Source of the DNA: Kofleriaceae bacterium
Lineage (GTDB): Bacteria > Myxococcota_A > Polyangia > Haliangiales > Haliangiaceae
Length of the DNA: 64,000 bases
Assembly: GCA_965215005.1 (NCBI GenBank)
Contig: CBDCCZ010000039.1
Coordinates: 32,001 to 96,000 of the forward strand
Direction of reading: 5' to 3'
The position numbers and the translations under genes are program-made. The notes under the pieces were generated by a model that was not told where the DNA came from, made no database searches, and was given only the letters and a program-made list of their open reading frames with translations. Positions 1-64,000 of the stretch are shown piece after piece (the stretch's first letter is position 1; the number at the start of each line of letters is the position of its first letter).

Positions 1-561
1 GTCATCGAACAGCTCGACCGCATTGCTGCTTGGGGCAGCGCGCGGCAAGCGGCGTGGTCGGATTACTTCGAATACGTGCATCGGTTCCTGCGCGATGTGG
101 TGCGTCTGGACCCGGCGCGAGCGCTCAGCCAGCGGTTGCGCGAGCAGCTCGCCGGCAGCACCGCGCGACCGTTCGCCCTCGCGATCGCCGCTGCCCCGCG
201 CCTGCGACTACTCCGCGACGTCGAGCTGCCGAGCGATGAGCGAGCGCCGGTGTCGCGACCGCGGTCCAAACGCGAGCGCGAGCCAGCGGCGGTGGCAACC
301 GAGGATGCACGTGCGCAGCTCGCCAGTCGCGTGCGCGCATCTCTGGCCGAGGGAGCGCGCTCTCTGTCGGCGGTGACCGCGGACGTCACCGCCGACTTGC
401 CGACCGAGGCGCATTACGGCGCTGCGGGTCGAGTCGCCGAAGCAGTGGCTGAGCTGCGACGGCCAAGCCCCGGGCGCGAGCGCGAGTGGACCGCGGCCAC
501 GGAGGAGTTGCTAATCGAAGAGTGGCCGCTGCCCGGCGGCGAAGCGGGAGACCCACAATGA
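1..561 (+). CDS. mukF: Chromosome partition protein MukF (kleisin), C-terminal part; 5' end lies outside the window
   Basis: Frame open from base 1: VIEQLDRIAAWGSARQAAWSDYFEYVHRFLRDVVRLDPARALSQRLRE resembles the MukF segment [37 protein letters not shown]. Its stop overlaps the mukE start (ATGA). Confidence 0.88.
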   Translation, partial: VIEQLDRIAAWGSARQAAWSDYFEYVHRFLRDVVRLDPARALSQRLREQLAGSTARPFALAIAAAPRLRLLRDVELPSDERAPVSRPRSKREREPAAVATEDARAQLASRVRASLAEGARSLSAVTADVTADLPTEAHYGAAGRVAEAVAELRRPSPGREREWTAATEELLIEEWPLPGGEAGDPQ

Positions 562-1280
562 GCAGTCACGCCGAGTTTGCCGAGCTCGCGGAGGTGCTCG
601 CCACCGAGGTCTTTCCCGACGTCGATCTCGCGCTGCGAGCTGGCCGTCACATCGATCGCGACGACGAGCAGTGGTACGAGTTTCTGTGCGCGGGACAAGA
701 GCACCTCGAGACGTTCTATCGCCGCTATGGCTGCGAGCTCATCCATCCGCCCGATGGCTACTTTTACCTCTTGCCGAGCGGCGATAAGTTGCCGCGACGC
801 CACCTCAGCAGCGGCGATATGCTGGTCGGCCAAGCGCTGGCGCTGCTATATCTCGATCCCGCCACTGTCGAGCACGGCGGCAGCGTCCATCGCGATCAGG
901 TGCTCGCGCAGCTCGACGGGGTGGTCGGCACCGACGCCCTAATCCGAGCGTTTCACCCGCAGCGCCGCCGCTACGACGAGCGCGTGGCGCAACAGGCGGT
1001 GCGCAAGAAAGTCGGCGAGTCGATTCGACGGCTGGCGGCGCTCGGGTTCCTTCGCCTCGCTGGCGAAGAGCATCTGCAACTCGGCACCGCGCTGCTCCGC
1101 TTCGCCGAGCCAGCACGCGCCAGTAGCGAGCCGGCAGCGGCTCTGCAGCGACTCATCGCTCGCGGTGAGGTGGCGCTCATCGAGGACCGCGCCAGCGAAG
1201 GCAGCGGCGGGGCATCCGGTGAGGTGGACGCGGGCTCCGGTGAGGTGGACGCGGGCTCCGGTGAGGTGGACGCGGAATGA
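558..1280 (+). CDS. mukE: Chromosome partition protein MukE (KITE subunit)
   Basis: FPDVDLALRAGRHI, LETFYRRYGCELIHPPDGYFYLLP, DMLVGQALALLYLDP and LLRFAEP match MukE motifs. ATG 558 overlaps the mukF stop and the stop overlaps the mukB start. Confidence 0.92.
   Translation: MSSHAEFAELAEVLATEVFPDVDLALRAGRHIDRDDEQWYEFLCAGQEHLETFYRRYGCELIHPPDGYFYLLPSGDKLPRRHLSSGDMLVGQALALLYLDPATVEHGGSVHRDQVLAQLDGVVGTDALIRAFHPQRRRYDERVAQQAVRKKVGESIRRLAALGFLRLAGEEHLQLGTALLRFAEPARASSEPAAALQRLIARGEVALIEDRASEGSGGASGEVDAGSGEVDAGSGEVDAE
1215..1275 (+). repeat. 21-bp tandem repeat x3 (TCCGGTGAGGTGGACGCGGGC) encoding SGEVDAG x3 in the acidic MukE tail
   Basis: Copies start at 1215, 1236 and 1257; the third is truncated just before the stop. 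Confidence 0.95.
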
Positions 1281-4200
1281 GGACGCGCGCCACGGCGCTG
1301 GCGCTGGTGAACTGGCGTGGCGTCTTTTATGAGCGCTACCTGTTAGATCCACACGTCACTGCGCTCGAGGGCGCCAATGGCGCCGGCAAAACCACCGTGA
1401 TGATCGCCGCGTACGTGGTGCTGCTGCCCGATCTATCGCGGCTGCGCTTCACCAACCTCGGCGAGAGCGGCGCCAGCGGCGGCGACCGCGGAATCTGGGG
1501 GCGGCTCGGCGAAACCGGTCGCCCGTCCTACGCGGCCTTCGATCTCACGCTTGGCGATGGGTCGCGAATGGTCGTCGGAGTGCGGCTACGACGCAAAGCC
1601 GAACCAACCGTCGAGGCCACTCCGTTCATCGTCACCGGTCTGGGAGAGGCTGCGCTGCAAGATTTGCTGCTCGTCCGCCAGCTCGACGAGGACCACGTGC
1701 CGGAGCTCGACGAGGTGCGCGGCAACTGCCGGCGCCTGGGCGCCACGTTAGAGGTATTTCGCAGCAGCAAAGACTATTTCGCGGCGCTGTTCGAGCGCGG
1801 CGTGTCGCCCCTGCGGCTCGCCAGCGACGAAGACAAAAACAAGCTCAACGAGATGCTGCGCACGAGCATGACCGGCGGCATCTCCCGCGCGCTCACCAGC
1901 GAGCTGCGCTCGTTCTTGCTCAAAGAAGAAACCGGCCTTTCCGACACCCTCAGCCGCATGCGCTCTAACCTCGAGACCGCTCGCCGCAGCCGCTCCGAGG
2001 TCGCTGAGGCGCGCGTGCTCGAGCGCGAAATCACCGGTGTCTACGAGGCCGGCGCGGCCATGTTCGCCGCGAGCTGGCGCCTGCTTCGCAGCCAAGCCGA
2101 AGCGGCACGTGCCGCAAGCCTGGCCGCCGAGCAGGCGCTCCGCGCTGGCGAAGACGCGCGGGTGGCGCTCGCGACCACCGTTGCCGGGCATGCGGGAACC
2201 GTGGCCGAGACCCAGCGCCGCCTCGATGCCGCGCGCAAGGCAGTGCAAACCGCGGTTGCCGCGCGCCAACGACAGCAGCGCGCTGCGGCGCTCGCCGCAG
2301 CGCTAGCTAGTATCGATGCGGAGCTGGGCGAGCGGCATCGAGCAGCCATTGCCGCGCAAGCTGGGCTCGCGGCGATCGACTCCGAACGCGCCGAGCAGCG
2401 CGTGGCTCACGAAGCCGCGCGCGATGCCTACGACCGCGCCGCCCGCGGGCTTGCGCACCTGCAAGAGGGCCTGGACGAGCTGCATCGGCGCGCCAACACC
2501 TACCGCCGTGCCCAGCAGCGACTCGAAGCGGCGCGTAACCTGCTAGAGCAGCCGAGCTTGACCGCGGACGACGCCGTCGCCACTCTCGCCCGCCTCACCG
2601 AGCGCTGCGCCCGCATCGACCAGCAGCGCGCCCGCATCGACAGTGAGCTTGCGACCGCCAGCGCCCGCCACAGCGACTACGACGCCGCTAGCGCCGCCTT
2701 CGCCCGCATCGAGACGCGTCTGCGCGCGGTTCCTCTCGGAGACTCTGCACAAATTAGCGCTCATTCGAACGAGCAGCTCGCTGCGACGTCACAAGGGTCA
2801 CCCGCTCCGACGCCGCAACCATCCGAGCATGGCGAGAGCGCGCTGCACACGCGGGCTCGCGGCCAGCTCGCAACGCTCGCAGCTCATGAAGCCGCAGTCG
2901 CTCGCAGTAAACCGCTCGAAGCCGAGCTGCGCGAGGCAAGGGCTCTGTTCGATCGGCAGCGGCACGTGCGACAACACGCTGCGACGCTCGGGCTCGCGGT
3001 CGGTCGAGCCGGAAGTGCCGAGGCGCTCACGCAGCGCCTGAGCGAGCTGGAAGCTGCGTGGATTGCCGCGACCGAAGAGGCTCACGCGCATGCGCGACGC
3101 GCCGATGATCATGAACGCGCGGCCGTCGCGGCCGACATCGAGCGCCGCACGTTGGAAGACCGCAGTGCCCGCTGGAAAAGCGCCGTCCAGGCCACCGAGC
3201 GGCTCGCCGAGGCGCTCGGGACGGCCATCGCCGAGCTCGAGCATGGCGAGATCACAAAACGGCTCGCGCGCGAGCACGCCGCGGCGGTCGCGCGGCATGC
3301 AGCGCTCATTGACGAGCGAGAGGATGCGCTGCGCCGCGCCGCCGCCCTCGATGGCAGCGGCGGCGACCTCCCAAGTGAGCTCCTGCGGCTCCGCGATGAG
3401 CTCGGCGGCGAGCTCTTAGCAGCGCGATTCGAAGAGCTCGATCTCGCGACTGCAGCGCAGCTCGAGGCACGTCTTGGGCCATTGGCGGCAGCGATTGTCG
3501 TCGAGGACCCCGAGGCCGCCGCCCGCGAGCTCGCACTCCGCGGAATCGAGCCGACAAGTGTGTGGCTCATCGCTGCGGGCGCCAGCGTCACGGCGCTCGA
3601 CGAGCATAGCGAGCCAACCAGCGGCACCGTCATCGTGCGCGAGAGCGAGAGCTTGCGCGTCACCACCGTGCCGAGCACGCCGACTCTTGGGCGCCGCGCG
3701 CGGCAAGAGCGAGCCGCCGCGCTGCGCGCCCACGCCAAAGCGCTCGCGACCGAGCTCGATGAAGCGCTTGGCCAGATGCACGAGCTCGCCAGCTTGCGTC
3801 GCGACCTCGCCGACATCGGCGACGACGCATTGCTCGGCAGTGAAGATCCCAACGTCGCGCTCGCCACCTGCCTCCAGCTTCTTGACGAGGCGCGGCAGTC
3901 GGCGGGCGGTTGCCGCCGCGACGCCGAGCTGCAGCGCGCACGCAGCGCCACGCTGCGCGGCGAGCTCGATGCGCTGCGCCAGCTGCACGCCGACGCGCTG
4001 CTGCTCGATCCTCCCGACTATTCCGAGCGCGCCGAAAGGCTGGCAGCCGAGCTCCTTGTGGCGCGCCAGAGCCGCGCGCTCCTGGCCGACGTCGCGACCG
4101 ACCGCCAGCTCCTCTCCGAGCGCATCGACGCGCTGCGGGCCCCACCGCCGAGCACCACCACCCTGGCGGCCGAGCGCGCGTCGCTGGCCGCCGAGCGCGA

Positions 4201-5977
4201 TCGCGTGTTTGCTGCCCGCGAAGCGCTCGAGGAGCTGCTCGCGCACCGTCACGCGCTGACCTGGAGCGATGCGCAGCGGGCGGTCGATGAGCGCGCCAAC
4301 GTGGTTCCTGCGCTCGAAGAGCAGCACGCCGCGGCGCGCAGCGCTGTCGACTTGGCGGTTCAAGCACTCGCCGTGAGCGATCAAACGTGGCAGGCCGCGG
4401 CGCTCGCGCTGCAAAGCTGCGAGGCCGAGCGAGCTAGTGCGGTTGCCGCGCGCGAGCGTCTCGCCGCCGAGCTCGCCGCGCTCGGCGAGATGCACTCTGA
4501 CGCCGCCGACGTCGAGGCTGCCGAGGCCAAGGCTCGTCAGCTCGAGGCTGAAATTCTGGCCGTGGCTGAAGCCGGCGCACGCGACCGCCAGCGACTCGAG
4601 CACGCAGAAGCGCGCGTTCGCGAGCTACACGAGGACGCCGCCGCTGCCAACCGAGCCGCCACACCGGCGAAATTCGCGTGGAATGCGTTGCGGGATGCGT
4701 GCACCGCGCACCAGCTGGTGCCGCCCGCGAGCCAGGATCTCGGGCGACCCGCCGAGCTCGCGGCGGAGGCCACTACCCAGCGAGAGCTGCTCCTCGAGCG
4801 TCTGGCGCGCGCGCGCGGAGGCAGCGAGCTCGCCGCGCAGCTCACGCAACTCGCCGCTGGCAATCCAAAGGTCGGTGCTCCAGCGCGGACAAGCAGCAGC
4901 GACGACTCCACCCTCACGCTCATCGCAACCGCCGATGCGTTGCCAACCGGCGGCGACGCGCCGCCGAGCGGCAACGATGAAACTCCTCCCAACGCCGTCG
5001 ACGCGGTCATAGAAGCATGGCTGCTGGTGCGCGATTGGTTGCGACGGCGCGTGCCTGCCGCCGTCGCCGACACCGGCGATGCGCTGTTGGCGCTCGAGCG
5101 GCTGCGCGAGCACTTGGCGGTGCTCGAGTCGCGCCTTGGCCGTCAAGAGGCCGATCTGCGCGCCGCCGCCACCGATATTACGCGCGGCATCGAAGTCCAG
5201 CTGCGCCGCGCTAGCTGGCAAGTGCGCCGACTGAGCGAGCACCTCGAAGGAATCTCGTTCGGCAGCATCGGCGCCATCCGGGTGCAAATGCAGCGCGTCG
5301 AGCGAATGGATCAAATTCTCGCGGCACTGCGCGAAGGCGATGCCCAGGAGCTTTTGTTCCAGTCCTCGCTGCCCATCGAAGAAGCCTTGGAAGAGATCTT
5401 TCGCCGCTATGGCGGTGGCCGCAGCGGTGGCCAACGGCTCCTCGATTATCGCGAGTATCTGCACCTCACCGTTGAGATTCGCCGGCGGTCGGCGGAGTCG
5501 TGGGAGCCGGCGAACGCGACTCGACTGTCCACCGGCGAAGCCATCGGCGTCGGCGCCGCATTGATGATGGTCGTGCTGACCGAATGGGAGCGCGATGCCA
5601 ATCTACTGCGCGCGCGTCGCACCGGTGGCAGCCTGCGTTTTCTGTTCCTCGACGAAGCCAATCGCCTCTCACGCGATAACCTCGCGGTGCTGTTCGAGCT
5701 GTGCCGCCATCTCGATTTGCAGCTCCTGATTGCCGCACCCGAAGTTGCGCAGGCCGAAGGCAACACCACGTATCGACTGGTGCGACGCCTGCGCGACGAT
5801 GGTGGTGAAGAAGTTTGGGTGACCGGTCGTCGCGCTCGCGATCGAAGGCACTCGGAAGAGGATTCACCAGCAGAACCACTCTCGCCTGCAAAATCGGATG
5901 AGCCAATCGCGGCATTCGATAGCGAAATCGATCACGCTGCAGAGCGGCAGCTCGACGAGCCATCCCAACCGCGGTAG
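1277..5977 (+). CDS. mukB: Chromosome partition protein MukB (SMC-family ATPase)
   Basis: N-terminal LVNWRG..., Walker A GANGAGKTT, long coiled coils with a central hinge-like region (LEARLGPLAAAIVVED), signature LSTGEAIG, Walker B FLFLDEA and QLLIAAPE; 1566 aa. Confidence 0.95.
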   Translation: MRTRATALALVNWRGVFYERYLLDPHVTALEGANGAGKTTVMIAAYVVLLPDLSRLRFTNLGESGASGGDRGIWGRLGETGRPSYAAFDLTLGDGSRMVVGVRLRRKAEPTVEATPFIVTGLGEAALQDLLLVRQLDEDHVPELDEVRGNCRRLGATLEVFRSSKDYFAALFERGVSPLRLASDEDKNKLNEMLRTSMTGGISRALTSELRSFLLKEETGLSDTLSRMRSNLETARRSRSEVAEARVLEREITGVYEAGAAMFAASWRLLRSQAEAARAASLAAEQALRAGEDARVALATTVAGHAGTVAETQRRLDAARKAVQTAVAARQRQQRAAALAAALASIDAELGERHRAAIAAQAGLAAIDSERAEQRVAHEAARDAYDRAARGLAHLQEGLDELHRRANTYRRAQQRLEAARNLLEQPSLTADDAVATLARLTERCARIDQQRARIDSELATASARHSDYDAASAAFARIETRLRAVPLGDSAQISAHSNEQLAATSQGSPAPTPQPSEHGESALHTRARGQLATLAAHEAAVARSKPLEAELREARALFDRQRHVRQHAATLGLAVGRAGSAEALTQRLSELEAAWIAATEEAHAHARRADDHERAAVAADIERRTLEDRSARWKSAVQATERLAEALGTAIAELEHGEITKRLAREHAAAVARHAALIDEREDALRRAAALDGSGGDLPSELLRLRDELGGELLAARFEELDLATAAQLEARLGPLAAAIVVEDPEAAARELALRGIEPTSVWLIAAGASVTALDEHSEPTSGTVIVRESESLRVTTVPSTPTLGRRARQERAAALRAHAKALATELDEALGQMHELASLRRDLADIGDDALLGSEDPNVALATCLQLLDEARQSAGGCRRDAELQRARSATLRGELDALRQLHADALLLDPPDYSERAERLAAELLVARQSRALLADVATDRQLLSERIDALRAPPPSTTTLAAERASLAAERDRVFAAREALEELLAHRHALTWSDAQRAVDERANVVPALEEQHAAARSAVDLAVQALAVSDQTWQAAALALQSCEAERASAVAARERLAAELAALGEMHSDAADVEAAEAKARQLEAEILAVAEAGARDRQRLEHAEARVRELHEDAAAANRAATPAKFAWNALRDACTAHQLVPPASQDLGRPAELAAEATTQRELLLERLARARGGSELAAQLTQLAAGNPKVGAPARTSSSDDSTLTLIATADALPTGGDAPPSGNDETPPNAVDAVIEAWLLVRDWLRRRVPAAVADTGDALLALERLREHLAVLESRLGRQEADLRAAATDITRGIEVQLRRASWQVRRLSEHLEGISFGSIGAIRVQMQRVERMDQILAALREGDAQELLFQSSLPIEEALEEIFRRYGGGRSGGQRLLDYREYLHLTVEIRRRSAESWEPANATRLSTGEAIGVGAALMMVVLTEWERDANLLRARRTGGSLRFLFLDEANRLSRDNLAVLFELCRHLDLQLLIAAPEVAQAEGNTTYRLVRRLRDDGGEEVWVTGRRARDRRHSEEDSPAEPLSPAKSDEPIAAFDSEIDHAAERQLDEPSQPR

Positions 5978-6055
5978 CCGGATGCCGCGGTTGCGAACGC
6001 GTCGCCTGCGCTCGAATAACTCGCGCAAAGCGAGGCGCCGCGCGAACACTGTATT

Positions 6056-6071
6056 CGGCACAAGCCGTGCT
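6056..6071 (+). promoter_or_regulatory. Putative sigma-54 (-24/-12) promoter of the multiheme lipoprotein operon
   Basis: CGGCAC-AAGCC-GTGCT has GG-N10-GC spacing, about 45 nt upstream of an AGGAGG-preceded start at 6117/6120. Confidence 0.6.
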
Positions 6072-6116
6072 ACCGCCGCCTCCGTCCGCCTCATTCACAC
6101 GGCGGCCCAGGAGGAC

Positions 6117-9100
6117 GTGTTGGCTACCCGATCGAGAAACTCACTTTTAGCGCTCGTTATTCCCGCAACGCTCGCTGCCGCCTGCGGCGGCGGCTCTGAT
6201 TCGCTCAACCTCGAGGTTACCTACGATGACGGCACCGGCCATCTGCAAGCGGCGATGAATCGCGAGCTCGCAGAGGGGGCCACGTTGCATATGCGCGTGC
6301 GCCGCGGCGCCGTCGGTGCCCTCGACTGCGCTACCGCAGCGGCCGAGATTCCGCGCATTGACCAAGAGCGTCTTTCTGGCACCAAGCGACCTACGTTCAA
6401 GGGCCGCAGGTCGACTCGAGCATCTTCGAGAGCCAGTACACCACCGATTGGCTGAGTCATAACGAGCCCACCGCGGAGATGCTCGAAGCCATCGCCGGCG
6501 GCGAATACCTCGTCGACGTCTGCCTGATGAACGGCAGCGACGTCACCGCGCAGCTCGAGATCGATGTCCGTCGCGCGCTCGACCGCGCTGGCGGCAAGAA
6601 TGGCAAGTACGACGAAAGCGACGAGACGCGCATCGCGAGCACCGTGGCGTACGGCGAGTACTGCGTCGATGAGCTCGGCGAGATTCCATTCTTCGAACAG
6701 GTCGGCGAGAACGACTGGGACACGTTCAACTGCCTCGACGCCACGCCCATCCCGATGACCGTGACGCTGGCCGATGGCACCGTCGAGCGGCCGACCGAAG
6801 AGCGTGAGCAATGCGACAACCCGCAGTACATCTACGATAGCTGCGAGCCCAACGCCGTCGATGGCCGTTCTAACGGCCCGCGCGTCACCAGCGCCTCCAA
6901 CGACCAAGGCACTCACTGGGTGCTCTTGTGCCGCAAGGCCAAGGAGCAGGAGGGCAGCTACAACGACATCGCGATGATCGGTCACAACCCGTACAGCGGC
7001 AAGACGTGCTTCTTTCAGAACGCGCTCTATCGCCGCACCGATGGCCTCAAGGTGCCCCACCCGTCAGATACCGTTGAGTCGGAGCAGTCGCCAGCACAGT
7101 CGCTCAATCTGTGGGAAGGAATTCACGGCGGTCTGGGCAGCGGCATCGAGTGCGCCGAGTGCCATGACGCCGACGCCTTCGTTCACACCCCTTGGATCGA
7201 CGGCGCCCTAAACGGCGAAGGCGACCCAATCGTGCCCAAGATGGGCATCAACGACGACTTCGTGCTCGGCTTCAACGATGCTCCCTACAGCATCCTCAAT
7301 GCTGCCGGCCAGGGCTGGAGCATGCCCAAGCAGCTCGTTAGTGAAGAAGCTAGCGCCTGCACCAGCTGCCACCGTATGGGCAGCGGCCGCTGGACCAGCA
7401 GCTGGATCGACCGTCTCGTCGGGCAAGACCAAGCATGGACGGCAATCACCAGCGAGAGTCATCGCAGCTTCGAAAACGTCTTCTGGATGCCGCCCGAGGT
7501 CGACGGCCTCGACGCCGAAACCTGGCCCACCTCGACCTTTGGCCGCGCCGTCGCATTCATTCAAGAGTGCGGGCGCAATCCCGAGAGCTGCCAATGGGAA
7601 GAGCTGCCGCGTGAGCCCATCGCCGACGACGGCGGCTTGCCCACCATCGAGCTCGAAGGTCGCGCGCTCGCGGTCAGTGCGCTCACCGCGCTCGGCGCGG
7701 ATATCGAAGACCCCAGCTGCCCGGACGGCAACTGCGGCACACGCCGCTGCGCCGAGTGTCACTCGGTATCGCGCGGTGGCCTGGGTCGCTGGCTCGACGA
7801 CACCCAGCGCGCTTGGGACGATTGCGGCCTATCGCGTGACGCTGACGAGATGAGCCCGGAAGAAGCGCTGACCGCAGTCAATTGTCTGCGCGTCGACCCA
7901 ACCGACGCCGACTCGGTGTTCGCCGCCGCCAACCTCGGCATCTTGACCACGGGCGTCCAGTACAGCCCATTCCGCAAGCTCTTCCGCCGCGCCTTTGGCG
8001 ACCGCTGGCTCGCGCCGTACACGCAGTTCAAGGCACGCGTGGGAATGCCCAAGGGCAGCCATCCCAAGTTCAGCCAGCGCGAGTTTGCCACGGTCGTGAA
8101 GTGGTTCCAGAACGACTTGGTCGCCATCGACGAAGTCATGCAAGAAGCACCACCGCCGGCGGTCTGCACCCCGCGCATCGACACGCCAGCCATGACGGCG
8201 CACGTGCAGGACATGCAGTTTGATGGCTGGGGCGCGGTCAACGCAGACAACGGCATCCGCATGTTCGGCTGCTCGGCCAGTGGCCAAGACTGCTTCACCA
8301 ACGGCTCCTTTCCCAACCGCAGCAGCGACTGGGGCAACGGCATCGGCGCGATTCGCCAGCTCACCAAGCTCGGCTTCCGCACCAGCTTCTGGACCCGTAC
8401 GTCCGCAGATGGTCGCTTCGTTGGCAACGGTGGCGGCAGCGCAGGGTCGACTATCACCGACTTGGCGCGCGGTATCGATATCGGCGTGAAGGCCTCTTAC
8501 GACCCCGGCTTCTTCCCGGACAACTCGGGCTTCATCTTCCAAGGCTCGGTTGGCGGCGCTGGCATCTGTACTCAGAGCGTGCTCGAGAACGATGACCTCA
8601 TCGACTTCGAAGAAGCGCAATGCATCAAAGCGCGCGGCATCAACCTCTATCAGCACGTTGCTCGTGGCGTGAATGGCGGCGACTACTTCGTCATCAACAG
8701 CCAGTTCACCAGCGATGCCGGTGGCGGCAACACCGACCCGGCGGCATTCTTCAACGCGACCTCGACGATGAAATTTACCCCGATGCTCTTCAACGGCACC
8801 ACGTATGAGCCGCTGAGCCCGGTGGTGGTCGAGTCTCCGTACGAGGGAGACTCGGTGCTTTCGCCCTCGAGCCGCCTGGTCGGCAGCCGGCTTTCTGGCC
8901 CCGATGGCAAATCGCTCGGCTACGTCATTCGGCGCGTCAACGCCAGTCGCTTTGGCGACAGCTACCGCATCGACATCGACCGCACGTTGGCGACGCTCTG
9001 CATGCCGGGCGCGAAGCTCAACTTCTCGTTCGACGAGCGCTTCATCGTTACCCACCACTACGAGAACCAGACCGCCAATATCTATCTGGCAGATCTGCTC

Positions 9101-9256
9101 ACCGGTGAGCGCTACCAGATCACCAACATGCCGGAGGGCAGCAGAGCGCTGTTCCCGCACTTCCGGTCGGACGGCTGGTTTTACTTCCTGGTCAACACCG
9201 CTGATGGCGAGCAATACGTCGTCGCCAGCGATGCAGCCGTCACCCTCGCCCGCTGA
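6117..9256 (+). pseudogene. Large multiheme c-type cytochrome lipoprotein (3 CxxCH, C-terminal beta-propeller-like region), split by a one-base frameshift near 6401-6404 (real lesion or sequencing error)
   Basis: AGGAGG then GTG/TTG and a lipobox (LAAAC). This frame stops at 6455, while the 6479-9256 frame is open back past 6401 (GPQVDSSIFESQYTTDWL...). Heme motifs CAECH, CTSCH and CAECH; C-terminal SADGRF/FFPDNSG/LSPSSRL/FSFDERF/FRSDGWF repeats typical of TolB-like propellers. Confidence 0.75.
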
Positions 9257-9262
9257 GACCTC

Positions 9263-11071
9263 ATGAGCCAGAAGCGCATCATCGCTCTGGCGCTTGCCGC
9301 GGTCGCCGCCTGCCATGCGCAGGACGGCGACCGCGGCCCCCGCGACTTTCCAGGCTCGGGCGGAGGCAAAGAAGATGCCTTTGGCCGCAGCCTGGTTGGC
9401 GTGGCGGCGCCGTACGAGCCAAATCCTGAGTTACTCAATCCAGCCGCCGAAGAGCGCCTGCGCTCCGACATGCAGTGGCGGCGTACCATCGCCTGGCAAA
9501 CCGCCTATCAGGCGCTCGACCAAGTGCCCCTCTATGGTCTTGCCGAGGCCATCGAACAAAACGACGAGCTAGTGTGGCCCGAGGGCGAGATTCCTCGAAT
9601 ACCGCGATTTCAAACATGGTATGGAGTGGACGAGATCAAGCAGATGTTCCAGCATCTCTATGAGCAGCTGGGTGCATCTGGGCGCGCTATTCGCGCCGAC
9701 TTCGATGCGGCCGCCGTCGACGAAGCGTTCGAATGGAACGCGCGCTCGATCGACCGTTCCAGCCGCTGGCCGCTCGAGCGCTATTTGCGTTACGTCGGGC
9801 AGCTGGGGGAGTGCCCCGAAGGACTCGACCCAATCGCCTGCGCCACCCACATACAAAGCGGCAGCGCCGGCGCCGCCGGCGGCATCAGCCGCATCACCTA
9901 TAGTCCGGCAACCGTTCGTCACCTACTCAATAGCTATCAGCGCATCTACGATTGCTTGGCGGAGCTAGATAGCCTCGGTTTCGGTCGCGAGCCGACGTCG
10001 GAGACAAACTTTACCGCCTGCCTCGAGTCCGAAATGCCGGCCGATGCGGTGCTGGTCAAGGCGCAGTGGGTGCGCGCCGACTTCGGCCAGACCCTGCCCA
10101 CGTACGACACTGACGCCGATGCGATGAAGGTGCTCCTTGGCGAAGGCTCGACCTCGCACTGGGGAGAGACTGGCGACCGCCAGACCAGCCCCGACGCGTC
10201 GCAGATTTACACGGTGCGGTTGCAAAACGGCAGCGTGTTTCGTCTCGCGGGGCTGCACCTGATGACCAAAGAGCTGCGCCACTGGCAGTGGCTGAGCTTG
10301 TGGTGGAGTGACCGCCCAGACGAAGACTTTGGCGCGGATCGGCCGGAGCCTGGTGCGCGATCGATCGACCCGGTCTGGAACAACTACAAGATGTGCGCCG
10401 CGAGTTGGTACGACGAGCTCGATCCGGCCCCAGAGAGTGGCTTCGAGAGTGAGCCGTCGCTGGCTCAGGCGCTCGCTGCCGTGAGCGCTGCCGCCGAAGG
10501 TTCGAGCTGGTGCAGCAACCCGTATATCGAGCGTGGCCGACACAACGCGCGCACCAACTGCATTGGCTGTCATCAGCACGGCGGCAGCAGCGTTGGCCCG
10601 GATGTCGATGGTGACGGGACCCTCGATCCGTTCGACCTCGAGGCCGTCATCAGCGATGAGCGCAGCTTCCCGCGTACCTCGCGCGCGCAGATTCGCGAGA
10701 TCTTTCCCGCCGACTACTTATGGTCATTTAATCGCGTCGACGATGTAAGCGGCGTGCTCGCCCACGAGATCGAGTTCTTCGATCGCGCCGACACCGACTC
10801 GGTGACGCCACGCATCACCGCCATCCTCGCTCGCACCGGTGATGAGGGCGCCGGCGGCGCCACGTTCGCCGAGCGCTGCGCGCCGTGCCACGGCGCCGAC
10901 GGCAGCGGCTCAGGCTGGGCTCCCTCGCTCATCGAACGGCTGCCAAGCCGCCCCGACGATAGCGTGCTGCGCACCCTCATCCAAGGACGCGGCGGAATGC
11001 CTGCCTGGGGCGAGGTGCTCGACGATCGAGCGCTCGCCGACCTGCTCGCCTACCTGCGCGCTACGTTCTGA
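9263..11071 (+). CDS. Diheme c-type cytochrome lipoprotein with a C-terminal class I cytochrome c domain
   Basis: Lipobox LAAVAAC, GGGKED motif, CIGCH, and C-terminal CAPCH...GMPAW...LLAYL; starts 6 nt after the upstream stop. Confidence 0.8.
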   Translation: MSQKRIIALALAAVAACHAQDGDRGPRDFPGSGGGKEDAFGRSLVGVAAPYEPNPELLNPAAEERLRSDMQWRRTIAWQTAYQALDQVPLYGLAEAIEQNDELVWPEGEIPRIPRFQTWYGVDEIKQMFQHLYEQLGASGRAIRADFDAAAVDEAFEWNARSIDRSSRWPLERYLRYVGQLGECPEGLDPIACATHIQSGSAGAAGGISRITYSPATVRHLLNSYQRIYDCLAELDSLGFGREPTSETNFTACLESEMPADAVLVKAQWVRADFGQTLPTYDTDADAMKVLLGEGSTSHWGETGDRQTSPDASQIYTVRLQNGSVFRLAGLHLMTKELRHWQWLSLWWSDRPDEDFGADRPEPGARSIDPVWNNYKMCAASWYDELDPAPESGFESEPSLAQALAAVSAAAEGSSWCSNPYIERGRHNARTNCIGCHQHGGSSVGPDVDGDGTLDPFDLEAVISDERSFPRTSRAQIREIFPADYLWSFNRVDDVSGVLAHEIEFFDRADTDSVTPRITAILARTGDEGAGGATFAERCAPCHGADGSGSGWAPSLIERLPSRPDDSVLRTLIQGRGGMPAWGEVLDDRALADLLAYLRATF

Positions 11072-11143
11072 GCCGCTCTTGATACAAGCGTCGACTCGTC
11101 GCGCGAGCTTGCGCGATGAGTCGATGCTTTGCAGTCGTGATGC

Positions 11144-14100
11144 TCATGGCGGGCCAACGGCTGCCGCAGGGAGTGCGATGGCCTGCAGCGCCGCGTCATC
11201 AGGTGCTTGAGTGCGCGCCGCGCGCAACAGCTGCGACGCGCGAGCCGCACCGCCGCTGGCTGCCAAACTCGGCAGGCCGACAGCAAGCACCGCGGGATTG
11301 TGCGGCGCACTCTGCAGTAGCGGCTCGATCACCGAGGCGGCAAGCGAGCTCTGCCCGTGCTGCGCAAGCCACCGACTCCAGGCAAGCCGAGCGGTGGCCG
11401 CGCGCGGATAACGAACCGTTGCGAGCCCGAAGTCCGCGTCGCTGGCCTCGAGGCCGAGCCAACGCGCCTCTTCGGGATCGAGAGCCTTGCTGGCCAGATC
11501 CGCCTCGAGCAGGGCGAGGTGGCCGCGGCGCAGCGATACCAGCGCAGCCGCGCGCCGAGAACTGCTACCGCGGATGCTAGCGGCGTCGAGATAGGCACGC
11601 GCGGCGTTCACCTCGCCAGTGCGCAACGCCAGCCATCCAAGACGCGAGTAGACCTCCGCGCGCTCCGCTGCTACGTCGCCTTGCAGCCGTCGCCAGCGGG
11701 TGAGCAGCGGCATATGTGGCAACAGCGGCTCGACGTCGGCGCCGTTGTCCATCGCCTCCGGCACCAGTCCCCGCGCCCAGGCCTCGGAGATCGCTGAGGC
11801 GGCAAGCTCGAGGCGATTGCGATCCCACCAGAAGCTAGCGACGTTCACCAACCAGCCAGTTTCCTGGCCGTCTGTCGGCATTCGCTCGGCGACCTGTGCA
11901 GCTACCTCATCGAGCGCGCCCGCCAACGTCGCGATGAAACCCGGCTGGTTGAGCAGGAGCCAGGTCATAGCCACTCCGAGATCTTCATCGGCATAGCCCG
12001 CCCGCCAAGCCGCCACGCATGCTGGCGCCGCGGCCATGGGCTCGTCGAGGTCAATGAAGATCCGACACGCGGCGCGATGGGTGCCGGCGGTATCGAGGGT
12101 GAAAAGGCTCGCAGCGGCGGCGTAAGCCTGTTGACGCACTTCCGCGTAGGTCTCGTGCTGCTCGAGCTTCCACAGCTTCCACGCGAATTCATCGTCGAGC
12201 ACGCCGGCTTCGCGCTCCGCTGCGAGCACCTCGATCTGAGTTCCGAGAGCCGTGGGTCGCTGCTGCCGCTCATCGCTCGGCACCAGCGCCATCCGCACCG
12301 CGTCGACGCCATCACCCGCGAGAAACCGCAGCGCAGCCAGCGGCCACTGCCCCGTCCATGAGCTGCGCCCAAGCCGCGTTACCGCCTCGCGTGCGAGCGC
12401 GACCGCTTCTGCGCCGCTGGTAGCGCTACTGATCGCCTCGCGCAGCTCTTCGTACGCACTCCAGGCGACCTCGTCGACCTTGGCCACCGGCACGGCCGCG
12501 GCACGCTCGGCATCACCGGCTGCGTTGATGTGCACGGCGACCTCAGCGCCGGTCCCCAATGAGCCATCGCGCAGCGCCGGCAACAGCCAAGGCGGCGCAA
12601 CGTTAACGAGCTTTGGCAGCCGGCGAGCCAGAAATTGGGCTCCATCGCTTCCAGGCGCGTTGTGCGCGACCGCCACAGCCCATTCTTGCGAGACGCCGGA
12701 ACCGTATCGCCAGAGCAGGTCTGCGAAGTGCGTCTTTGCCACTGCCCAGTCACCAGCGCTCGCTGCAGTGCGCGCCGCATCGAGCTTCTGCCAATGGCTC
12801 GACGCGGGCAGCCATCGAGCCAGCTCACGCGCCTGCGCTCGATCGCCGCTGCGACGCGCGGCTTGCGCCGCCATTGCCATAATCAGTGGTTCGTCGTGCT
12901 GCTCGAGCAGCGGCGCCAGCGCCTCGAGCACCTCTCTACTATTGCCACTGGACCACGTCTTCATCGCCCGCGACAGCTGCGCCACGCGACCGCTGATTGC
13001 TGATGCTGGGAGCGTCTCCCGCGACGATGAGCTCGACAGCCGCGGCAACGGCTCGATCGGCCAATCCGCAAACCAGAGGTCGGCCAACAGCTGCGCACCA
13101 TCGACGCCATCTTCGAGATCCGCGGCCGCCTCGCGGTACACCGTGCGGTGCCACGACGCAATCAAGCCGCCGCGCTCTCGCAAATGGCGCCGCATCGCCA
13201 CCGCATCGCCACGAACCAGCGCCAGGTGCAGGAGCCCATAGACCACCTCTTCGGTGAGCCCGAGTCGACCGCGCGCGAGCGATTCGGTGACATCGGCTAG
13301 CGAGCGCACCACGTCGGGCTCGCGTGAAGCCAAGACTCGCAGCGCCGAGCTGGGCAGTGCGGGCCAGTCGGTAATCACGCGCAACGCCCGCGCCTCGGTA
13401 GCGCCGTCGTTTTCACTATCGAGCGCATCGAGCGCCTGTAGCCGTCGACGACAGCTCGAGGTGGTCGCTTTGCGTTGTTTGCAGTCTGCCAGCAATGCGG
13501 CCGCATCACGGCTCATCCAATGCAATCGCTGCAGCGCGAGCTCACGCAGCGCCGCCGGCGCCTCGGCATCGCTGGCAACCTGGCGCAACCGATGCCATTC
13601 GACCGGGTTGTCGTAGACCGGCCAGTCGCGCGCGACCAGCCTTTGAATGGCGACCTCGGCCAGCGTCCGCTGCGCGAGCACCTCGCTCTGCCAATAGCTC
13701 GCCTCGACATGCGCGAGATAGACAGAATCGCGGCCACGATTGGCGCGGCGCCACAACCGATACGCGTCGAGATCGCCAAGCTGCAGGGCGGCGAGAGCAC
13801 GTGCTTGTTGCCGCAGCGCCGGCTCCCGCACCTTGGGTAGCATCTCGACGGCATCGCCAGATACACCTGCTTGAATCGCTGCGAATGCCAGCGCAGCGGG
13901 CGCGGCCTGCGATGTGGGAGCCGCGGCGACCAGCCGCTCGAGCCGAACCAGGTTGCCCGGCGCCTCGCTCGCCAGCGCAAGGTCTGCCAGTACCCCCGCA
14001 TCCAGCTCGAGCACGCCGCGCTGCGCCTCTGCCAGCGCCGTTCGCACCAGGCTCGCGCGCACGTCGAGCGGATCGACGGCGAGCAACGCAGCGGCAAGTG

Positions 14101-14758
14101 CATCGAGGTAGCCAGGGTCGAGCGAGTCGGAGGCAAGCGCTGCATGAAGCCGCATCCAAAGAAGCCCGGCAGCCCGCGGGCCTAGCTTGCGCAAGCTCGT
14201 CACCGGCAGCGACGACTCGCTGAAGAAGGCACGCGCGGTTTCGAGCCGCAGCTGGATTTCGGGCTTCTTTTCCGCGAGCCGCCACGCGGTCTCGTAAAGC
14301 GTGGAATCGGTGATGTTGCGAACCCGCCGCGCCGCTTCGAGATACCGCGCCGCCTGCGGATCCCCTTGCTCGATCGGCGACAGCGCTGCGATCACCAAGT
14401 GAACGTTGCCCATGGCGCCAGCAAGCTCGGCAATGCGTACCCGTTGCTGTTTACTCGCGACGCTCGCGCGCGGCAGCCGCTCGGTTGCCGCCAACCCGCC
14501 AAGCACCTCCAGATATCGCCACGCTGCCCACTGTGCCTCGACGGCATTGCCGAGCTCGTACTCCAGCTCGAACAGCCGCCGCAGGCGCTCGAGCTCATCG
14601 CTAGCGGTGGTGCCAAGCGGCTCCCCCAGCGCTCCCAAGGAAAGCCGCGCCGCCACCTGCTCATCGGCGACCGGCGCGCTCGGCCCGACGGCTGCATGGC
14701 CACATCCCATGAAAACTATAACGAGAACCGCCGCGGCTCGTCCCGCCGACCTCCGCAT
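11144..14758 (-). CDS. Large Ala/Leu-rich helical (TPR-like) putative lipoprotein, function unknown
   Basis: Long ORF; AGGAG upstream of ATG 14758; signal peptide ending VIVFMGC; TPR-like amphipathic repeats. Confidence 0.65.
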   Translation of the reverse strand: MRRSAGRAAAVLVIVFMGCGHAAVGPSAPVADEQVAARLSLGALGEPLGTTASDELERLRRLFELEYELGNAVEAQWAAWRYLEVLGGLAATERLPRASVASKQQRVRIAELAGAMGNVHLVIAALSPIEQGDPQAARYLEAARRVRNITDSTLYETAWRLAEKKPEIQLRLETARAFFSESSLPVTSLRKLGPRAAGLLWMRLHAALASDSLDPGYLDALAAALLAVDPLDVRASLVRTALAEAQRGVLELDAGVLADLALASEAPGNLVRLERLVAAAPTSQAAPAALAFAAIQAGVSGDAVEMLPKVREPALRQQARALAALQLGDLDAYRLWRRANRGRDSVYLAHVEASYWQSEVLAQRTLAEVAIQRLVARDWPVYDNPVEWHRLRQVASDAEAPAALRELALQRLHWMSRDAAALLADCKQRKATTSSCRRRLQALDALDSENDGATEARALRVITDWPALPSSALRVLASREPDVVRSLADVTESLARGRLGLTEEVVYGLLHLALVRGDAVAMRRHLRERGGLIASWHRTVYREAAADLEDGVDGAQLLADLWFADWPIEPLPRLSSSSSRETLPASAISGRVAQLSRAMKTWSSGNSREVLEALAPLLEQHDEPLIMAMAAQAARRSGDRAQARELARWLPASSHWQKLDAARTAASAGDWAVAKTHFADLLWRYGSGVSQEWAVAVAHNAPGSDGAQFLARRLPKLVNVAPPWLLPALRDGSLGTGAEVAVHINAAGDAERAAAVPVAKVDEVAWSAYEELREAISSATSGAEAVALAREAVTRLGRSSWTGQWPLAALRFLAGDGVDAVRMALVPSDERQQRPTALGTQIEVLAAEREAGVLDDEFAWKLWKLEQHETYAEVRQQAYAAAASLFTLDTAGTHRAACRIFIDLDEPMAAAPACVAAWRAGYADEDLGVAMTWLLLNQPGFIATLAGALDEVAAQVAERMPTDGQETGWLVNVASFWWDRNRLELAASAISEAWARGLVPEAMDNGADVEPLLPHMPLLTRWRRLQGDVAAERAEVYSRLGWLALRTGEVNAARAYLDAASIRGSSSRRAAALVSLRRGHLALLEADLASKALDPEEARWLGLEASDADFGLATVRYPRAATARLAWSRWLAQHGQSSLAASVIEPLLQSAPHNPAVLAVGLPSLAASGGAARASQLLRAARTQAPDDAALQAIALPAAAVGPP

Positions 14759-14989
14759 ATCTGCTCCTAGATTCATCACGCCATCACCCTGTTCATCTTC
14801 GTCAACGCTGGCCTCGACCGCTGAAACCACTCCGCAGGAGGAGTATCGGGAATCAAGCGTCATCGTTGCGCACTCTACGCATCGAGCCGCGACTGCCGCA
14901 GCGGGTCAACCACCCGCGCAACCAATTCAATCGCCCGCCGATGCTCTGATCTTGCTCGGGCTCACGAGCTGACAACGCGCGCCCGCGGG

Positions 14990-17900
14990 TTAGGCCGCGA
15001 CGGCTCGCGCGCGCTCGCTGCGGACGGCGAAGTAGTCGTCACTGATGGCGTAGGAGAGCAGGTCGCGCGCTGGATGATTTTGCGCCAGCCGCGTCGCATC
15101 GAGGACGGCACGACCTAAGAGCACGCGTAGCGCGGCATGGAGGTCCTCGCACACTACGAAGGCAGCGCGGGTCACGGTGGCGTCGACGGCGCGCGACCAC
15201 GAGGCAACATCGGCGACCTCGGCGCGCAACAGCTCGCGCACCGCAAACTGCAAGTGACGGCGCTCATCGCCACGCAGGCCGCTGGCGAACGCTTGCGCAT
15301 AGGGCGCGGCGAGCGCGTGCTCGCGCTTGGGGATCGGCACGTCGGGGCACGCCGTCGCGATGGCGGCAACCACGGCGGCGCGCAGCTCGGCAACACCGGG
15401 AATCGCCACGGTGGCGAGGTACTCGGGACGAGCGCGGGCGAGCTCGCGAGCGAAGGCGAACGTGAGCCAGGCGGGCGACTCACCGCGACCGGCATCGGGG
15501 GCGGCGATGAGCGCCGGCGTCGGACCGCTGCGACTGGTCGCGTAGGTCAAGAACACCGGGTCGCGAAAGCCGCCATCGAGCAACACCGGCGGTGCCGCCA
15601 CGCCCACCGCGCGAGCAACCTCCCGCAGCACTCGATGCAGCGGCGAAAGCGGCGTCGCGTCGCTCGTAGAGGGCGCCCGCGCCAGCGCTCGATCAGCCAC
15701 CACCGCCGCCGCTCGCCACACTGCCGCCATCACCGCGCCCAGATGCGGATCTTCGTCCTGATGACGGATATGCGCCCAGTACTGCGGCAGAAGCTCGCTC
15801 GGGCCGTTGTGGCCAAACCGGGCCTGGCGACGCTCGACGAAGCTCTTCTCGACGGCCGCCGCTCGACCAGTGGCCACCAGCGCGCGAAAGACGCACCAGG
15901 CCTGTTCTTCGCCACCAGCATCGAGATAAATGCGCCCCAGGTCGCGATAGCTCTGCGCGTGCAGCGGGTCGTCCCGGAGCAGATCGCGGTGCTGCGCCAC
16001 CGCTTTATCGACTTGGTCAGCACCGGCGATGACGTAGAGCTCGGCGAGAATCTCGCGCCGCTCGCTGCCTTTGGGATCGAGATGCTGGGCGACCTCGAAG
16101 GCGTCGATCGCATCGCTCAGCCGCGCCAAGCGCGTCCGGTAGATCTCGCCGAGAGAATCCCACAGCGATGCCAGCGCCGGATGACCTTTGGGCAGTCGCT
16201 GAATCATCGCGCGATACGCCCGCTCTTGCCCACTCCAGTCGCGCGCCTCCGTGAGCAGCGCATCGATGTCGACGAAGGCCTGCATCGCGCGCGTGACCAT
16301 GGCGTCGGTGAGCTTGCCGGGATCGGCAAAGAAGCTCGCAAGCGCGCACTCGAATCGCTCTGTAGCGGCTTTGGGCTCGCCCAGCTCGTCACGCAAGATG
16401 GCCGCCGCGGCCTGATGATACGAGCCACAGCGCACCGCGTCCGGCTCGCAGGCGACGAACCGGTCGATGACATCGATTGCCATCTCCCACTCCCCGAGCT
16501 CGGCGCATAGCTCGAGCGCGCGCTGCAAGCGGCGGTGATTGCCAGGAGTGAGCTCGAGCGCCTGAAAGTATGCATCGAGCGCCTCGCGCGAGTCGCCCAA
16601 CACGTCGGCAGCCAACTGCCCAATGTCCTCGAAAACCTGCGCTGCGACCGCTCCCTCACTGAGCTGCGCCAGGCTGCGCTTGGCCTCGATCGCGGCTGCC
16701 GCATCGCCGGCCGCCGCGCACAGCTCCGAGGTTGCAACCAGTGCTTCGTAGTGGTTGGGCTCGAGAGCAAGCGCCTGCGCGAGCACCTCGATTCCGCGGT
16801 CACGCTCACCGGTGTTGGCCAGTGCCACTCCGAGACGACAATAGAGGTCGGCACTGGCGGTCGAGCTCGCGCCGAGATAGGCGCGGTAGCCCGCGACCGC
16901 GGCGTGAAATTCGCCAGTGGCGAAGTTTGCCTCCGCCAACCCCAACAACACGGCCGGCGAAGCAGCGATTTCACGCGCTTCTAGAAAGAAGCGCTTGGCG
17001 GAGGCGTGCTCACCACGCGCCGCCGCGCAGCGCCCGGCTCGCTCGCACTGCACCGCGCGCTTCGCGGCATCCGGCGCCGCGTGTCGCAGGTGGCGAATCA
17101 CCACCTCCATCACCGGCGCGAGCTCGTCCCAGCGCGAGGCTTCATCGTAGAGCTCGGCGAGCGACTGCGCGGCATCGATCATGCTTGGTTCTAAAGCAAA
17201 CGCGCTCGCCATGCACCGGGTGCCATCGTCGGTGCGGCCCAAGCGATCGAGGTGAATGCGGCCGGCTCGATGCCAGAGCCCCGGCGCTTCGATCGCGCTG
17301 TGCGTGCGCTCCGCGGCTTGCTCGAGCCACATCGCGGTCTGCGCCCACATGCCGCGGCCTTCGTAGAGCGCCGCTAGCTCCAGGCGCGGCTCGGCAGTGT
17401 CCAGCAAGCGAGCCGCGCACAATAGGTGCGATTCGGCGTCGCGATCATGGCCGCCGCGAATGATCACTCGACCGAGCGCGAAGTGCAGCGGCCCGCGTTC
17501 GGCCTCCGCGGTGAACTCTAGAGCGTGCTCGAGCGCGCTGGCCGCGCGACTCCAGCGCTCGGCGCGTTCACAGGCGCGCCCAAGCGCCGCCCACGCCGCG
17601 CCACTGCTGGGCGCAAACGCCAGTGCCTCTTCGTAGCTCGCAACGGCAGCGTCGACATCGCCGGCACCGCGCTCGAGCACCTCGCCAAGCTCGATCAAGC
17701 GGGCGATGCGCACCTCTTCGTCGTCGTCATTCGCGAGCTGGCGGCGATATACCCGTGCAAGCTCGTCCCACCGCTCGAGCCGACGATAGAGCCGCACCAG
17801 CTCGGGATAGAGCTCGTAGCGCTCCGGGGCAAGCTCGAGGAGTCGCTCCCACGCAGCCGCTGCCTCCGCGATCGCGCCGGCTCTCTCGCTCACCCGCGCG

Positions 17901-20900
17901 AGCCGCTCGCAGAGCGAGATGCGCGCGCCGTCATCGTTGGCGGCGGCGAGCTGCAGCGACAGCGACTGAGCGACCGCAGCGAGATCGCCCACCCGCTGCC
18001 CGAGTCGCTCGGCTGCAACTTGAGCGACTGTCGAGTGTGGAGCGATCGCCAACACCTGACGATAGGCGGCGAGCGCCTCGGTGGGCGAGCCGAGGTGGTC
18101 TTCGCTAACGGTTGCCAGCTCGAGCAACCACGCACTCGCATGGTCGTCAGTGCCGTTCTCGATGAGGCGACGCAGCACCGACTCGAGCTCGCGCCACGCC
18201 TCGGCGGCGCGACACACAGGCTGTAGCGCCAGCAGCGAGGGCAGATGGTGAGGATCGAGGGTGAGAGCGCGCTCATGGGCCCAGCGATGCAGCTCGTCGT
18301 CGCTAAGGTGCTCGCGGGACAGCGCGCCCAGCTGGGTGTAGAGCGATACCTGGCGCGCTTCATCGTTGGCGACCTCGATGGCGTCGACCAAGGTCTCGGC
18401 GAGCGTTCCCCACGCCTGCGCACGCCGGTGCGCTGCAATCGAGAGGTCCCAGGCAGCGTGCTCGTAGGGCTGCGACGCCAAGGCGTGCGCGGCCGCGGTA
18501 CGCGCCGACTCGGCATCGTCGAGCTCGACCAGATACCAGCGCCCGAGCAACGTCCAAAGCGCAGCGGCTTGCTCGTGCGCATCGCTAGCAGTGAGCTCTT
18601 GCACGTGCTCGAGCAGCTCCTCCAAGAGCCGGTGCCAAGCGCCAAGTACGTGAGCCAACTGCGCCAGCTGCGCCGCCGCCTCCTGCTGGCGAGCATCCGC
18701 GCGCACCACGTCGAGCCAGATTTCCAGCGCCAGGAGCGGCTCTCCCAGCTCGGCCTGCGCCAGCGCCGCCGCCTGCGAAAGCAGCGCGACACGGTCCTGC
18801 GGGCGTTTTGCGGCACGAGCGCGCAACAGCTGGAGCAGGTCTCGCCAGCGCTCGGCGGCGCGATAAATCCGCTCGAGCTCATCGAGCGCATCGTCGCCGC
18901 TGAGGGACTTGCACAATAGCGCTGCGCGGTCGAGCTGCCCGAGCTCACTGCGATACACCACCGCGAGCTCGAGCTGCAGCTGGTGCCGCAACGCCGGCTC
19001 CTGGGTCCAAGAAGCATGGTCTTCGAGCAACGCGGCGCATTCCGGCCAGCGCCGCGCCGCGGCCAGAAGCCGAGCCAGCTCTTGAGCGGCGGCGTCATCG
19101 CGGTCGAGCTCATAGCGGCGCTGGCAGGCAGCGACGGCGCGATCCAGTCGACCGCAGCGCTCCTCGAGCTCGGCGAGCTCACGAAAGCGCTCGCCGGCGC
19201 GCGCGATGGGCTCGTCGGGCAGCCGCAACAGTCGCCAAAGCGTCTCAGCGTGGGCCGAACCATCGGCTTCGCTGCGATAGTGATCGAGGAGCGCTTCGAG
19301 AGCGCCACGGTCCTCCTGATGCTCGAGGCTGCGCTCGAGCGCATCGGCAGCGGCAAGCGCATCACCACAGCCGCGCACCTGAGCGGCGGCGATCTGCCGC
19401 AACAGCCGCGCCTTCGCCCCAGGTCCATCGGTGGCTGCACAAAGCGCTTCGAGCGCCAGCACCAAGTCGGTTACTCGGCCCGCGCGCCACGCGAGCATGC
19501 AGCGCAGCTCGAGCGCACGACAATCGCGCGGCCGGGCCGCGAGCGCCTGCTTGCAATGATCGAGCGCAAGACTCTCGTCGAGGACCGCTTGACCATAGAC
19601 CTCGGCGGCGCGGAGATGCAGCTCGGCGCGCTCCTCGGCGTCTTCCGTGCTGCGCAGACGTTGCTCGTAGAGCGCGACCAACGCGCGCCAGTCTTCACTG
19701 CGCAGATGCAGCCGTTCCAAGGCCTCTAGCGCTTCGAGGTTGCGCCCGTCTTTGTCCAGCACCGCCTCATAAGAGCTTCTTGCTTTGTCGCGGTCTCCCA
19801 GCCAGCGCTCGTAGAGACGGCCCCGACGCAGCTCGCACACCGCTACCTCGGCATCGCTCTTGGCGCGGGGGAGGAGCTCACTGAGCACGTCGAGCAGCTC
19901 GAGTGCATCTTCATCGCTGCCGCACAGGCGCTCGAGCGCAGTGACGCTTTCGGATTGGTTGCCTCCGCACAGGATGACCTGCCGATAGGCCGCTGCCGCC
20001 GCTGCGAGCTCCCCGCGCCGCTCGCACACCAGCGCGATCTTGCGCAAGATCATCGGCTCATCGGGATCGCCGGCGAGCTGCTCGCGATACAGCGCCTCGA
20101 GCAGCTCCCAGCGTTGCGTCTCCGTGTACGCGGCCTCGAGCGCATCGGCGACCTCACGACGCCGGCAGCCGCGCTGCCAGAGATCCTCGAACATGGCGAG
20201 CACGTGGCCTTCGGCGCGCTCATCCGCGAGCAGGCGCGTGAGACACGCCAAACCGTCATCGACCTCTTCGAGGTGCTCGACGAGCACTTCCGCGAGCCGC
20301 AGCTCGAGCTCTCGACGCTCCATCGGCTCCTGTGCGGCTTCGAGCCGGCGCTCGAGAAGCGTCGCCAGGTCTGCCCACTGCTGTTCCTGCTCGTAGAGCC
20401 GCGCCAATGACCACATGGCGTCGCGGTCTTGAGGAACCGCGGCAAGGGCGTTGCGATAAGCGGTCATCGCGCGGCGAGGAGCTCGCGCTTCTTCCTCGAA
20501 CAGCTGGCCGGCGCTCAAGAGCAGTAGCCGACGACGCTCGGGGCTCGAGCACTGCTCTGCGACCCAGGCCTCGAGCTCGGCGAGCTCACGCCAAGCACCG
20601 AGCTCGGCACCGAGTCGCTGCAGGTGAGTGAGCAGCGGCTCATCATCGGCATCCTCTGCGAGTGCCCGCGACAACGCATCGAATGCCTGCCGCGCACAGC
20701 GCAGCCGCCGGTCATAGAGTTGGCCCGCGTGACGCAACAGGGCAGCGCGAACCGCGACGTCGAGACAATCTTCGGCGGCTTGTTCGAGCGCTGCAGCGAT
20801 GCGCCACGCGTCGTCGTCAGCGTCGCACGCCGCTTCCAGCACCGCAGCAACCTCGAGCGCGATGTGCGGAGCTTCGCCAATGAGTGAGCACGCGGCCTCG

Positions 20901-21550
20901 AATGCGTCGCGATTGCCGGGCATGCGCGCCAATGCCTCGCCAAACTCGGTCAGCGCGCGTGCCGGCTCGAGAAGCTCGCGACGATACAGCTCTCCGAGCC
21001 GCAGGTGGATCGCGACGCGCCGCTCGCCGTCGCACTCGCTCAGCTCTTCGCGCCACAGTGCGATTGCATCCTCCCAGCGCCGCGCCCGCTCGTACACTTG
21101 ACGGAGTGCCTCGCGGTCGCCACCGTTCCAAGAGCCGTCGCGACGCAGCTCGAGATGCATGGCTATCGCGCGCTCGAGATCGCCAAGCTCCTGGGCGCAC
21201 AGGCGCGCGGCATCGCGACGCATCGCGCTGGCCTCGGTAGGCTCGGCCCGCGCCGCCCGCCGCTCCAGGTGCGCGATCAACTCAGAGAAGCGCCCGAGGT
21301 CGCGACATAGGCGACGATATCGCGGATCGAGCTCGGCATCGTTTGGATCGTCGGCAAGCAAGGCACCGAGGATCTCGAGCACACCACCTTGATCTTCGAG
21401 CGACTCGAGCACCGAAGCTGCCTGAAGCAGCAGGCTGCGCCGGCGCCGATCGCTGCGCGTCGCTTCGGCTTTGGACAGCAGCGCATCGACCTCGGCGGCT
21501 CCCGATACTCGTCCTCCCGCCACGCGTCGTATGAGCTCGGCCAACGCCAT
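14990..21550 (-). CDS. Giant tetratricopeptide-repeat protein (2186 aa) of the myxobacterial AgmK-like type
   Basis: Dozens of TPR-like units (A..Y..AL..DP....AL..L.RLY....W..L) and a C-terminal non-TPR domain. Confidence 0.85.
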   Translation of the reverse strand: MALAELIRRVAGGRVSGAAEVDALLSKAEATRSDRRRRSLLLQAASVLESLEDQGGVLEILGALLADDPNDAELDPRYRRLCRDLGRFSELIAHLERRAARAEPTEASAMRRDAARLCAQELGDLERAIAMHLELRRDGSWNGGDREALRQVYERARRWEDAIALWREELSECDGERRVAIHLRLGELYRRELLEPARALTEFGEALARMPGNRDAFEAACSLIGEAPHIALEVAAVLEAACDADDDAWRIAAALEQAAEDCLDVAVRAALLRHAGQLYDRRLRCARQAFDALSRALAEDADDEPLLTHLQRLGAELGAWRELAELEAWVAEQCSSPERRRLLLLSAGQLFEEEARAPRRAMTAYRNALAAVPQDRDAMWSLARLYEQEQQWADLATLLERRLEAAQEPMERRELELRLAEVLVEHLEEVDDGLACLTRLLADERAEGHVLAMFEDLWQRGCRRREVADALEAAYTETQRWELLEALYREQLAGDPDEPMILRKIALVCERRGELAAAAAAYRQVILCGGNQSESVTALERLCGSDEDALELLDVLSELLPRAKSDAEVAVCELRRGRLYERWLGDRDKARSSYEAVLDKDGRNLEALEALERLHLRSEDWRALVALYEQRLRSTEDAEERAELHLRAAEVYGQAVLDESLALDHCKQALAARPRDCRALELRCMLAWRAGRVTDLVLALEALCAATDGPGAKARLLRQIAAAQVRGCGDALAAADALERSLEHQEDRGALEALLDHYRSEADGSAHAETLWRLLRLPDEPIARAGERFRELAELEERCGRLDRAVAACQRRYELDRDDAAAQELARLLAAARRWPECAALLEDHASWTQEPALRHQLQLELAVVYRSELGQLDRAALLCKSLSGDDALDELERIYRAAERWRDLLQLLRARAAKRPQDRVALLSQAAALAQAELGEPLLALEIWLDVVRADARQQEAAAQLAQLAHVLGAWHRLLEELLEHVQELTASDAHEQAAALWTLLGRWYLVELDDAESARTAAAHALASQPYEHAAWDLSIAAHRRAQAWGTLAETLVDAIEVANDEARQVSLYTQLGALSREHLSDDELHRWAHERALTLDPHHLPSLLALQPVCRAAEAWRELESVLRRLIENGTDDHASAWLLELATVSEDHLGSPTEALAAYRQVLAIAPHSTVAQVAAERLGQRVGDLAAVAQSLSLQLAAANDDGARISLCERLARVSERAGAIAEAAAAWERLLELAPERYELYPELVRLYRRLERWDELARVYRRQLANDDDEEVRIARLIELGEVLERGAGDVDAAVASYEEALAFAPSSGAAWAALGRACERAERWSRAASALEHALEFTAEAERGPLHFALGRVIIRGGHDRDAESHLLCAARLLDTAEPRLELAALYEGRGMWAQTAMWLEQAAERTHSAIEAPGLWHRAGRIHLDRLGRTDDGTRCMASAFALEPSMIDAAQSLAELYDEASRWDELAPVMEVVIRHLRHAAPDAAKRAVQCERAGRCAAARGEHASAKRFFLEAREIAASPAVLLGLAEANFATGEFHAAVAGYRAYLGASSTASADLYCRLGVALANTGERDRGIEVLAQALALEPNHYEALVATSELCAAAGDAAAAIEAKRSLAQLSEGAVAAQVFEDIGQLAADVLGDSREALDAYFQALELTPGNHRRLQRALELCAELGEWEMAIDVIDRFVACEPDAVRCGSYHQAAAAILRDELGEPKAATERFECALASFFADPGKLTDAMVTRAMQAFVDIDALLTEARDWSGQERAYRAMIQRLPKGHPALASLWDSLGEIYRTRLARLSDAIDAFEVAQHLDPKGSERREILAELYVIAGADQVDKAVAQHRDLLRDDPLHAQSYRDLGRIYLDAGGEEQAWCVFRALVATGRAAAVEKSFVERRQARFGHNGPSELLPQYWAHIRHQDEDPHLGAVMAAVWRAAAVVADRALARAPSTSDATPLSPLHRVLREVARAVGVAAPPVLLDGGFRDPVFLTYATSRSGPTPALIAAPDAGRGESPAWLTFAFARELARARPEYLATVAIPGVAELRAAVVAAIATACPDVPIPKREHALAAPYAQAFASGLRGDERRHLQFAVRELLRAEVADVASWSRAVDATVTRAAFVVCEDLHAALRVLLGRAVLDATRLAQNHPARDLLSYAISDDYFAVRSERARAVAA

Positions 21551-21567
21551 CGGATTCGCTACTGAAA

Positions 21568-21583
21568 AGCAAGCCGTACGCCA
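21568..21583 (-). promoter_or_regulatory. Putative sigma-54 promoter of the giant TPR gene
   Basis: Minus strand TGGCGT-ACGGC-TTGCT, near consensus; 18 nt lie between the -12 C and the ATG. Confidence 0.7.
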
Positions 21584-21844
21584 TCACGCTAGCGCAGACG
21601 TCTCGCTGAGTTACAGGTGAATGCGGCGCCACCGATGCGATGGATTCTCGCCGCCGTGGGGGTGTAGGCATCAGCAAGCGGGGCCCCGCGGTGACGCTTC
21701 GGTGCGATCGGTTCCGGTGTCAACTCTACGGTAAAGATCCGTCGTCGCTGACCGATAGCGTCCTAAACGCCTCGCGCCGGCGGAACCACCCATGCAGACC
21801 GTTTCAGCAAAAACTCCAGTCGCCCTCGTTAGAGATGCGGTAGC

Positions 21845-24800
21845 ATGACTGTTTGGGGGGAATCGAGGCGCTCGTTGCAGTACGAAGGCGGCTTTGAAGA
21901 GCTCGAATCGCGACGATTCGACGTCTTGCGCCAGCTCGGCGACGGCGGGATGGGCGTGGTTTACGAGGTGCTGGATCGCACCACGTCCACGCGTGTCGCG
22001 CTCAAGACCCTCAAGGTGCGCGACCCGAACCTACTCTACTACCTCAAGCGCGAGTTTCGCGCCCTGCAAGATATCGATCATCCCAACCTGGTTCGCCTCG
22101 GAGAGCTCATCGAGGAAGATGGTCGCTGGTATCTCACGATGGAGTTGGTCGAGGGCCAAGCGTTCCTCGACTACGTGCGCGTCGGTGCACTGCGCGCCGC
22201 CGGCTCGCTTGCCACCGCCGCCACCGGCCGCTTTGATGAACCCGGCGACTTTGCCTTGGTGCGCCCCAGCAGCCCGTTGCCAAGCATGGTCAACACGCGC
22301 TGCGATCACGCGCGGCTGCGTAGCGCGGTAGGCCAGCTGGCCGCCGGTCTTGCGGCGCTCCACGACGGCGGGCGGGTGCACCGCGACGTCAAACCCTCCA
22401 ACGTCCTCGTCACCGCCGAGGGTCGCACCGTGCTCGTTGATTTTGGCTTGGTGTTCGACGAATCGCGCGGGCTTTCATCGGCCACTAGCGTGGTCGGCAC
22501 CGCTGCGTACATGGCTCCCGAACAAGCCGCCGGAGGCCAGATTACTGGCTCGGCAGATTGGTACGCGGTGGGGGTGATGACGTATGAGGCGCTCACCGGC
22601 CGTTTACCATTCGAGGGCGCGCCGCTCGAAATTCTCATGGCCAAGCAGCGCAGCGAGCCACCGCTGGCGAGCAGCTTCGCCGATGACGTGCCTGGCGATC
22701 TCGACGCGCTGTGCGCTGAGCTGCTCCGCTTCGATCCCAACAGTCGCGCGAACGCCAAGCAGATCCTCGCCGCGCTCGGAATTACACCGACGGTGACGCG
22801 AGTCTCAACCTCTACGGGGACCGAGACCAAGCGCTTCGTCGGCCGCGGCGCCGAGCTCGCGACGCTGGACGCGGCCTATCGCGAATTAGCACGAGGAACG
22901 CCAACGGTCGTGGCGTTGCGCGGCGACTCCGGCGTCGGTAAGTCAGCGCTGGTGAGCCGCTTCACCAACGGACTTCGTGGCGAAGAGTCGGCACCGCTGG
23001 TTCTCGAGGGTCGCTGCTACGAGCGCGAGATCGTGCCCTACAAAGGCTTTGACGGCGTGGTCGACTCCCTCGCCGGTCACCTACGGCGCACATTGCCACC
23101 AGAGGCCGATCTGATCGGTCCCGACGCCGCGCTTGTCCGGCGTCTGTTTCCCACCCTCGGCCGCGTCGAGGCGATCGCCCGAGCCAGCGGTGCTCAGGAG
23201 CATCGCACCCTCGGCGCCCACGAGATACGCCACCGCGCGTTCGCTGCGCTCCGCGGGCTACTCGCCCACGTTGCAACCAAACAGCCCCTGATCATCGCGA
23301 TCGATGACATCCAGTGGGCCGGCGCCGACAGCCTGCGGCTGCTTGCGGAGCTGACCCGAGCGCGCAACGCGCCGCGCATCCTTTGGCTGCTAACCTCGCG
23401 CGTCCCTATCGAGGCGCTTTGGGAGCGAGCCGACGCCGCGGCGGATTTCGACGGAACGATTGCCGTTCGCGAGCTCGAGGTCGGGGCGCTCGATGAACAT
23501 ACGGCAACTGAGCTAGCGGAATGGCTGCTCGCGCGCGCTGGAGTTTCCGGCAGCGGACGCGCGCAGAGCATTGCTGCCGAGGCCGGCGGTCACCCTCTCT
23601 ATGTCGATGAGCTGGTGCGACACGTGGCAATGTGGCGCCAGCTCGATGGCTCGGTTCGGCTCGACGATGCGATGTGGGCGCGTATCAACACGCTCGATGA
23701 AGAAGCCGTTCACGTGCTCGAAATCGTCTGCATCGCCGGCACGCCGCTAGCCCGCGAGCCGCTGCAGCGAGCTGCCGACTTGCAGCCCGAGCGCTTCGCA
23801 CGGCTGCTCGCGATGTTGCGCGTGAGTAACCTCGTGCGCTCCTCGAGCCATCGCGGCGCCGATCATCTCGAGCCGTATCACGACCGAGTGCGCGACACGA
23901 TGCTCGCGCAGATCGACGAAGATACCCGCTCGCGGCATCACGAACGGCTCGCGCTGGCGCTCGAAGCCTCGGGCGCGTCCACCAGCGAGCCGTATGTGGT
24001 GGTCGCGCACTGGGAAGCGGCTGGGCAACCGGAACGCGCGGCGGTGTATGCCGAACGTGCCGCCGATGCCGCGCTCGAGGCGCTGGCGTTTGGTCACGCA
24101 GCCGAGCTCTATGCCACGGCGCTGCGCCTCGGCAAAGCCGATGAGGCCACCCGCAGTCATCTGCTCGCGCGTCGCGCCGATGCGCTCGGCCATGGTGGCA
24201 AGTCGGCCGAGGCCGCCGAGGTCTATCTCGAGGCCGCGAGCAGTCGCGACCCGGCAGTGCGCCTCGAGTGCCGCGCATTGGCCGCCGAGAGTTTGCTGGT
24301 GAGCGGACGCATCGAACGAGGGCTCGCTGCTCTGAGCGACATCCTCGCCGAGGTCGGCATACCAATTCCAACCTCGCGCGCCGGCATTTTGTCTTCGCTC
24401 CTCTGGCAGCGGTGCAAGCTCGCGGTTCGCGGAACTCGTTGGAAGCCGCGCCACGAGTCAGAGCTGTCGTCACAACAACATCTATGGCTGCAGGCGTTCC
24501 GCACCGGAACGCTACTGGGCACCGTCGACTTTCTGTGGGGCGCGGAGTTTCAAGCGCGAGGTTTATTGTTTGCGCTCCGAGCCGGCGAAGAAAAGCAGCT
24601 GGCGTATTTTCTCGCCTACGAAGGCACCTTTCGCGCCACGCAAGGGCAGCGCGGAAGGCGCTCCGCCGCGCGCTGGGTAGCCGCTGCACGCCGCGCCAAC
24701 GCGGCTCACGCCGATCCGGTCGCAACGGTGTTCATTTTGGGAGCAGAGGGCGCTACGTCTTATTACGACGGCGCGTTTGCGCAGGCTGCGGAGCGTCTCG

Positions 24801-25660
24801 GCGAGGCCGCCCACCACGCCAGCGCGATTCCCGGCGCCAACTGGCACGCAAGCACGTTACGCATTCATCACGTGTGGGCCGTGCTTCGCACCGGCGCGCT
24901 GCGCAAGCTCCGCCGCTACGTCGATGAGTACGTAGGCGATGCGGTGCGCCGCGGCGATCGCTATCTCGAAACCACGGTGCGGCGCTCGTGCAACATGCTC
25001 CTGTTGGCGACCGAAGGCGTGGAGGCAGCACGTCGTGACCTCGACCGCGCCACCTGGTCGCCGGCCGGGCAAGGGTTTCACATCCAGCACTGGCACGCGC
25101 TGCGCGCCCGCGCCGAGGTCGCGCTTTTCGAGGGCGAGGCCAACGCCGCTCGCGAAGCAACGGAAGACAGCTTTGCCGCGTTGCAGGCATCGCTGCTCAC
25201 CCGCGTCGAGATGGTGCGCGCAGAAGCGCGTTTTCTCAAGGCGCGGCTTGCGCTCGCCAGCTTCGGCGAGACCGGCGACCGCAAGCAGCTCGCCATCGCG
25301 GGCAAGCTCGTCGGCAAGCTAGCCCGCGAGCGCGTCGCCTACGTCCGCACCTGGGAGCTATTGCTGCGCGCCGGCCTCGCCACTGCCGATGCCCGAGCCG
25401 ACCGCGCCTTGCAGCACCTGCGCGCTGCCATCGCTGCCGCCGATGCTCAAGGCACGCAGCTTCTCGCCGCTATCGCTCGACTCCGCGCCGCCGAGCTCGG
25501 CCCCGCCGATCGCGACGAGCTTGCCCACGCAGCGAATCGCTATTGCGAGCGCGAAGGCATTCTGCACCCGGACCGTGTTGCCGACGTGCTGGCGCCGTTC
25601 CCAAACCGCGCGATGCCGCAGCTAGCCGCGGGCAGCGGCGCCGGGAATGCGCGGCCCTAG
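21845..25660 (+). CDS. Hanks-type Ser/Thr protein kinase fused to an AAA/STAND ATPase and a TPR-like region
   Basis: LGDGGMGVVY, VALK, HRDVKPSN, DFG, GTAAYMAPE; FVGR..EL, Walker A GDSGVGKS, Walker B IAIDDIQWA, GHPLY. Confidence 0.93.
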   Translation: MTVWGESRRSLQYEGGFEELESRRFDVLRQLGDGGMGVVYEVLDRTTSTRVALKTLKVRDPNLLYYLKREFRALQDIDHPNLVRLGELIEEDGRWYLTMELVEGQAFLDYVRVGALRAAGSLATAATGRFDEPGDFALVRPSSPLPSMVNTRCDHARLRSAVGQLAAGLAALHDGGRVHRDVKPSNVLVTAEGRTVLVDFGLVFDESRGLSSATSVVGTAAYMAPEQAAGGQITGSADWYAVGVMTYEALTGRLPFEGAPLEILMAKQRSEPPLASSFADDVPGDLDALCAELLRFDPNSRANAKQILAALGITPTVTRVSTSTGTETKRFVGRGAELATLDAAYRELARGTPTVVALRGDSGVGKSALVSRFTNGLRGEESAPLVLEGRCYEREIVPYKGFDGVVDSLAGHLRRTLPPEADLIGPDAALVRRLFPTLGRVEAIARASGAQEHRTLGAHEIRHRAFAALRGLLAHVATKQPLIIAIDDIQWAGADSLRLLAELTRARNAPRILWLLTSRVPIEALWERADAAADFDGTIAVRELEVGALDEHTATELAEWLLARAGVSGSGRAQSIAAEAGGHPLYVDELVRHVAMWRQLDGSVRLDDAMWARINTLDEEAVHVLEIVCIAGTPLAREPLQRAADLQPERFARLLAMLRVSNLVRSSSHRGADHLEPYHDRVRDTMLAQIDEDTRSRHHERLALALEASGASTSEPYVVVAHWEAAGQPERAAVYAERAADAALEALAFGHAAELYATALRLGKADEATRSHLLARRADALGHGGKSAEAAEVYLEAASSRDPAVRLECRALAAESLLVSGRIERGLAALSDILAEVGIPIPTSRAGILSSLLWQRCKLAVRGTRWKPRHESELSSQQHLWLQAFRTGTLLGTVDFLWGAEFQARGLLFALRAGEEKQLAYFLAYEGTFRATQGQRGRRSAARWVAAARRANAAHADPVATVFILGAEGATSYYDGAFAQAAERLGEAAHHASAIPGANWHASTLRIHHVWAVLRTGALRKLRRYVDEYVGDAVRRGDRYLETTVRRSCNMLLLATEGVEAARRDLDRATWSPAGQGFHIQHWHALRARAEVALFEGEANAAREATEDSFAALQASLLTRVEMVRAEARFLKARLALASFGETGDRKQLAIAGKLVGKLARERVAYVRTWELLLRAGLATADARADRALQHLRAAIAAADAQGTQLLAAIARLRAAELGPADRDELAHAANRYCEREGILHPDRVADVLAPFPNRAMPQLAAGSGAGNARP

Positions 25661-25774
25661 CGTCGATCGTTGGCGCTGATCGCAGCATCGCCGGCGGTGC
25701 GCTACTCGTTGCCCGATTCGTCGGCCGTGAGCGCTAACGGCCTCGAGCAGTCAGGCGCCGTGGCGCGTCGAGGG

Positions 25775-26752
25775 CTACTCCTGAGCAGCGGGCTCGTCGA
25801 AGAGATCGGCGGCGACCTCCGCCTCGAGCGCGCGATCGAACCAGCGGTCGAGCCTTGTGCGATCGCGACACGCCAAGATGGTCGCGCGCAGCTCGTCTGG
25901 GAGACGCACCTGTCGCGCATCGAGAATACGCAGGACCAGCTCGGCTCGCGCCGTGGTCTGTCCTAGCGCTTGACCTTCGGCGCGGAGTTTATCGGCGGTG
26001 GTTTCGATGAGTGCGGGCATGATCGGGTGAATCTGGCGGGTCGCTTCTTGGAGTATTTCTACTCCGATACCTGCGGTCTGCAACACGTATTCCACCAGCC
26101 GATGCAGGGCGCGCAGGCCGGTGCGGGAGTCCAGGGCGACGGCGCGGAGCAGCTCGGTCCATGCAACCAGACGTTCCGGCAGCTCGTCGGAGCGAATGTA
26201 CTTGAAGAGTAGACACACCACTGCTTCGAAGGTTCCTCGCCATAGCCGTTCGTCGGGCACTGCCGAGAGGTCGGTGAGGAGAAATCGAAAGTGCGGCACG
26301 TACGAAGACAGCACAGTGCACGCCGCGGGCGGCATGAGGAGAAGCTCGTCGAGCGACACGGGCGCGCGCCAGCCGAGCTCACTGTGGTGCAAGACCATGG
26401 GCAGCACTGGCGGCAGCTTGCGGCGACTGGTGTCTTCTTCTAGAAAGCGCTCCCAGATGCGAACCATGTAGCGCAACATCCGAAGCGGCATCAACGGATC
26501 CACCGAGCTCTGGTGCTCAAATAGGATGTATAGAAACGCGCTGCCGTCACCGTGGCGAAACGTCGTGGTGAAGAGCAGATCCGTCTGTCGCTCTTGCAGG
26601 TTCTCGTCTACGAACGAACCGGGTCGCGCTACCAGCGAGCTTAAGTCGAGTTGCTCGGCGACCTCTTGCGGGAGAAACGCGAGGAAGTGCGCCGCTGCAT
26701 GAACAGGATCACCGAAGACACTGCGAAACAGCTTGTCGTGGGGGTTCGGCAT
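25775..26752 (-). CDS. Rpn family recombination-promoting nuclease / YhgA-like putative transposase (PD-(D/E)XK)
   Basis: MPNPHDKLFRSVF, GSFVDENLQERQTDLLF, YILFEHQSSVDPLMPLRMLRYM, LPPVLPMVLHH and C-terminal TADKLRAEG are hallmarks of the family. Confidence 0.92.
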   Translation of the reverse strand: MPNPHDKLFRSVFGDPVHAAAHFLAFLPQEVAEQLDLSSLVARPGSFVDENLQERQTDLLFTTTFRHGDGSAFLYILFEHQSSVDPLMPLRMLRYMVRIWERFLEEDTSRRKLPPVLPMVLHHSELGWRAPVSLDELLLMPPAACTVLSSYVPHFRFLLTDLSAVPDERLWRGTFEAVVCLLFKYIRSDELPERLVAWTELLRAVALDSRTGLRALHRLVEYVLQTAGIGVEILQEATRQIHPIMPALIETTADKLRAEGQALGQTTARAELVLRILDARQVRLPDELRATILACRDRTRLDRWFDRALEAEVAADLFDEPAAQE

Positions 26753-26822
26753 GACGGGGCGCGGGACGAGTCGTCGACGCCAGCCCGATGGTGGCTGGTC
26801 ACTCGCGCGACCCAAACCGCAT

Positions 26823-26838
26823 CGCAAGACCGATGCCA
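26823..26838 (-). promoter_or_regulatory. Putative sigma-54 promoter upstream of rpn
   Basis: Minus strand TGGCAT-CGGTC-TTGCG; supports the 26752 start over 26839. Confidence 0.6.
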
Positions 26839-26877
26839 CGCGAAACTACGCCGATCCTCGCGTCCCCGGTCCGGCTT

Positions 26878-26932
26878 CCCGGACGCCGCGGACGGCATCC
26901 CGGACGCCGCGGACGGCCCCCGGACGCCGCGG
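26878..26932. repeat. Intergenic 20-21 bp tandem repeat x3 (core CCCGGACGCCGCGGACGGC)
   Basis: Copies at about 26878, 26899 and 26919, with no unique spacers. Confidence 0.85.
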
Positions 26933-27064
26933 CCCCCCAGAGCCCGCAGGCGCGCCCTCAGACACACGCGAACGCCCTACCCCACCGCTGTTGGTGAACG
27001 CTTGCGTTCGCCCAATGCGGCGCCTTCGCTGGTGAAGGCGCCGCTTTCCACCCGCCGAGACGCG

Positions 27065-29824
27065 CTAAGGGCGCTCGATGCGGAACGGCACGTTGGGAAC
27101 GGTGATCCCGGGCGCGGTGATGGTGAGGGTGCCTTCGGCAACGATGGGACCGCCATCGGTGCGCAGCGTGGCGGTGATCGAGCGGGCATCGGCGAGAGCG
27201 CGGGGTCCCAGCGGCATCGCGAAGGACGACATGGTGAAGGATGAAGCATCGATGCGCACCCAGCCGTCTTGCTGCTGCGTAGGCACCGCAGCAGGACGAA
27301 TTTCGATGGGCACAGCGCCACCGTTGCCGTCACCAGGCGAGACCTGCAGGCGCATCTCGACGTCGGTCGGTGGGCCGCCAAAGGCCACTGTCACGAGCAT
27401 GCGCAAGCTGTCACTCGGCAGTGGCTGGGGCGCCGCGGCGACCTCGAAGTCGATAGTGCGGTCCGCGTTGAGACTGCCTCCCGTGAGGAACGGCAGCCCT
27501 TCGCCCACGACGTAGCGATACCGGCCGGCGGCCAGCGGCTCGGCCGGCACGAAGCCGATGCGCTGGCCCTCGAGCACCACCGCGCCTGCCACCGGCTGGT
27601 CGTCTTCATCAATGAGCTTCACGTGCTGCGCAGCAAGCTCCTCGGCGCTGCTCGACTGCGAGCTATCCACCGGCTCAGAGAAGGCAAGCCACGGGCGGGC
27701 ATCGGGATACACCGCGGTGGCGTCTTTCTCCGGCCACTGCCCCAGCGGCGCTGCTCCTTTGGCCGTGAGCTGGCTGACGAAGGCAAGCAGGTCAGCCTGC
27801 TCCTGATCATCGAGCTCTGCCTCGGTGTAATCGATGGCGACCGCGAGGGCCTCGGGAATCCCCTTGGCTTGGCCGTGAACGAAGTAGATGCCGTGGCGAT
27901 AGACGCCGAGCAGCGACGGCACATCGGCGGGCACGCCGGACTTGCCTACCTCGATCATTTGACGGCTCGTGTACAGCGGCGGCGTGTGGCAGAGCGAGCA
28001 CTTCGCTTTGCCCTCGAACAGCGCCTCGCCGCGCAACGCGGCTTCCGTGTAGCTACCGTCGAGGCGGGTGTGTTGGTTGGCGGCCGGGGCGCCGATGAGC
28101 GATCCTAGAAACGCTTCGAGTGCGGCTGCCTCCTCCGCCGCCACGGGTCGCGCGACAATCGAGGCCGGCCCTTGGTAAGCGAAGTTCTCATAGCGCGATA
28201 CGTACCCGGCCCAGCCGATGGGCTCAGTGGCCGCCAGCAGCTGAATCGGCCGCACGTTGGCCCAGTCACGCGGGCCAAAGCGCCACCGCATCCCCTCGTT
28301 CTGTGCCTCGACGTGGCAGCTCGAGCACGAGTGTTGGCTGGCGTAATCGCCGCCAGGACGGGTAAAGATTTGCTCCCCCGCCGCCACGTCTGCAGGGCGG
28401 GCATCGTCGGCGAGCCTCACCGAGGTAACGCCGCTCGAGCCGATGATCCAGAGCTCGAGACTCATGTAGCAGTGCACCGCCACCGCTCCGTCGCCCAAGT
28501 CGATGAGTTGGCGCGGCCCGGCACCAACTTCAAAGCGCGCCCGCTCCTCCAAGGTCTGCCGATCGAGCTGCACTACAATGCCCGACGATTCGGCAGCAAC
28601 CCATATCGAGTCGCCAGCGAGCAACACGCCGGAAGGATTGACCACCACGGCTGCGGCGCTCGGCTGCCGCGACAGATCGGCGCGACGCAGCGTCTGGGCG
28701 AGATTTTCGGCCTCACCGACCAGCACTTGATGTACGAACGAGCTGCCGTCGGCCTGCGAGGGAATGGGGTCTCCTGCGGTGCCGACCACCGCCAGCTCGT
28801 CACCATCGACATCGATGGCGCGGAGCTCCGCCGATAAGCCGCTCACCCGATCGATCACCTCGGCGGTGGCGGTGTCGACGATCCACAGATCTTCATCATC
28901 GCCTGGGCCATAGTCGCGCATGGTGTCGACGTCTCGGTCGCCGGAGCGATACGAAGCCACAAACAACCGGCTGCCATCTTCGGAGAGAGCCATCGCGCGC
29001 GGATCGAAACCCACCTCGATGCGCTCGCTCACGACCCGCGCCTCCACATCGACCACCGCGACCTCGCCCATCGTCGGCAGGCTCACATACGCCCGCGCGC
29101 CATCCGGCGACAGCAACACCGCGGTCGGCTCGTCGCCGACCCACAGCGCATCCTCCAACACACCGCGGTCGCGATCGATGAAGCCCAACGTATCGCTGCC
29201 GCGCTGCGCGACCAGGACATAGGGCAATCCGTCATCGCCGGCGACCGAGCTCGGCCACGCGCCCACGGTCACTTCGTCGGCAACGCGCCAGCCGTTGTCA
29301 TTTACCAGCCTAGTGACTGAGTAGGTCGCGCCGTTGGCGACCCAGATCTCGTCGCCGACCCGCGTCGCGCCGTAGAGCGGCGTTAGATAATGGTTGCGGA
29401 ACCGCTCCGCCAGGGACCGCGCCACCACCGTGAGCTCGAGCTCCTCGGCCAACCCGGTGACCGCAAACCGATATTGCCCGGCGACATCGGGCGTGAAGCG
29501 CGGCGACGAAGTGCCTTCGCTGTACACGCGGTTTTCGCTGCCGGCCGGCGCCTCGGTGACGGTCCAGCTGGCGCCGTCTGGGCAGCTGGAGGCCAGCGAG
29601 GGCAGATAGAAAGTTTCGCCGAGCGTATGACTGCGGGGGTTCTGCAGCGGCAAGAGCTCGCCAACACACGCTGGCGTGGCCCCTGGATCGGTGGGCTCTG
29701 TTGGATCCGTGGGGTCGGTCGGGTCCGTCCCAGAGCCATCGCTGCCGTCTCCGCAGCCAGCCGCCAAGCTCAGGGTGGCGAGCGCGGCAAGCGCGCACAA
29801 TGTGAAGGTGCTACGGGTGTGCAT
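27065..29824 (-). CDS. Lipoprotein with a YncE/YVTN-type beta-propeller, a diheme cytochrome c (peroxidase/MauG-like arrangement) and an Ig-like domain
   Basis: Lipobox LAAGC then TDP repeats; propeller repeats VGAWP/VGDEP/VGFDP/VGAGP; CSSCH and RGEALFEGKAKCSLCH; DVPSLLG; AFSEPVD Ig-like start. Confidence 0.8.
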   Translation of the reverse strand: MHTRSTFTLCALAALATLSLAAGCGDGSDGSGTDPTDPTDPTEPTDPGATPACVGELLPLQNPRSHTLGETFYLPSLASSCPDGASWTVTEAPAGSENRVYSEGTSSPRFTPDVAGQYRFAVTGLAEELELTVVARSLAERFRNHYLTPLYGATRVGDEIWVANGATYSVTRLVNDNGWRVADEVTVGAWPSSVAGDDGLPYVLVAQRGSDTLGFIDRDRGVLEDALWVGDEPTAVLLSPDGARAYVSLPTMGEVAVVDVEARVVSERIEVGFDPRAMALSEDGSRLFVASYRSGDRDVDTMRDYGPGDDEDLWIVDTATAEVIDRVSGLSAELRAIDVDGDELAVVGTAGDPIPSQADGSSFVHQVLVGEAENLAQTLRRADLSRQPSAAAVVVNPSGVLLAGDSIWVAAESSGIVVQLDRQTLEERARFEVGAGPRQLIDLGDGAVAVHCYMSLELWIIGSSGVTSVRLADDARPADVAAGEQIFTRPGGDYASQHSCSSCHVEAQNEGMRWRFGPRDWANVRPIQLLAATEPIGWAGYVSRYENFAYQGPASIVARPVAAEEAAALEAFLGSLIGAPAANQHTRLDGSYTEAALRGEALFEGKAKCSLCHTPPLYTSRQMIEVGKSGVPADVPSLLGVYRHGIYFVHGQAKGIPEALAVAIDYTEAELDDQEQADLLAFVSQLTAKGAAPLGQWPEKDATAVYPDARPWLAFSEPVDSSQSSSAEELAAQHVKLIDEDDQPVAGAVVLEGQRIGFVPAEPLAAGRYRYVVGEGLPFLTGGSLNADRTIDFEVAAAPQPLPSDSLRMLVTVAFGGPPTDVEMRLQVSPGDGNGGAVPIEIRPAAVPTQQQDGWVRIDASSFTMSSFAMPLGPRALADARSITATLRTDGGPIVAEGTLTITAPGITVPNVPFRIERP

Positions 29825-29955
29825 TGCCGCGTAACCTGCCGCCACTCCTACGAGAGTTCGGTGTTGATTTGGCTGCAATTATGTCGGCTTTTGTCCCGCC
29901 AATCAGGCAAGTAAGCTACATCACCCAAATCGCCCTACCACCGCTCTGCCCGGGC

Positions 29956-31074
29956 TCAGCCCCCGCGATGCTCTCGCACGATGCCGAGCATCCGCCGCAG
30001 CGGCTCGGCGGCTCCCCACAGCAGCTGATCGCCCACCGAAAACGCAGTCAGATACTCGGGTCCCATCCGCATCTTGCGCAGCCGCCCCACCGGCACCTCC
30101 AGCGTTCCCGTCACCGCCGCCGGCGTGAGCTGCGCCAAGGTGGCCTCCTTGGTGTTTTCCACCACCTTCGTCCACGGATGCGCCTCGGAGATGATCGCCT
30201 CCAATTCATCGAGCGGCACGTCTTTGCGCAGCTTGATCGTGAAGCCTTGAGCGTGACACCGCATGGCTCCGATCCGAACGCACTGGCCATCCACCGGGAT
30301 GGGCGTTTTCGTGGCCAAGATCTTGTTGCTCTCGGCAAAGCCTTTCCATTCTTCCCGCGTCTGTCCGCCTTCCACGGCCCGGTCGATCCACGGCAACAAG
30401 TTGCCAGCGAGTGGATAGCCGAAGTTGCCGATGGGAAAGTCCGCGTGCCGCAACCGCTCGGTGATGAGCCGATCGAACTCCACCGCGCCGACCGCCGGAT
30501 CCGCCAGAGCGGTAGCGGCGGCCTGCGACAGCGCGGCCATCTGCGCAATGAGCTCGCGCATATGCGCCGCACCAGCGCCCGAAGCAGCCTGGTACGTCAT
30601 CGTGCTCACCCACTCGACCAGCCCTGCATCGTAGAGACCAGCAAGCCCCATGAGCATCAGGCTCGTGGTGCAGTTAGGCCCTACGAAGGTCTTGCGGCCC
30701 TCGCGAAGGCCGCTGTCGATCACCCGCCGGTTCACCGGATCGAGGATGAGCACCGCCTCGTCTTGCATGCGCAGCGCCGACGCCGCATCGATCCAATAGC
30801 CCTGCCACCCGGCCGCGCGCAGCTTCGGATAGACCTCCTGGGTGTAGTCGCCGCCCTGACACGACACCAGGACGTCAAATTTCGCCAGCGTGTCGATGGC
30901 GCCAGCGTCGAGCAGCGGTCGCGCTTCGCCAGCCACATTTGGCCCCGGCTTGCCCGGGCTAGAGGTCGAGAAGAAGCTCGCGTCGAGCCCATCGAAATCG
31001 CCTTCCGCGCGCATGCGGTCCAGGAGAACCGAGCCAACCATGCCGCGCCAGCCGATGAAACCGGTCTTCATCAT
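29956..31074 (-). CDS. asd: Aspartate-semialdehyde dehydrogenase (enterobacterial/beta-gamma type)
   Basis: GFIGWRGMVGSVL, CQGGDYT, YWIDAASALRM, catalytic NCT, TYQAASGAGA, GDQLLWGAAEPLRRML. Confidence 0.97.
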   Translation of the reverse strand: MMKTGFIGWRGMVGSVLLDRMRAEGDFDGLDASFFSTSSPGKPGPNVAGEARPLLDAGAIDTLAKFDVLVSCQGGDYTQEVYPKLRAAGWQGYWIDAASALRMQDEAVLILDPVNRRVIDSGLREGRKTFVGPNCTTSLMLMGLAGLYDAGLVEWVSTMTYQAASGAGAAHMRELIAQMAALSQAAATALADPAVGAVEFDRLITERLRHADFPIGNFGYPLAGNLLPWIDRAVEGGQTREEWKGFAESNKILATKTPIPVDGQCVRIGAMRCHAQGFTIKLRKDVPLDELEAIISEAHPWTKVVENTKEATLAQLTPAAVTGTLEVPVGRLRKMRMGPEYLTAFSVGDQLLWGAAEPLRRMLGIVREHRGG

Positions 31075-31181
31075 GCCCCGTTCCTTACCACAGTCGCTGC
31101 GTCTCGCCGGCAACTCCTCGAGCTTGCTCTGCGCCCTCGGCCTACATCGCCGCTCATCAACGCGCGACGCAGTCGCCTACT

Positions 31182-31197
31182 TGGCTCGGGTGTCGCT
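31182..31197 (+). promoter_or_regulatory. Possible sigma-54 promoter of the second kinase gene
   Basis: TGGCTC-GGGTG-TCGCT has GG-N10-GC spacing but a weaker -12 element. Confidence 0.3.
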
Positions 31198-31226
31198 TTT
31201 GTCTCCAGAACCGCCGCGCATCGCCG

Positions 31227-34200
31227 ATGCTAAAGCTACTGATGCGTAGCTCCCGGACAGAAGCTCTCGGCGGTGGCCGATTCGAGCTCCGCCGCATGCT
31301 GGGCGAAGGCGGCATGGGCGTCGTGTATGAGGCCTACGACCGCGAGCGCCGGTCCCTGGTGGCGCTCAAGACCCTGCGCAGCCTTGAGCCAGATGCCCTG
31401 CTGCGCTTCAAGTCCGAGTTCCGCCGCCTCAGTAACCTCGTGCATCCCAACCTGGTGGCGTTTGGCGAGCTCGTCGATCACGACGGACAGCCGTTCTTCA
31501 CCATGGAGCTGATCCGCGGCACCGAATTTCTCCGCTACGTGCGGCCGGGCCCCGCCGATGCCCCAGCGGCCGAGGGCACCGCCGCCGTCGAGCTCCCCGA
31601 AGATCTACAAAGCACACAAAGCTCGCTGTTCGCGGTCATGGGCGATGGCGACCATTCCGCCAGCGCCCCGCTGCCCTGCCGGCCGCTGCGCGCCGCACGA
31701 TTCGACGAGCTGCGCCTGCGCAACAGTCTCACCCAGCTCGCCTCTGGGCTCGAAGCGCTCCATCAGAGCGGGATGGTCCATCGCGATATCAAGCCGTCGA
31801 ATCTGCTCATCACCGACAGCGGCCGGCTCGTGATCCTCGATTTTGGCCTGGTGACCGATGCCGGCACCGATCGCATCACCGATCAGGACCAGGTGGTTGG
31901 CACCGTCACGTATATGGCGCCAGAGCAGATGCGCTCGGCGGCGGTCGACGCGGCTGCCGACTGCTATTCGCTCGGGGTCATCTTGTACATCGCCCTCACC
32001 GGCGAGCGGCCGTTTTCCGGCAATCTCTATCAAATCCTGCGCAGCAAAGAACGCGAGCTTCCGGCACTGCCAAGCAGCTATGTCGACGGCGTTCCATCCG
32101 ATCTCGAGACGCTTTGTATGGCCCTTTTGTCGTCCACGCCGGCGCAGCGTCCAACCGCGTCAGACGTGCTCGCGAGCGCTACTCGACACCAGCCAGCGCC
32201 GACCGTCAATGCCACCACGAGCATCGGCTTCGTAGGCCGCATCGACGAGCTACGCCTGGTGCGTGAAGCGCTCATGACCAGCCGAAGTCAGCCATGTGGG
32301 TGCGTCTTCGCGGGCGTCTCGGGCATCGGCAAATCGGCGCTGCTGCAGCAGGTTGGCGAGCGCGCCCGCGAGCTCGATGGCGCAGTGGTGTTGCACGGGC
32401 GCTGTTATCAGCGCGAGTCGATGCCGTACAAGGGCCTCGATGAGCTCGTCGATGAGCTCGCCGCCTATCTGCGCGAGCTCGAGCCAGCGGAAATCGACCG
32501 TCTCATTCCCAACGATGCCGGACTGTTGCCGCGAGTGTTTTCGGTGCTGCGGCGGATTCCGGCGCTCCGCGCGAGCGAGAGCGTGCAACCCCTCGGTGGT
32601 GCAGGACACGAGCTCCGCAGCGCGGCGTTCGCAGCGATGCGCGAGCTACTCCGCCGCCTCGCCGATGGGCGCCCCCTGGTGCTGATCATCGACGACGTGC
32701 AGTGGAGCGACGCCGATAGCCTGGCGCTGCTCAGCGAGCTTCTCAAAGCACCCGAAGCCCCGGCAGCGCTGCTGGTGCTCGCGCTGCGCACCGATGCCGA
32801 CAGCCCGACGCTCACCCTCGAGACCCTGCAGCGCGCGCTTCCCATCGAGCTCCACCGAATCGATCTCGATAACCTCTCGCTCGCCGACGCTCATGCGCTG
32901 ACGCAGCGTTTGATCTCCGAGCATGGCGGCCGCATCGACGCTGCGGCGATCGCCGTCGAGTCGGCGGGCCATCCGCTGTTCATCGATTCCTTGGTGCGTT
33001 ACCGAATCGCTCAACCCGACGAAGAACGTCCGGTTAAGCTCGAAGAAGCCCTGTGGTGGCGAATTCAACGCCTAGACGCCGCAGCCCGCGAGCTACTCGA
33101 GCTGGTGTGCGTGGCCGGGCGTCCTGTCGAACGAGCAACCGCCGCACGGGCCACCAGCCCCGACCCCGCGCAGCTGGATCGGCTCTGCGGGCTCCTCGCG
33201 AGCGCGCATCTCATGCGTCAAGGCGGCGCCGGCGATAGCGGATTGCTCGAGCCATTCCACGACCGGGTTCGCGCCGCGGTGGTCCATCACCTCTCGGAAA
33301 CGCAGCGTGCTCACTGGCATGGCCGGCTGGCGCTAGCGCTGGAGAGCACCGGCTCAGTCGATGTCGAGCGACTTGGCGATCACTGGCGAGCCGCGGGTGA
33401 AGCGCGTCGCGCTGGAGAGTATTTCGAGCGCGCTGCGATCGAAGCCAAAGACGCGTTGGCGTTCGATCGCGCCGCCAGATTGTTTGCGGCGTGTCTCGAG
33501 CTCGCCAGCAATATCACCAGCGAGCGTGAGCGCGAGCTGCGCATCGCCATGGGCGACGCGTTGGTGGCGGCTGGACGCGGCTACGCTGGCGCCGAGCAAT
33601 ATTTGCGAGCGGCCAGCGGCGCCAGTCCCGCGATGGGGCTCGAGCTGCGCCGGCGGGCGGCGGAGCATCAAATTCGCAGCGGGCACATCGACGCCGGCAT
33701 GCGCGATCTCGATGCGGTGCTCCGCGAGGTCGGCCTCACCCTGCCGCAAACGCCACGGCAGGCGCTGGCGCATCTGCTGTGGCGACGGTTGCGGCTCAAG
33801 GTGCGCGGGCTCAGATATCGGCTGCGTTCGAGCGACGACTTGACGCCAAGGCAGCGCACGCGAATCGATGCGTGTTGGTCGGCGGCCGCGTCGCTGGCGC
33901 TGGTCGACCCGCTGCGCGGCGTGTTGTTCCAGTCGCACAACCTGGCGCTGGCCCTGCAATGCGGCGAGCCGTATCGGGTTGCGCGCGCCCTCGCCGTGGA
34001 GGCGTGCTTCGTCTCCAACGCCGGTCCGAAGAAACGCAATCGCTGCCGAGAGCTGTGTGAGCAATCGCGCGCGCTAGCGAACTCGATCGAGGATCCCCAC
34101 GCGCTGGCGTGGGCACGAACCGCCGAGGGCGCGGTAGCGTACTTGTTCGGCGACTGGCGCGCAGCTGTGGAAATCTGCCGCGACGGCGAAGAGAGGATGC

Positions 34201-35012
34201 GTCGCGTTGCCGGCGGCACGACCTGGGAGATCAACACTCTGCAGCTCTTTGGTCTGGCTTCGTCGCTCATCACCGGCGACTTGCAGACCCTCTACGAGCT
34301 GCTCCCCGTGCGGCTGCGCGAGGCTGAAGATCGGGGCGATCTTTGGGCCGCTTTCAACCTGCGCACCGGCCACGTCAATGCCGCGTGGCTAGCGCGCGGC
34401 GACGTCGCCCGCGCGCGCCGCCTTGCCGGCGAAGCGGCCAGCAACTTGTCGACACGGGGATTCTTCGTACATCACTATTACGACCTGCTGGCGCACACGC
34501 AGATCGCCTTGTACGAGGGCGATGTCGCGGCGGCGCGCCAGCTCGTTCTCGCGCACTGGCCAGCATTTACCGGCTCCATGCTCACGCGGGTGCACCAAGT
34601 GCGCGCGTTTGCCTGGCACTTGCGCGCGCGCACCGCCGTTGCCGCTGCCGCCTACGCTAGCGCCGCCGAGCAGCCGCCGCTATTGCGCGAGGCGCGACAG
34701 ATCGCCAAACGACTCCGGCGTGAAGGCGCCGCGTGGTGCACGGCGCTCGCGCTTGCCATCGAAGCCGGAGCAACCACGGTGAGCGGCCCCGCAGAGGCCG
34801 CTCGCGCCGCTCTGGCAACCGCACAACACGCCTTGGAAGCCGCCGACATGCAGCTCCACGCCGCCGCGTTGCGCCACCTGGCAAGCGCTCACTACGACGG
34901 CGAGGTCGGCACCCGGCTCGGCGCCGATACCCACGAGTGGTTTGCCGAGCGAAGCGTGCCCGAGCCGGCCAAGCTCGCGTTCATGCTGGTTCCGGGCGCG
35001 CGTCAACGCTGA
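31227..35012 (+). CDS. Second Ser/Thr kinase-AAA/STAND ATPase-TPR protein, paralogue of 21845-25660 (start may be 31242)
   Basis: LGEGGMGVVY, VALK, HRDIKPSN, DFG, YMAPE; GVSGIGKS, LIIDDVQWSD, GHPLF. Confidence 0.93.
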   Translation: MLKLLMRSSRTEALGGGRFELRRMLGEGGMGVVYEAYDRERRSLVALKTLRSLEPDALLRFKSEFRRLSNLVHPNLVAFGELVDHDGQPFFTMELIRGTEFLRYVRPGPADAPAAEGTAAVELPEDLQSTQSSLFAVMGDGDHSASAPLPCRPLRAARFDELRLRNSLTQLASGLEALHQSGMVHRDIKPSNLLITDSGRLVILDFGLVTDAGTDRITDQDQVVGTVTYMAPEQMRSAAVDAAADCYSLGVILYIALTGERPFSGNLYQILRSKERELPALPSSYVDGVPSDLETLCMALLSSTPAQRPTASDVLASATRHQPAPTVNATTSIGFVGRIDELRLVREALMTSRSQPCGCVFAGVSGIGKSALLQQVGERARELDGAVVLHGRCYQRESMPYKGLDELVDELAAYLRELEPAEIDRLIPNDAGLLPRVFSVLRRIPALRASESVQPLGGAGHELRSAAFAAMRELLRRLADGRPLVLIIDDVQWSDADSLALLSELLKAPEAPAALLVLALRTDADSPTLTLETLQRALPIELHRIDLDNLSLADAHALTQRLISEHGGRIDAAAIAVESAGHPLFIDSLVRYRIAQPDEERPVKLEEALWWRIQRLDAAARELLELVCVAGRPVERATAARATSPDPAQLDRLCGLLASAHLMRQGGAGDSGLLEPFHDRVRAAVVHHLSETQRAHWHGRLALALESTGSVDVERLGDHWRAAGEARRAGEYFERAAIEAKDALAFDRAARLFAACLELASNITSERERELRIAMGDALVAAGRGYAGAEQYLRAASGASPAMGLELRRRAAEHQIRSGHIDAGMRDLDAVLREVGLTLPQTPRQALAHLLWRRLRLKVRGLRYRLRSSDDLTPRQRTRIDACWSAAASLALVDPLRGVLFQSHNLALALQCGEPYRVARALAVEACFVSNAGPKKRNRCRELCEQSRALANSIEDPHALAWARTAEGAVAYLFGDWRAAVEICRDGEERMRRVAGGTTWEINTLQLFGLASSLITGDLQTLYELLPVRLREAEDRGDLWAAFNLRTGHVNAAWLARGDVARARRLAGEAASNLSTRGFFVHHYYDLLAHTQIALYEGDVAAARQLVLAHWPAFTGSMLTRVHQVRAFAWHLRARTAVAAAAYASAAEQPPLLREARQIAKRLRREGAAWCTALALAIEAGATTVSGPAEAARAALATAQHALEAADMQLHAAALRHLASAHYDGEVGTRLGADTHEWFAERSVPEPAKLAFMLVPGARQR

Positions 35013-35017
35013 GATGG

Positions 35018-36709
35018 TCAGCGAACCTCACGCCACAGACCAACCGGCAATAGATAGTCGCGAACCGCGCGCAGGTGAACTTCGACTCGCGGACTGGTTG
35101 CGTCGGGCGTGAGCCGCCGCAACCGCAGCGTGAGATACGGATCGTCGGCAAAGGCCTGGCCGTGCTCGCTCATCAACTTGCGGACTGCCGCGCGGAGCTC
35201 GATTCGCGGCTCGGCGGCGATGCCGGTAGCGACGATGACGTCAGCCGCTGCGGTGCGGTTCCATCGCAGCTGCCAGCCGTAACGCTGCTCCAGGGTCCGC
35301 AGCCCTGCCATCACCTCCAGATCCTCGAATCGCACCTCATAGCCATTGTCGACGCGCGGCTCATCGAAGCCGACCATGCGCTCGAAGACGTAGCGCAATA
35401 CCTTGTTACGCCGGGCCATGAGCACGTCCGTCACCAACGCCGCAGCCTCCTCTCGCTGATAGGCCGCCGTGCTCACCGCGGCTTCGACGTGCTCACGCTG
35501 AAAGTGCGCCATGATCGAAGCAGCCCAAAATTCGTCCTCGGCGGTGACTTCGTCGAAGGCGGGATTGGGCATGATCGGGCGCCAGCGCTGGGGATCGAAG
35601 TACTCGGACTCGAAGATTCCCACTGATCGATAGGGGCTGCGTTGCGCGCCCAGCCAGTAGGGATACCTCAACCCGAGGCCAAACATTCTCTTGAACACCT
35701 GGCTCCAGTCGATGCGGTATTCGTAGCCTTCACCGGCGTGCTTCTCGCGATCGCCGACCGCTCCGAGCGAGTCACCAAAGTCGATGAGGTAGTGGCGCAC
35801 GTAGCCGAGATTTCGCTCCGCATCGACCTCGATGAACGCATCGATGGTGTTTTGGCTGCGGGTATCGGTGTTGTTTAGCCAAGCGGAGAAGAGTCGCAAT
35901 CCGCGGAGGCTACGGCGTCGCTCGTGCGGAATGTTGTCGTTGGGGTCGTCGGCGCGCACGCCGCGATAGCGAAACGGCCCCACGGCACGCCCAGGTACCT
36001 GCCGGCTAAACAACGCATGCACGCGGCCTTCGCTGTTGGCGTTGAGCTGCAGGATGAGGACCCCGAGCGCTTCCTGGGTGAGCGGAATCGTGCGGTTGTA
36101 GTCGTCCACGGTGGTCGCGTTACTGGCCAGTCGCAGCCGCGACAGGTCGAGCTCGAGCAGATATGTCTCGGGCACCCAATACCCGGCCGCCCACACCAGC
36201 CGCGAGGCAGTCATCTCAGCGCCGGTGGTCAGCTGCGGAAAGCCAGGAGGGTCGAATTTGACGAACCAGACCACTCCCTGGGAGTCGCGCACAACGGTGC
36301 CAGGCGTAGCGCCCTCAGTCTTGCCGCTGATGACGAGCAGCGAACCAGGGGCGGGACCAAATCCGGTGTTTGGCCCCTTCGCGACTGCCTCTGGGGTCAA
36401 CACGTAGCGGCCCATCCGATTCGTAAACCACGTCGAGTCGGCAACCTCACCAAAGGCGTTCACATCGAGCGCGGGCCGCGACTCGGTGGCGGCATCGATC
36501 CAGCGCGCCGGGCTCAGTAACTTCGCGAACGGCACCACAGTGGTGTGCAGCGCGGTGTTCCACCAGTCGGTAGGGATTCCGCTGGTGATCGGTTGCCGGT
36601 GCAGCAGCTCCACCGGCGCACGCTGATAGATCTCATCGTGCGGGGATTTCTTCCAGGCGGGAACGCACGCAGCGACAGTGGTAATGAGCAGAGCTAGAGC
36701 GAGCCGCAT
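35018..36709 (-). CDS. Lipoprotein with an atypical protein-kinase-like (HipA/PI3-4 kinase-like) domain
   Basis: Lipobox TVAAC; GKTEGATPG...WFVKFD (Gly loop and Lys), GAEMTASRLVWAAGYWVP (helix C Glu), WLNNTDTRSQN (catalytic loop), YLIDFG. The start overlaps the upstream stop (TGATG). Confidence 0.7.
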   Translation of the reverse strand: MRLALALLITTVAACVPAWKKSPHDEIYQRAPVELLHRQPITSGIPTDWWNTALHTTVVPFAKLLSPARWIDAATESRPALDVNAFGEVADSTWFTNRMGRYVLTPEAVAKGPNTGFGPAPGSLLVISGKTEGATPGTVVRDSQGVVWFVKFDPPGFPQLTTGAEMTASRLVWAAGYWVPETYLLELDLSRLRLASNATTVDDYNRTIPLTQEALGVLILQLNANSEGRVHALFSRQVPGRAVGPFRYRGVRADDPNDNIPHERRRSLRGLRLFSAWLNNTDTRSQNTIDAFIEVDAERNLGYVRHYLIDFGDSLGAVGDREKHAGEGYEYRIDWSQVFKRMFGLGLRYPYWLGAQRSPYRSVGIFESEYFDPQRWRPIMPNPAFDEVTAEDEFWAASIMAHFQREHVEAAVSTAAYQREEAAALVTDVLMARRNKVLRYVFERMVGFDEPRVDNGYEVRFEDLEVMAGLRTLEQRYGWQLRWNRTAAADVIVATGIAAEPRIELRAAVRKLMSEHGQAFADDPYLTLRLRRLTPDATSPRVEVHLRAVRDYLLPVGLWREVR

Positions 36710-38214
36710 CAGAGCTCCTTGCCGATCGATATCTTGAACTCCAGTCCCTCCGGCGAGCGGCCAAGGGTGACATCGAGGCCGCGTTTGGTCTCGTGAGCAC
36801 CGCGGAGGCCCACGCCATACGAGTAAAGAAACTCGTCAACGAGTCCACGGGGCGTGTCACCGATGCCGCCGACATCGACGAATACCAACGTTGAGAGGAT
36901 GACGTTGGTCGTCATGTATTCCCACACTTGATACTGATATTCGAGATTACCCCACCAACCCCAGTTGCCGCGAAATCGGTCTTTGGCGTAGCCGCGCAGA
37001 TGATTTTCGCGACCTAAGGTGACCAACTGGTGAAGCGGTACCTCTCCATCGCGGGTGAAGGGCTGCGCAACAGCACTGCCGAGACGGACGACGAGCGTGC
37101 GATGGCGCGGCAGGACCGCAATGTACCTGGCGTACGCGATGCTCGCGGTGAGCGCGTTGAGGTCGGCGCCACCGACGTCGGAAGTGATGCCTCCGGCGAG
37201 GCTGGCGAGGGCACCACGGGATGGGGTGCCGACGACATCGCGACTGTCATATAGCGCCACCAATTGCAGCTGCGGATAGTTATGGGTGTCGCCAAATCCG
37301 GGCGGGACGCCAGCGACGTCACCCACCATGAAACCGGGGATGTTTCGGTCGGTGCCGGTGGTGAGCGTTTGCCGACGGAAGCCGAGCTCGACCGAGCCAA
37401 ATACGTCTTCGACACCGAGTCCAGTGAGATCTAGAGCCGCGACGGCCAACAGAGACTCGCTGCGCAGCACTCGGCGGTCGTCGAACTCGGTGTCCGCTCC
37501 GATGCCAAACCAACGCTGGTTGCCATCGAGCTCCCACTCGGCCTCGGCCGCAAGCTGCCGACCCTCGAGGCGCGGATACGTGTCTTGATAGCGCCCGCGC
37601 AGCTCGTAGTCGCCGTCGAAGCGATACAGCCCGCTGATGTCGACGACGTTGTCTTGGCCAAATAGCGAGTTCAACGACAGGGTCGCGCCGAGCCCGAGAC
37701 CGTCGCCAAGGCCGAGCTTGAGGCGAGGCGACAGCTCGATCTTGCCGCCGTAGAACTCGGTCAAGTCTTTGTAGCGCTTGTCGAGGCGATAGCGCTCGGT
37801 GGTGATAACGAGCAGTCCGATGGGCGAAAACGCCACCTCGATCAATCGCTCGGGGAGCGCCAGGAGGTGCCAGACGAGCTCAAACGGCGGCCGCGGCTCA
37901 TGCCACACATTCGTGGTGAGCTCAGCAGGCGGTGTATCGGGTCGCGTCCGCGGCGCCGGCTGCTCGAGCCAGCGCGGGTCGGAGACATCGGCTCCCGTGG
38001 TCGGCGCAGGTGGCGCGGCATCGCGCGGGGACGGCGGGCTTGCGGCGGGCGGGTTGGCCGTGGCAGGAGCCTGTGCGTCAGAATCGACGGCAGCCGGCGG
38101 CGCCTGCTCCGGCGGCGCCTGCTCCGGCGATTGCGCGACGACCTGTGGCGCGACGCCAAAAATGAATACGCCCAAGGCGGCCGCAACCCGCGCCTTACCG
38201 ACCGATGATGGCAT
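36709..38214 (-). CDS. Omp85 (BamA/TamA) family outer-membrane beta-barrel without recognisable POTRA domains
   Basis: Signal peptide, Pro-rich linker, amphipathic beta-strands, YDSRD...PSRG, loop-6 motif LRGYAKDRFRG, FVDVGG and YSYGVGLR. Confidence 0.85.
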   Translation of the reverse strand: MPSSVGKARVAAALGVFIFGVAPQVVAQSPEQAPPEQAPPAAVDSDAQAPATANPPAASPPSPRDAAPPAPTTGADVSDPRWLEQPAPRTRPDTPPAELTTNVWHEPRPPFELVWHLLALPERLIEVAFSPIGLLVITTERYRLDKRYKDLTEFYGGKIELSPRLKLGLGDGLGLGATLSLNSLFGQDNVVDISGLYRFDGDYELRGRYQDTYPRLEGRQLAAEAEWELDGNQRWFGIGADTEFDDRRVLRSESLLAVAALDLTGLGVEDVFGSVELGFRRQTLTTGTDRNIPGFMVGDVAGVPPGFGDTHNYPQLQLVALYDSRDVVGTPSRGALASLAGGITSDVGGADLNALTASIAYARYIAVLPRHRTLVVRLGSAVAQPFTRDGEVPLHQLVTLGRENHLRGYAKDRFRGNWGWWGNLEYQYQVWEYMTTNVILSTLVFVDVGGIGDTPRGLVDEFLYSYGVGLRGAHETKRGLDVTLGRSPEGLEFKISIGKEL

Positions 38215-38217
38215 CGC

Positions 38218-39372
38218 TCACTCCGGTCGCGGCGGGTTTGGCTCGATGACCGTGGTATCGAAGACGTCGCCGTCGAGGTTCACTGCACGCAGCGTCATGC
38301 GCTTGTCAGCGACATCCACCAGCACGTAATGCGGCTCCGTGCGCGCCTGCGCGGTGAACGCTCTCGGCGTGACAGGGCGAATCGGCGCCCCCGCCGATCC
38401 GCTCACGATATACGTGGTGCCGTCTAGCGGCTTGGTGCGCTCGTAATCGTGATCGTGCCCGGTGAGCACCAGCTCGACGCCATGCTTCTTGGCCAAGCCG
38501 GCAATCGGCCGTTGCACTTGCTCATTCGACCCGTGCCACCCCGATGAGTAGGGTGGATGGTGCAGCATCATCACGATGAACATGTCCTTTTTAGCGGCCT
38601 CGCGCAGGACCCGATCGATGTAGCCGAACTGGGCGCAACCGTCGCGGCACTCGATTCCACTATCGACGGCAACGAAACGCACGTTGCCCCAGTCGTGATA
38701 GAAGTACCGGCGGCCGTTGGTCCAGCGATCGAGCAGCCAATAATGGCCGAAGTAGTCGCGGGCTCCCATGTCGTGGTTGCCGATGGCGGGGATGATCGGG
38801 GTCTTGACCAGCAGCGGTCGCTCGATCTGAAAAAAGCGATCCCACTGCGCTTTGATCCCGCCGCGCTCGACCATGTCACCGGTGTTGATCACCACGTCGA
38901 GCTCCTCGCGCGCCATTGCCTCGATGAGATCGCGATGAACGCGGTGACCATTGCGAGTGTCGCCAAATGCTGCGAAGCGCAGCGGCTGACCCGCGGCCAC
39001 ACCGAGTCGAAAGGTGTACGCTTGCGTGGCCCCCTTCTGCGAGACCACCCGATAGCGGATCTTGGCGTGCGGTGGCACGTCGGTGAGCTTGGCTATCCAC
39101 AAATCGCCATCGGGCTCGGCCTCGACCTCGACCGCCGTCGACGGGTCGGCGTCGGCAAGCCACCACTCCACGCGGGGCGCGCTAATCAGCGACGCTTTGA
39201 GCGCGACATAGGCGGTGGTCTCATCGCCTACTAGAATGTATGGACCGGTGGTGAACAGTGCCGGCTCGGGCTCACTCCAGCCGGCGCGCTCCTGCGGAGG
39301 AACGCCGCACCCCGCGGCAAACAATGCGAGCCCAGCGCAAACGGCAAACCATGAACCAGTGCGATACTGCAT
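38218..39372 (-). CDS. Purple-acid-phosphatase-like metallophosphoesterase lipoprotein (start may be 39414)
   Basis: Lipobox FAAGC; N-terminal FN3-like part; calcineurin-like motifs FGD, TGDMV, GNHD, HHPPYS and GHDHDYER. Confidence 0.9.
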   Translation of the reverse strand: MQYRTGSWFAVCAGLALFAAGCGVPPQERAGWSEPEPALFTTGPYILVGDETTAYVALKASLISAPRVEWWLADADPSTAVEVEAEPDGDLWIAKLTDVPPHAKIRYRVVSQKGATQAYTFRLGVAAGQPLRFAAFGDTRNGHRVHRDLIEAMAREELDVVINTGDMVERGGIKAQWDRFFQIERPLLVKTPIIPAIGNHDMGARDYFGHYWLLDRWTNGRRYFYHDWGNVRFVAVDSGIECRDGCAQFGYIDRVLREAAKKDMFIVMMLHHPPYSSGWHGSNEQVQRPIAGLAKKHGVELVLTGHDHDYERTKPLDGTTYIVSGSAGAPIRPVTPRAFTAQARTEPHYVLVDVADKRMTLRAVNLDGDVFDTTVIEPNPPRPE

Positions 39373-39436
39373 GACGGGGGTCACGACCGCAGGCGCTGGC
39401 CGCGATATCCTCATCGGATAGACTGCCGCGACCAGC

Positions 39437-40474
39437 ATGCGGTTGCACGCGCTCACGGCAGGTTTTCTCACGCTGCTCGTCTCGATGAGCTGCGGGGCAC
39501 CGCAGCCGCGCGAGGCTCAACCTGCCGTTGACGGCACCTCGCCGCAGCGCGAGCCTGCCGGCTGCAAGGCCGGCGACGTCGCCGACTGCGTCAGCCGCGC
39601 ACGAGCGCAATGCGAAGCCAGTCGCGCAACCGTTTGGGAAGTTCACAGCGACGGCTTTCCCGATCTGGTCGTGGCACCGCCGCTGGTGCGCGCGCGCTAT
39701 CTCGGGTCCACGATCTATTCCGTCGACGGCCAGCACTGGCTGGCCTGCGTCGAGCAGTGCCCCGAGTCGTCATCGCCGCAGCCGAGCTGCTTTCCGCTGC
39801 ATGCACCGATCTCGATGATGCTGCGCTACGACGCCACCTGCCGCGTACAGGATCGCGCCGATGAGCCATGGCAGGAGCAGCTGGCTCGCCAGCTGGTCGT
39901 CGACTGCGGCGCCGCGCCGAGCTCGATTCGCTACGTGCCGGCGTACGAAGCGGTGGCGCGAGCGCTAGTCGAGACGGGGGTCATCGCCGCCGACTCACCG
40001 CTAGCTCGGCTCGGCGGCTTGCCGGTCGCAATGGTCTCCGAGGGCGCGCCAGTGTTCGAGGTAACCGAGGTGACTCCGGCGAGCTGCGATGCCTTCGCGT
40101 TGCCGCCAAGCGCCACTATCGTGTCCTCGCCGGCGGCCCATCGCGAGCTGGGGGAGCTGTATCCGCGGTTTCGCGCCCGCGCCGACGCGGCCGCCGCGGC
40201 GTTGACGGAAACCCGACTCGGCGAAGCGGAGGATGCGTTGCTCGCCCAAGCGAGCTCGGACCTAGCCGAGCGCTGCGCCGGCGCTGGCCTTGCAGCCAGC
40301 AGCGAGGCTGAGCTGCAACGATGTTTGCGCACCCAACCCGACATCCGCGGCTGGATCGCAAACCTGCTCGCCGACCGTCTTGCTCAGGCCCGGCGCGGCC
40401 TTTCGGACGAGCTGACCGAGCTGCGCCGGCGCGAGTACCTCGGGCCGCTATGCCGCCACTTCTCAACGCCGTAA
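39437..40474 (+). CDS. Cys-rich hypothetical lipoprotein
   Basis: Signal peptide ending VSMSC, several Cys, coding-like codon bias; no family recognised. Confidence 0.65.
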   Translation: MRLHALTAGFLTLLVSMSCGAPQPREAQPAVDGTSPQREPAGCKAGDVADCVSRARAQCEASRATVWEVHSDGFPDLVVAPPLVRARYLGSTIYSVDGQHWLACVEQCPESSSPQPSCFPLHAPISMMLRYDATCRVQDRADEPWQEQLARQLVVDCGAAPSSIRYVPAYEAVARALVETGVIAADSPLARLGGLPVAMVSEGAPVFEVTEVTPASCDAFALPPSATIVSSPAAHRELGELYPRFRARADAAAAALTETRLGEAEDALLAQASSDLAERCAGAGLAASSEAELQRCLRTQPDIRGWIANLLADRLAQARRGLSDELTELRRREYLGPLCRHFSTP

Positions 40475-40649
40475 CGCTGACGTGCTCGCGGCAAACAGGC
40501 CGAAATTCTGGCCCTAGCGACTCCTACTTCATCGCACAAAGGGCGCGCGCGGCGCTGGGGGTGGTGACCGCCGCCTGCAACCGAACGTATGCACACCAAA
40601 GCTAGCCATGCCGGGCCCGCCGCACCGAAATACTGCCGATCCAGAACTG

Positions 40650-40706
40650 TAAGTGACTGATTTAGAAGCCGGCAACTCGGTAGGCCAGCCTGGCTCTGCC
40701 CTTGCA
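40650..40706 (+). promoter_or_regulatory. Putative sigma-54 promoter (40691-40706) with an upstream IHF-like site (40650-40662)
   Basis: TGGCTC-TGCCC-TTGCA; upstream TAAGTGACTGATT has one mismatch to YAANNNNTTGATW. Confidence 0.6.
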
Positions 40707-40721
40707 CAATGGCGCCTCCGC

Positions 40722-42089
40722 ATGCCTGTACAGAACTCGTTCTCGTGGATGTATCGCGGCGCCCTCCTCGCGCTGGCCCTCACCTCCGCCTCGGGTTGCC
40801 TTCTCGGCGACACCGGCGCCTACGAGCCGATGGACGACAGCGTCGACGCCGGCATCGATGGAGATTCTCACGATCATCATGACGACCTGCTCGTGGATCC
40901 GAATGAGCCTGAGCCCGATGTGCTGTACGCGCCGTCGCTCACGGTGGACCAGGTGATGTGGAACTACTGCAGCACGGCGCCGGTGCGCGGACTGTCCGAG
41001 CAGATCGCCGAAGAAATCGAATGCCTTCGCCCCGGCACGATGGCCTCGCTCAGCGGCATTCCGGGCGTCTCGGTGAACTCCGGCACGTTGCCGTACCTGC
41101 AGCGCGAAGCAGCCGCGAGCCTCGGACGGGTTACGGCCGGTGGCGGCACGATCAGCATCAACTCGGGGCTGCGCAGCACCGCGCAGCAATACATTCTGTA
41201 TCGCTGGGATCAGCTCAATCGCTGTCGCCACGTCGTCATCACCGCGGCCCCTCCAGGCGGCTCGAATCACGAGTCGGGGTTGGCCATCGATGTCTCCGAT
41301 GCCTATAGCTGGCGCTCGCGGCTGGGGAGCCGCGGGTTTCGTTGGTTTGGCAGCGGCGACGCGGTGCATTTCGATTACGTCACCGGCGGCACCGACATTC
41401 GCCACTTGGCCGTGCAGGCGTTCCAGCGGTTGTGGAACCGCAACAACCCCGGTGACCGCATCTCCGAAGACGGCGACTACGGCGGCACCACCGAATCGCG
41501 CCTCAAGCGCGCACCGGCTGCGGGGTTCGCGCGCGGCCCGAGCTGCTCACCCATGCCATCGGCCAACGCCGCCGCCATGGAGGTCTTCTGGCAACGCGAG
41601 CGCGACGGCAGCTACGCGCTCCGGGCATTGGCGCCGCAGCAGGTGAACCGCGTCGAATACTATGTCGACGGCTATCCGGTTGGCGAAGCGACGCGCGGCG
41701 CGGAAAACAACTTCCCAACCAGCTATCGATTCACCTCCAATGGCAGCGAGCGGCGCTTCGAGGCGCGCGGCTTCGACGGCAGCGGCGAGCTCGTGGCCCG
41801 CGGCGTGGGTCTGATGGACGTGACCGACGGAGCTGCTATCTACATTCGCCAAATGGGCAAGCGGCTGTATGAGATCGGCATGGAAGGCGCGCCTGAAGCG
41901 ATCGCGGCGATCGAGGTCGATGCCGACCAATGGACCCTCACGGACAGCGTCACCGGCCAGGCGCGCTCCACGCGGAAGGCGGTTCGCTCGACGTTCACGA
42001 TGCTCGGCGAGCGGACGTTCAAGATCACCACGTTCAACGCCGACGGCTCGTCGCGCGGCTCGCTCTACCGAACGTTCACCCTCGAGTAA
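40722..42089 (+). CDS. M15-family Zn D,D-carboxypeptidase-like lipoprotein with a peptidoglycan-binding-like segment and C-terminal beta domains (start may be 40749)
   Basis: INSGLRSTAQQY, SNHESGLAIDV and DAVHFDY (M15 Zn ligands); AFQRLWN...EDGDYGGTT; lipobox SASGC. Confidence 0.85.
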   Translation: MPVQNSFSWMYRGALLALALTSASGCLLGDTGAYEPMDDSVDAGIDGDSHDHHDDLLVDPNEPEPDVLYAPSLTVDQVMWNYCSTAPVRGLSEQIAEEIECLRPGTMASLSGIPGVSVNSGTLPYLQREAAASLGRVTAGGGTISINSGLRSTAQQYILYRWDQLNRCRHVVITAAPPGGSNHESGLAIDVSDAYSWRSRLGSRGFRWFGSGDAVHFDYVTGGTDIRHLAVQAFQRLWNRNNPGDRISEDGDYGGTTESRLKRAPAAGFARGPSCSPMPSANAAAMEVFWQRERDGSYALRALAPQQVNRVEYYVDGYPVGEATRGAENNFPTSYRFTSNGSERRFEARGFDGSGELVARGVGLMDVTDGAAIYIRQMGKRLYEIGMEGAPEAIAAIEVDADQWTLTDSVTGQARSTRKAVRSTFTMLGERTFKITTFNADGSSRGSLYRTFTLE

Positions 42090-42105
42090 CGAGTCGGCCG
42101 AGGCA

Positions 42106-42199
42106 CCGAGTGGCGCGCGACGACAATCGTGAGCCACTCGGATTGCGCGATCGATGCAGAGACGAAGCGCCGGGAGGGGAGCCAACTCTGGCTCCCCTC
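42106..42199. terminator. Two GC-rich hairpins after the M15 peptidase gene (possible terminator/stabiliser)
   Basis: CCGAGTGGC...GCCACTCGG (42106-42141) and GAGGGGAGCCA-ACTC-TGGCTCCCCTC (42174-42199); no clear U-tract. Confidence 0.45.
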
Positions 42200-42355
42200 G
42201 CCGCGATTGGGTCGGCCAGGCTTCCGTCACGGATCGTTTAACGGCGGAGAAGAGGCTTGGACGCAGCGCAGCTCGCGGTATTCTCGCGGCCGCCGCGGAC
42301 ACTCCCACGGCAGCTCGTTTCGAACATCTTGGGCGCTCGCGCGTTGAACTCATCT

Positions 42356-43306
42356 ATGACTCGTCTCTTATCGCTTTTGTTTGCGTGTGCGCTCGGCGCC
42401 GCGCCTGCGTGCATCATCGTCCCCGATAGCGACACGCCGGCGTCGCGTCCGCCTCCGCAGCCGCAGCCTGCTCCGCAGCCGCAGCCAACGCCGCAGCCGC
42501 AGCCGCAGCCGCAGCCGCAGCCAGCTCCATCGCCGCAGCCGGCTCCGCAGCAGCCGCCCCCGAGCGCGCGGTGCCAGCTCAGCGGCGCGCCGCTGTATCG
42601 CGCCTCCACCGCTCGTGGCGGCGCGGCAAGCCGCAACATCATCATCTATGAAAGCGGCGGCTGGCAGATCGATACCCCCGAGCTACGCGCCGCCGGTTGC
42701 CTCGATGACAGCGCTACCCAGGCCATCGCCGCCGCGGCCGCCGCCGCCGACTTCACACCACCGCCGCCGCCGCGGATGCAGTGCCGCGCCGTTCCAATCT
42801 TCGAGACCCGCGTCGAATCGGCTGGAAAGCTGGCTCGCTTCACCCATCCCTGCGGCACGCCCGTGAGCGCCGGCGTCGTCGAGCTGCAGCGGTTGGTCGA
42901 CCAGACGCTAGAGGCGCCGTCGCTGCCCGCGCCGGCTCCGCAGGCGAGCTGCACGGCGGATGGGCCGCTCCTGGTCGAGCATCGGGTCTTGCCGATGCCG
43001 CGTGGCAGCCGCGACTTGCGTCTGCAGCTCCGCATCACCGGCGCCTGGCAGCGCCTCGATGACAAGCGCCAGACCGCGAGTGGCTGTCTATCGAGCGAGC
43101 AGCTGGCGCGTTTGCAAGCCGCCGTTGCCGCTGCCGATTTGCGTCCGCCACCACGCGCCGAAATCACCTGCATGGCGCTGCCGAATCAACACGACATCCT
43201 GACCACCGCCAAAGGCAGCATCGGCTTCGATAGCCCGTGCGGCAAGCAAGCGCCCAGCGACTCGGCGCGGCTCCTCATCGAGCTGGCGCGCGAGCTCGCC
43301 AAGTAG
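42356..43306 (+). CDS. Lipoprotein with a Pro/Gln linker and two tandem copies of a 4-Cys domain
   Basis: Signal ending AAPAC; PQ linker; duplicated pattern C..G.PL / G.WQ / A.GCL / AAAD..PPP / C.A.P / F..PCG. Confidence 0.75.
   Translation: MTRLLSLLFACALGAAPACIIVPDSDTPASRPPPQPQPAPQPQPTPQPQPQPQPQPAPSPQPAPQQPPPSARCQLSGAPLYRASTARGGAASRNIIIYESGGWQIDTPELRAAGCLDDSATQAIAAAAAAADFTPPPPPRMQCRAVPIFETRVESAGKLARFTHPCGTPVSAGVVELQRLVDQTLEAPSLPAPAPQASCTADGPLLVEHRVLPMPRGSRDLRLQLRITGAWQRLDDKRQTASGCLSSEQLARLQAAVAAADLRPPPRAEITCMALPNQHDILTTAKGSIGFDSPCGKQAPSDSARLLIELARELAK
42449..42562 (+). repeat. CCGCAG (Pro-Gln) microsatellite, with 5 perfect copies at 42491-42520
   Basis: Directly visible in the sequence. 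Confidence 0.9.
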
Positions 43307-43334
43307 AAGCGCTCGCCTCTACCCCACCTCTGCG

Positions 43335-44741
43335 TTACATCTGCGCGGCGCGGATGACCCCCGTGAGCTCGGTACCCCGATAGAACTCGCTCACGCGCCG
43401 CATATCGCCGCGAGCGACGGCGTAGGCGATCGCTGCCGAAGCGGCCATCGCCGTCTGCTCGCTGGGCATCGCCGCCGCCTCGCCGGTGCGCGGATCCCAC
43501 GCACTGGCGTTGCCGGCGCGATCGATCCCGCCAAACCAACCGGTCTTTAAATGCCCGTTGCCGAGCACGTACACCCAATTGCTGTTGCCGGGGGTGCCAT
43601 CAGGCCAACCGTTGCGATTGAGCGGCGTCTTGGGGGTGTCGCCGTGAATCGAGATGACCACGCTATCGGCCAGCGTCTGACCTGCGCAGCTGGCGTCTTC
43701 TAGTGTCATCAAGTCGTCGTAGAACGCTTGCAAGATCTGCCCTATCCCCAGCGTCGTGCTGCGCAAGTTGTTCATGTCGTTGAACGCACCGTGCGGATCA
43801 TCGCGAAGCACCGGCACCATCACCGAGCTGGTGAGGCCCATGGCAAAGGCTTTTGCGGTGATGATCAGCGCCGTGGCCATCTCGCTGAGCTTGGTTTGCG
43901 TCGCCGGGCCGATGCCATACCGAGCGCGGTCGGCGTCGTTGACCTGCAATGCACTGGCGAGGTTGGTGCCGAGCAAGCTCGACGCCGTCTTGCCCGTTGC
44001 GAAGGGCCGCAAGGTAGTGGGCATGCCAGCAGCCGCATTGAGCGACAACAGCGCCTTGTAGCTCGCATCGTAGAGCTCGGCGTCGGCGCGCTGCTCGAGA
44101 ACCCCACCGGCGCGCGACGCGGCGCTGTTGAACAGCGAAACGATTTGCTCGGCAGCACCCACGCGGGAGACGCGCGGAGCTCCCGGCGCTGCACCAAACG
44201 GCGCATTGTCGATGGCGATCGCCGGCACCAAGGTGGGATTGGTGGTCTGCATCGCGGCACACGCCGCAAACAGCGACGTACCGGCGCCGATGGTCGAGCT
44301 CGTCGAAGGAGTTTGCGTGTGGGTCTCGTTGGAGCCCGACATCAAAGCGGTCACTTGCTTGCGGCCATCAAGGCCGCGCCACGGCGCTTCGGGACCCAAC
44401 GTGAGCGGCCGATCGGTCCCCGGCGCCAGCGTCTCCTCGCCGATGGCATGCCATGCAAACCCCGCATTTCGCGCCGCGGCGACGTCATTGTGCGGCCACA
44501 GCAGCTGAAACCACGCCAAGCCGCCGTTGCCGCCGATCAGGTGCACCGAGCGGTTGGTTGGATGACACGCGGCTTCATCGGCCAACGCCACGCCGCCGGC
44601 ACCGCCGAGGAGCTCGTAGACCTTCCAGCGGGGGATCGCCAGCGCCGCGCCCGCCGCGACGCTCCACTTGATGAGGCTCCGACGCGACAGCTGGCGGCGT
44701 TCTTCGCGCTCGCGGCGCTTGTTACTTCCAAAGAGTCCCAT
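43335..44741 (-). CDS. Tat-exported DUF1501-like protein
   Basis: Twin-arginine signal LSRRSLIKW plus a hydrophobic stretch; HLIGGNGG, DDPHG and LADSVVISIHGDTPKTP resemble DUF1501 motifs. Confidence 0.6.
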   Translation of the reverse strand: MGLFGSNKRREREERRQLSRRSLIKWSVAAGAALAIPRWKVYELLGGAGGVALADEAACHPTNRSVHLIGGNGGLAWFQLLWPHNDVAAARNAGFAWHAIGEETLAPGTDRPLTLGPEAPWRGLDGRKQVTALMSGSNETHTQTPSTSSTIGAGTSLFAACAAMQTTNPTLVPAIAIDNAPFGAAPGAPRVSRVGAAEQIVSLFNSAASRAGGVLEQRADAELYDASYKALLSLNAAAGMPTTLRPFATGKTASSLLGTNLASALQVNDADRARYGIGPATQTKLSEMATALIITAKAFAMGLTSSVMVPVLRDDPHGAFNDMNNLRSTTLGIGQILQAFYDDLMTLEDASCAGQTLADSVVISIHGDTPKTPLNRNGWPDGTPGNSNWVYVLGNGHLKTGWFGGIDRAGNASAWDPRTGEAAAMPSEQTAMAASAAIAYAVARGDMRRVSEFYRGTELTGVIRAAQM

Positions 44742-44755
44742 GGCACTTGTCCTCG

Positions 44756-45445
44756 CTATTCACAGGTGTGAGCGGCCGCCAGCAGCGCTGCGACGGCCAT
44801 GTGCTTGCCCTTTTCGACAGAGCTGCCGCGGGTCACCATCTGATTGCAGACCTCGAGATGGCCCGCGGTGGCCGGCACGCCGACCAGGCACGTGATGCCA
44901 TCGACGGAGCACTGATTCGAGTCGTTGAATAGCCGCGCCCCCACGCCACCAACTTGGCATTCCGGTCGATTGGGCAGCTGCGCGATGATCTCAGGCGCAG
45001 CCTGCACGAAGATGTCGAACAGCTTCGAAGCACTGGCCGTGGTGAGCTCGAGGTTCTCGCGCGACCGCGCCGCATAGCTAGCGGCGCCAAGCGCTTGGTC
45101 ACTGGTTCGCCACAGCTGCCCAGCGGCGAGCTCACCGGCGGCCGCCAGGTCCACACCGCGCGACGCCAGCAGTCGGCCGATGGTCGCGTAACGCATTTTT
45201 GGGCACGAATGAATTCGCGCGGTGAAGCTCGGCGGCCCCTCTTCTTGCAACCGATCGAGCAGCTCCCACACATCCGGCATCGAGTCGGGATGATCGTACG
45301 TATTGTCCTGCCCACCGCTCGCGGCACCACTGGGGGTGTCTGCGGCAGCGCCCGAGTCATCGGCATCGGGGTCATCAATCTCACCGGCACATCCGATTAC
45401 CAGCGTAAAGAGCACCGCCCACAGCACCAAACCGAGCTTGTTCAT
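44756..45445 (-). CDS. Cys-rich hypothetical lipoprotein
   Basis: AGGAGG then ATG 45445; lipobox LVIGC; six further Cys, ending HTCE. Confidence 0.75.
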   Translation of the reverse strand: MNKLGLVLWAVLFTLVIGCAGEIDDPDADDSGAAADTPSGAASGGQDNTYDHPDSMPDVWELLDRLQEEGPPSFTARIHSCPKMRYATIGRLLASRGVDLAAAGELAAGQLWRTSDQALGAASYAARSRENLELTTASASKLFDIFVQAAPEIIAQLPNRPECQVGGVGARLFNDSNQCSVDGITCLVGVPATAGHLEVCNQMVTRGSSVEKGKHMAVAALLAAAHTCE

Positions 45446-45477
45446 CGTTGCCTCCTGGACGCGCGCTGAGCTCATTT

Positions 45478-46650
45478 CTAAAACCTCACGAAGTCGTCGC
45501 TGGTGAAGATGGCGAGCAGCGCATCTCGCAGCTGATAGTTGTTCGACTCGAAAGCGCTCACGTGCTGCGCGATCACCTCGGAGGGAACCACCGCGAGCGA
45601 ATCGACGATGTCGGCTTTGCCCAGCGCCCAGTTCCACACCCGCGCGATAAGGCACTCGTGCACCGCCGGATCCGCGGCCATTGCCGCACCCAAGCTCGGC
45701 AGGTCTAAGGCCGGCACCCCGAGTCGCCACGCCGTCGCTTCTCCCGCTGGCAGCCAATCCGTGGGTGCCGTGCGCGGGCTGCCTTCGGTTGGGTTGCTCA
45801 CCGCGATGTCCGCCGTCCACGCGCCGCTCTCGTCAAAGGTGCCAAACAGCGGCGCCAGATGATTCATGCTCGAGTGGCAGTTGGCGCACACCACCGATGA
45901 GGTGTCGAGGAAGTCGACGGTGCCGCCGTTGGCGGTCCCAGCGATGCTCTCGAGCGGCCATGGAGAGGTGTACGCAGCGCCTCCGCCGACCTCGGTTGAC
46001 TCGCTCACCTCGGCAGGAAACGCGCCGCAGGCGAACGTCTCCTGCACCCAACGCACCCGCCGAAACGCCATGTTCGAGAAGAAGTGCGCTTGCACACCGG
46101 GATTGCTGAGCACCCCCGCGTGCGCCGGCACTCCATTGCCGCAGTCGCCGGCGGCGAAGCTGCCCGTGGCGGGATCGAAGCTTGGACAGGTGCCGACGGT
46201 GGCGGTGAACAGCTCGGTCATCGGCCGGTTCTCCACCACCAGCTGCGCAGCAAACGCCGGAGCGCTGTCGAGCAGCGGCGAGCCGCCCATCTTGAACGTG
46301 TCGCGCCAGAAGTCGAGCATCTGGCCCGCGAACCGCGGATCTTGCAAATACTGCGCAATCAAAGCCTCGTAGGCGGCCTTTTGGTCGACCGCGTCGGCGA
46401 CGAACTTGATTTCCGCCAGGGTCGGCAGCTGCCCGGTCAGTCGCAGCGCCGCGATGCGCAGCGCGGCGCTGTAATCGACCGTGCGCATCGCTAGCAGCGC
46501 CGTCCACTCGTCGGTGGTGGTCGACGGGTCATCCGGTTGCGAGTCATCGACGTCGGCCAAACCGCTGTCGTCGGCGTCGCCACCGCAGCCGGGTGCCATC
46601 GCCATCCACAGGCACGCGCCGACTCCAAGCCAGGTGCCAAAGCGTTTCAT
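45478..46650 (-). CDS. Monoheme lipoprotein resembling planctomycete-cytochrome-associated (DUF1549/DUF1588-like) proteins
   Basis: AAGGAG then ATG 46650; lipobox APGC; LRIAALRLTGQLPT, HAGVLS...RRVRWVQETFAC, CANCH, IFTSDDF. Confidence 0.7.
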   Translation of the reverse strand: MKRFGTWLGVGACLWMAMAPGCGGDADDSGLADVDDSQPDDPSTTTDEWTALLAMRTVDYSAALRIAALRLTGQLPTLAEIKFVADAVDQKAAYEALIAQYLQDPRFAGQMLDFWRDTFKMGGSPLLDSAPAFAAQLVVENRPMTELFTATVGTCPSFDPATGSFAAGDCGNGVPAHAGVLSNPGVQAHFFSNMAFRRVRWVQETFACGAFPAEVSESTEVGGGAAYTSPWPLESIAGTANGGTVDFLDTSSVVCANCHSSMNHLAPLFGTFDESGAWTADIAVSNPTEGSPRTAPTDWLPAGEATAWRLGVPALDLPSLGAAMAADPAVHECLIARVWNWALGKADIVDSLAVVPSEVIAQHVSAFESNNYQLRDALLAIFTSDDFVRF

Positions 46651-46694
46651 GAGGCTCTCCTTTGCTCTGCCAAAAGCCACTTCGCTGCGCGCCA

Positions 46695-47804
46695 TCACGG
46701 TGCTGCGACCTCGGTGTTGATCCACACCAGGACCTGGTCGCGAAACGCCGTGAATGCGGCCGGGTCGCCGCCAAACTTGAACGGGTGACCGGCCCCCGAG
46801 AGCGGATCGGGCGCGACGAACAGGCCGCTGTTGGGAGGATCCGCCAAGTTCACTCGGCTGAGAATCTGGCCACAGGCCGCCGCTTGCGCTTCGGGAGCCA
46901 AATCGCCGAGCCGAGACATGTCGGTGGCCGCGGTTGCCGAGGCATCCGCCCCCGCGTGGCAGCTGGCGCAATTGGCGGCTAACGCTGGCTGCGCGTTGGT
47001 GGTGAACGAAGCGACGTCTTTGCACCCAGCGGCCGTTGGCACCTCGCCGCCGGCCGCTGGTTCGGCCAGCGAAAAGTGCAGCGACAGCATCGCCTCGACC
47101 GGCACATTCACCAGCACCACGGTGCCGCCACCGATCATGGCGCTGGTCGCCGGCTGCAGGCTCAGCTCGACGTCTGCGAAGCGGTCGATTGGATCTGGAG
47201 TTGGCAGGCCATCGCTCCACGTGACCAGCAGCGGATGGGTTAGATGCGCGCCAGCGGGGCCGGCGTTGACCATCAGCTCGGAGAGATAGATGCCGACCTG
47301 AAGCCGCTCGAGGCGAAACGTAACGGTCGAGCCCGGCAGGCCAATTTGCGCCAAATCAATGGTGTTGATGCCGACCACAGGCGCAAAGGCAGCAGTCTGC
47401 GAGATTGCCGCCGGCTCGACCGCCCGGGCGTCGGCTTCCAAGCCAATCCAGGCCTCGACACTTGCCTGCTGCGCCGCCGTCCACGCTGGGCCGTCGTGGG
47501 ACCCTTTAGCCAAGAGACGACTACTCGCCGGAGACTCGAGGTTGACTAACCCCGGCCACGCCATCACCGCGGTGTAGACATCGGGATCGGGCGCCACGAA
47601 GCCAATGCTGCCCGGGGTCGAGTGGCACGCCGCGCAGAAGCCATTGAGCAGCGGCGTGATGTCGCTGTCGAACATCGCCCGCGCTTGCGCCGCGCCATCC
47701 GCGCCTGCATCGGCGCCGCCGGGATTGAAGGTTTCGATACCGCCCGTACAACCCGCCGCGGCAACAAGCAGGGCGGCAGCGGCTGCCGAACCAAGGACAT
47801 GCAT
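46695..47804 (-). CDS. Diheme c-type cytochrome lipoprotein
   Basis: Lipobox AAAGC; two related units, F...ITPLL..FCAACH...VNLESPASSRLL...WI and F....QPAL..NCASCH...VNLADPPNSGL...WI. Confidence 0.8.
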   Translation of the reverse strand: MHVLGSAAAAALLVAAAGCTGGIETFNPGGADAGADGAAQARAMFDSDITPLLNGFCAACHSTPGSIGFVAPDPDVYTAVMAWPGLVNLESPASSRLLAKGSHDGPAWTAAQQASVEAWIGLEADARAVEPAAISQTAAFAPVVGINTIDLAQIGLPGSTVTFRLERLQVGIYLSELMVNAGPAGAHLTHPLLVTWSDGLPTPDPIDRFADVELSLQPATSAMIGGGTVVLVNVPVEAMLSLHFSLAEPAAGGEVPTAAGCKDVASFTTNAQPALAANCASCHAGADASATAATDMSRLGDLAPEAQAAACGQILSRVNLADPPNSGLFVAPDPLSGAGHPFKFGGDPAAFTAFRDQVLVWINTEVAAP

Positions 47805-47816
47805 ATCCGGCCACAG

Positions 47817-47832
47817 AGCAGCCTGCGTGCCG
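47817..47832 (-). promoter_or_regulatory. Putative sigma-54 promoter of the heme/DUF1501-like operon
   Basis: Minus strand CGGCAC-GCAGG-CTGCT; 13 nt lie between the -12 C and ATG 47804. Confidence 0.55.
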
Positions 47833-47856
47833 GTCGACGGCGGCGTGCGTTATGGC

Positions 47857-47878
47857 AGTGCAATCGCCGAGTTGCACT
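47857..47878. promoter_or_regulatory. Palindromic candidate operator AGTGCAA-N8-TTGCACT
   Basis: Perfect 7-bp inverted repeat about 25 nt upstream of the putative -24 element. Confidence 0.45.
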
Positions 47879-47983
47879 CTACCGGTGGCGCAAATGAGGC
47901 CTTTAGGCCTGGGGAGGCGGGCCCGCGCACGGGGCGAGGCGGTGTCGAGAGACTCCACCTCGTGCGCCCGCTGCGGCCGGCGG

Positions 47984-48982
<999 letters not shown>

Positions 48983-48994
48983 GTCGGCTGCGGC

Positions 48995-49010
48995 AGCAAT
49001 GATTACGCCA
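48995..49010 (-). promoter_or_regulatory. Putative sigma-54 promoter of the UDP-glucuronate decarboxylase gene
   Basis: Minus strand TGGCGT-AATCA-TTGCT, near consensus. Confidence 0.7.
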
Positions 49011-49148
49011 ACGTGTCGGTTGTCTCTGCAGATGTTTCGGCCGCGAAATGACGCCTCTTTGCCGCCATTAGGGCAAAACGTGTGCGTCACAGTGGGGCAA
49101 CCTGCCCCTCCGGAGTCCCGTCATCGTCCCACGTGGCGGAGTCACCCG

Positions 49149-49164
49149 CGGAACAGCGGTTGCA
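49149..49164 (+). promoter_or_regulatory. Putative sigma-54 promoter of the glycosylation operon
   Basis: CGGAAC-AGCGG-TTGCA, divergent from the promoter at 48995-49010. Confidence 0.55.
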
Positions 49165-49176
49165 CCACGCGCGGCT

Positions 49177-50292
49177 GTGGCAACAACAGCGCTTATCACC
49201 GGCGGCGCGGGCTTTATCGGCTCGCATCTCGCGGATGAGCTCGGACGACGCGGCTGGAACGTCCGCGCGCTCGATAGCTTGATCCCGCAAGTACATGGGG
49301 ACGATGGCAAGCGACCTGCGTATCTCGATCCGGCGGTCGAGCTCCAGGTCGGCGACGTGCGCGATCCGCAAGCGGTGCAGCGCGCTCTTGCGGGTGTCGA
49401 TGCAGTCTTTCACTTTGCCGCGCGCGTCGGCGTCGGCCAAAGCATGTATCGCGTCGCCGACTACACCAGCGTCAACGACGTCGGCACAGCGGTTCTCATG
49501 GAAGCGCTTTCCGAGCGACCGGTCGAGCGTTTGGTAGTTGCCTCGAGCATGAGCATCTACGGCGAAGGCCGCTATCGCCGTCCCGATGAAACCACCTTCG
49601 ACGCTGCCAGTCGGCAGCGCCGCGAGCTCGAAAATGGCCAATGGGAGCCTACGGATCCAGACGGCATTGCGCTCACGCCGGTGCCGACGCCCGAGGACAA
49701 ATCGCCAACGCTCGAGTCGGTGTATGCCCTCAACAAGTACAACCAAGAACGCCTCGCGCTCATCCTCGGGCGCGCCTACAAGATTCCCACCGTGGCGCTG
49801 CGCTTCTTCAACGTCTATGGCACCCGCCAGGCGCTGTCCAATCCGTACACCGGCGTGTTGGCGATTTTCGCCTCGCGCCTGCTCAACGGCCGACCACCGC
49901 TGATCTTCGAAGATGGTGCGCAGAAGCGCGACTTCGTCAGCGTCAAAGACGTGGCTCGCGCCTGCTGCGCGGCGCTCACCGCCGATGCCGATGGCCACGT
50001 GTTCAACATCGGCAGTGGCAACGCGTATACGGTCACCGAGGTGGCCGAGCGGCTGGCGCGCGTGATGGGGCGCGGCGAGCTGACTCCAGAGATCACCGGC
50101 GAGTATCGCGTGGGCGATATTCGCCACTGCTACGCGGATATCGGCGCTGCCCGGCAGCGACTCGAGTATCGCCCCAGTGTCGACTTCGACGCTGGGCTCA
50201 CCGAGCTGGCAGGTTGGCTCGAAACCCAAGTTGCCGTCGACCACGTGGCGAGCGCCCGGCAAGAGCTTTCGGCTCGGGGGCTCACGGTATGA
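49177..50292 (+). CDS. NAD-dependent epimerase/dehydratase (extended SDR)
   Basis: ITGGAGFIGSH, ASSMSIYGEG, YALNK, LRFFNVYG. Confidence 0.92.
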   Translation: MATTALITGGAGFIGSHLADELGRRGWNVRALDSLIPQVHGDDGKRPAYLDPAVELQVGDVRDPQAVQRALAGVDAVFHFAARVGVGQSMYRVADYTSVNDVGTAVLMEALSERPVERLVVASSMSIYGEGRYRRPDETTFDAASRQRRELENGQWEPTDPDGIALTPVPTPEDKSPTLESVYALNKYNQERLALILGRAYKIPTVALRFFNVYGTRQALSNPYTGVLAIFASRLLNGRPPLIFEDGAQKRDFVSVKDVARACCAALTADADGHVFNIGSGNAYTVTEVAERLARVMGRGELTPEITGEYRVGDIRHCYADIGAARQRLEYRPSVDFDAGLTELAGWLETQVAVDHVASARQELSARGLTV

Positions 50293-51356
50293 GCGGTCCC
50301 ATCGTCATTCTCGGCGGCGCCGGTTTCGTCGGCACCAATCTCGCCGATGCCCTCGCTCGCGACGGCACACGGGTTCGCATTTTCGATAATCTTTCCCGCC
50401 CCGGTGTCGTCGCGAACGCCAACTGGTTGCGCGAGCAACACGGCGACCGCGTCGAGCTGATCGTCGGCGACATTCGCGAACCCGCCGCGGTGCAAGAAGC
50501 ACTGCAAGGAGCGCAGGCTGTCTACCATCTTGCCGCGCAGGTCGCCGTGACCACGAGCCTCGCGGAGCCCTTGCTCGACTTCGACGTCAACCTCAGAGGC
50601 ACGATGAACGTGCTCGAGAGCCTCCGTCGCATGCGGGTGCCGCCGCCGCTCGTCTTCACCTCGACCAACAAAGTGTACGGCGATCTCGACCTGCGCTTCG
50701 TCGAGGGGCCGCAGCGCTACGTGCCTGGCGAGCTGCGCGTGGCCGAGCAAGGCGTCGACGAGCAGCAGCCGCTGAGCTTTCACAGCCCCTACGGCTGCTC
50801 GAAAGGCGCCGCCGACCAATACGTGCTCGATTACGCGCGCTGCTATGGCCTGCCCACCGTTGTTTTCCGCATGAGCTGCATCTACGGCCCTCATCAAATG
50901 GGTACCGAGGATCAGGGCTGGGTGGCGCACTTCTGCATTCGCGCGCTTCGTGGCGAAGACATCACGATCTTCGGCGATGGCAAGCAGGTGCGCGATGTTC
51001 TGTTCGCCAGCGACCTAGTCGCTGCGCTGCGTCTGGCTGGCGACAACGCCGCCGCGTTGGCAGGGCGCGCTTTCAACATCGGCGGCACACCCGCCAATAG
51101 CTTGAGTCTCCTCGAGCTGCTCGCGCTCATCGAAACCCATGTCGGTCGCGCGCCGCAGCTGCGCTTCGAAGACTGGCGCCCCAGCGATCAGCGCTACTAC
51201 ACCTCCGACGTCCGCGCCTTCACCGGCGCAACCGATTGGCGCCCGCAGATCGCACCGGCCGAAGGCGTCGAGCGGTTGCTCGCGTGGCTAGCCGAACAAG
51301 CCACGCCAACCGCGGCGCCCTACGCGGTCGCCGGCGCCGTGCGGAGGTCCTCGTGA
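50289..51356 (+). CDS. NAD-dependent epimerase, CDP-paratose 2-epimerase-like
   Basis: GGAGFVG, HLAAQVAVTTS, TSTNKVYG, SPYGCSKGAADQY, FRMSCIYG, EDQGWVAHF; ATGA coupling to the previous gene. Confidence 0.9.
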   Translation: MSGPIVILGGAGFVGTNLADALARDGTRVRIFDNLSRPGVVANANWLREQHGDRVELIVGDIREPAAVQEALQGAQAVYHLAAQVAVTTSLAEPLLDFDVNLRGTMNVLESLRRMRVPPPLVFTSTNKVYGDLDLRFVEGPQRYVPGELRVAEQGVDEQQPLSFHSPYGCSKGAADQYVLDYARCYGLPTVVFRMSCIYGPHQMGTEDQGWVAHFCIRALRGEDITIFGDGKQVRDVLFASDLVAALRLAGDNAAALAGRAFNIGGTPANSLSLLELLALIETHVGRAPQLRFEDWRPSDQRYYTSDVRAFTGATDWRPQIAPAEGVERLLAWLAEQATPTAAPYAVAGAVRRSS

Positions 51357-52321
51357 TTCCCGAGCGCATGCGCGCCGCGGTGCTCACCGGGCCGCGCCGC
51401 GTGGAAGTGCAGCACGTGCCGACGCCGCAGCCGGGGCCAACGCAGGTGCTGCTTCGCATCGAGGGCTGCGGGTTGTGCGGCTCCAACCTGCCGCCGTGGG
51501 AAGGACGGCCGTGGTTCGAATATCCCTTCGCGCCTGGTGCTCCTGGGCATGAAGGTTGGGGTCGCGTGGTGGCCGTTGGCTCGGAGGTCAACGACGTTGC
51601 CGTTGGCGACCGGGTCGCGGCTCTCACCTACAATGCGTTTGCTGAGTACGACGTTGCTGAAGCCAGCGCCACGGTGGCGCTGCCGCCTGCACTTGATGGT
51701 GTTGATGTGCCCGGCGAGCCGCTGGCGTGCGTCATGAACGTCTTCCGTCGCAGCGACATCGCCGCCGGTCAGCACGTCGCCATCCTCGGTATCGGCTTTC
51801 TCGGAGCGGTTCTCACCCAGCTCGCCAGCCGCGCCGGCGCCAACGTCATCGCCATCTCGCGCCGCGGCACCGCGCTCGACACCGCCCGCGCAATGGGTGC
51901 TAAGCACGTCCTCGAGCTCGAAGCTGGCGATCAAGTCGTGGCAGCGGTCGAGGAGCTCACCCAAGGTGCCCTCTGCGATCGAGTGATCGAGGCGACCGGC
52001 TATCAACAGCCCCTCGAGCTCGCAGCAAAGCTCACTCGCGTGCGCGGCCGGCTGATCATCGCGGGGTTTCATCAAGATGGGCACCGGCAGGTCGACATGC
52101 AGCTGTGGAACTGGCGCGGGATTGACGTCATCAACGCCCACGAGCGCGACCCGGCGATCTACATCGAAGGGATGCGGGCCGCGATCGAGTCCATGGCCGA
52201 GGGAACTCTCACAATCGACCCGCTCCTCACGCACAAAGTCACCCTTGATCGGCTCGACGAGGTGTTCGACGCCCTCGAGCAGCGGCCGCGGGGATTCTTG
52301 AAAGGCCAGGTCGCGCCATGA
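51353..52321 (+). CDS. Zn-dependent medium-chain dehydrogenase lacking the structural-Zn Cys lobe
   Basis: CGSN, GHEG, GIGFLG; GGAGG then GTG overlapping the previous stop. Confidence 0.88.
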   Translation: MIPERMRAAVLTGPRRVEVQHVPTPQPGPTQVLLRIEGCGLCGSNLPPWEGRPWFEYPFAPGAPGHEGWGRVVAVGSEVNDVAVGDRVAALTYNAFAEYDVAEASATVALPPALDGVDVPGEPLACVMNVFRRSDIAAGQHVAILGIGFLGAVLTQLASRAGANVIAISRRGTALDTARAMGAKHVLELEAGDQVVAAVEELTQGALCDRVIEATGYQQPLELAAKLTRVRGRLIIAGFHQDGHRQVDMQLWNWRGIDVINAHERDPAIYIEGMRAAIESMAEGTLTIDPLLTHKVTLDRLDEVFDALEQRPRGFLKGQVAP

Positions 52322-53331
52322 AGCCCCGGCTGGGGTTTGTCGGCGTTGGCTGGATCGGCCGAAATCGCCTAGAAGCGCTGCTGCAAGATGACGCCGCCGA
52401 GGCCTGCGTCATCGTCGATCCGGTGCGCGAGAATCGCCTCGCGGCCGCCGAGCTCGCCCCGAAAGCCGTTCAATACGGCAGCCTTGAGGAAGCGCTGACG
52501 CATGAGCTAGACGGGGTGGTGCTTGCCACGCCCAGCGCGCTCCACGCCGCGCAAACCATCACCGCGCTCGAGCACGGCGTCGCGGTGTTCTGCCAGAAGC
52601 CGCTGGCGCGAACCGCCGGCGAGACCCGCGTCGTGGTCGAGACCGCGCGCACCGCCGATCGCCTGCTTGGAGTCGACTTCTCGTATCGCCACACCGCGGC
52701 CATGCAGGCAATCGCAGCGCATGCTGGCAGTGGTGAGCTCGGCAGCATCTACGCCCTCGACTTGACGTTTCACAACGCCTACGGCCCCGACAAGCCGTGG
52801 TTCTACGATCGAGCGCAGTCCGGAGGCGGCTGCGTAATGGATCTGGGCGTGCATCTGGTCGACTTGGCGCTTTGGCTCACCGGCTTTCCAAGCGTCGAAA
52901 GCGTTGAAAGCCATCTTTACGCCGGCGGAACGCGATTGCCCGCGGGCGCTGCGCACGGTCCCTGTGAGGATTACGCGGCCGTTCAGCTGGCTCTCGACGG
53001 CGGCATCAGCGTGCGCCTCACCTGCTCCTGGAACCTGCCCGCGGGTCGCGATGCGGTGATTTCGGCAACCGTGTGGGGAACCGGCGGCGGCCTCGCCATG
53101 CGCAACGTCAACGGCTCGTTTTTCGACTTTGTTGCCGAGCGCTACGCGCGAACCCAGACCTTCGTCCTCAGCGAGCCACCCGATGATTGGGGCGGCCGCG
53201 CCGCGATTGCCTGGGCGCGCGAGCTCGGCCGCGGGGCCAGATTTTCAGCCACTGCCGAGGAGCACATTCGGGTCGCCGAGGTAGTCGATGCCATCTACGG
53301 AGCGCCGGGGAGCATATCGTGCGTGTCTTGA
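52318..53331 (+). CDS. Gfo/Idh/MocA family oxidoreductase
   Basis: GVGWIG, ATPSALH, FCQKPL, GGGCVMDLGVH. Confidence 0.92.
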   Translation: MKPRLGFVGVGWIGRNRLEALLQDDAAEACVIVDPVRENRLAAAELAPKAVQYGSLEEALTHELDGVVLATPSALHAAQTITALEHGVAVFCQKPLARTAGETRVVVETARTADRLLGVDFSYRHTAAMQAIAAHAGSGELGSIYALDLTFHNAYGPDKPWFYDRAQSGGGCVMDLGVHLVDLALWLTGFPSVESVESHLYAGGTRLPAGAAHGPCEDYAAVQLALDGGISVRLTCSWNLPAGRDAVISATVWGTGGGLAMRNVNGSFFDFVAERYARTQTFVLSEPPDDWGGRAAIAWARELGRGARFSATAEEHIRVAEVVDAIYGAPGSISCVS

Positions 53332-54422
53332 TGACCACCGACACGGTCGGCGGCGTGTGGACCTATGCCCTCGACTTGATCCGCGCGCTCGAGCCAGCGG
53401 GCGTTGAAGTCTTGCTCGCGACCATGGGGCCGCCGCCAAGCGTCGAGCAGCGCGCCGCCGCCGCCGCGCGGGGCAACCTGCGACTGGAAACCTCGAGCTA
53501 TCAGCTCGAGTGGATGCCAGAGCCGTGGGACGACGTCCGCCGGGCAGGCTCATGGCTGCTCGGTCTCGCAGACGCCTTCGACCCGACGCTCATCCACCTC
53601 AATGGCTACGTGCATGCCGCGCTGCCGTGGCAACGCCCCACCGTGGTCGTCGCCCACTCGTGCGTGCTGTCGTGGTGGCGCGCGGTTCATCGCCAACCGG
53701 CGCCGGCGCCGTGGCGACCGTACTGGCGAGCGGTGGCGCGCGGTCTTGCAGCCGCCGATGTGGTCGTAGCGCCAACCGCGGCCATGCTCGAAAGCGTTGG
53801 CACCCTCTATGGCGTTCCCATCGAGGGTCGCGTCATCTACAACGGCCGTGATCAAACCGAGCTGATCGCAGCCGCCAAACAGCCCTACGTATTCAGCGCC
53901 GGACGCGTGTGGGATGAGGCCAAGAACATCGCGGCGCTCGATGCGGCGGCGGCCGAGGTGCCGTGGCCAGTTTACGTTGCCGGCTCGCTCGCCCACCCTT
54001 CGGGACGGCAGCTGCAGCCGAGCAACGTGACGGCGCTGGGCCACCTCACGCCTGCCGAGCTCGGCAGTTGGCTCGCGTCTGCGGCTATCTATGCGCTGCC
54101 GGCACGCTACGAGCCATTTGGCCTCTCGGCAGTCGAAGCCGGACTCGCGGGTTGCGCGCTGGTGCTCGGCGACCTGCCGAGCCTGCGAGAAGTCTGGGAC
54201 GACGCCGCCGTGTTCGTCGAGCCAACCGATAGCCGAGCACTCGCCGCAGCGATTCGTGGACTCATCGACGATCCCCGCCGCGTCGCGGCCATGGCGCAAC
54301 GAGCTCATGCGCGCGCCGCAACCTACACTCTCGAGCGGATGGCCAGCGCGTATCTGGCTTTGTATCGCCAGCTGTACGCTGAACGGCCGCTCGCGCACCG
54401 AGGAGCCCGATGCGCATCGTAA
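53319..54422 (+). CDS. Glycosyltransferase family 4
   Basis: VLMTTDTVGGVW, VIYNG, AGRVWDEAKN, YEPFGLSAVEA. Confidence 0.9.
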   Translation: MRVLMTTDTVGGVWTYALDLIRALEPAGVEVLLATMGPPPSVEQRAAAAARGNLRLETSSYQLEWMPEPWDDVRRAGSWLLGLADAFDPTLIHLNGYVHAALPWQRPTVVVAHSCVLSWWRAVHRQPAPAPWRPYWRAVARGLAAADVVVAPTAAMLESVGTLYGVPIEGRVIYNGRDQTELIAAAKQPYVFSAGRVWDEAKNIAALDAAAAEVPWPVYVAGSLAHPSGRQLQPSNVTALGHLTPAELGSWLASAAIYALPARYEPFGLSAVEAGLAGCALVLGDLPSLREVWDDAAVFVEPTDSRALAAAIRGLIDDPRRVAAMAQRAHARAATYTLERMASAYLALYRQLYAERPLAHRGARCAS

Positions 54423-55522
54423 TGTTCTATCACTCACTGGTTTCCTGCTGGAACCACGGCAACGCGCACTTCCTACGCGGTCTGGTGAGCGAGCTCGCGG
54501 CTCGCGGGCATGACGTCGTGGTGTACGAGCCGAGCGACGGCTGGAGCCGAACCAATCTAGTGCGCGAGCATGGCGAGGCTGCGCTCGCCGACCTCACCGC
54601 GGCCCTGCCGAATCTGCAGAGCCACGGCTATGACTCCAAGAGCCTCGAGCTCGATCGTGTTCTAGACGGTGCAGACCTCGTGCTGGTGCACGAGTGGAAC
54701 GAGCACGACCTGGTGGCGCGCATCGGCGCGCATCGGCGCGTGAGCCGCTATAAGCTGCTGTTTCACGATACCCATCACCGCGCGGTCACCGACCCGGCCG
54801 CCATGGCCCGCTACGAGCTGCGCGACTACGACGGCGTCTTGGCATTTGGCGAGGTTATTCGCGAGCTCTATCTGCGGCAGGGTTGGACAGCTCGTGCCTG
54901 GACCTTTCACGAAGCCGCCGACGTGCGCCGCTTTCACCCGCTGGGTGGTGAAAACGAGCTTGGCGAGCTGGTGTGGGTGGGCAACTGGGGCGACGGCGAG
55001 CGGGATGCCGAGCTTGCCGAGTTCTTACTCGAGCCGGTGCGGGCACTTGCCTTGCGCGCATCCATCTACGGAGTGCGTTATCCCGACCACGCGCTCGGCG
55101 CACTGCAGCGGGCCGGCGCTACGTATCGCGGTTGGCTGCCAAACCACCGGGTCCCGCGCACCTTTGCGGCTCATCGCGTGACCGTCCACGTGCCGCGCCG
55201 GCCGTATGTCGAGGCCCTGCCCGGGATTCCCACGATCCGCCCCTTCGAGGCCATGGCCTGCGGCATTCCGCTGATCTCGAGCCCCTGGGATGACTGCGAA
55301 GGCCTGTTCAGCGCGGGTCACGATTACCTCGTGGCGCGCGATGGCGTCGAGATGCAGCGCCAGCTGCGCGCGGTGCTGCACGACTCCGCCCTCGCTTCGT
55401 CTTTGGCCGAGCACGGCCGCCGCACCATATTGACCCGCCATACGTGCGGCCACCGTGCCGATGAGCTCCTGGCCATCTACGCGCAGCTCGATGCGCCGGC
55501 CAAGGCCGCAGCGTCTGCGTGA
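54410..55522 (+). CDS. CgeB-family glycosyltransferase
   Basis: SLVSCWNHGNAHFLRG, DTHHR, PTIRPFEAMACG, HTCGHRA. Confidence 0.85.
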   Translation: MRIVMFYHSLVSCWNHGNAHFLRGLVSELAARGHDVVVYEPSDGWSRTNLVREHGEAALADLTAALPNLQSHGYDSKSLELDRVLDGADLVLVHEWNEHDLVARIGAHRRVSRYKLLFHDTHHRAVTDPAAMARYELRDYDGVLAFGEVIRELYLRQGWTARAWTFHEAADVRRFHPLGGENELGELVWVGNWGDGERDAELAEFLLEPVRALALRASIYGVRYPDHALGALQRAGATYRGWLPNHRVPRTFAAHRVTVHVPRRPYVEALPGIPTIRPFEAMACGIPLISSPWDDCEGLFSAGHDYLVARDGVEMQRQLRAVLHDSALASSLAEHGRRTILTRHTCGHRADELLAIYAQLDAPAKAAASA

Positions 55523-55535
55523 AAGGAACCCGACG

Positions 55536-57752
55536 ATGAAGGTCGCATTCTTTGGCTCGAGCCTGGTCTCGGCATATTGGAACGGCGCAGCCACATACTA
55601 TCGCGGAATCATACGAGCGCTGAACGAGCGCGGCTTTCGCACCACCTTCTATGAGCCCGACGCCTTCGACCGCCAGCAGCACCGTGATATCGATGCGCCA
55701 TCGTGGGCGCGCAGCGTGGTGTACGAAGCGACCGAGGAAGGTGTGCATCGCGCCCTGCAAGACGCTCGCGACGCCGACCTCGTCGTCAAGGCCAGCGGCG
55801 TGGGCGTGTTCGATGCGCTTCTCGAAGAAGCGGTGTTGGCGCTGCAAGGATCAAAGACGCTAGTCGCCTTTTGGGACGTCGACGCCCCGGCGACGCTCGG
55901 CCGCGTACGCAGCGACCCTCGCGACCCGTTTCGCGCCCTCGTGAGCCGCTACGACCTCATCCTCACCTACGGCGGGGGCCCGCCGGTCATCGCTGCCTAT
56001 CGAGCGCTCGGCGCCAGAGACGTGGTGCCCATCTACAACGCGCTCGATCCCAGCACGCATCATCCCGTCGCTCCCAATCCAGACTTTGCTGGCTGCCTCG
56101 GCTTCCTCGGCAATCGGCTGCCCGATCGCGAAGCGCGGGTAGAGCAGTTCTTCCTCGCAGCGGCCGCGACGTTACCTGAGCAGCGCTTCCTTCTCGGCGG
56201 CAGCGGCTGGGCCGATAAGTCGATGCCGAGCAATGTCCACTACCTCGGTCACGTCTACACCGCGGACCACAACGCGTTTAACTGCACGCCGCTCGCGGTG
56301 CTCAACATCAGCCGCGACAGCATGGCCAGCATGGGCTTCTCGCCAGCAACGCGTGTGTTCGAGGCCGCCGGCGCCGGCGCCTGTCTCATCACCGATGCAT
56401 GGGAAGGAATCGAGCAGTTCCTCGAGCCGGATCGCGAGGTGCTGGTGGCGACTGGCGGCGCCGAGGTCGCCGCGCACCTCGATCGTCTCGACCCAGCCAG
56501 CGCTCGCGCGATTGGCCAACGCGCGCTCGCCCGAGTGCTTGCCGAGCACACGTACGCCCATCGCGCAAAGGACGTGGAAGACGTACTCGGGGCCGGGCGC
56601 TGCCGTCCGACGCCGCTTCGGAGCGAGGTTACGAACGTGCATAACTCGCAGCGCGCTCTGGACATCGTGATCCTCGGACTTTCGATCACCTCGTCGTGGG
56701 GCAACGGCCACGCCACCACCTATCGCGGCTTGGTTCGTGAGCTGGAAGCGCGCGGCCATCAGGTGCGATTTCTCGAGCGCGACGTGCCTTGGTACGCAGC
56801 GCATCGCGACCTGCCGCAGCCGCCCTATGGCAGCACGTCCCTGTACGGCAGTCTCGAAGAGCTGCGTGAGCGTTACGCCCAAGCTGTCGCCAGCGCCGAT
56901 CTCGTCATCGTCGGCTCGTATGTGCCCGATGGCATCGAGGTTGGGCGCTGGGTCACCGCCACCGCCACCGGCGTCACCGCCTTCTACGACATCGACACGC
57001 CGGTCACGTTGGCGCGCCTGCAGGCAAGCGACTGCGCCTATCTCAACCGCGAGCTCATCGGCCGCTATCACCTGTATCTGTCGTTCTCCGGCGGTCCCAT
57101 CCTCGCGCGAATCGAAAGAGACTGGGGCTCGCCGGCGGCCAAGCCGCTCTATTGCTCGGTCGACCCCACGCTGTACTTCCCGCAAGAGCACGCCGTGCGG
57201 TGGGATCTCGGCTACATGGGCACCTACAGCGACGATCGCCAGCCGCCGCTCGAGGAGCTCCTCTGCGAGCCCGCGCGACGATGGCCCGACGGCCGTTTCA
57301 TCGTCGCAGGGCCGCAATACCCAGAGAGCATCGCGTGGCCGGCGAACGTCGAGCGACGCGAGCACCTGCCGCCGGCGGAGCATCGCCAGTTTTACAATCA
57401 GCAGCGCTTTACCCTCAACATCACCCGCCGCGACATGATCGAAGCGGGCTACTCACCGAGTGTCCGGTTATTCGAAGCGGCGGCCTGCGGCACCCCCATC
57501 ATCAGCGACGCGTGGGACGGCTTGGGCTCGTTCTTCGAGCTCGACAGCGAGATCTTCGTGGCCAGAAATTCGGCTGAGGCGCTCGAGCTAGTTCGCTCTA
57601 CGTCCGAGGCGGAACGCATCGCCATGGGTGAGCGGGCTCGACAGCGCGTGCTCTGCGAGCACACCGCCGCGCATCGCGCCAAGACCCTGGAAGACTACGC
57701 CGCCCAGATGCTGCAAACCCTCGGTACCCGCACCCGGAGCCACGCCTCATGA
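55536..57752 (+). CDS. Two CgeB-family glycosyltransferase units in one ORF (second unit begins about 56637)
   Basis: SLVSAYWNGAATYYRG...RVFEAAGAG...HTYAHRA, then SITSSWGNGHATTYRG...RLFEAAACG...HTAAHRA; AAGGA upstream of ATG 55536. Confidence 0.85.
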   Translation: MKVAFFGSSLVSAYWNGAATYYRGIIRALNERGFRTTFYEPDAFDRQQHRDIDAPSWARSVVYEATEEGVHRALQDARDADLVVKASGVGVFDALLEEAVLALQGSKTLVAFWDVDAPATLGRVRSDPRDPFRALVSRYDLILTYGGGPPVIAAYRALGARDVVPIYNALDPSTHHPVAPNPDFAGCLGFLGNRLPDREARVEQFFLAAAATLPEQRFLLGGSGWADKSMPSNVHYLGHVYTADHNAFNCTPLAVLNISRDSMASMGFSPATRVFEAAGAGACLITDAWEGIEQFLEPDREVLVATGGAEVAAHLDRLDPASARAIGQRALARVLAEHTYAHRAKDVEDVLGAGRCRPTPLRSEVTNVHNSQRALDIVILGLSITSSWGNGHATTYRGLVRELEARGHQVRFLERDVPWYAAHRDLPQPPYGSTSLYGSLEELRERYAQAVASADLVIVGSYVPDGIEVGRWVTATATGVTAFYDIDTPVTLARLQASDCAYLNRELIGRYHLYLSFSGGPILARIERDWGSPAAKPLYCSVDPTLYFPQEHAVRWDLGYMGTYSDDRQPPLEELLCEPARRWPDGRFIVAGPQYPESIAWPANVERREHLPPAEHRQFYNQQRFTLNITRRDMIEAGYSPSVRLFEAAACGTPIISDAWDGLGSFFELDSEIFVARNSAEALELVRSTSEAERIAMGERARQRVLCEHTAAHRAKTLEDYAAQMLQTLGTRTRSHAS

Positions 57753-58462
57753 AATCCACCCCCGATACCGACACGATTCGCCAGCGCATTGCGGAGCTCG
57801 GCCCTTGGTTTCACAACCTCGAGCTCGGCGGCATTCAAACCGCGCCGGAGCACTTTCTTGGCGACTATCCGCGCTTCAAGTGGCGCCGCTTTGCCCATGC
57901 GATTCCCACGGACCTCACTGGCAAGAGCGTCTTGGACATCGGTTGCAACGCCGGCTTCTACTCCTTGGAGATGAAGCGGCGCGGCGCCGCGCGGGTGGTC
58001 GGCATCGACAGCGACGAGCGATACCTCGAGCAGGCCCGCTTCGCGGCGCGGGTAGAGGGGCTCGAAATCGAGCTCCGCCAGCTCGACGTCTACGACGTAG
58101 GCGCGCTCAAAGAACGCTTCGATCTAGTGCTGTTCATGGGAGTTCTCTATCACTTGCGCCATCCGCTGCTCGCGCTCGACCGGCTCGCCGAAGTGGTCGA
58201 CGACACGTTGGTCTTTCAAAGCATGCTGCGCGGCAGCACCGAGGTCCCGCCGGTCGCCAGCGACTACGACTTTTCGCAGTCTGAGCACTTCGAGGTCGAG
58301 GGATATCCGCGGATGGTCTTCGTCGAGCAACGCTACGCCGGCGATCCAACCAACTGGTGGATTCCCAACCGCGCCTGCGTCGAAGCAATGCTGCGCAGCG
58401 CCGGCTTCACCATCGTAGAGCGCGCCGAAGACGAGGTCTACGTGTGCCGCCGAAAGGACTAG
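57749..58462 (+). CDS. SAM-dependent methyltransferase, TIGR04290-like family
   Basis: LGPWFHNL, HFLGDYP, VLDIGCNAGFY, FMGVLYHLRHP, DPTNWWIPN. Confidence 0.85.
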   Translation: MKSTPDTDTIRQRIAELGPWFHNLELGGIQTAPEHFLGDYPRFKWRRFAHAIPTDLTGKSVLDIGCNAGFYSLEMKRRGAARVVGIDSDERYLEQARFAARVEGLEIELRQLDVYDVGALKERFDLVLFMGVLYHLRHPLLALDRLAEVVDDTLVFQSMLRGSTEVPPVASDYDFSQSEHFEVEGYPRMVFVEQRYAGDPTNWWIPNRACVEAMLRSAGFTIVERAEDEVYVCRRKD

Positions 58463-58463
58463 G

Positions 58464-59459
58464 ATGCCTGCGTTTGGCCCTCTGGACATGAAAGACAAGC
58501 TCGGCGTCTGCCAATGGTTTCACTATGAAGCGTTCGAAGACGTCGAACGCGCCGTCGACGAGCTGCGGGCGCTGGGCGTTCGGCATCTTCGCACCGGCGT
58601 CTCATGGGCCGATTACCATCGCCCGCGCGGCCAAGCCTGGTACGACTGGCAGATGCGCATGCTCGAAGAGTTCGAGGTGCTGCTGTCGGTGTGGCATACG
58701 CCGCCGTCCATTGCCGAAGGCAGCCGTTGCGCTGGTCCTCCTCTGCGGCTCGATGACTACTCGGGGTTCATCGCCCAGCTCACACGCCGGTACGGCCACC
58801 AGTTTGCCGACTTCGAGCTGTGGAACGAGCCCAACAACCGGCTCAAGTGGGACTTCATCCACTTTGATCCCGAGTGGATGAAGTTCGGCGAGATGATTCG
58901 TTTGGCGGCCAAGCAAGCCCGCTCGATGGACAAGCGCACGGTGCTCGGCGGCATGATCCCCGTGGATCATCATTGGCTACAGCTCGTCGCCTCGCATGGC
59001 GCCCTCGAAGACATCGACGTGGTCGCGATCCATGGCTTCCCCGGCATGTGGTGGAGTCAATCGCCCAATTGGGACTGGTACTCGCACTGGCAAGGTTGGG
59101 AGCAGAAGCTCGCTTACATCGCGCCGCACGCGCAGGACCGCCCGATTTGGATCACCGAAACCGGGCTCGCAACCTGGCACCTCGAGCGCGGCGTACGCGA
59201 CTTCGAGGCCCAGCAGGTCGAGCGGCTCAAGGATGCAGCGCGGGCACCGACGGAGCGCGTTTACTGGTACAGCCTCATCGATCTCGATCCCGCACGAGAA
59301 GCGATCGAGGGTTTCCACGTCGATGAGAACGAATACCACTTGGGGCTGGTGCAGTACGACGGCACGCGTAAACCGGCGTGGCGAGTGATGCGCGAGCTGC
59401 TAGCCGAGGAGCACGGTCGTCGAAGCGGCGTGCTAAAGGTAAGCGGCGCCGCCGGCTGA
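58464..59459 (+). CDS. Clan GH-A glycoside hydrolase (beta-xylosidase/GH39-like); start may be 58488
   Basis: LRTGVSWAD, acid/base ELWNEPN, nucleophile IWITETG; no signal peptide. Confidence 0.8.
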   Translation: MPAFGPLDMKDKLGVCQWFHYEAFEDVERAVDELRALGVRHLRTGVSWADYHRPRGQAWYDWQMRMLEEFEVLLSVWHTPPSIAEGSRCAGPPLRLDDYSGFIAQLTRRYGHQFADFELWNEPNNRLKWDFIHFDPEWMKFGEMIRLAAKQARSMDKRTVLGGMIPVDHHWLQLVASHGALEDIDVVAIHGFPGMWWSQSPNWDWYSHWQGWEQKLAYIAPHAQDRPIWITETGLATWHLERGVRDFEAQQVERLKDAARAPTERVYWYSLIDLDPAREAIEGFHVDENEYHLGLVQYDGTRKPAWRVMRELLAEEHGRRSGVLKVSGAAG

Positions 59460-59493
59460 AGAGCGCTGGAGTAGGGGCTTGGGATGGCGCCCT

Positions 59494-60312
59494 CTACGAC
59501 TGCCAGTCGGGCCCCCACTCGGGCCCCCAGTCGGGATCGATGAGTCGCTCGCCGCGCGCCAGGCCGTCGATCTCGGCAAGCTCTTCTTCCGTTAGTGCGA
59601 AATCAAATATATCGAGATTAGACCGCAAATGCTCGCGACTCGAGGCCTTCGGCACAGCGGCCACTCCGCGCTGCAACAGCCAGCGCAAGGTCACCTGCGC
59701 GGCGGTCTTGCCCCGGCGCTTCGCCAGCAGCCCCAGCGTCTCGTCTTGCGACGCGCCGCCGCGTGCTAGCGGGCTGTAGGCGGTGATCATCACGCCGAGC
59801 TCGCGCGCGCAGTCGCGGAGCCGCCGCTGATCGAGATACGGATGATATTCGACTTGGTTGCACGCAATGGGCGCCCGCTTCACCGCTTCTGCGAGCAAGC
59901 CCGGCGGGAAGTTGCTAACGCCGATGACAGCTGCCTTGCCAGCTTCTCGAGCAGCGAGCAGCGGCTCGAGAGTCCGCGCCAGAGGCAGCGTCGGGCTCGG
60001 CCAGTGCATCAGCAGTAAGTCGACCCGCTGCACGCGAAGTCGCTCGAGGCTGGCATCGATGCAACCGGCATCCTTGACCATGTCGTCGGGCCACACCTTG
60101 GTGGTGACGAAGATGTCTTCACGTGCGACTGCGCTCGCCTCGATGGCCCGGCCAACCTCCGCCTCGTTCTCATACCCTTGCGCGGTGTCGAGGTGGCGAT
60201 AGCCGAGCTCGAGAGCCATCGCGACTACCTGCTGGCAGTGCTCGCCCTGGAGCTGCCAGGTGCCCAGGCCCAGGGCCGGCATCTGGCGGTCATCGAGCGC
60301 GACGTAGTTCAT
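59494..60312 (-). CDS. Aldo/keto reductase (2,5-diketo-D-gluconate reductase-like)
   Basis: LGLGTW, DTAQGYENE, TTKVW, LMHWP, IGVSNF, NQVEYHP, AYSPLA. Confidence 0.93.
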   Translation of the reverse strand: MNYVALDDRQMPALGLGTWQLQGEHCQQVVAMALELGYRHLDTAQGYENEAEVGRAIEASAVAREDIFVTTKVWPDDMVKDAGCIDASLERLRVQRVDLLLMHWPSPTLPLARTLEPLLAAREAGKAAVIGVSNFPPGLLAEAVKRAPIACNQVEYHPYLDQRRLRDCARELGVMITAYSPLARGGASQDETLGLLAKRRGKTAAQVTLRWLLQRGVAAVPKASSREHLRSNLDIFDFALTEEELAEIDGLARGERLIDPDWGPEWGPDWQS

Positions 60313-60314
60313 GG

Positions 60315-60599
60315 CTAGCTCGAGCTCTCGCGGCTCACCAACTTGTTGAATCGGCTCGTGCTGCCGTCGCTGGTCTCGTCTTGGTGCAGAAACGCCAGCT
60401 TCTGATCCTCGAATTTCTCGAAGAAATCCTCCCAGCTGATCGCCTCGAGCTTGTCGTCGTCGCCAACATCGGGAAACTCGATGCGCAACAGGCCCGCGTC
60501 GTTGTCACCGGTGCCCATGACGTGCGCCGGGCGGCCGTCGCGCTCCTCTACCCAACGGCGGATCGCATCGTGGTCGGTGGTCGTCTGTGCACTCGCCAT
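60315..60599 (-). CDS. Small acidic conserved hypothetical protein
   Basis: AGGAGG RBS; TTTDHDAIRRWVEERDGRPA...LRIEF...ISWEDFFEKFE; 2-nt gap to the reductase gene. Confidence 0.8.
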   Translation of the reverse strand: MASAQTTTDHDAIRRWVEERDGRPAHVMGTGDNDAGLLRIEFPDVGDDDKLEAISWEDFFEKFEDQKLAFLHQDETSDGSTSRFNKLVSRESSS

Positions 60600-60633
60600 A
60601 ATTTCCTCCTTCTAAAGGTGAGCAGCGTGGGTT

Positions 60634-60649
60634 TGCAAAGGCCGCGCCT
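60634..60649 (-). promoter_or_regulatory. Putative sigma-54 promoter of the small protein-reductase operon
   Basis: Minus strand AGGCGC-GGCCT-TTGCA, about 35 nt upstream of the ATG. Confidence 0.55.
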
Positions 60650-60774
60650 GCCGCTCACGACGCGGGTCATCCGCGGCCAGCGCGGGTTGCGGCTCGATGA
60701 GCGCTGGCAGACAATGCCTCGCTCGAGCCCGAAAACAGTCGCGCCCCAGCGCGGCATTTAGTAGAGAGGCACAC

Positions 60775-61962
<1,188 letters not shown>

Positions 61963-61967
61963 ATCCC

Positions 61968-63116
<1,149 letters not shown>

Positions 63117-63121
63117 ACCGT

Positions 63122-63137
63122 CGGCATGCGGCCTGCA
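63122..63137 (+). promoter_or_regulatory. Possible sigma-54 promoter upstream of the TerC gene
   Basis: CGGCAT-GCGGC-CTGCA has GG-N10-GC spacing. Confidence 0.35.
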
Positions 63138-63271
63138 AGCTGCTATGGTGGCCTCCTCATGACGATCGTGGTCTGCGCTCGCTGCTGGCTCGTCGACGAT
63201 AAAGCGAGGGCGTGCTATCACGCCGCCGGCATGTTGAGCAGCTCCGCCTTCCCTCACCCTAGGACGCTCGC

Positions 63272-64000
63272 GTGATCGCCTGGGGTGGTTTCCTGCTCCT
63301 TGTGATGGCCCTGTTGGCGCTGGATTTGGGCGTGTTCCATCGCCGAGACCACGCTATCCATTTCAAGGAGGCGCTCGGCTGGAGTGCGTTCTGGATCTCC
63401 TTAGGAGTCTCCTTCACCGGGCTCGTCTACCTCGCTTACAACCATCAATGGTGGGGGCTGGGAGCAAGCTCTTCCGGCAGCGAAGCCGCGCTGGAGTACA
63501 TCAGCGGCTACTTGATCGAGAAATCGCTCAGCGTCGACAACATCTTCGTCATGGCCATCGTGTTCGCGCAGTTTCAGGTGCCGAACAAGTATCAGCACCG
63601 GGTGCTGTTCTGGGGCATCTTGGGGGCGCTGATCTTTCGCGGCCTCATGATCGGCGTGGGCATCGCCGCGCTCAATCGCTTTGGCTGGATGACCTATGTC
63701 TTCGGCGGCTTGTTGGTGGCCACGGCGATCAAGATGTTCGTCGAGAAGAACCAACCTCCCGACCCGAAGAACAGCCGGATGGTGCGCGTGGTTTCGCGGC
63801 TGCTGCCGATTTCTAGCGAGCTCGACGGCCACGCCTTCACCACTCGTCAAAATGGCCGTTTCAAATTCACGCGGCTCGCCCTGGTGCTGCTCATCATCGA
63901 AGTCACGGACGTGCTGTTCGCCTTCGACTCGATTCCGGCGGTGTTCGCCGTCACCCGCGATCCCTTCATCGTATTCACCTCCAACGTCTTCGCGATCTTG
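63272..64000 (+). CDS. TerC/Alx family membrane protein, 3' end outside the window (not in the ORF track)
   Basis: Manual translation from GTG 63272: LLALDLGVFHR..., GYLIEKSLSVDNIFV, YQHRVLFWGILGALIFRG, DVLFAFDSIPAVFAVTRDPFIVFTSNVFAIL. Confidence 0.93.
   Translation, partial: MIAWGGFLLLVMALLALDLGVFHRRDHAIHFKEALGWSAFWISLGVSFTGLVYLAYNHQWWGLGASSSGSEAALEYISGYLIEKSLSVDNIFVMAIVFAQFQVPNKYQHRVLFWGILGALIFRGLMIGVGIAALNRFGWMTYVFGGLLVATAIKMFVEKNQPPDPKNSRMVRVVSRLLPISSELDGHAFTTRQNGRFKFTRLALVLLIIEVTDVLFAFDSIPAVFAVTRDPFIVFTSNVFAIL

Follow-up and report, generated by a model that had tools for sequence, protein, structure and literature searches.

An operon of three closely spaced open reading frames on the minus strand, at positions 35018-39372 of the window (the whole 64,000-nucleotide stretch of Kofleriaceae DNA that we analysed), has in our judgement an even chance of encoding an ATP-fed periplasmic module that writes and erases phosphorylation at the outer membrane. 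The genes, all on the minus strand, specify a metallophosphoesterase lipoprotein (gene 1, 38218..39372, 384 aa counted from the ATG), a POTRA-less Omp85 barrel protein (gene 2, 36709..38214, 501 aa) and an atypical kinase-fold lipoprotein (gene 3, 35018..36709, 563 aa). Their coordinates bear out the tight packing described in a first-pass annotation of this DNA, with a 3-nt gap between the phosphoesterase and barrel genes and a TGATG overlap at the barrel-kinase junction, and because the identical phosphoesterase-barrel-kinase order was found at 21 other loci the arrangement is not due to chance. Export signals of the three proteins were assessed by eye and with a regular expression. The genome contains four copies of the kinase, each paired with a barrel gene (4/4), and one paralogous operon, on contig C38, includes an NTT gene that is lacking from the window operon.

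Features of the three proteins

The product of gene 2 is a member of the Omp85 superfamily, as had been proposed. It matches PF01103 with 43.1 bits (cut-off 24, E 5e-11), and its AlphaFold2 model (mean pLDDT 82) contains 16 long strands, which form a β-barrel over residues 159-497 (36724..37740, minus strand, from the strand list of the model). The (V/L)RG(F/Y) motif of loop 6, a hallmark of the superfamily, is present as LRGY at 406-409, with Arg-407 in 87/87 and Gly-408 in 83/87 aligned relatives. Domain searches gave no match to a POTRA domain or to DUF5982 in this protein, the model showing a disordered linker and helices where the former would lie, and with no periplasmic POTRA we rejected assignment as a BamA/TamA/TpsB-type Omp85. 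The earlier description of a mere Pro-rich linker ahead of the barrel was correct as to the linker and the missing POTRA domains, but overlooked a helical segment (112-152). Residues 1-97 (37924..38214, minus strand) comprise a signal peptide and a disordered Pro/Ala-rich linker, judged by pLDDT (below 50 over most of residues 20-84) and composition (20 Pro, and 51% Pro+Ala, in residues 28-97). Residues 98-152 (37759..37923, minus strand), the predicted kinase-docking segment, form an extended strand and then helices at 112-128, 130-141 and 144-152 before strand 1. The noNterm subfamily is defined by a barrel with no N-terminal extension in front of it; the window protein has neither a POTRA nor an enzyme domain, but this docking segment of ∼55 residues precedes its barrel.

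Gene 3 gave no significant sequence match in Pfam, NCBIfam or the PDB. Its AlphaFold2 model (pLDDT 94.7) is predicted to adopt a bilobed kinase fold like that of Fam20C, PI4K and HipA, the best Foldseek matches being Fam20A/Fam20C, PI4KIIα, CtkA and HipA. Every match from rank 1 to rank 11 was to Fam20 or PI4KII (E 2.8e-4 to 1.4e-3, probability 0.82-1.00); these are weak matches, with TM-scores to the query of at most 0.29, six of them with E up to 0.001. The nearest named Atlas clusters, which serve as a lead only, were Fam20C (22% of members), HipA_2 and LepB_N at 0.82-0.83. We equated, by analogy, the catalytic-loop-like NNTDTRSQN (279-287) and the DFG (310-312), which together span 35774..35875 on the minus strand, with the corresponding kinase motifs. 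By motif and position in the secondary structure, Lys-151 would be the β3 lysine, Asp-282 and Asn-287 the catalytic residues and Asp-310 the metal-binding residue. Among 87 relatives these residues are conserved in 79, 82, 80 and 83, respectively, and Lys-130 in 81; the αC-type Glu-165 is Glu in only 40/87 and Asp in 33. The fold match and the conserved catalytic residues thus uphold the original view of gene 3 as kinase-like, and we infer kinase activity and regard it as the candidate writer. None of the 32 family members scanned matched the Fam20C or CotH families of Pfam, HipA_2 matched 2/32 (best E 0.074) and HipA_C 1/32 (E 0.039); with no match over the Pfam cut-off among these 32, assignment to Fam20C, CotH or HipA proper was rejected. 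A lipobox-like cysteine, Cys-15, is invariant in the 32-row alignment of Myxococcota-type sequences.

Gene 1 encodes a calcineurin-like metallophosphoesterase. It matches PF00149 with 65.9 bits (cut-off 21.5, E 8e-18), has the metal-ligand motifs D, GD, GNH, H and GHxH (GDTR at 137, GDMVE at 165, GNHD at 198, HHPP at 271 and GHDH at 305) and begins with a lipobox-like AAGC at 19-22 (Cys-22). Its closest solved relatives are purple acid phosphatases, which are defined by the tyrosinate iron ligand of GDxxY. With GDMVE in this place, and no tyrosine at the position in the sub-clade motifs printed, it is not a strict purple acid phosphatase. We consider it the candidate eraser, likely to reverse the kinase.

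The barrel-kinase pair and its phosphatases

The barrel and the kinase are a near-obligate pair. A barrel gene accompanies the kinase in 78 of 79 genome loci, across many phyla, and 95 of the 99 kinase genes examined have an Omp85 gene immediately upstream. Of the four exceptions, one is a joined ORF, two are the second kinase of a tandem and one is on a short contig. In a natural fusion (P0149, n = 1) the kinase stands on the N-terminal side of the barrel, in the position expected of POTRA domains. Multimer modelling, which the first-pass annotation had called for, gave the barrel-kinase complex a score of 0.75, compared with 0.00 for the best of three controls; this mark is attained by 116/157 solved complexes and 2/215 mismatched pairs, counts that are only rough for the alignments used here. 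The runs share at least 96% of contacts, with a partner pLDDT of at least 87. On the barrel protein the predicted kinase contacts are residues 98-147, 368-372 and 426-444, which correspond to the N-terminal segment and short periplasmic-side turns (strands counted from the N-terminus), the helical segment before strand 1 (112-152) providing the main docking site. The kinase is hence predicted to dock on the periplasmic face of the barrel.

The phosphatase is optional and exchangeable across the family, so that the fixed three-part system first envisaged was not supported. A metallophosphoesterase gene is present in 15 of 79 loci, a PAP2 gene in 19, either in 32 and both in two (∼3.6 expected if independent, which does not demonstrate mutual exclusion), and no phosphatase was seen in 47/79 within the DNA examined. 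PF00149 and PF01569, which are unrelated phosphatase families, both came to occupy this slot, and the kinase-linked metallophosphoesterases were drawn from at least two lineages in the tree. Closer to the window the association is tighter, and the expectation that the phosphoesterase is conserved beside homologous kinase/Omp85 pairs was confirmed for close pairs: of the 24 informative loci in this kinase sub-clade, the window not counted, 21 have it, 13 of them coming from one genus, and the three loci without it all belong to one genus. One well-supported branch of a quick tree is made up of 21 kinase-adjacent phosphoesterases.

Proposed ATP supply and mechanism, and competing readings

We propose that the kinase-fold lipoprotein, docked on the periplasmic face of the barrel, would phosphorylate an envelope substrate, and that the phosphoesterase lipoprotein would act on the product and so likely reverse the reaction. 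The likely source of the ATP is export through an NTT-type carrier, the gene for which lies in the sister operon of this genome and which would run ATP-out/ADP-in exchange at the inner membrane; the substrate may sit at the inner leaflet or pass the barrel. We slightly favour a lipid or glycolipid over a protein as this substrate, since the slot of the phosphatase is also occupied by genes of the PAP2 lipid-phosphatase family and the fold resembles that of PI4K. At the level of sequence, the protein families, the near-obligate pairing, the recurrent gain of phosphatase and NTT genes and the intact catalytic-type residues are established; each part comes from a known superfamily, the novelty lies in the module, and its mechanism is proposed from sequence and models. 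We found no characterised bacterial counterpart of the whole module in the literature.

A PF03219 gene for an NTT/TLC ATP/ADP-translocase-like protein, overlooked in the first-pass annotation, is the most frequent accessory gene, present in 32 of 79 loci and not seen in the other 47 within the DNA examined. It lies within 10 kb of the kinase in 23/35 kinase-positive genomes (0.44 expected), and a strong stand-alone-type NTT occurs in 31/35 of these compared with 37/266 kinase-negative genomes. Because the genomes are related to one another, these counts and those given above overstate independence. Of the NTT loci in kinase-negative genomes, 20 were retrieved, and eight of these adjoin other apparently exported nucleotide-using enzymes (four kinase-like-Omp85 fusions, one kinase-like lipoprotein and three PPDK_N proteins with signal-like N-termini); among the ORFs scanned at the remaining 12 there was no exported kinase-like neighbour. 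The kinase-linked NTTs can be aligned with ATP/ADP carriers of known structure (E 1e-38 and 1e-32) and have a basic residue (Lys or Arg) at the K155 position. In the vicinity of the nucleotide-binding lysine K527 the KxKxK motif is kept (13/15). Both lysines of the SKSAKY-type stretch are replaced, and the substrate may therefore not be ATP.

The same gene associations would fit a scavenging route that needs no ATP export, in which nucleotides or organophosphates from outside (from prey lysate, for example) enter through the barrel and are bound or interconverted in the periplasm by the kinase-fold protein, with phosphate released by the phosphatase and the NTT bringing nucleotides into the cytoplasm in its customary direction. 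This route, which we consider unlikely but not far-fetched, draws on the resemblance of the phosphoesterase to purple acid phosphatases and on the characterised NTTs, all of which, in the text available from PMC5381601, come from parasites or organelles and import nucleotides. It sits poorly with the conservation of catalytic-type residues in the kinase and with the different exported ATP-binding-domain enzymes, with no barrel match, that adjoin the same NTT clade (L140, L150-L152), for which a supplier fits better than an importer. The barrel also retains the loop-6 RG motif, loop 6 being in BamA and TamA part of the lid that closes the barrel. The barrels of those two proteins are described as closed in the part of PMC4104836 consulted.

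The barrel-kinase complex may also be real and serve something other than ATP-driven phosphorylation with a matched eraser, using another donor (polyphosphate, lipid pyrophosphate or NAD) or gating or regulating the barrel, with the phosphatase a loosely co-regulated neighbour. This would agree with phosphatases that are optional and of several origins, with the replacement in the linked NTTs of two lysines of the classic ATP/ADP carriers and with the transport of NAD by one NTT lying outside the classic clade (PMC5381601, in the same portion). It is made improbable by the Lys, Asp, Asn and DFG-Asp positions, which 79-83 of 87 relatives retain, unlike a decayed pseudokinase, and by the recruitment of both PF00149 and PF01569 and the fusion of a phosphoesterase in Bacteroidota. 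Surface display or secretion, an earlier suggestion in which the barrel is a dedicated translocon flipping both lipoproteins outward, would solve the supply problem with extracellular ATP and accords with the lipoprotein-like nature of both window enzymes and with the lipoprotein genes beside Leptospira noNterm Omp85, for which available text of PMC11358297 discusses a translocase role, but is very doubtful given the close contacts at a predicted periplasmic interface, the lack of POTRA domains, the lipobox-like pattern in only 32/87 kinases (in Acidobacteriota the signal peptide is mostly a plain one without the lipobox Cys), the inner-membrane NTT link that it leaves unexplained and the extracellular dome that the same paper argues covers such barrels.

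On the favoured reading, the phosphorylation module, we tentatively extend the proposal, at somewhat below an even chance, to free-living bacteria of many phyla, in which a dedicated NTT clade would carry ATP out to the periplasm as fuel for exported enzymes, the commonest a barrel-docked kinase with an exchangeable phosphatase. This logic would have been built twice with two kinase families, in the present operon and, in fused form, in the Metallo-Omp85 of Bacteroidota, and would be a bacterial counterpart of the Fam20C/lumenal-ATP arrangement. The periplasm is regarded as ATP-free, and envelope phosphorylation is expected to rely on other donors. The barrel-kinase pair, the relatives of ATP/ADP carriers and the interchangeable phosphatases make that assumption testable with three or four purifiable proteins. 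They also offer a function for the orphan NTT genes of free-living bacteria, to which the available text of PMC5381601 assigns none, and for the noNterm and Metallo Omp85 subfamilies of PMC4104836, as far as these are described there.

Relation to known systems

Among the closest known architectures is Metallo-Omp85, which shares a PF00149 domain and an Omp85 barrel with the window operon (Heinz and Lithgow 2014, PMC4104836, from the part consulted). The search for Bacteroidota fusions suggested earlier found phosphoesterase, kinase-like domain and Omp85 barrel in one chain, unlike the three genes here, each with its own export signal. The barrels are related (hhalign 99.75%, E 3e-27), our barrel profile scoring Metallo-Omp85 at a median of 78 bits versus 42-44 for two longer barrels of BamA/TamA type in the genome studied here. 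The Metallo-Omp85 middle region carries a kinase-like D[WF]DRH motif in 44/44 and appears from its sequence to be an unnoticed kinase-like domain; the main text of PMC4104836, in the part consulted, calls the Metallo domain a metalloprotease and does not contain the word kinase. The kinase domains show only a distant resemblance (hhalign 19%, E 0.001, confined to the N-lobe; best cross-HMM E 0.002 in the set of 44), and the Metallo-Omp85 phosphoesterases form a long branch separate from the window type in the quick tree. Because both domains belong to different families, we reject the simple split of Metallo-Omp85 that the first-pass annotation had inferred in favour of a parallel build. The window contributes this evidence and the dedicated phosphoesterase sub-clade.

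The noNterm barrels, reported as similar to Metallo barrels (PMC4104836, same part), include Leptospira paralogs that share the POTRA-less 16-strand barrel and adjacent lipoprotein genes; the main text of that work, in the part consulted, does not mention a kinase (PMC11358297). The window family differs from them in having a helical docking segment at the N-terminus and in its constant pairing with a kinase. PlpD is a single chain with lipase and POTRA domains. It likewise holds an enzyme domain on an Omp85 barrel, as the part of PMC11116518 consulted describes, and, unlike the window module, has no kinase, phosphatase or carrier. The kinase-linked carriers share PF03219 with the NTT/TLC transporters of PMC5381601 (in its available text) but occur in free-living bacteria, with two classic lysines replaced. 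Fam20C and Fam20A, kinases of the secretory pathway, share the atypical kinase fold by Foldseek and also work outside the cytoplasm. Fam20C relies on ATP transported into the lumen. The spore-coat kinase CotH is, in the part of PMC12189002 consulted, another extracytoplasmic protein with an atypical kinase fold. In contrast to Fam20C and CotH, the gene 3 kinase is linked to a barrel of the outer membrane and to a phosphatase.

The operon and its conserved barrel-kinase core

The three genes lie on the minus strand in the arrangement given by the first-pass annotation, encoding a metallophosphoesterase lipoprotein (gene 1, 39372-38218; PF00149, 65.9 bits), an Omp85 barrel (gene 2, 38214-36709) and a kinase-like lipoprotein (gene 3, 36709-35018), with ORF coordinates that give the 3-nt gap and then the TGATG overlap. 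The GC content of the region (∼0.64-0.66) is like that of the remaining window. A plus-strand gene for a Hanks-type Ser/Thr kinase with an AAA domain (31227-35012) converges on the operon, the stops lying 5 nt apart; a cluster apparently of this type occurs near 7 loci of the window kinase's sub-clade (kinases with ≥42% identity to it), but that family is abundant in these genomes. An unannotated lipoprotein-like gene (39437-40474, plus) diverges from the operon with start codons 64 nt apart, and a VanY-like D,D-carboxypeptidase-domain protein is encoded at 40653-42089 (plus).

The claim that gene 2 is Omp85-like is borne out by its PF01103 score (43.1 bits, cut-off 24), by the 16 long strands (residues 159-497) of its AlphaFold2 model, built from an 87-row alignment, and by the loop-6 motif LRGY, of which R407 is present in 87/87 aligned relatives. 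The model begins with a signal helix and a disordered Pro/Ala-rich linker and contains no POTRA domain, as had been proposed, but it also has helices at 112-152, so the N-terminal part is more than the linker that the first-pass annotation saw.

Searching Pfam, NCBIfam and the PDB with the window kinase sequence produced no significant match, nor was there a plasmid match; those close homologs that bear names are annotated as hypothetical proteins from Kofleriaceae and further Myxococcota. The model of gene 3 is confident (pLDDT 94.7), and the kinase fold is assigned from a single Foldseek run in which Fam20A, Fam20C and PI4KIIα occupy ranks 1-11 and CtkA, Rio2 and HipA fall lower, mixed with some unrelated matches (best E 2.8e-4, low TM-scores). 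Among 87 relatives, K130 is kept in 81, K151 in 79, D282 in 82, N287 in 80 and D310 in 83, and position 165 carries Glu in 40 relatives and Asp in 33; by analogy, we take the conserved residues to represent the glycine-loop region, β3 lysine, catalytic loop and DFG. The family comprises 1545 cluster representatives at E ≤1e-30 and 4540 at E ≤0.001, and the matches listed include Myxococcota, many Acidobacteriota, Zixibacteria, Latescibacterota, Calditrichota, Eisenbacteria, Krumholzibacteria, Gemmatimonadota, Marinimicrobia, Nitrospirota and one Cytophagia-labelled assembly. The lipobox Cys is invariant in 32 rows of Myxococcota-type kinases, the lipobox pattern is matched by 32/87 kinases of the wider set, and an ordinary signal peptide is found in most members from Acidobacteriota; judged from these sequences, export is conserved in the family and lipidation is not. 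One alignment used to look for longer relatives (1085-3095 aa) found none, which is weak evidence; a separate search gave the 1000-aa fusion.

Of the 99 kinase genes examined, 95 have an Omp85 gene immediately upstream; the four others comprise a joined ORF, the second kinase of a tandem (two cases) and a short contig. The genome of the window carries four barrel-kinase pairs, among them C12:35528-40231, with a different metallophosphoesterase gene divergent from the barrel, and C58:34895-39219, with a divergent TraB/GumN-family gene. In a single database record, P0149, the kinase precedes an entire barrel in the chain; as this is the opposite of the operon order, the protein is not a read-through. 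The predicted complex of genes 2 and 3 scores 0.75, whereas the best of three controls scores 0.00; the score mark is reached by 116/157 solved complexes and 2/215 mismatched pairs, counts that are only rough for our own alignments. The runs share at least 96% of contacts with a partner pLDDT of at least 87. Neither protein has a significant match among PDB sequences, and we know of no solved complex of like kind. On the barrel, the predicted interface covers residues 98-147, 368-372 and 426-444, which by strand count from the N-terminus correspond to the segment on the periplasmic side and to the short turns that follow strands 10 and 12, so that the model places the kinase under the barrel and supports binding between the two.

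Multiple copies of the module are common: kinases in tandem after a single barrel, or side-by-side barrel-kinase pairs, occur at L100, L117, L209 and L231 and at L045, L083, L092, L167, L200, L245 and L250. A joined ORF at L034:1236-3968 runs from a shortened barrel into a shortened kinase, possibly through deletion or assembly error.

Phosphatase neighbours

Gene 1 carries the metal-ligand motifs together with a lipobox-like Cys22 but lacks the tyrosine that defines true purple acid phosphatases. As a conserved neighbour of the kinase and barrel, the phosphoesterase holds its place in the sub-clade but not family-wide. The phosphoesterase-barrel-kinase order recurs in 21 of 24 informative distinct sub-clade loci, not counting the window (L037, L045-L048, L054, L158, L159, L243-L247 and L249-L256, 13 of them from one genus); L237 and L242 were dropped as duplicates of L045 and L048, and L109, L160, L196, L239 and L248 are too short for a call. 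The three loci without it (L238, L240, L241) belong to one genus. The sub-clade occurs in 21/147 genomes of the order, two of which, unpublished, are left out of the neighbourhood counts. In a quick tree, in which the L037 row is without some motifs, the sub-clade phosphoesterases form one branch (21 rows, support 99), and other kinase-adjacent phosphoesterases fall elsewhere, forcing at least two changes.

Family-wide, the best 79 loci, from at least 567 confirmed stretches, include a metallophosphoesterase in 15, a PAP2-family phosphatase in 19, either in 32 and both in 2. Mutual exclusion of the two types was rejected, ∼3.6 loci with both being expected. The same profiles, built from the neighbours themselves, find 7 metallophosphoesterase genes and 1 PAP2 gene in the 6.2-Mb genome of the window, so that ∼2% or less is expected per 15-kb locus on this one-genome background. 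A metagenome set is in agreement with the genome set: its 79 loci, mostly short, include 14 with a phosphatase and 17 with an NTT/TLC carrier (ATP/ADP-translocase-like, PF03219), and among the 36 that span ≥7 kb these numbers are 9 and 14. Three linked PAP2 proteins (L099:8435-9403, L122:4620-5471, L055:8446-9249) have signal-like N-termini, two of them ending in an alternating stretch and terminal aromatic resembling a β-signal, and such proteins may lie in the outer membrane.

The NTT carrier and a possible mechanism

The first-pass annotation missed a fourth part, the NTT carrier, whose genes occur in 32 of the best 79 kinase loci. A paralogous operon in the same genome (C38:106982-111691; L001:6983-11692) has NTT, barrel and kinase lipoprotein abutting in that order on one strand; this NTT is the genome's sole stand-alone one, three longer ones lying elsewhere. 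A joined ORF of NTT and barrel, possibly with a lost stop, is seen at L097:602-3124. Across 301 genomes drawn without selection from the phylum (their relatedness makes the counts dependent), an NTT match at E ≤1e-45 was found in 33/35 kinase-positive versus 85/266 kinase-negative genomes, and at E ≤1e-70 in 31/35 versus 37/266. The NTT lies within 10 kb of the kinase gene in at least 23/35 genomes versus 0.44 expected, a lower bound with 38 further matches uncounted.

Twenty NTT loci were sampled from 19 of these 37 kinase-negative genomes. In four (L141, L148, L149, L153), the gene immediately downstream of the NTT encodes a ∼900-aa kinase-like-Omp85 fusion that lacks a phosphoesterase domain, three with a PAP2 match; PAP2, NTT-HEAT and cNMP-binding genes are close by in most. 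One is near a kinase-like lipoprotein. Three have, near a stand-alone NTT, PPDK_N (ATP-binding) proteins of ∼1000 aa with signal-peptide-like N-termini (L150:10262-13258, L151:10191-13127, L152:924-4019), with beta-lactamase-like genes between the two in L150 and L151; these may be a further exported system that uses ATP. In the other 12 loci, no neighbour of these kinds turned up in the scanned ORFs. A third exported kinase-like family is represented at L140:5050-6657, adjoining an NTT, and L130:77-1057, the latter with a weak PI3_PI4_kinase match (E 1.6e-5).

Together these data indicate that the barrel-kinase module is real and conserved, and they make a mechanism plausible from sequence and models. 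We give about an even chance to a periplasmic write/erase module, in which the kinase, predicted to dock under the barrel, would use ATP exported by the NTT to phosphorylate a substrate at the inner leaflet or at the barrel, and the phosphoesterase would reverse this. The substrate is marginally more likely to be lipid-like, given the PI4K-like fold and the PAP2 genes that occupy the same position. Scavenging coupled to import is an unlikely role for the same parts, and other chemistry, or a phosphatase only loosely linked to the pair, is a shade less likely again. Surface display of the lipoproteins, an option first raised alongside the operon, is improbable beside a model that puts the kinase under the barrel.

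Comparison with known systems

The literature covered, which excludes most subscription journals, describes the parts and yielded no paper on the barrel-kinase(-NTT) module. In its available text, an oral-microbiome kinase preprint (10.64898/2026.09.18.752743) describes a cytoplasmic PAP2-linked kinase, SEAE1; that main text is without 'BamA' or 'phosphoesterase', and its supplements, with 20 families, could include the fused kinase domain. A Riemerella review (PMC13595192) mentions a T9SS-secreted metallophosphoesterase, which might be a Metallo-Omp85. The linked NTT can be aligned with solved ATP/ADP carriers and retains the KxKxK motif as well as a basic residue where K155 stands, whereas the two lysines of the SKSAKY-type stretch are replaced; in the plant carrier, according to the accessible portions of PMC3306366 and PMC4256464, K155 and K527 are important for nucleotide binding, the K527 counterpart not being pinned in the alignment.

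The ∼900-aa fusions led us to a 1226-aa Fulvitalea protein with an N-terminal PF00149 domain, a middle region that we read as kinase-like from its motifs (GGGQQT, LRSVEK, DWDRHDDQW and PRDRD), and a barrel; the neighbourhood of its gene (L154:1733-9499) includes genes for an HD-domain/Pycsar effector and for an adenylate/guanylate cyclase. The middle region has 5002 matches among 8000 candidates, PF00149 and PF01103 occurring together in many of the 120 listed. This is the architecture of the 'Metallo' Omp85 subfamily of PMC4104836, the available part of which mentions no kinase for it. The fused kinase family was not found in the genome of the window. Profile comparison of operon and Metallo-Omp85 scored the barrels at 99.75%, the phosphoesterases at 98.9% and the kinase domains at only 19% (6.6% with hhalign on four fused sequences only, where the kinase motifs were misaligned), and the fused phosphoesterase domains form their own long branch. 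The kinase score and the tree led us to reject the initial reading of the operon as a simple split of the Metallo-Omp85 fusion. Hence, although the two share the same kinds of parts and a related barrel, their kinase and phosphoesterase lineages differ, and by sequence the operon is a parallel build.
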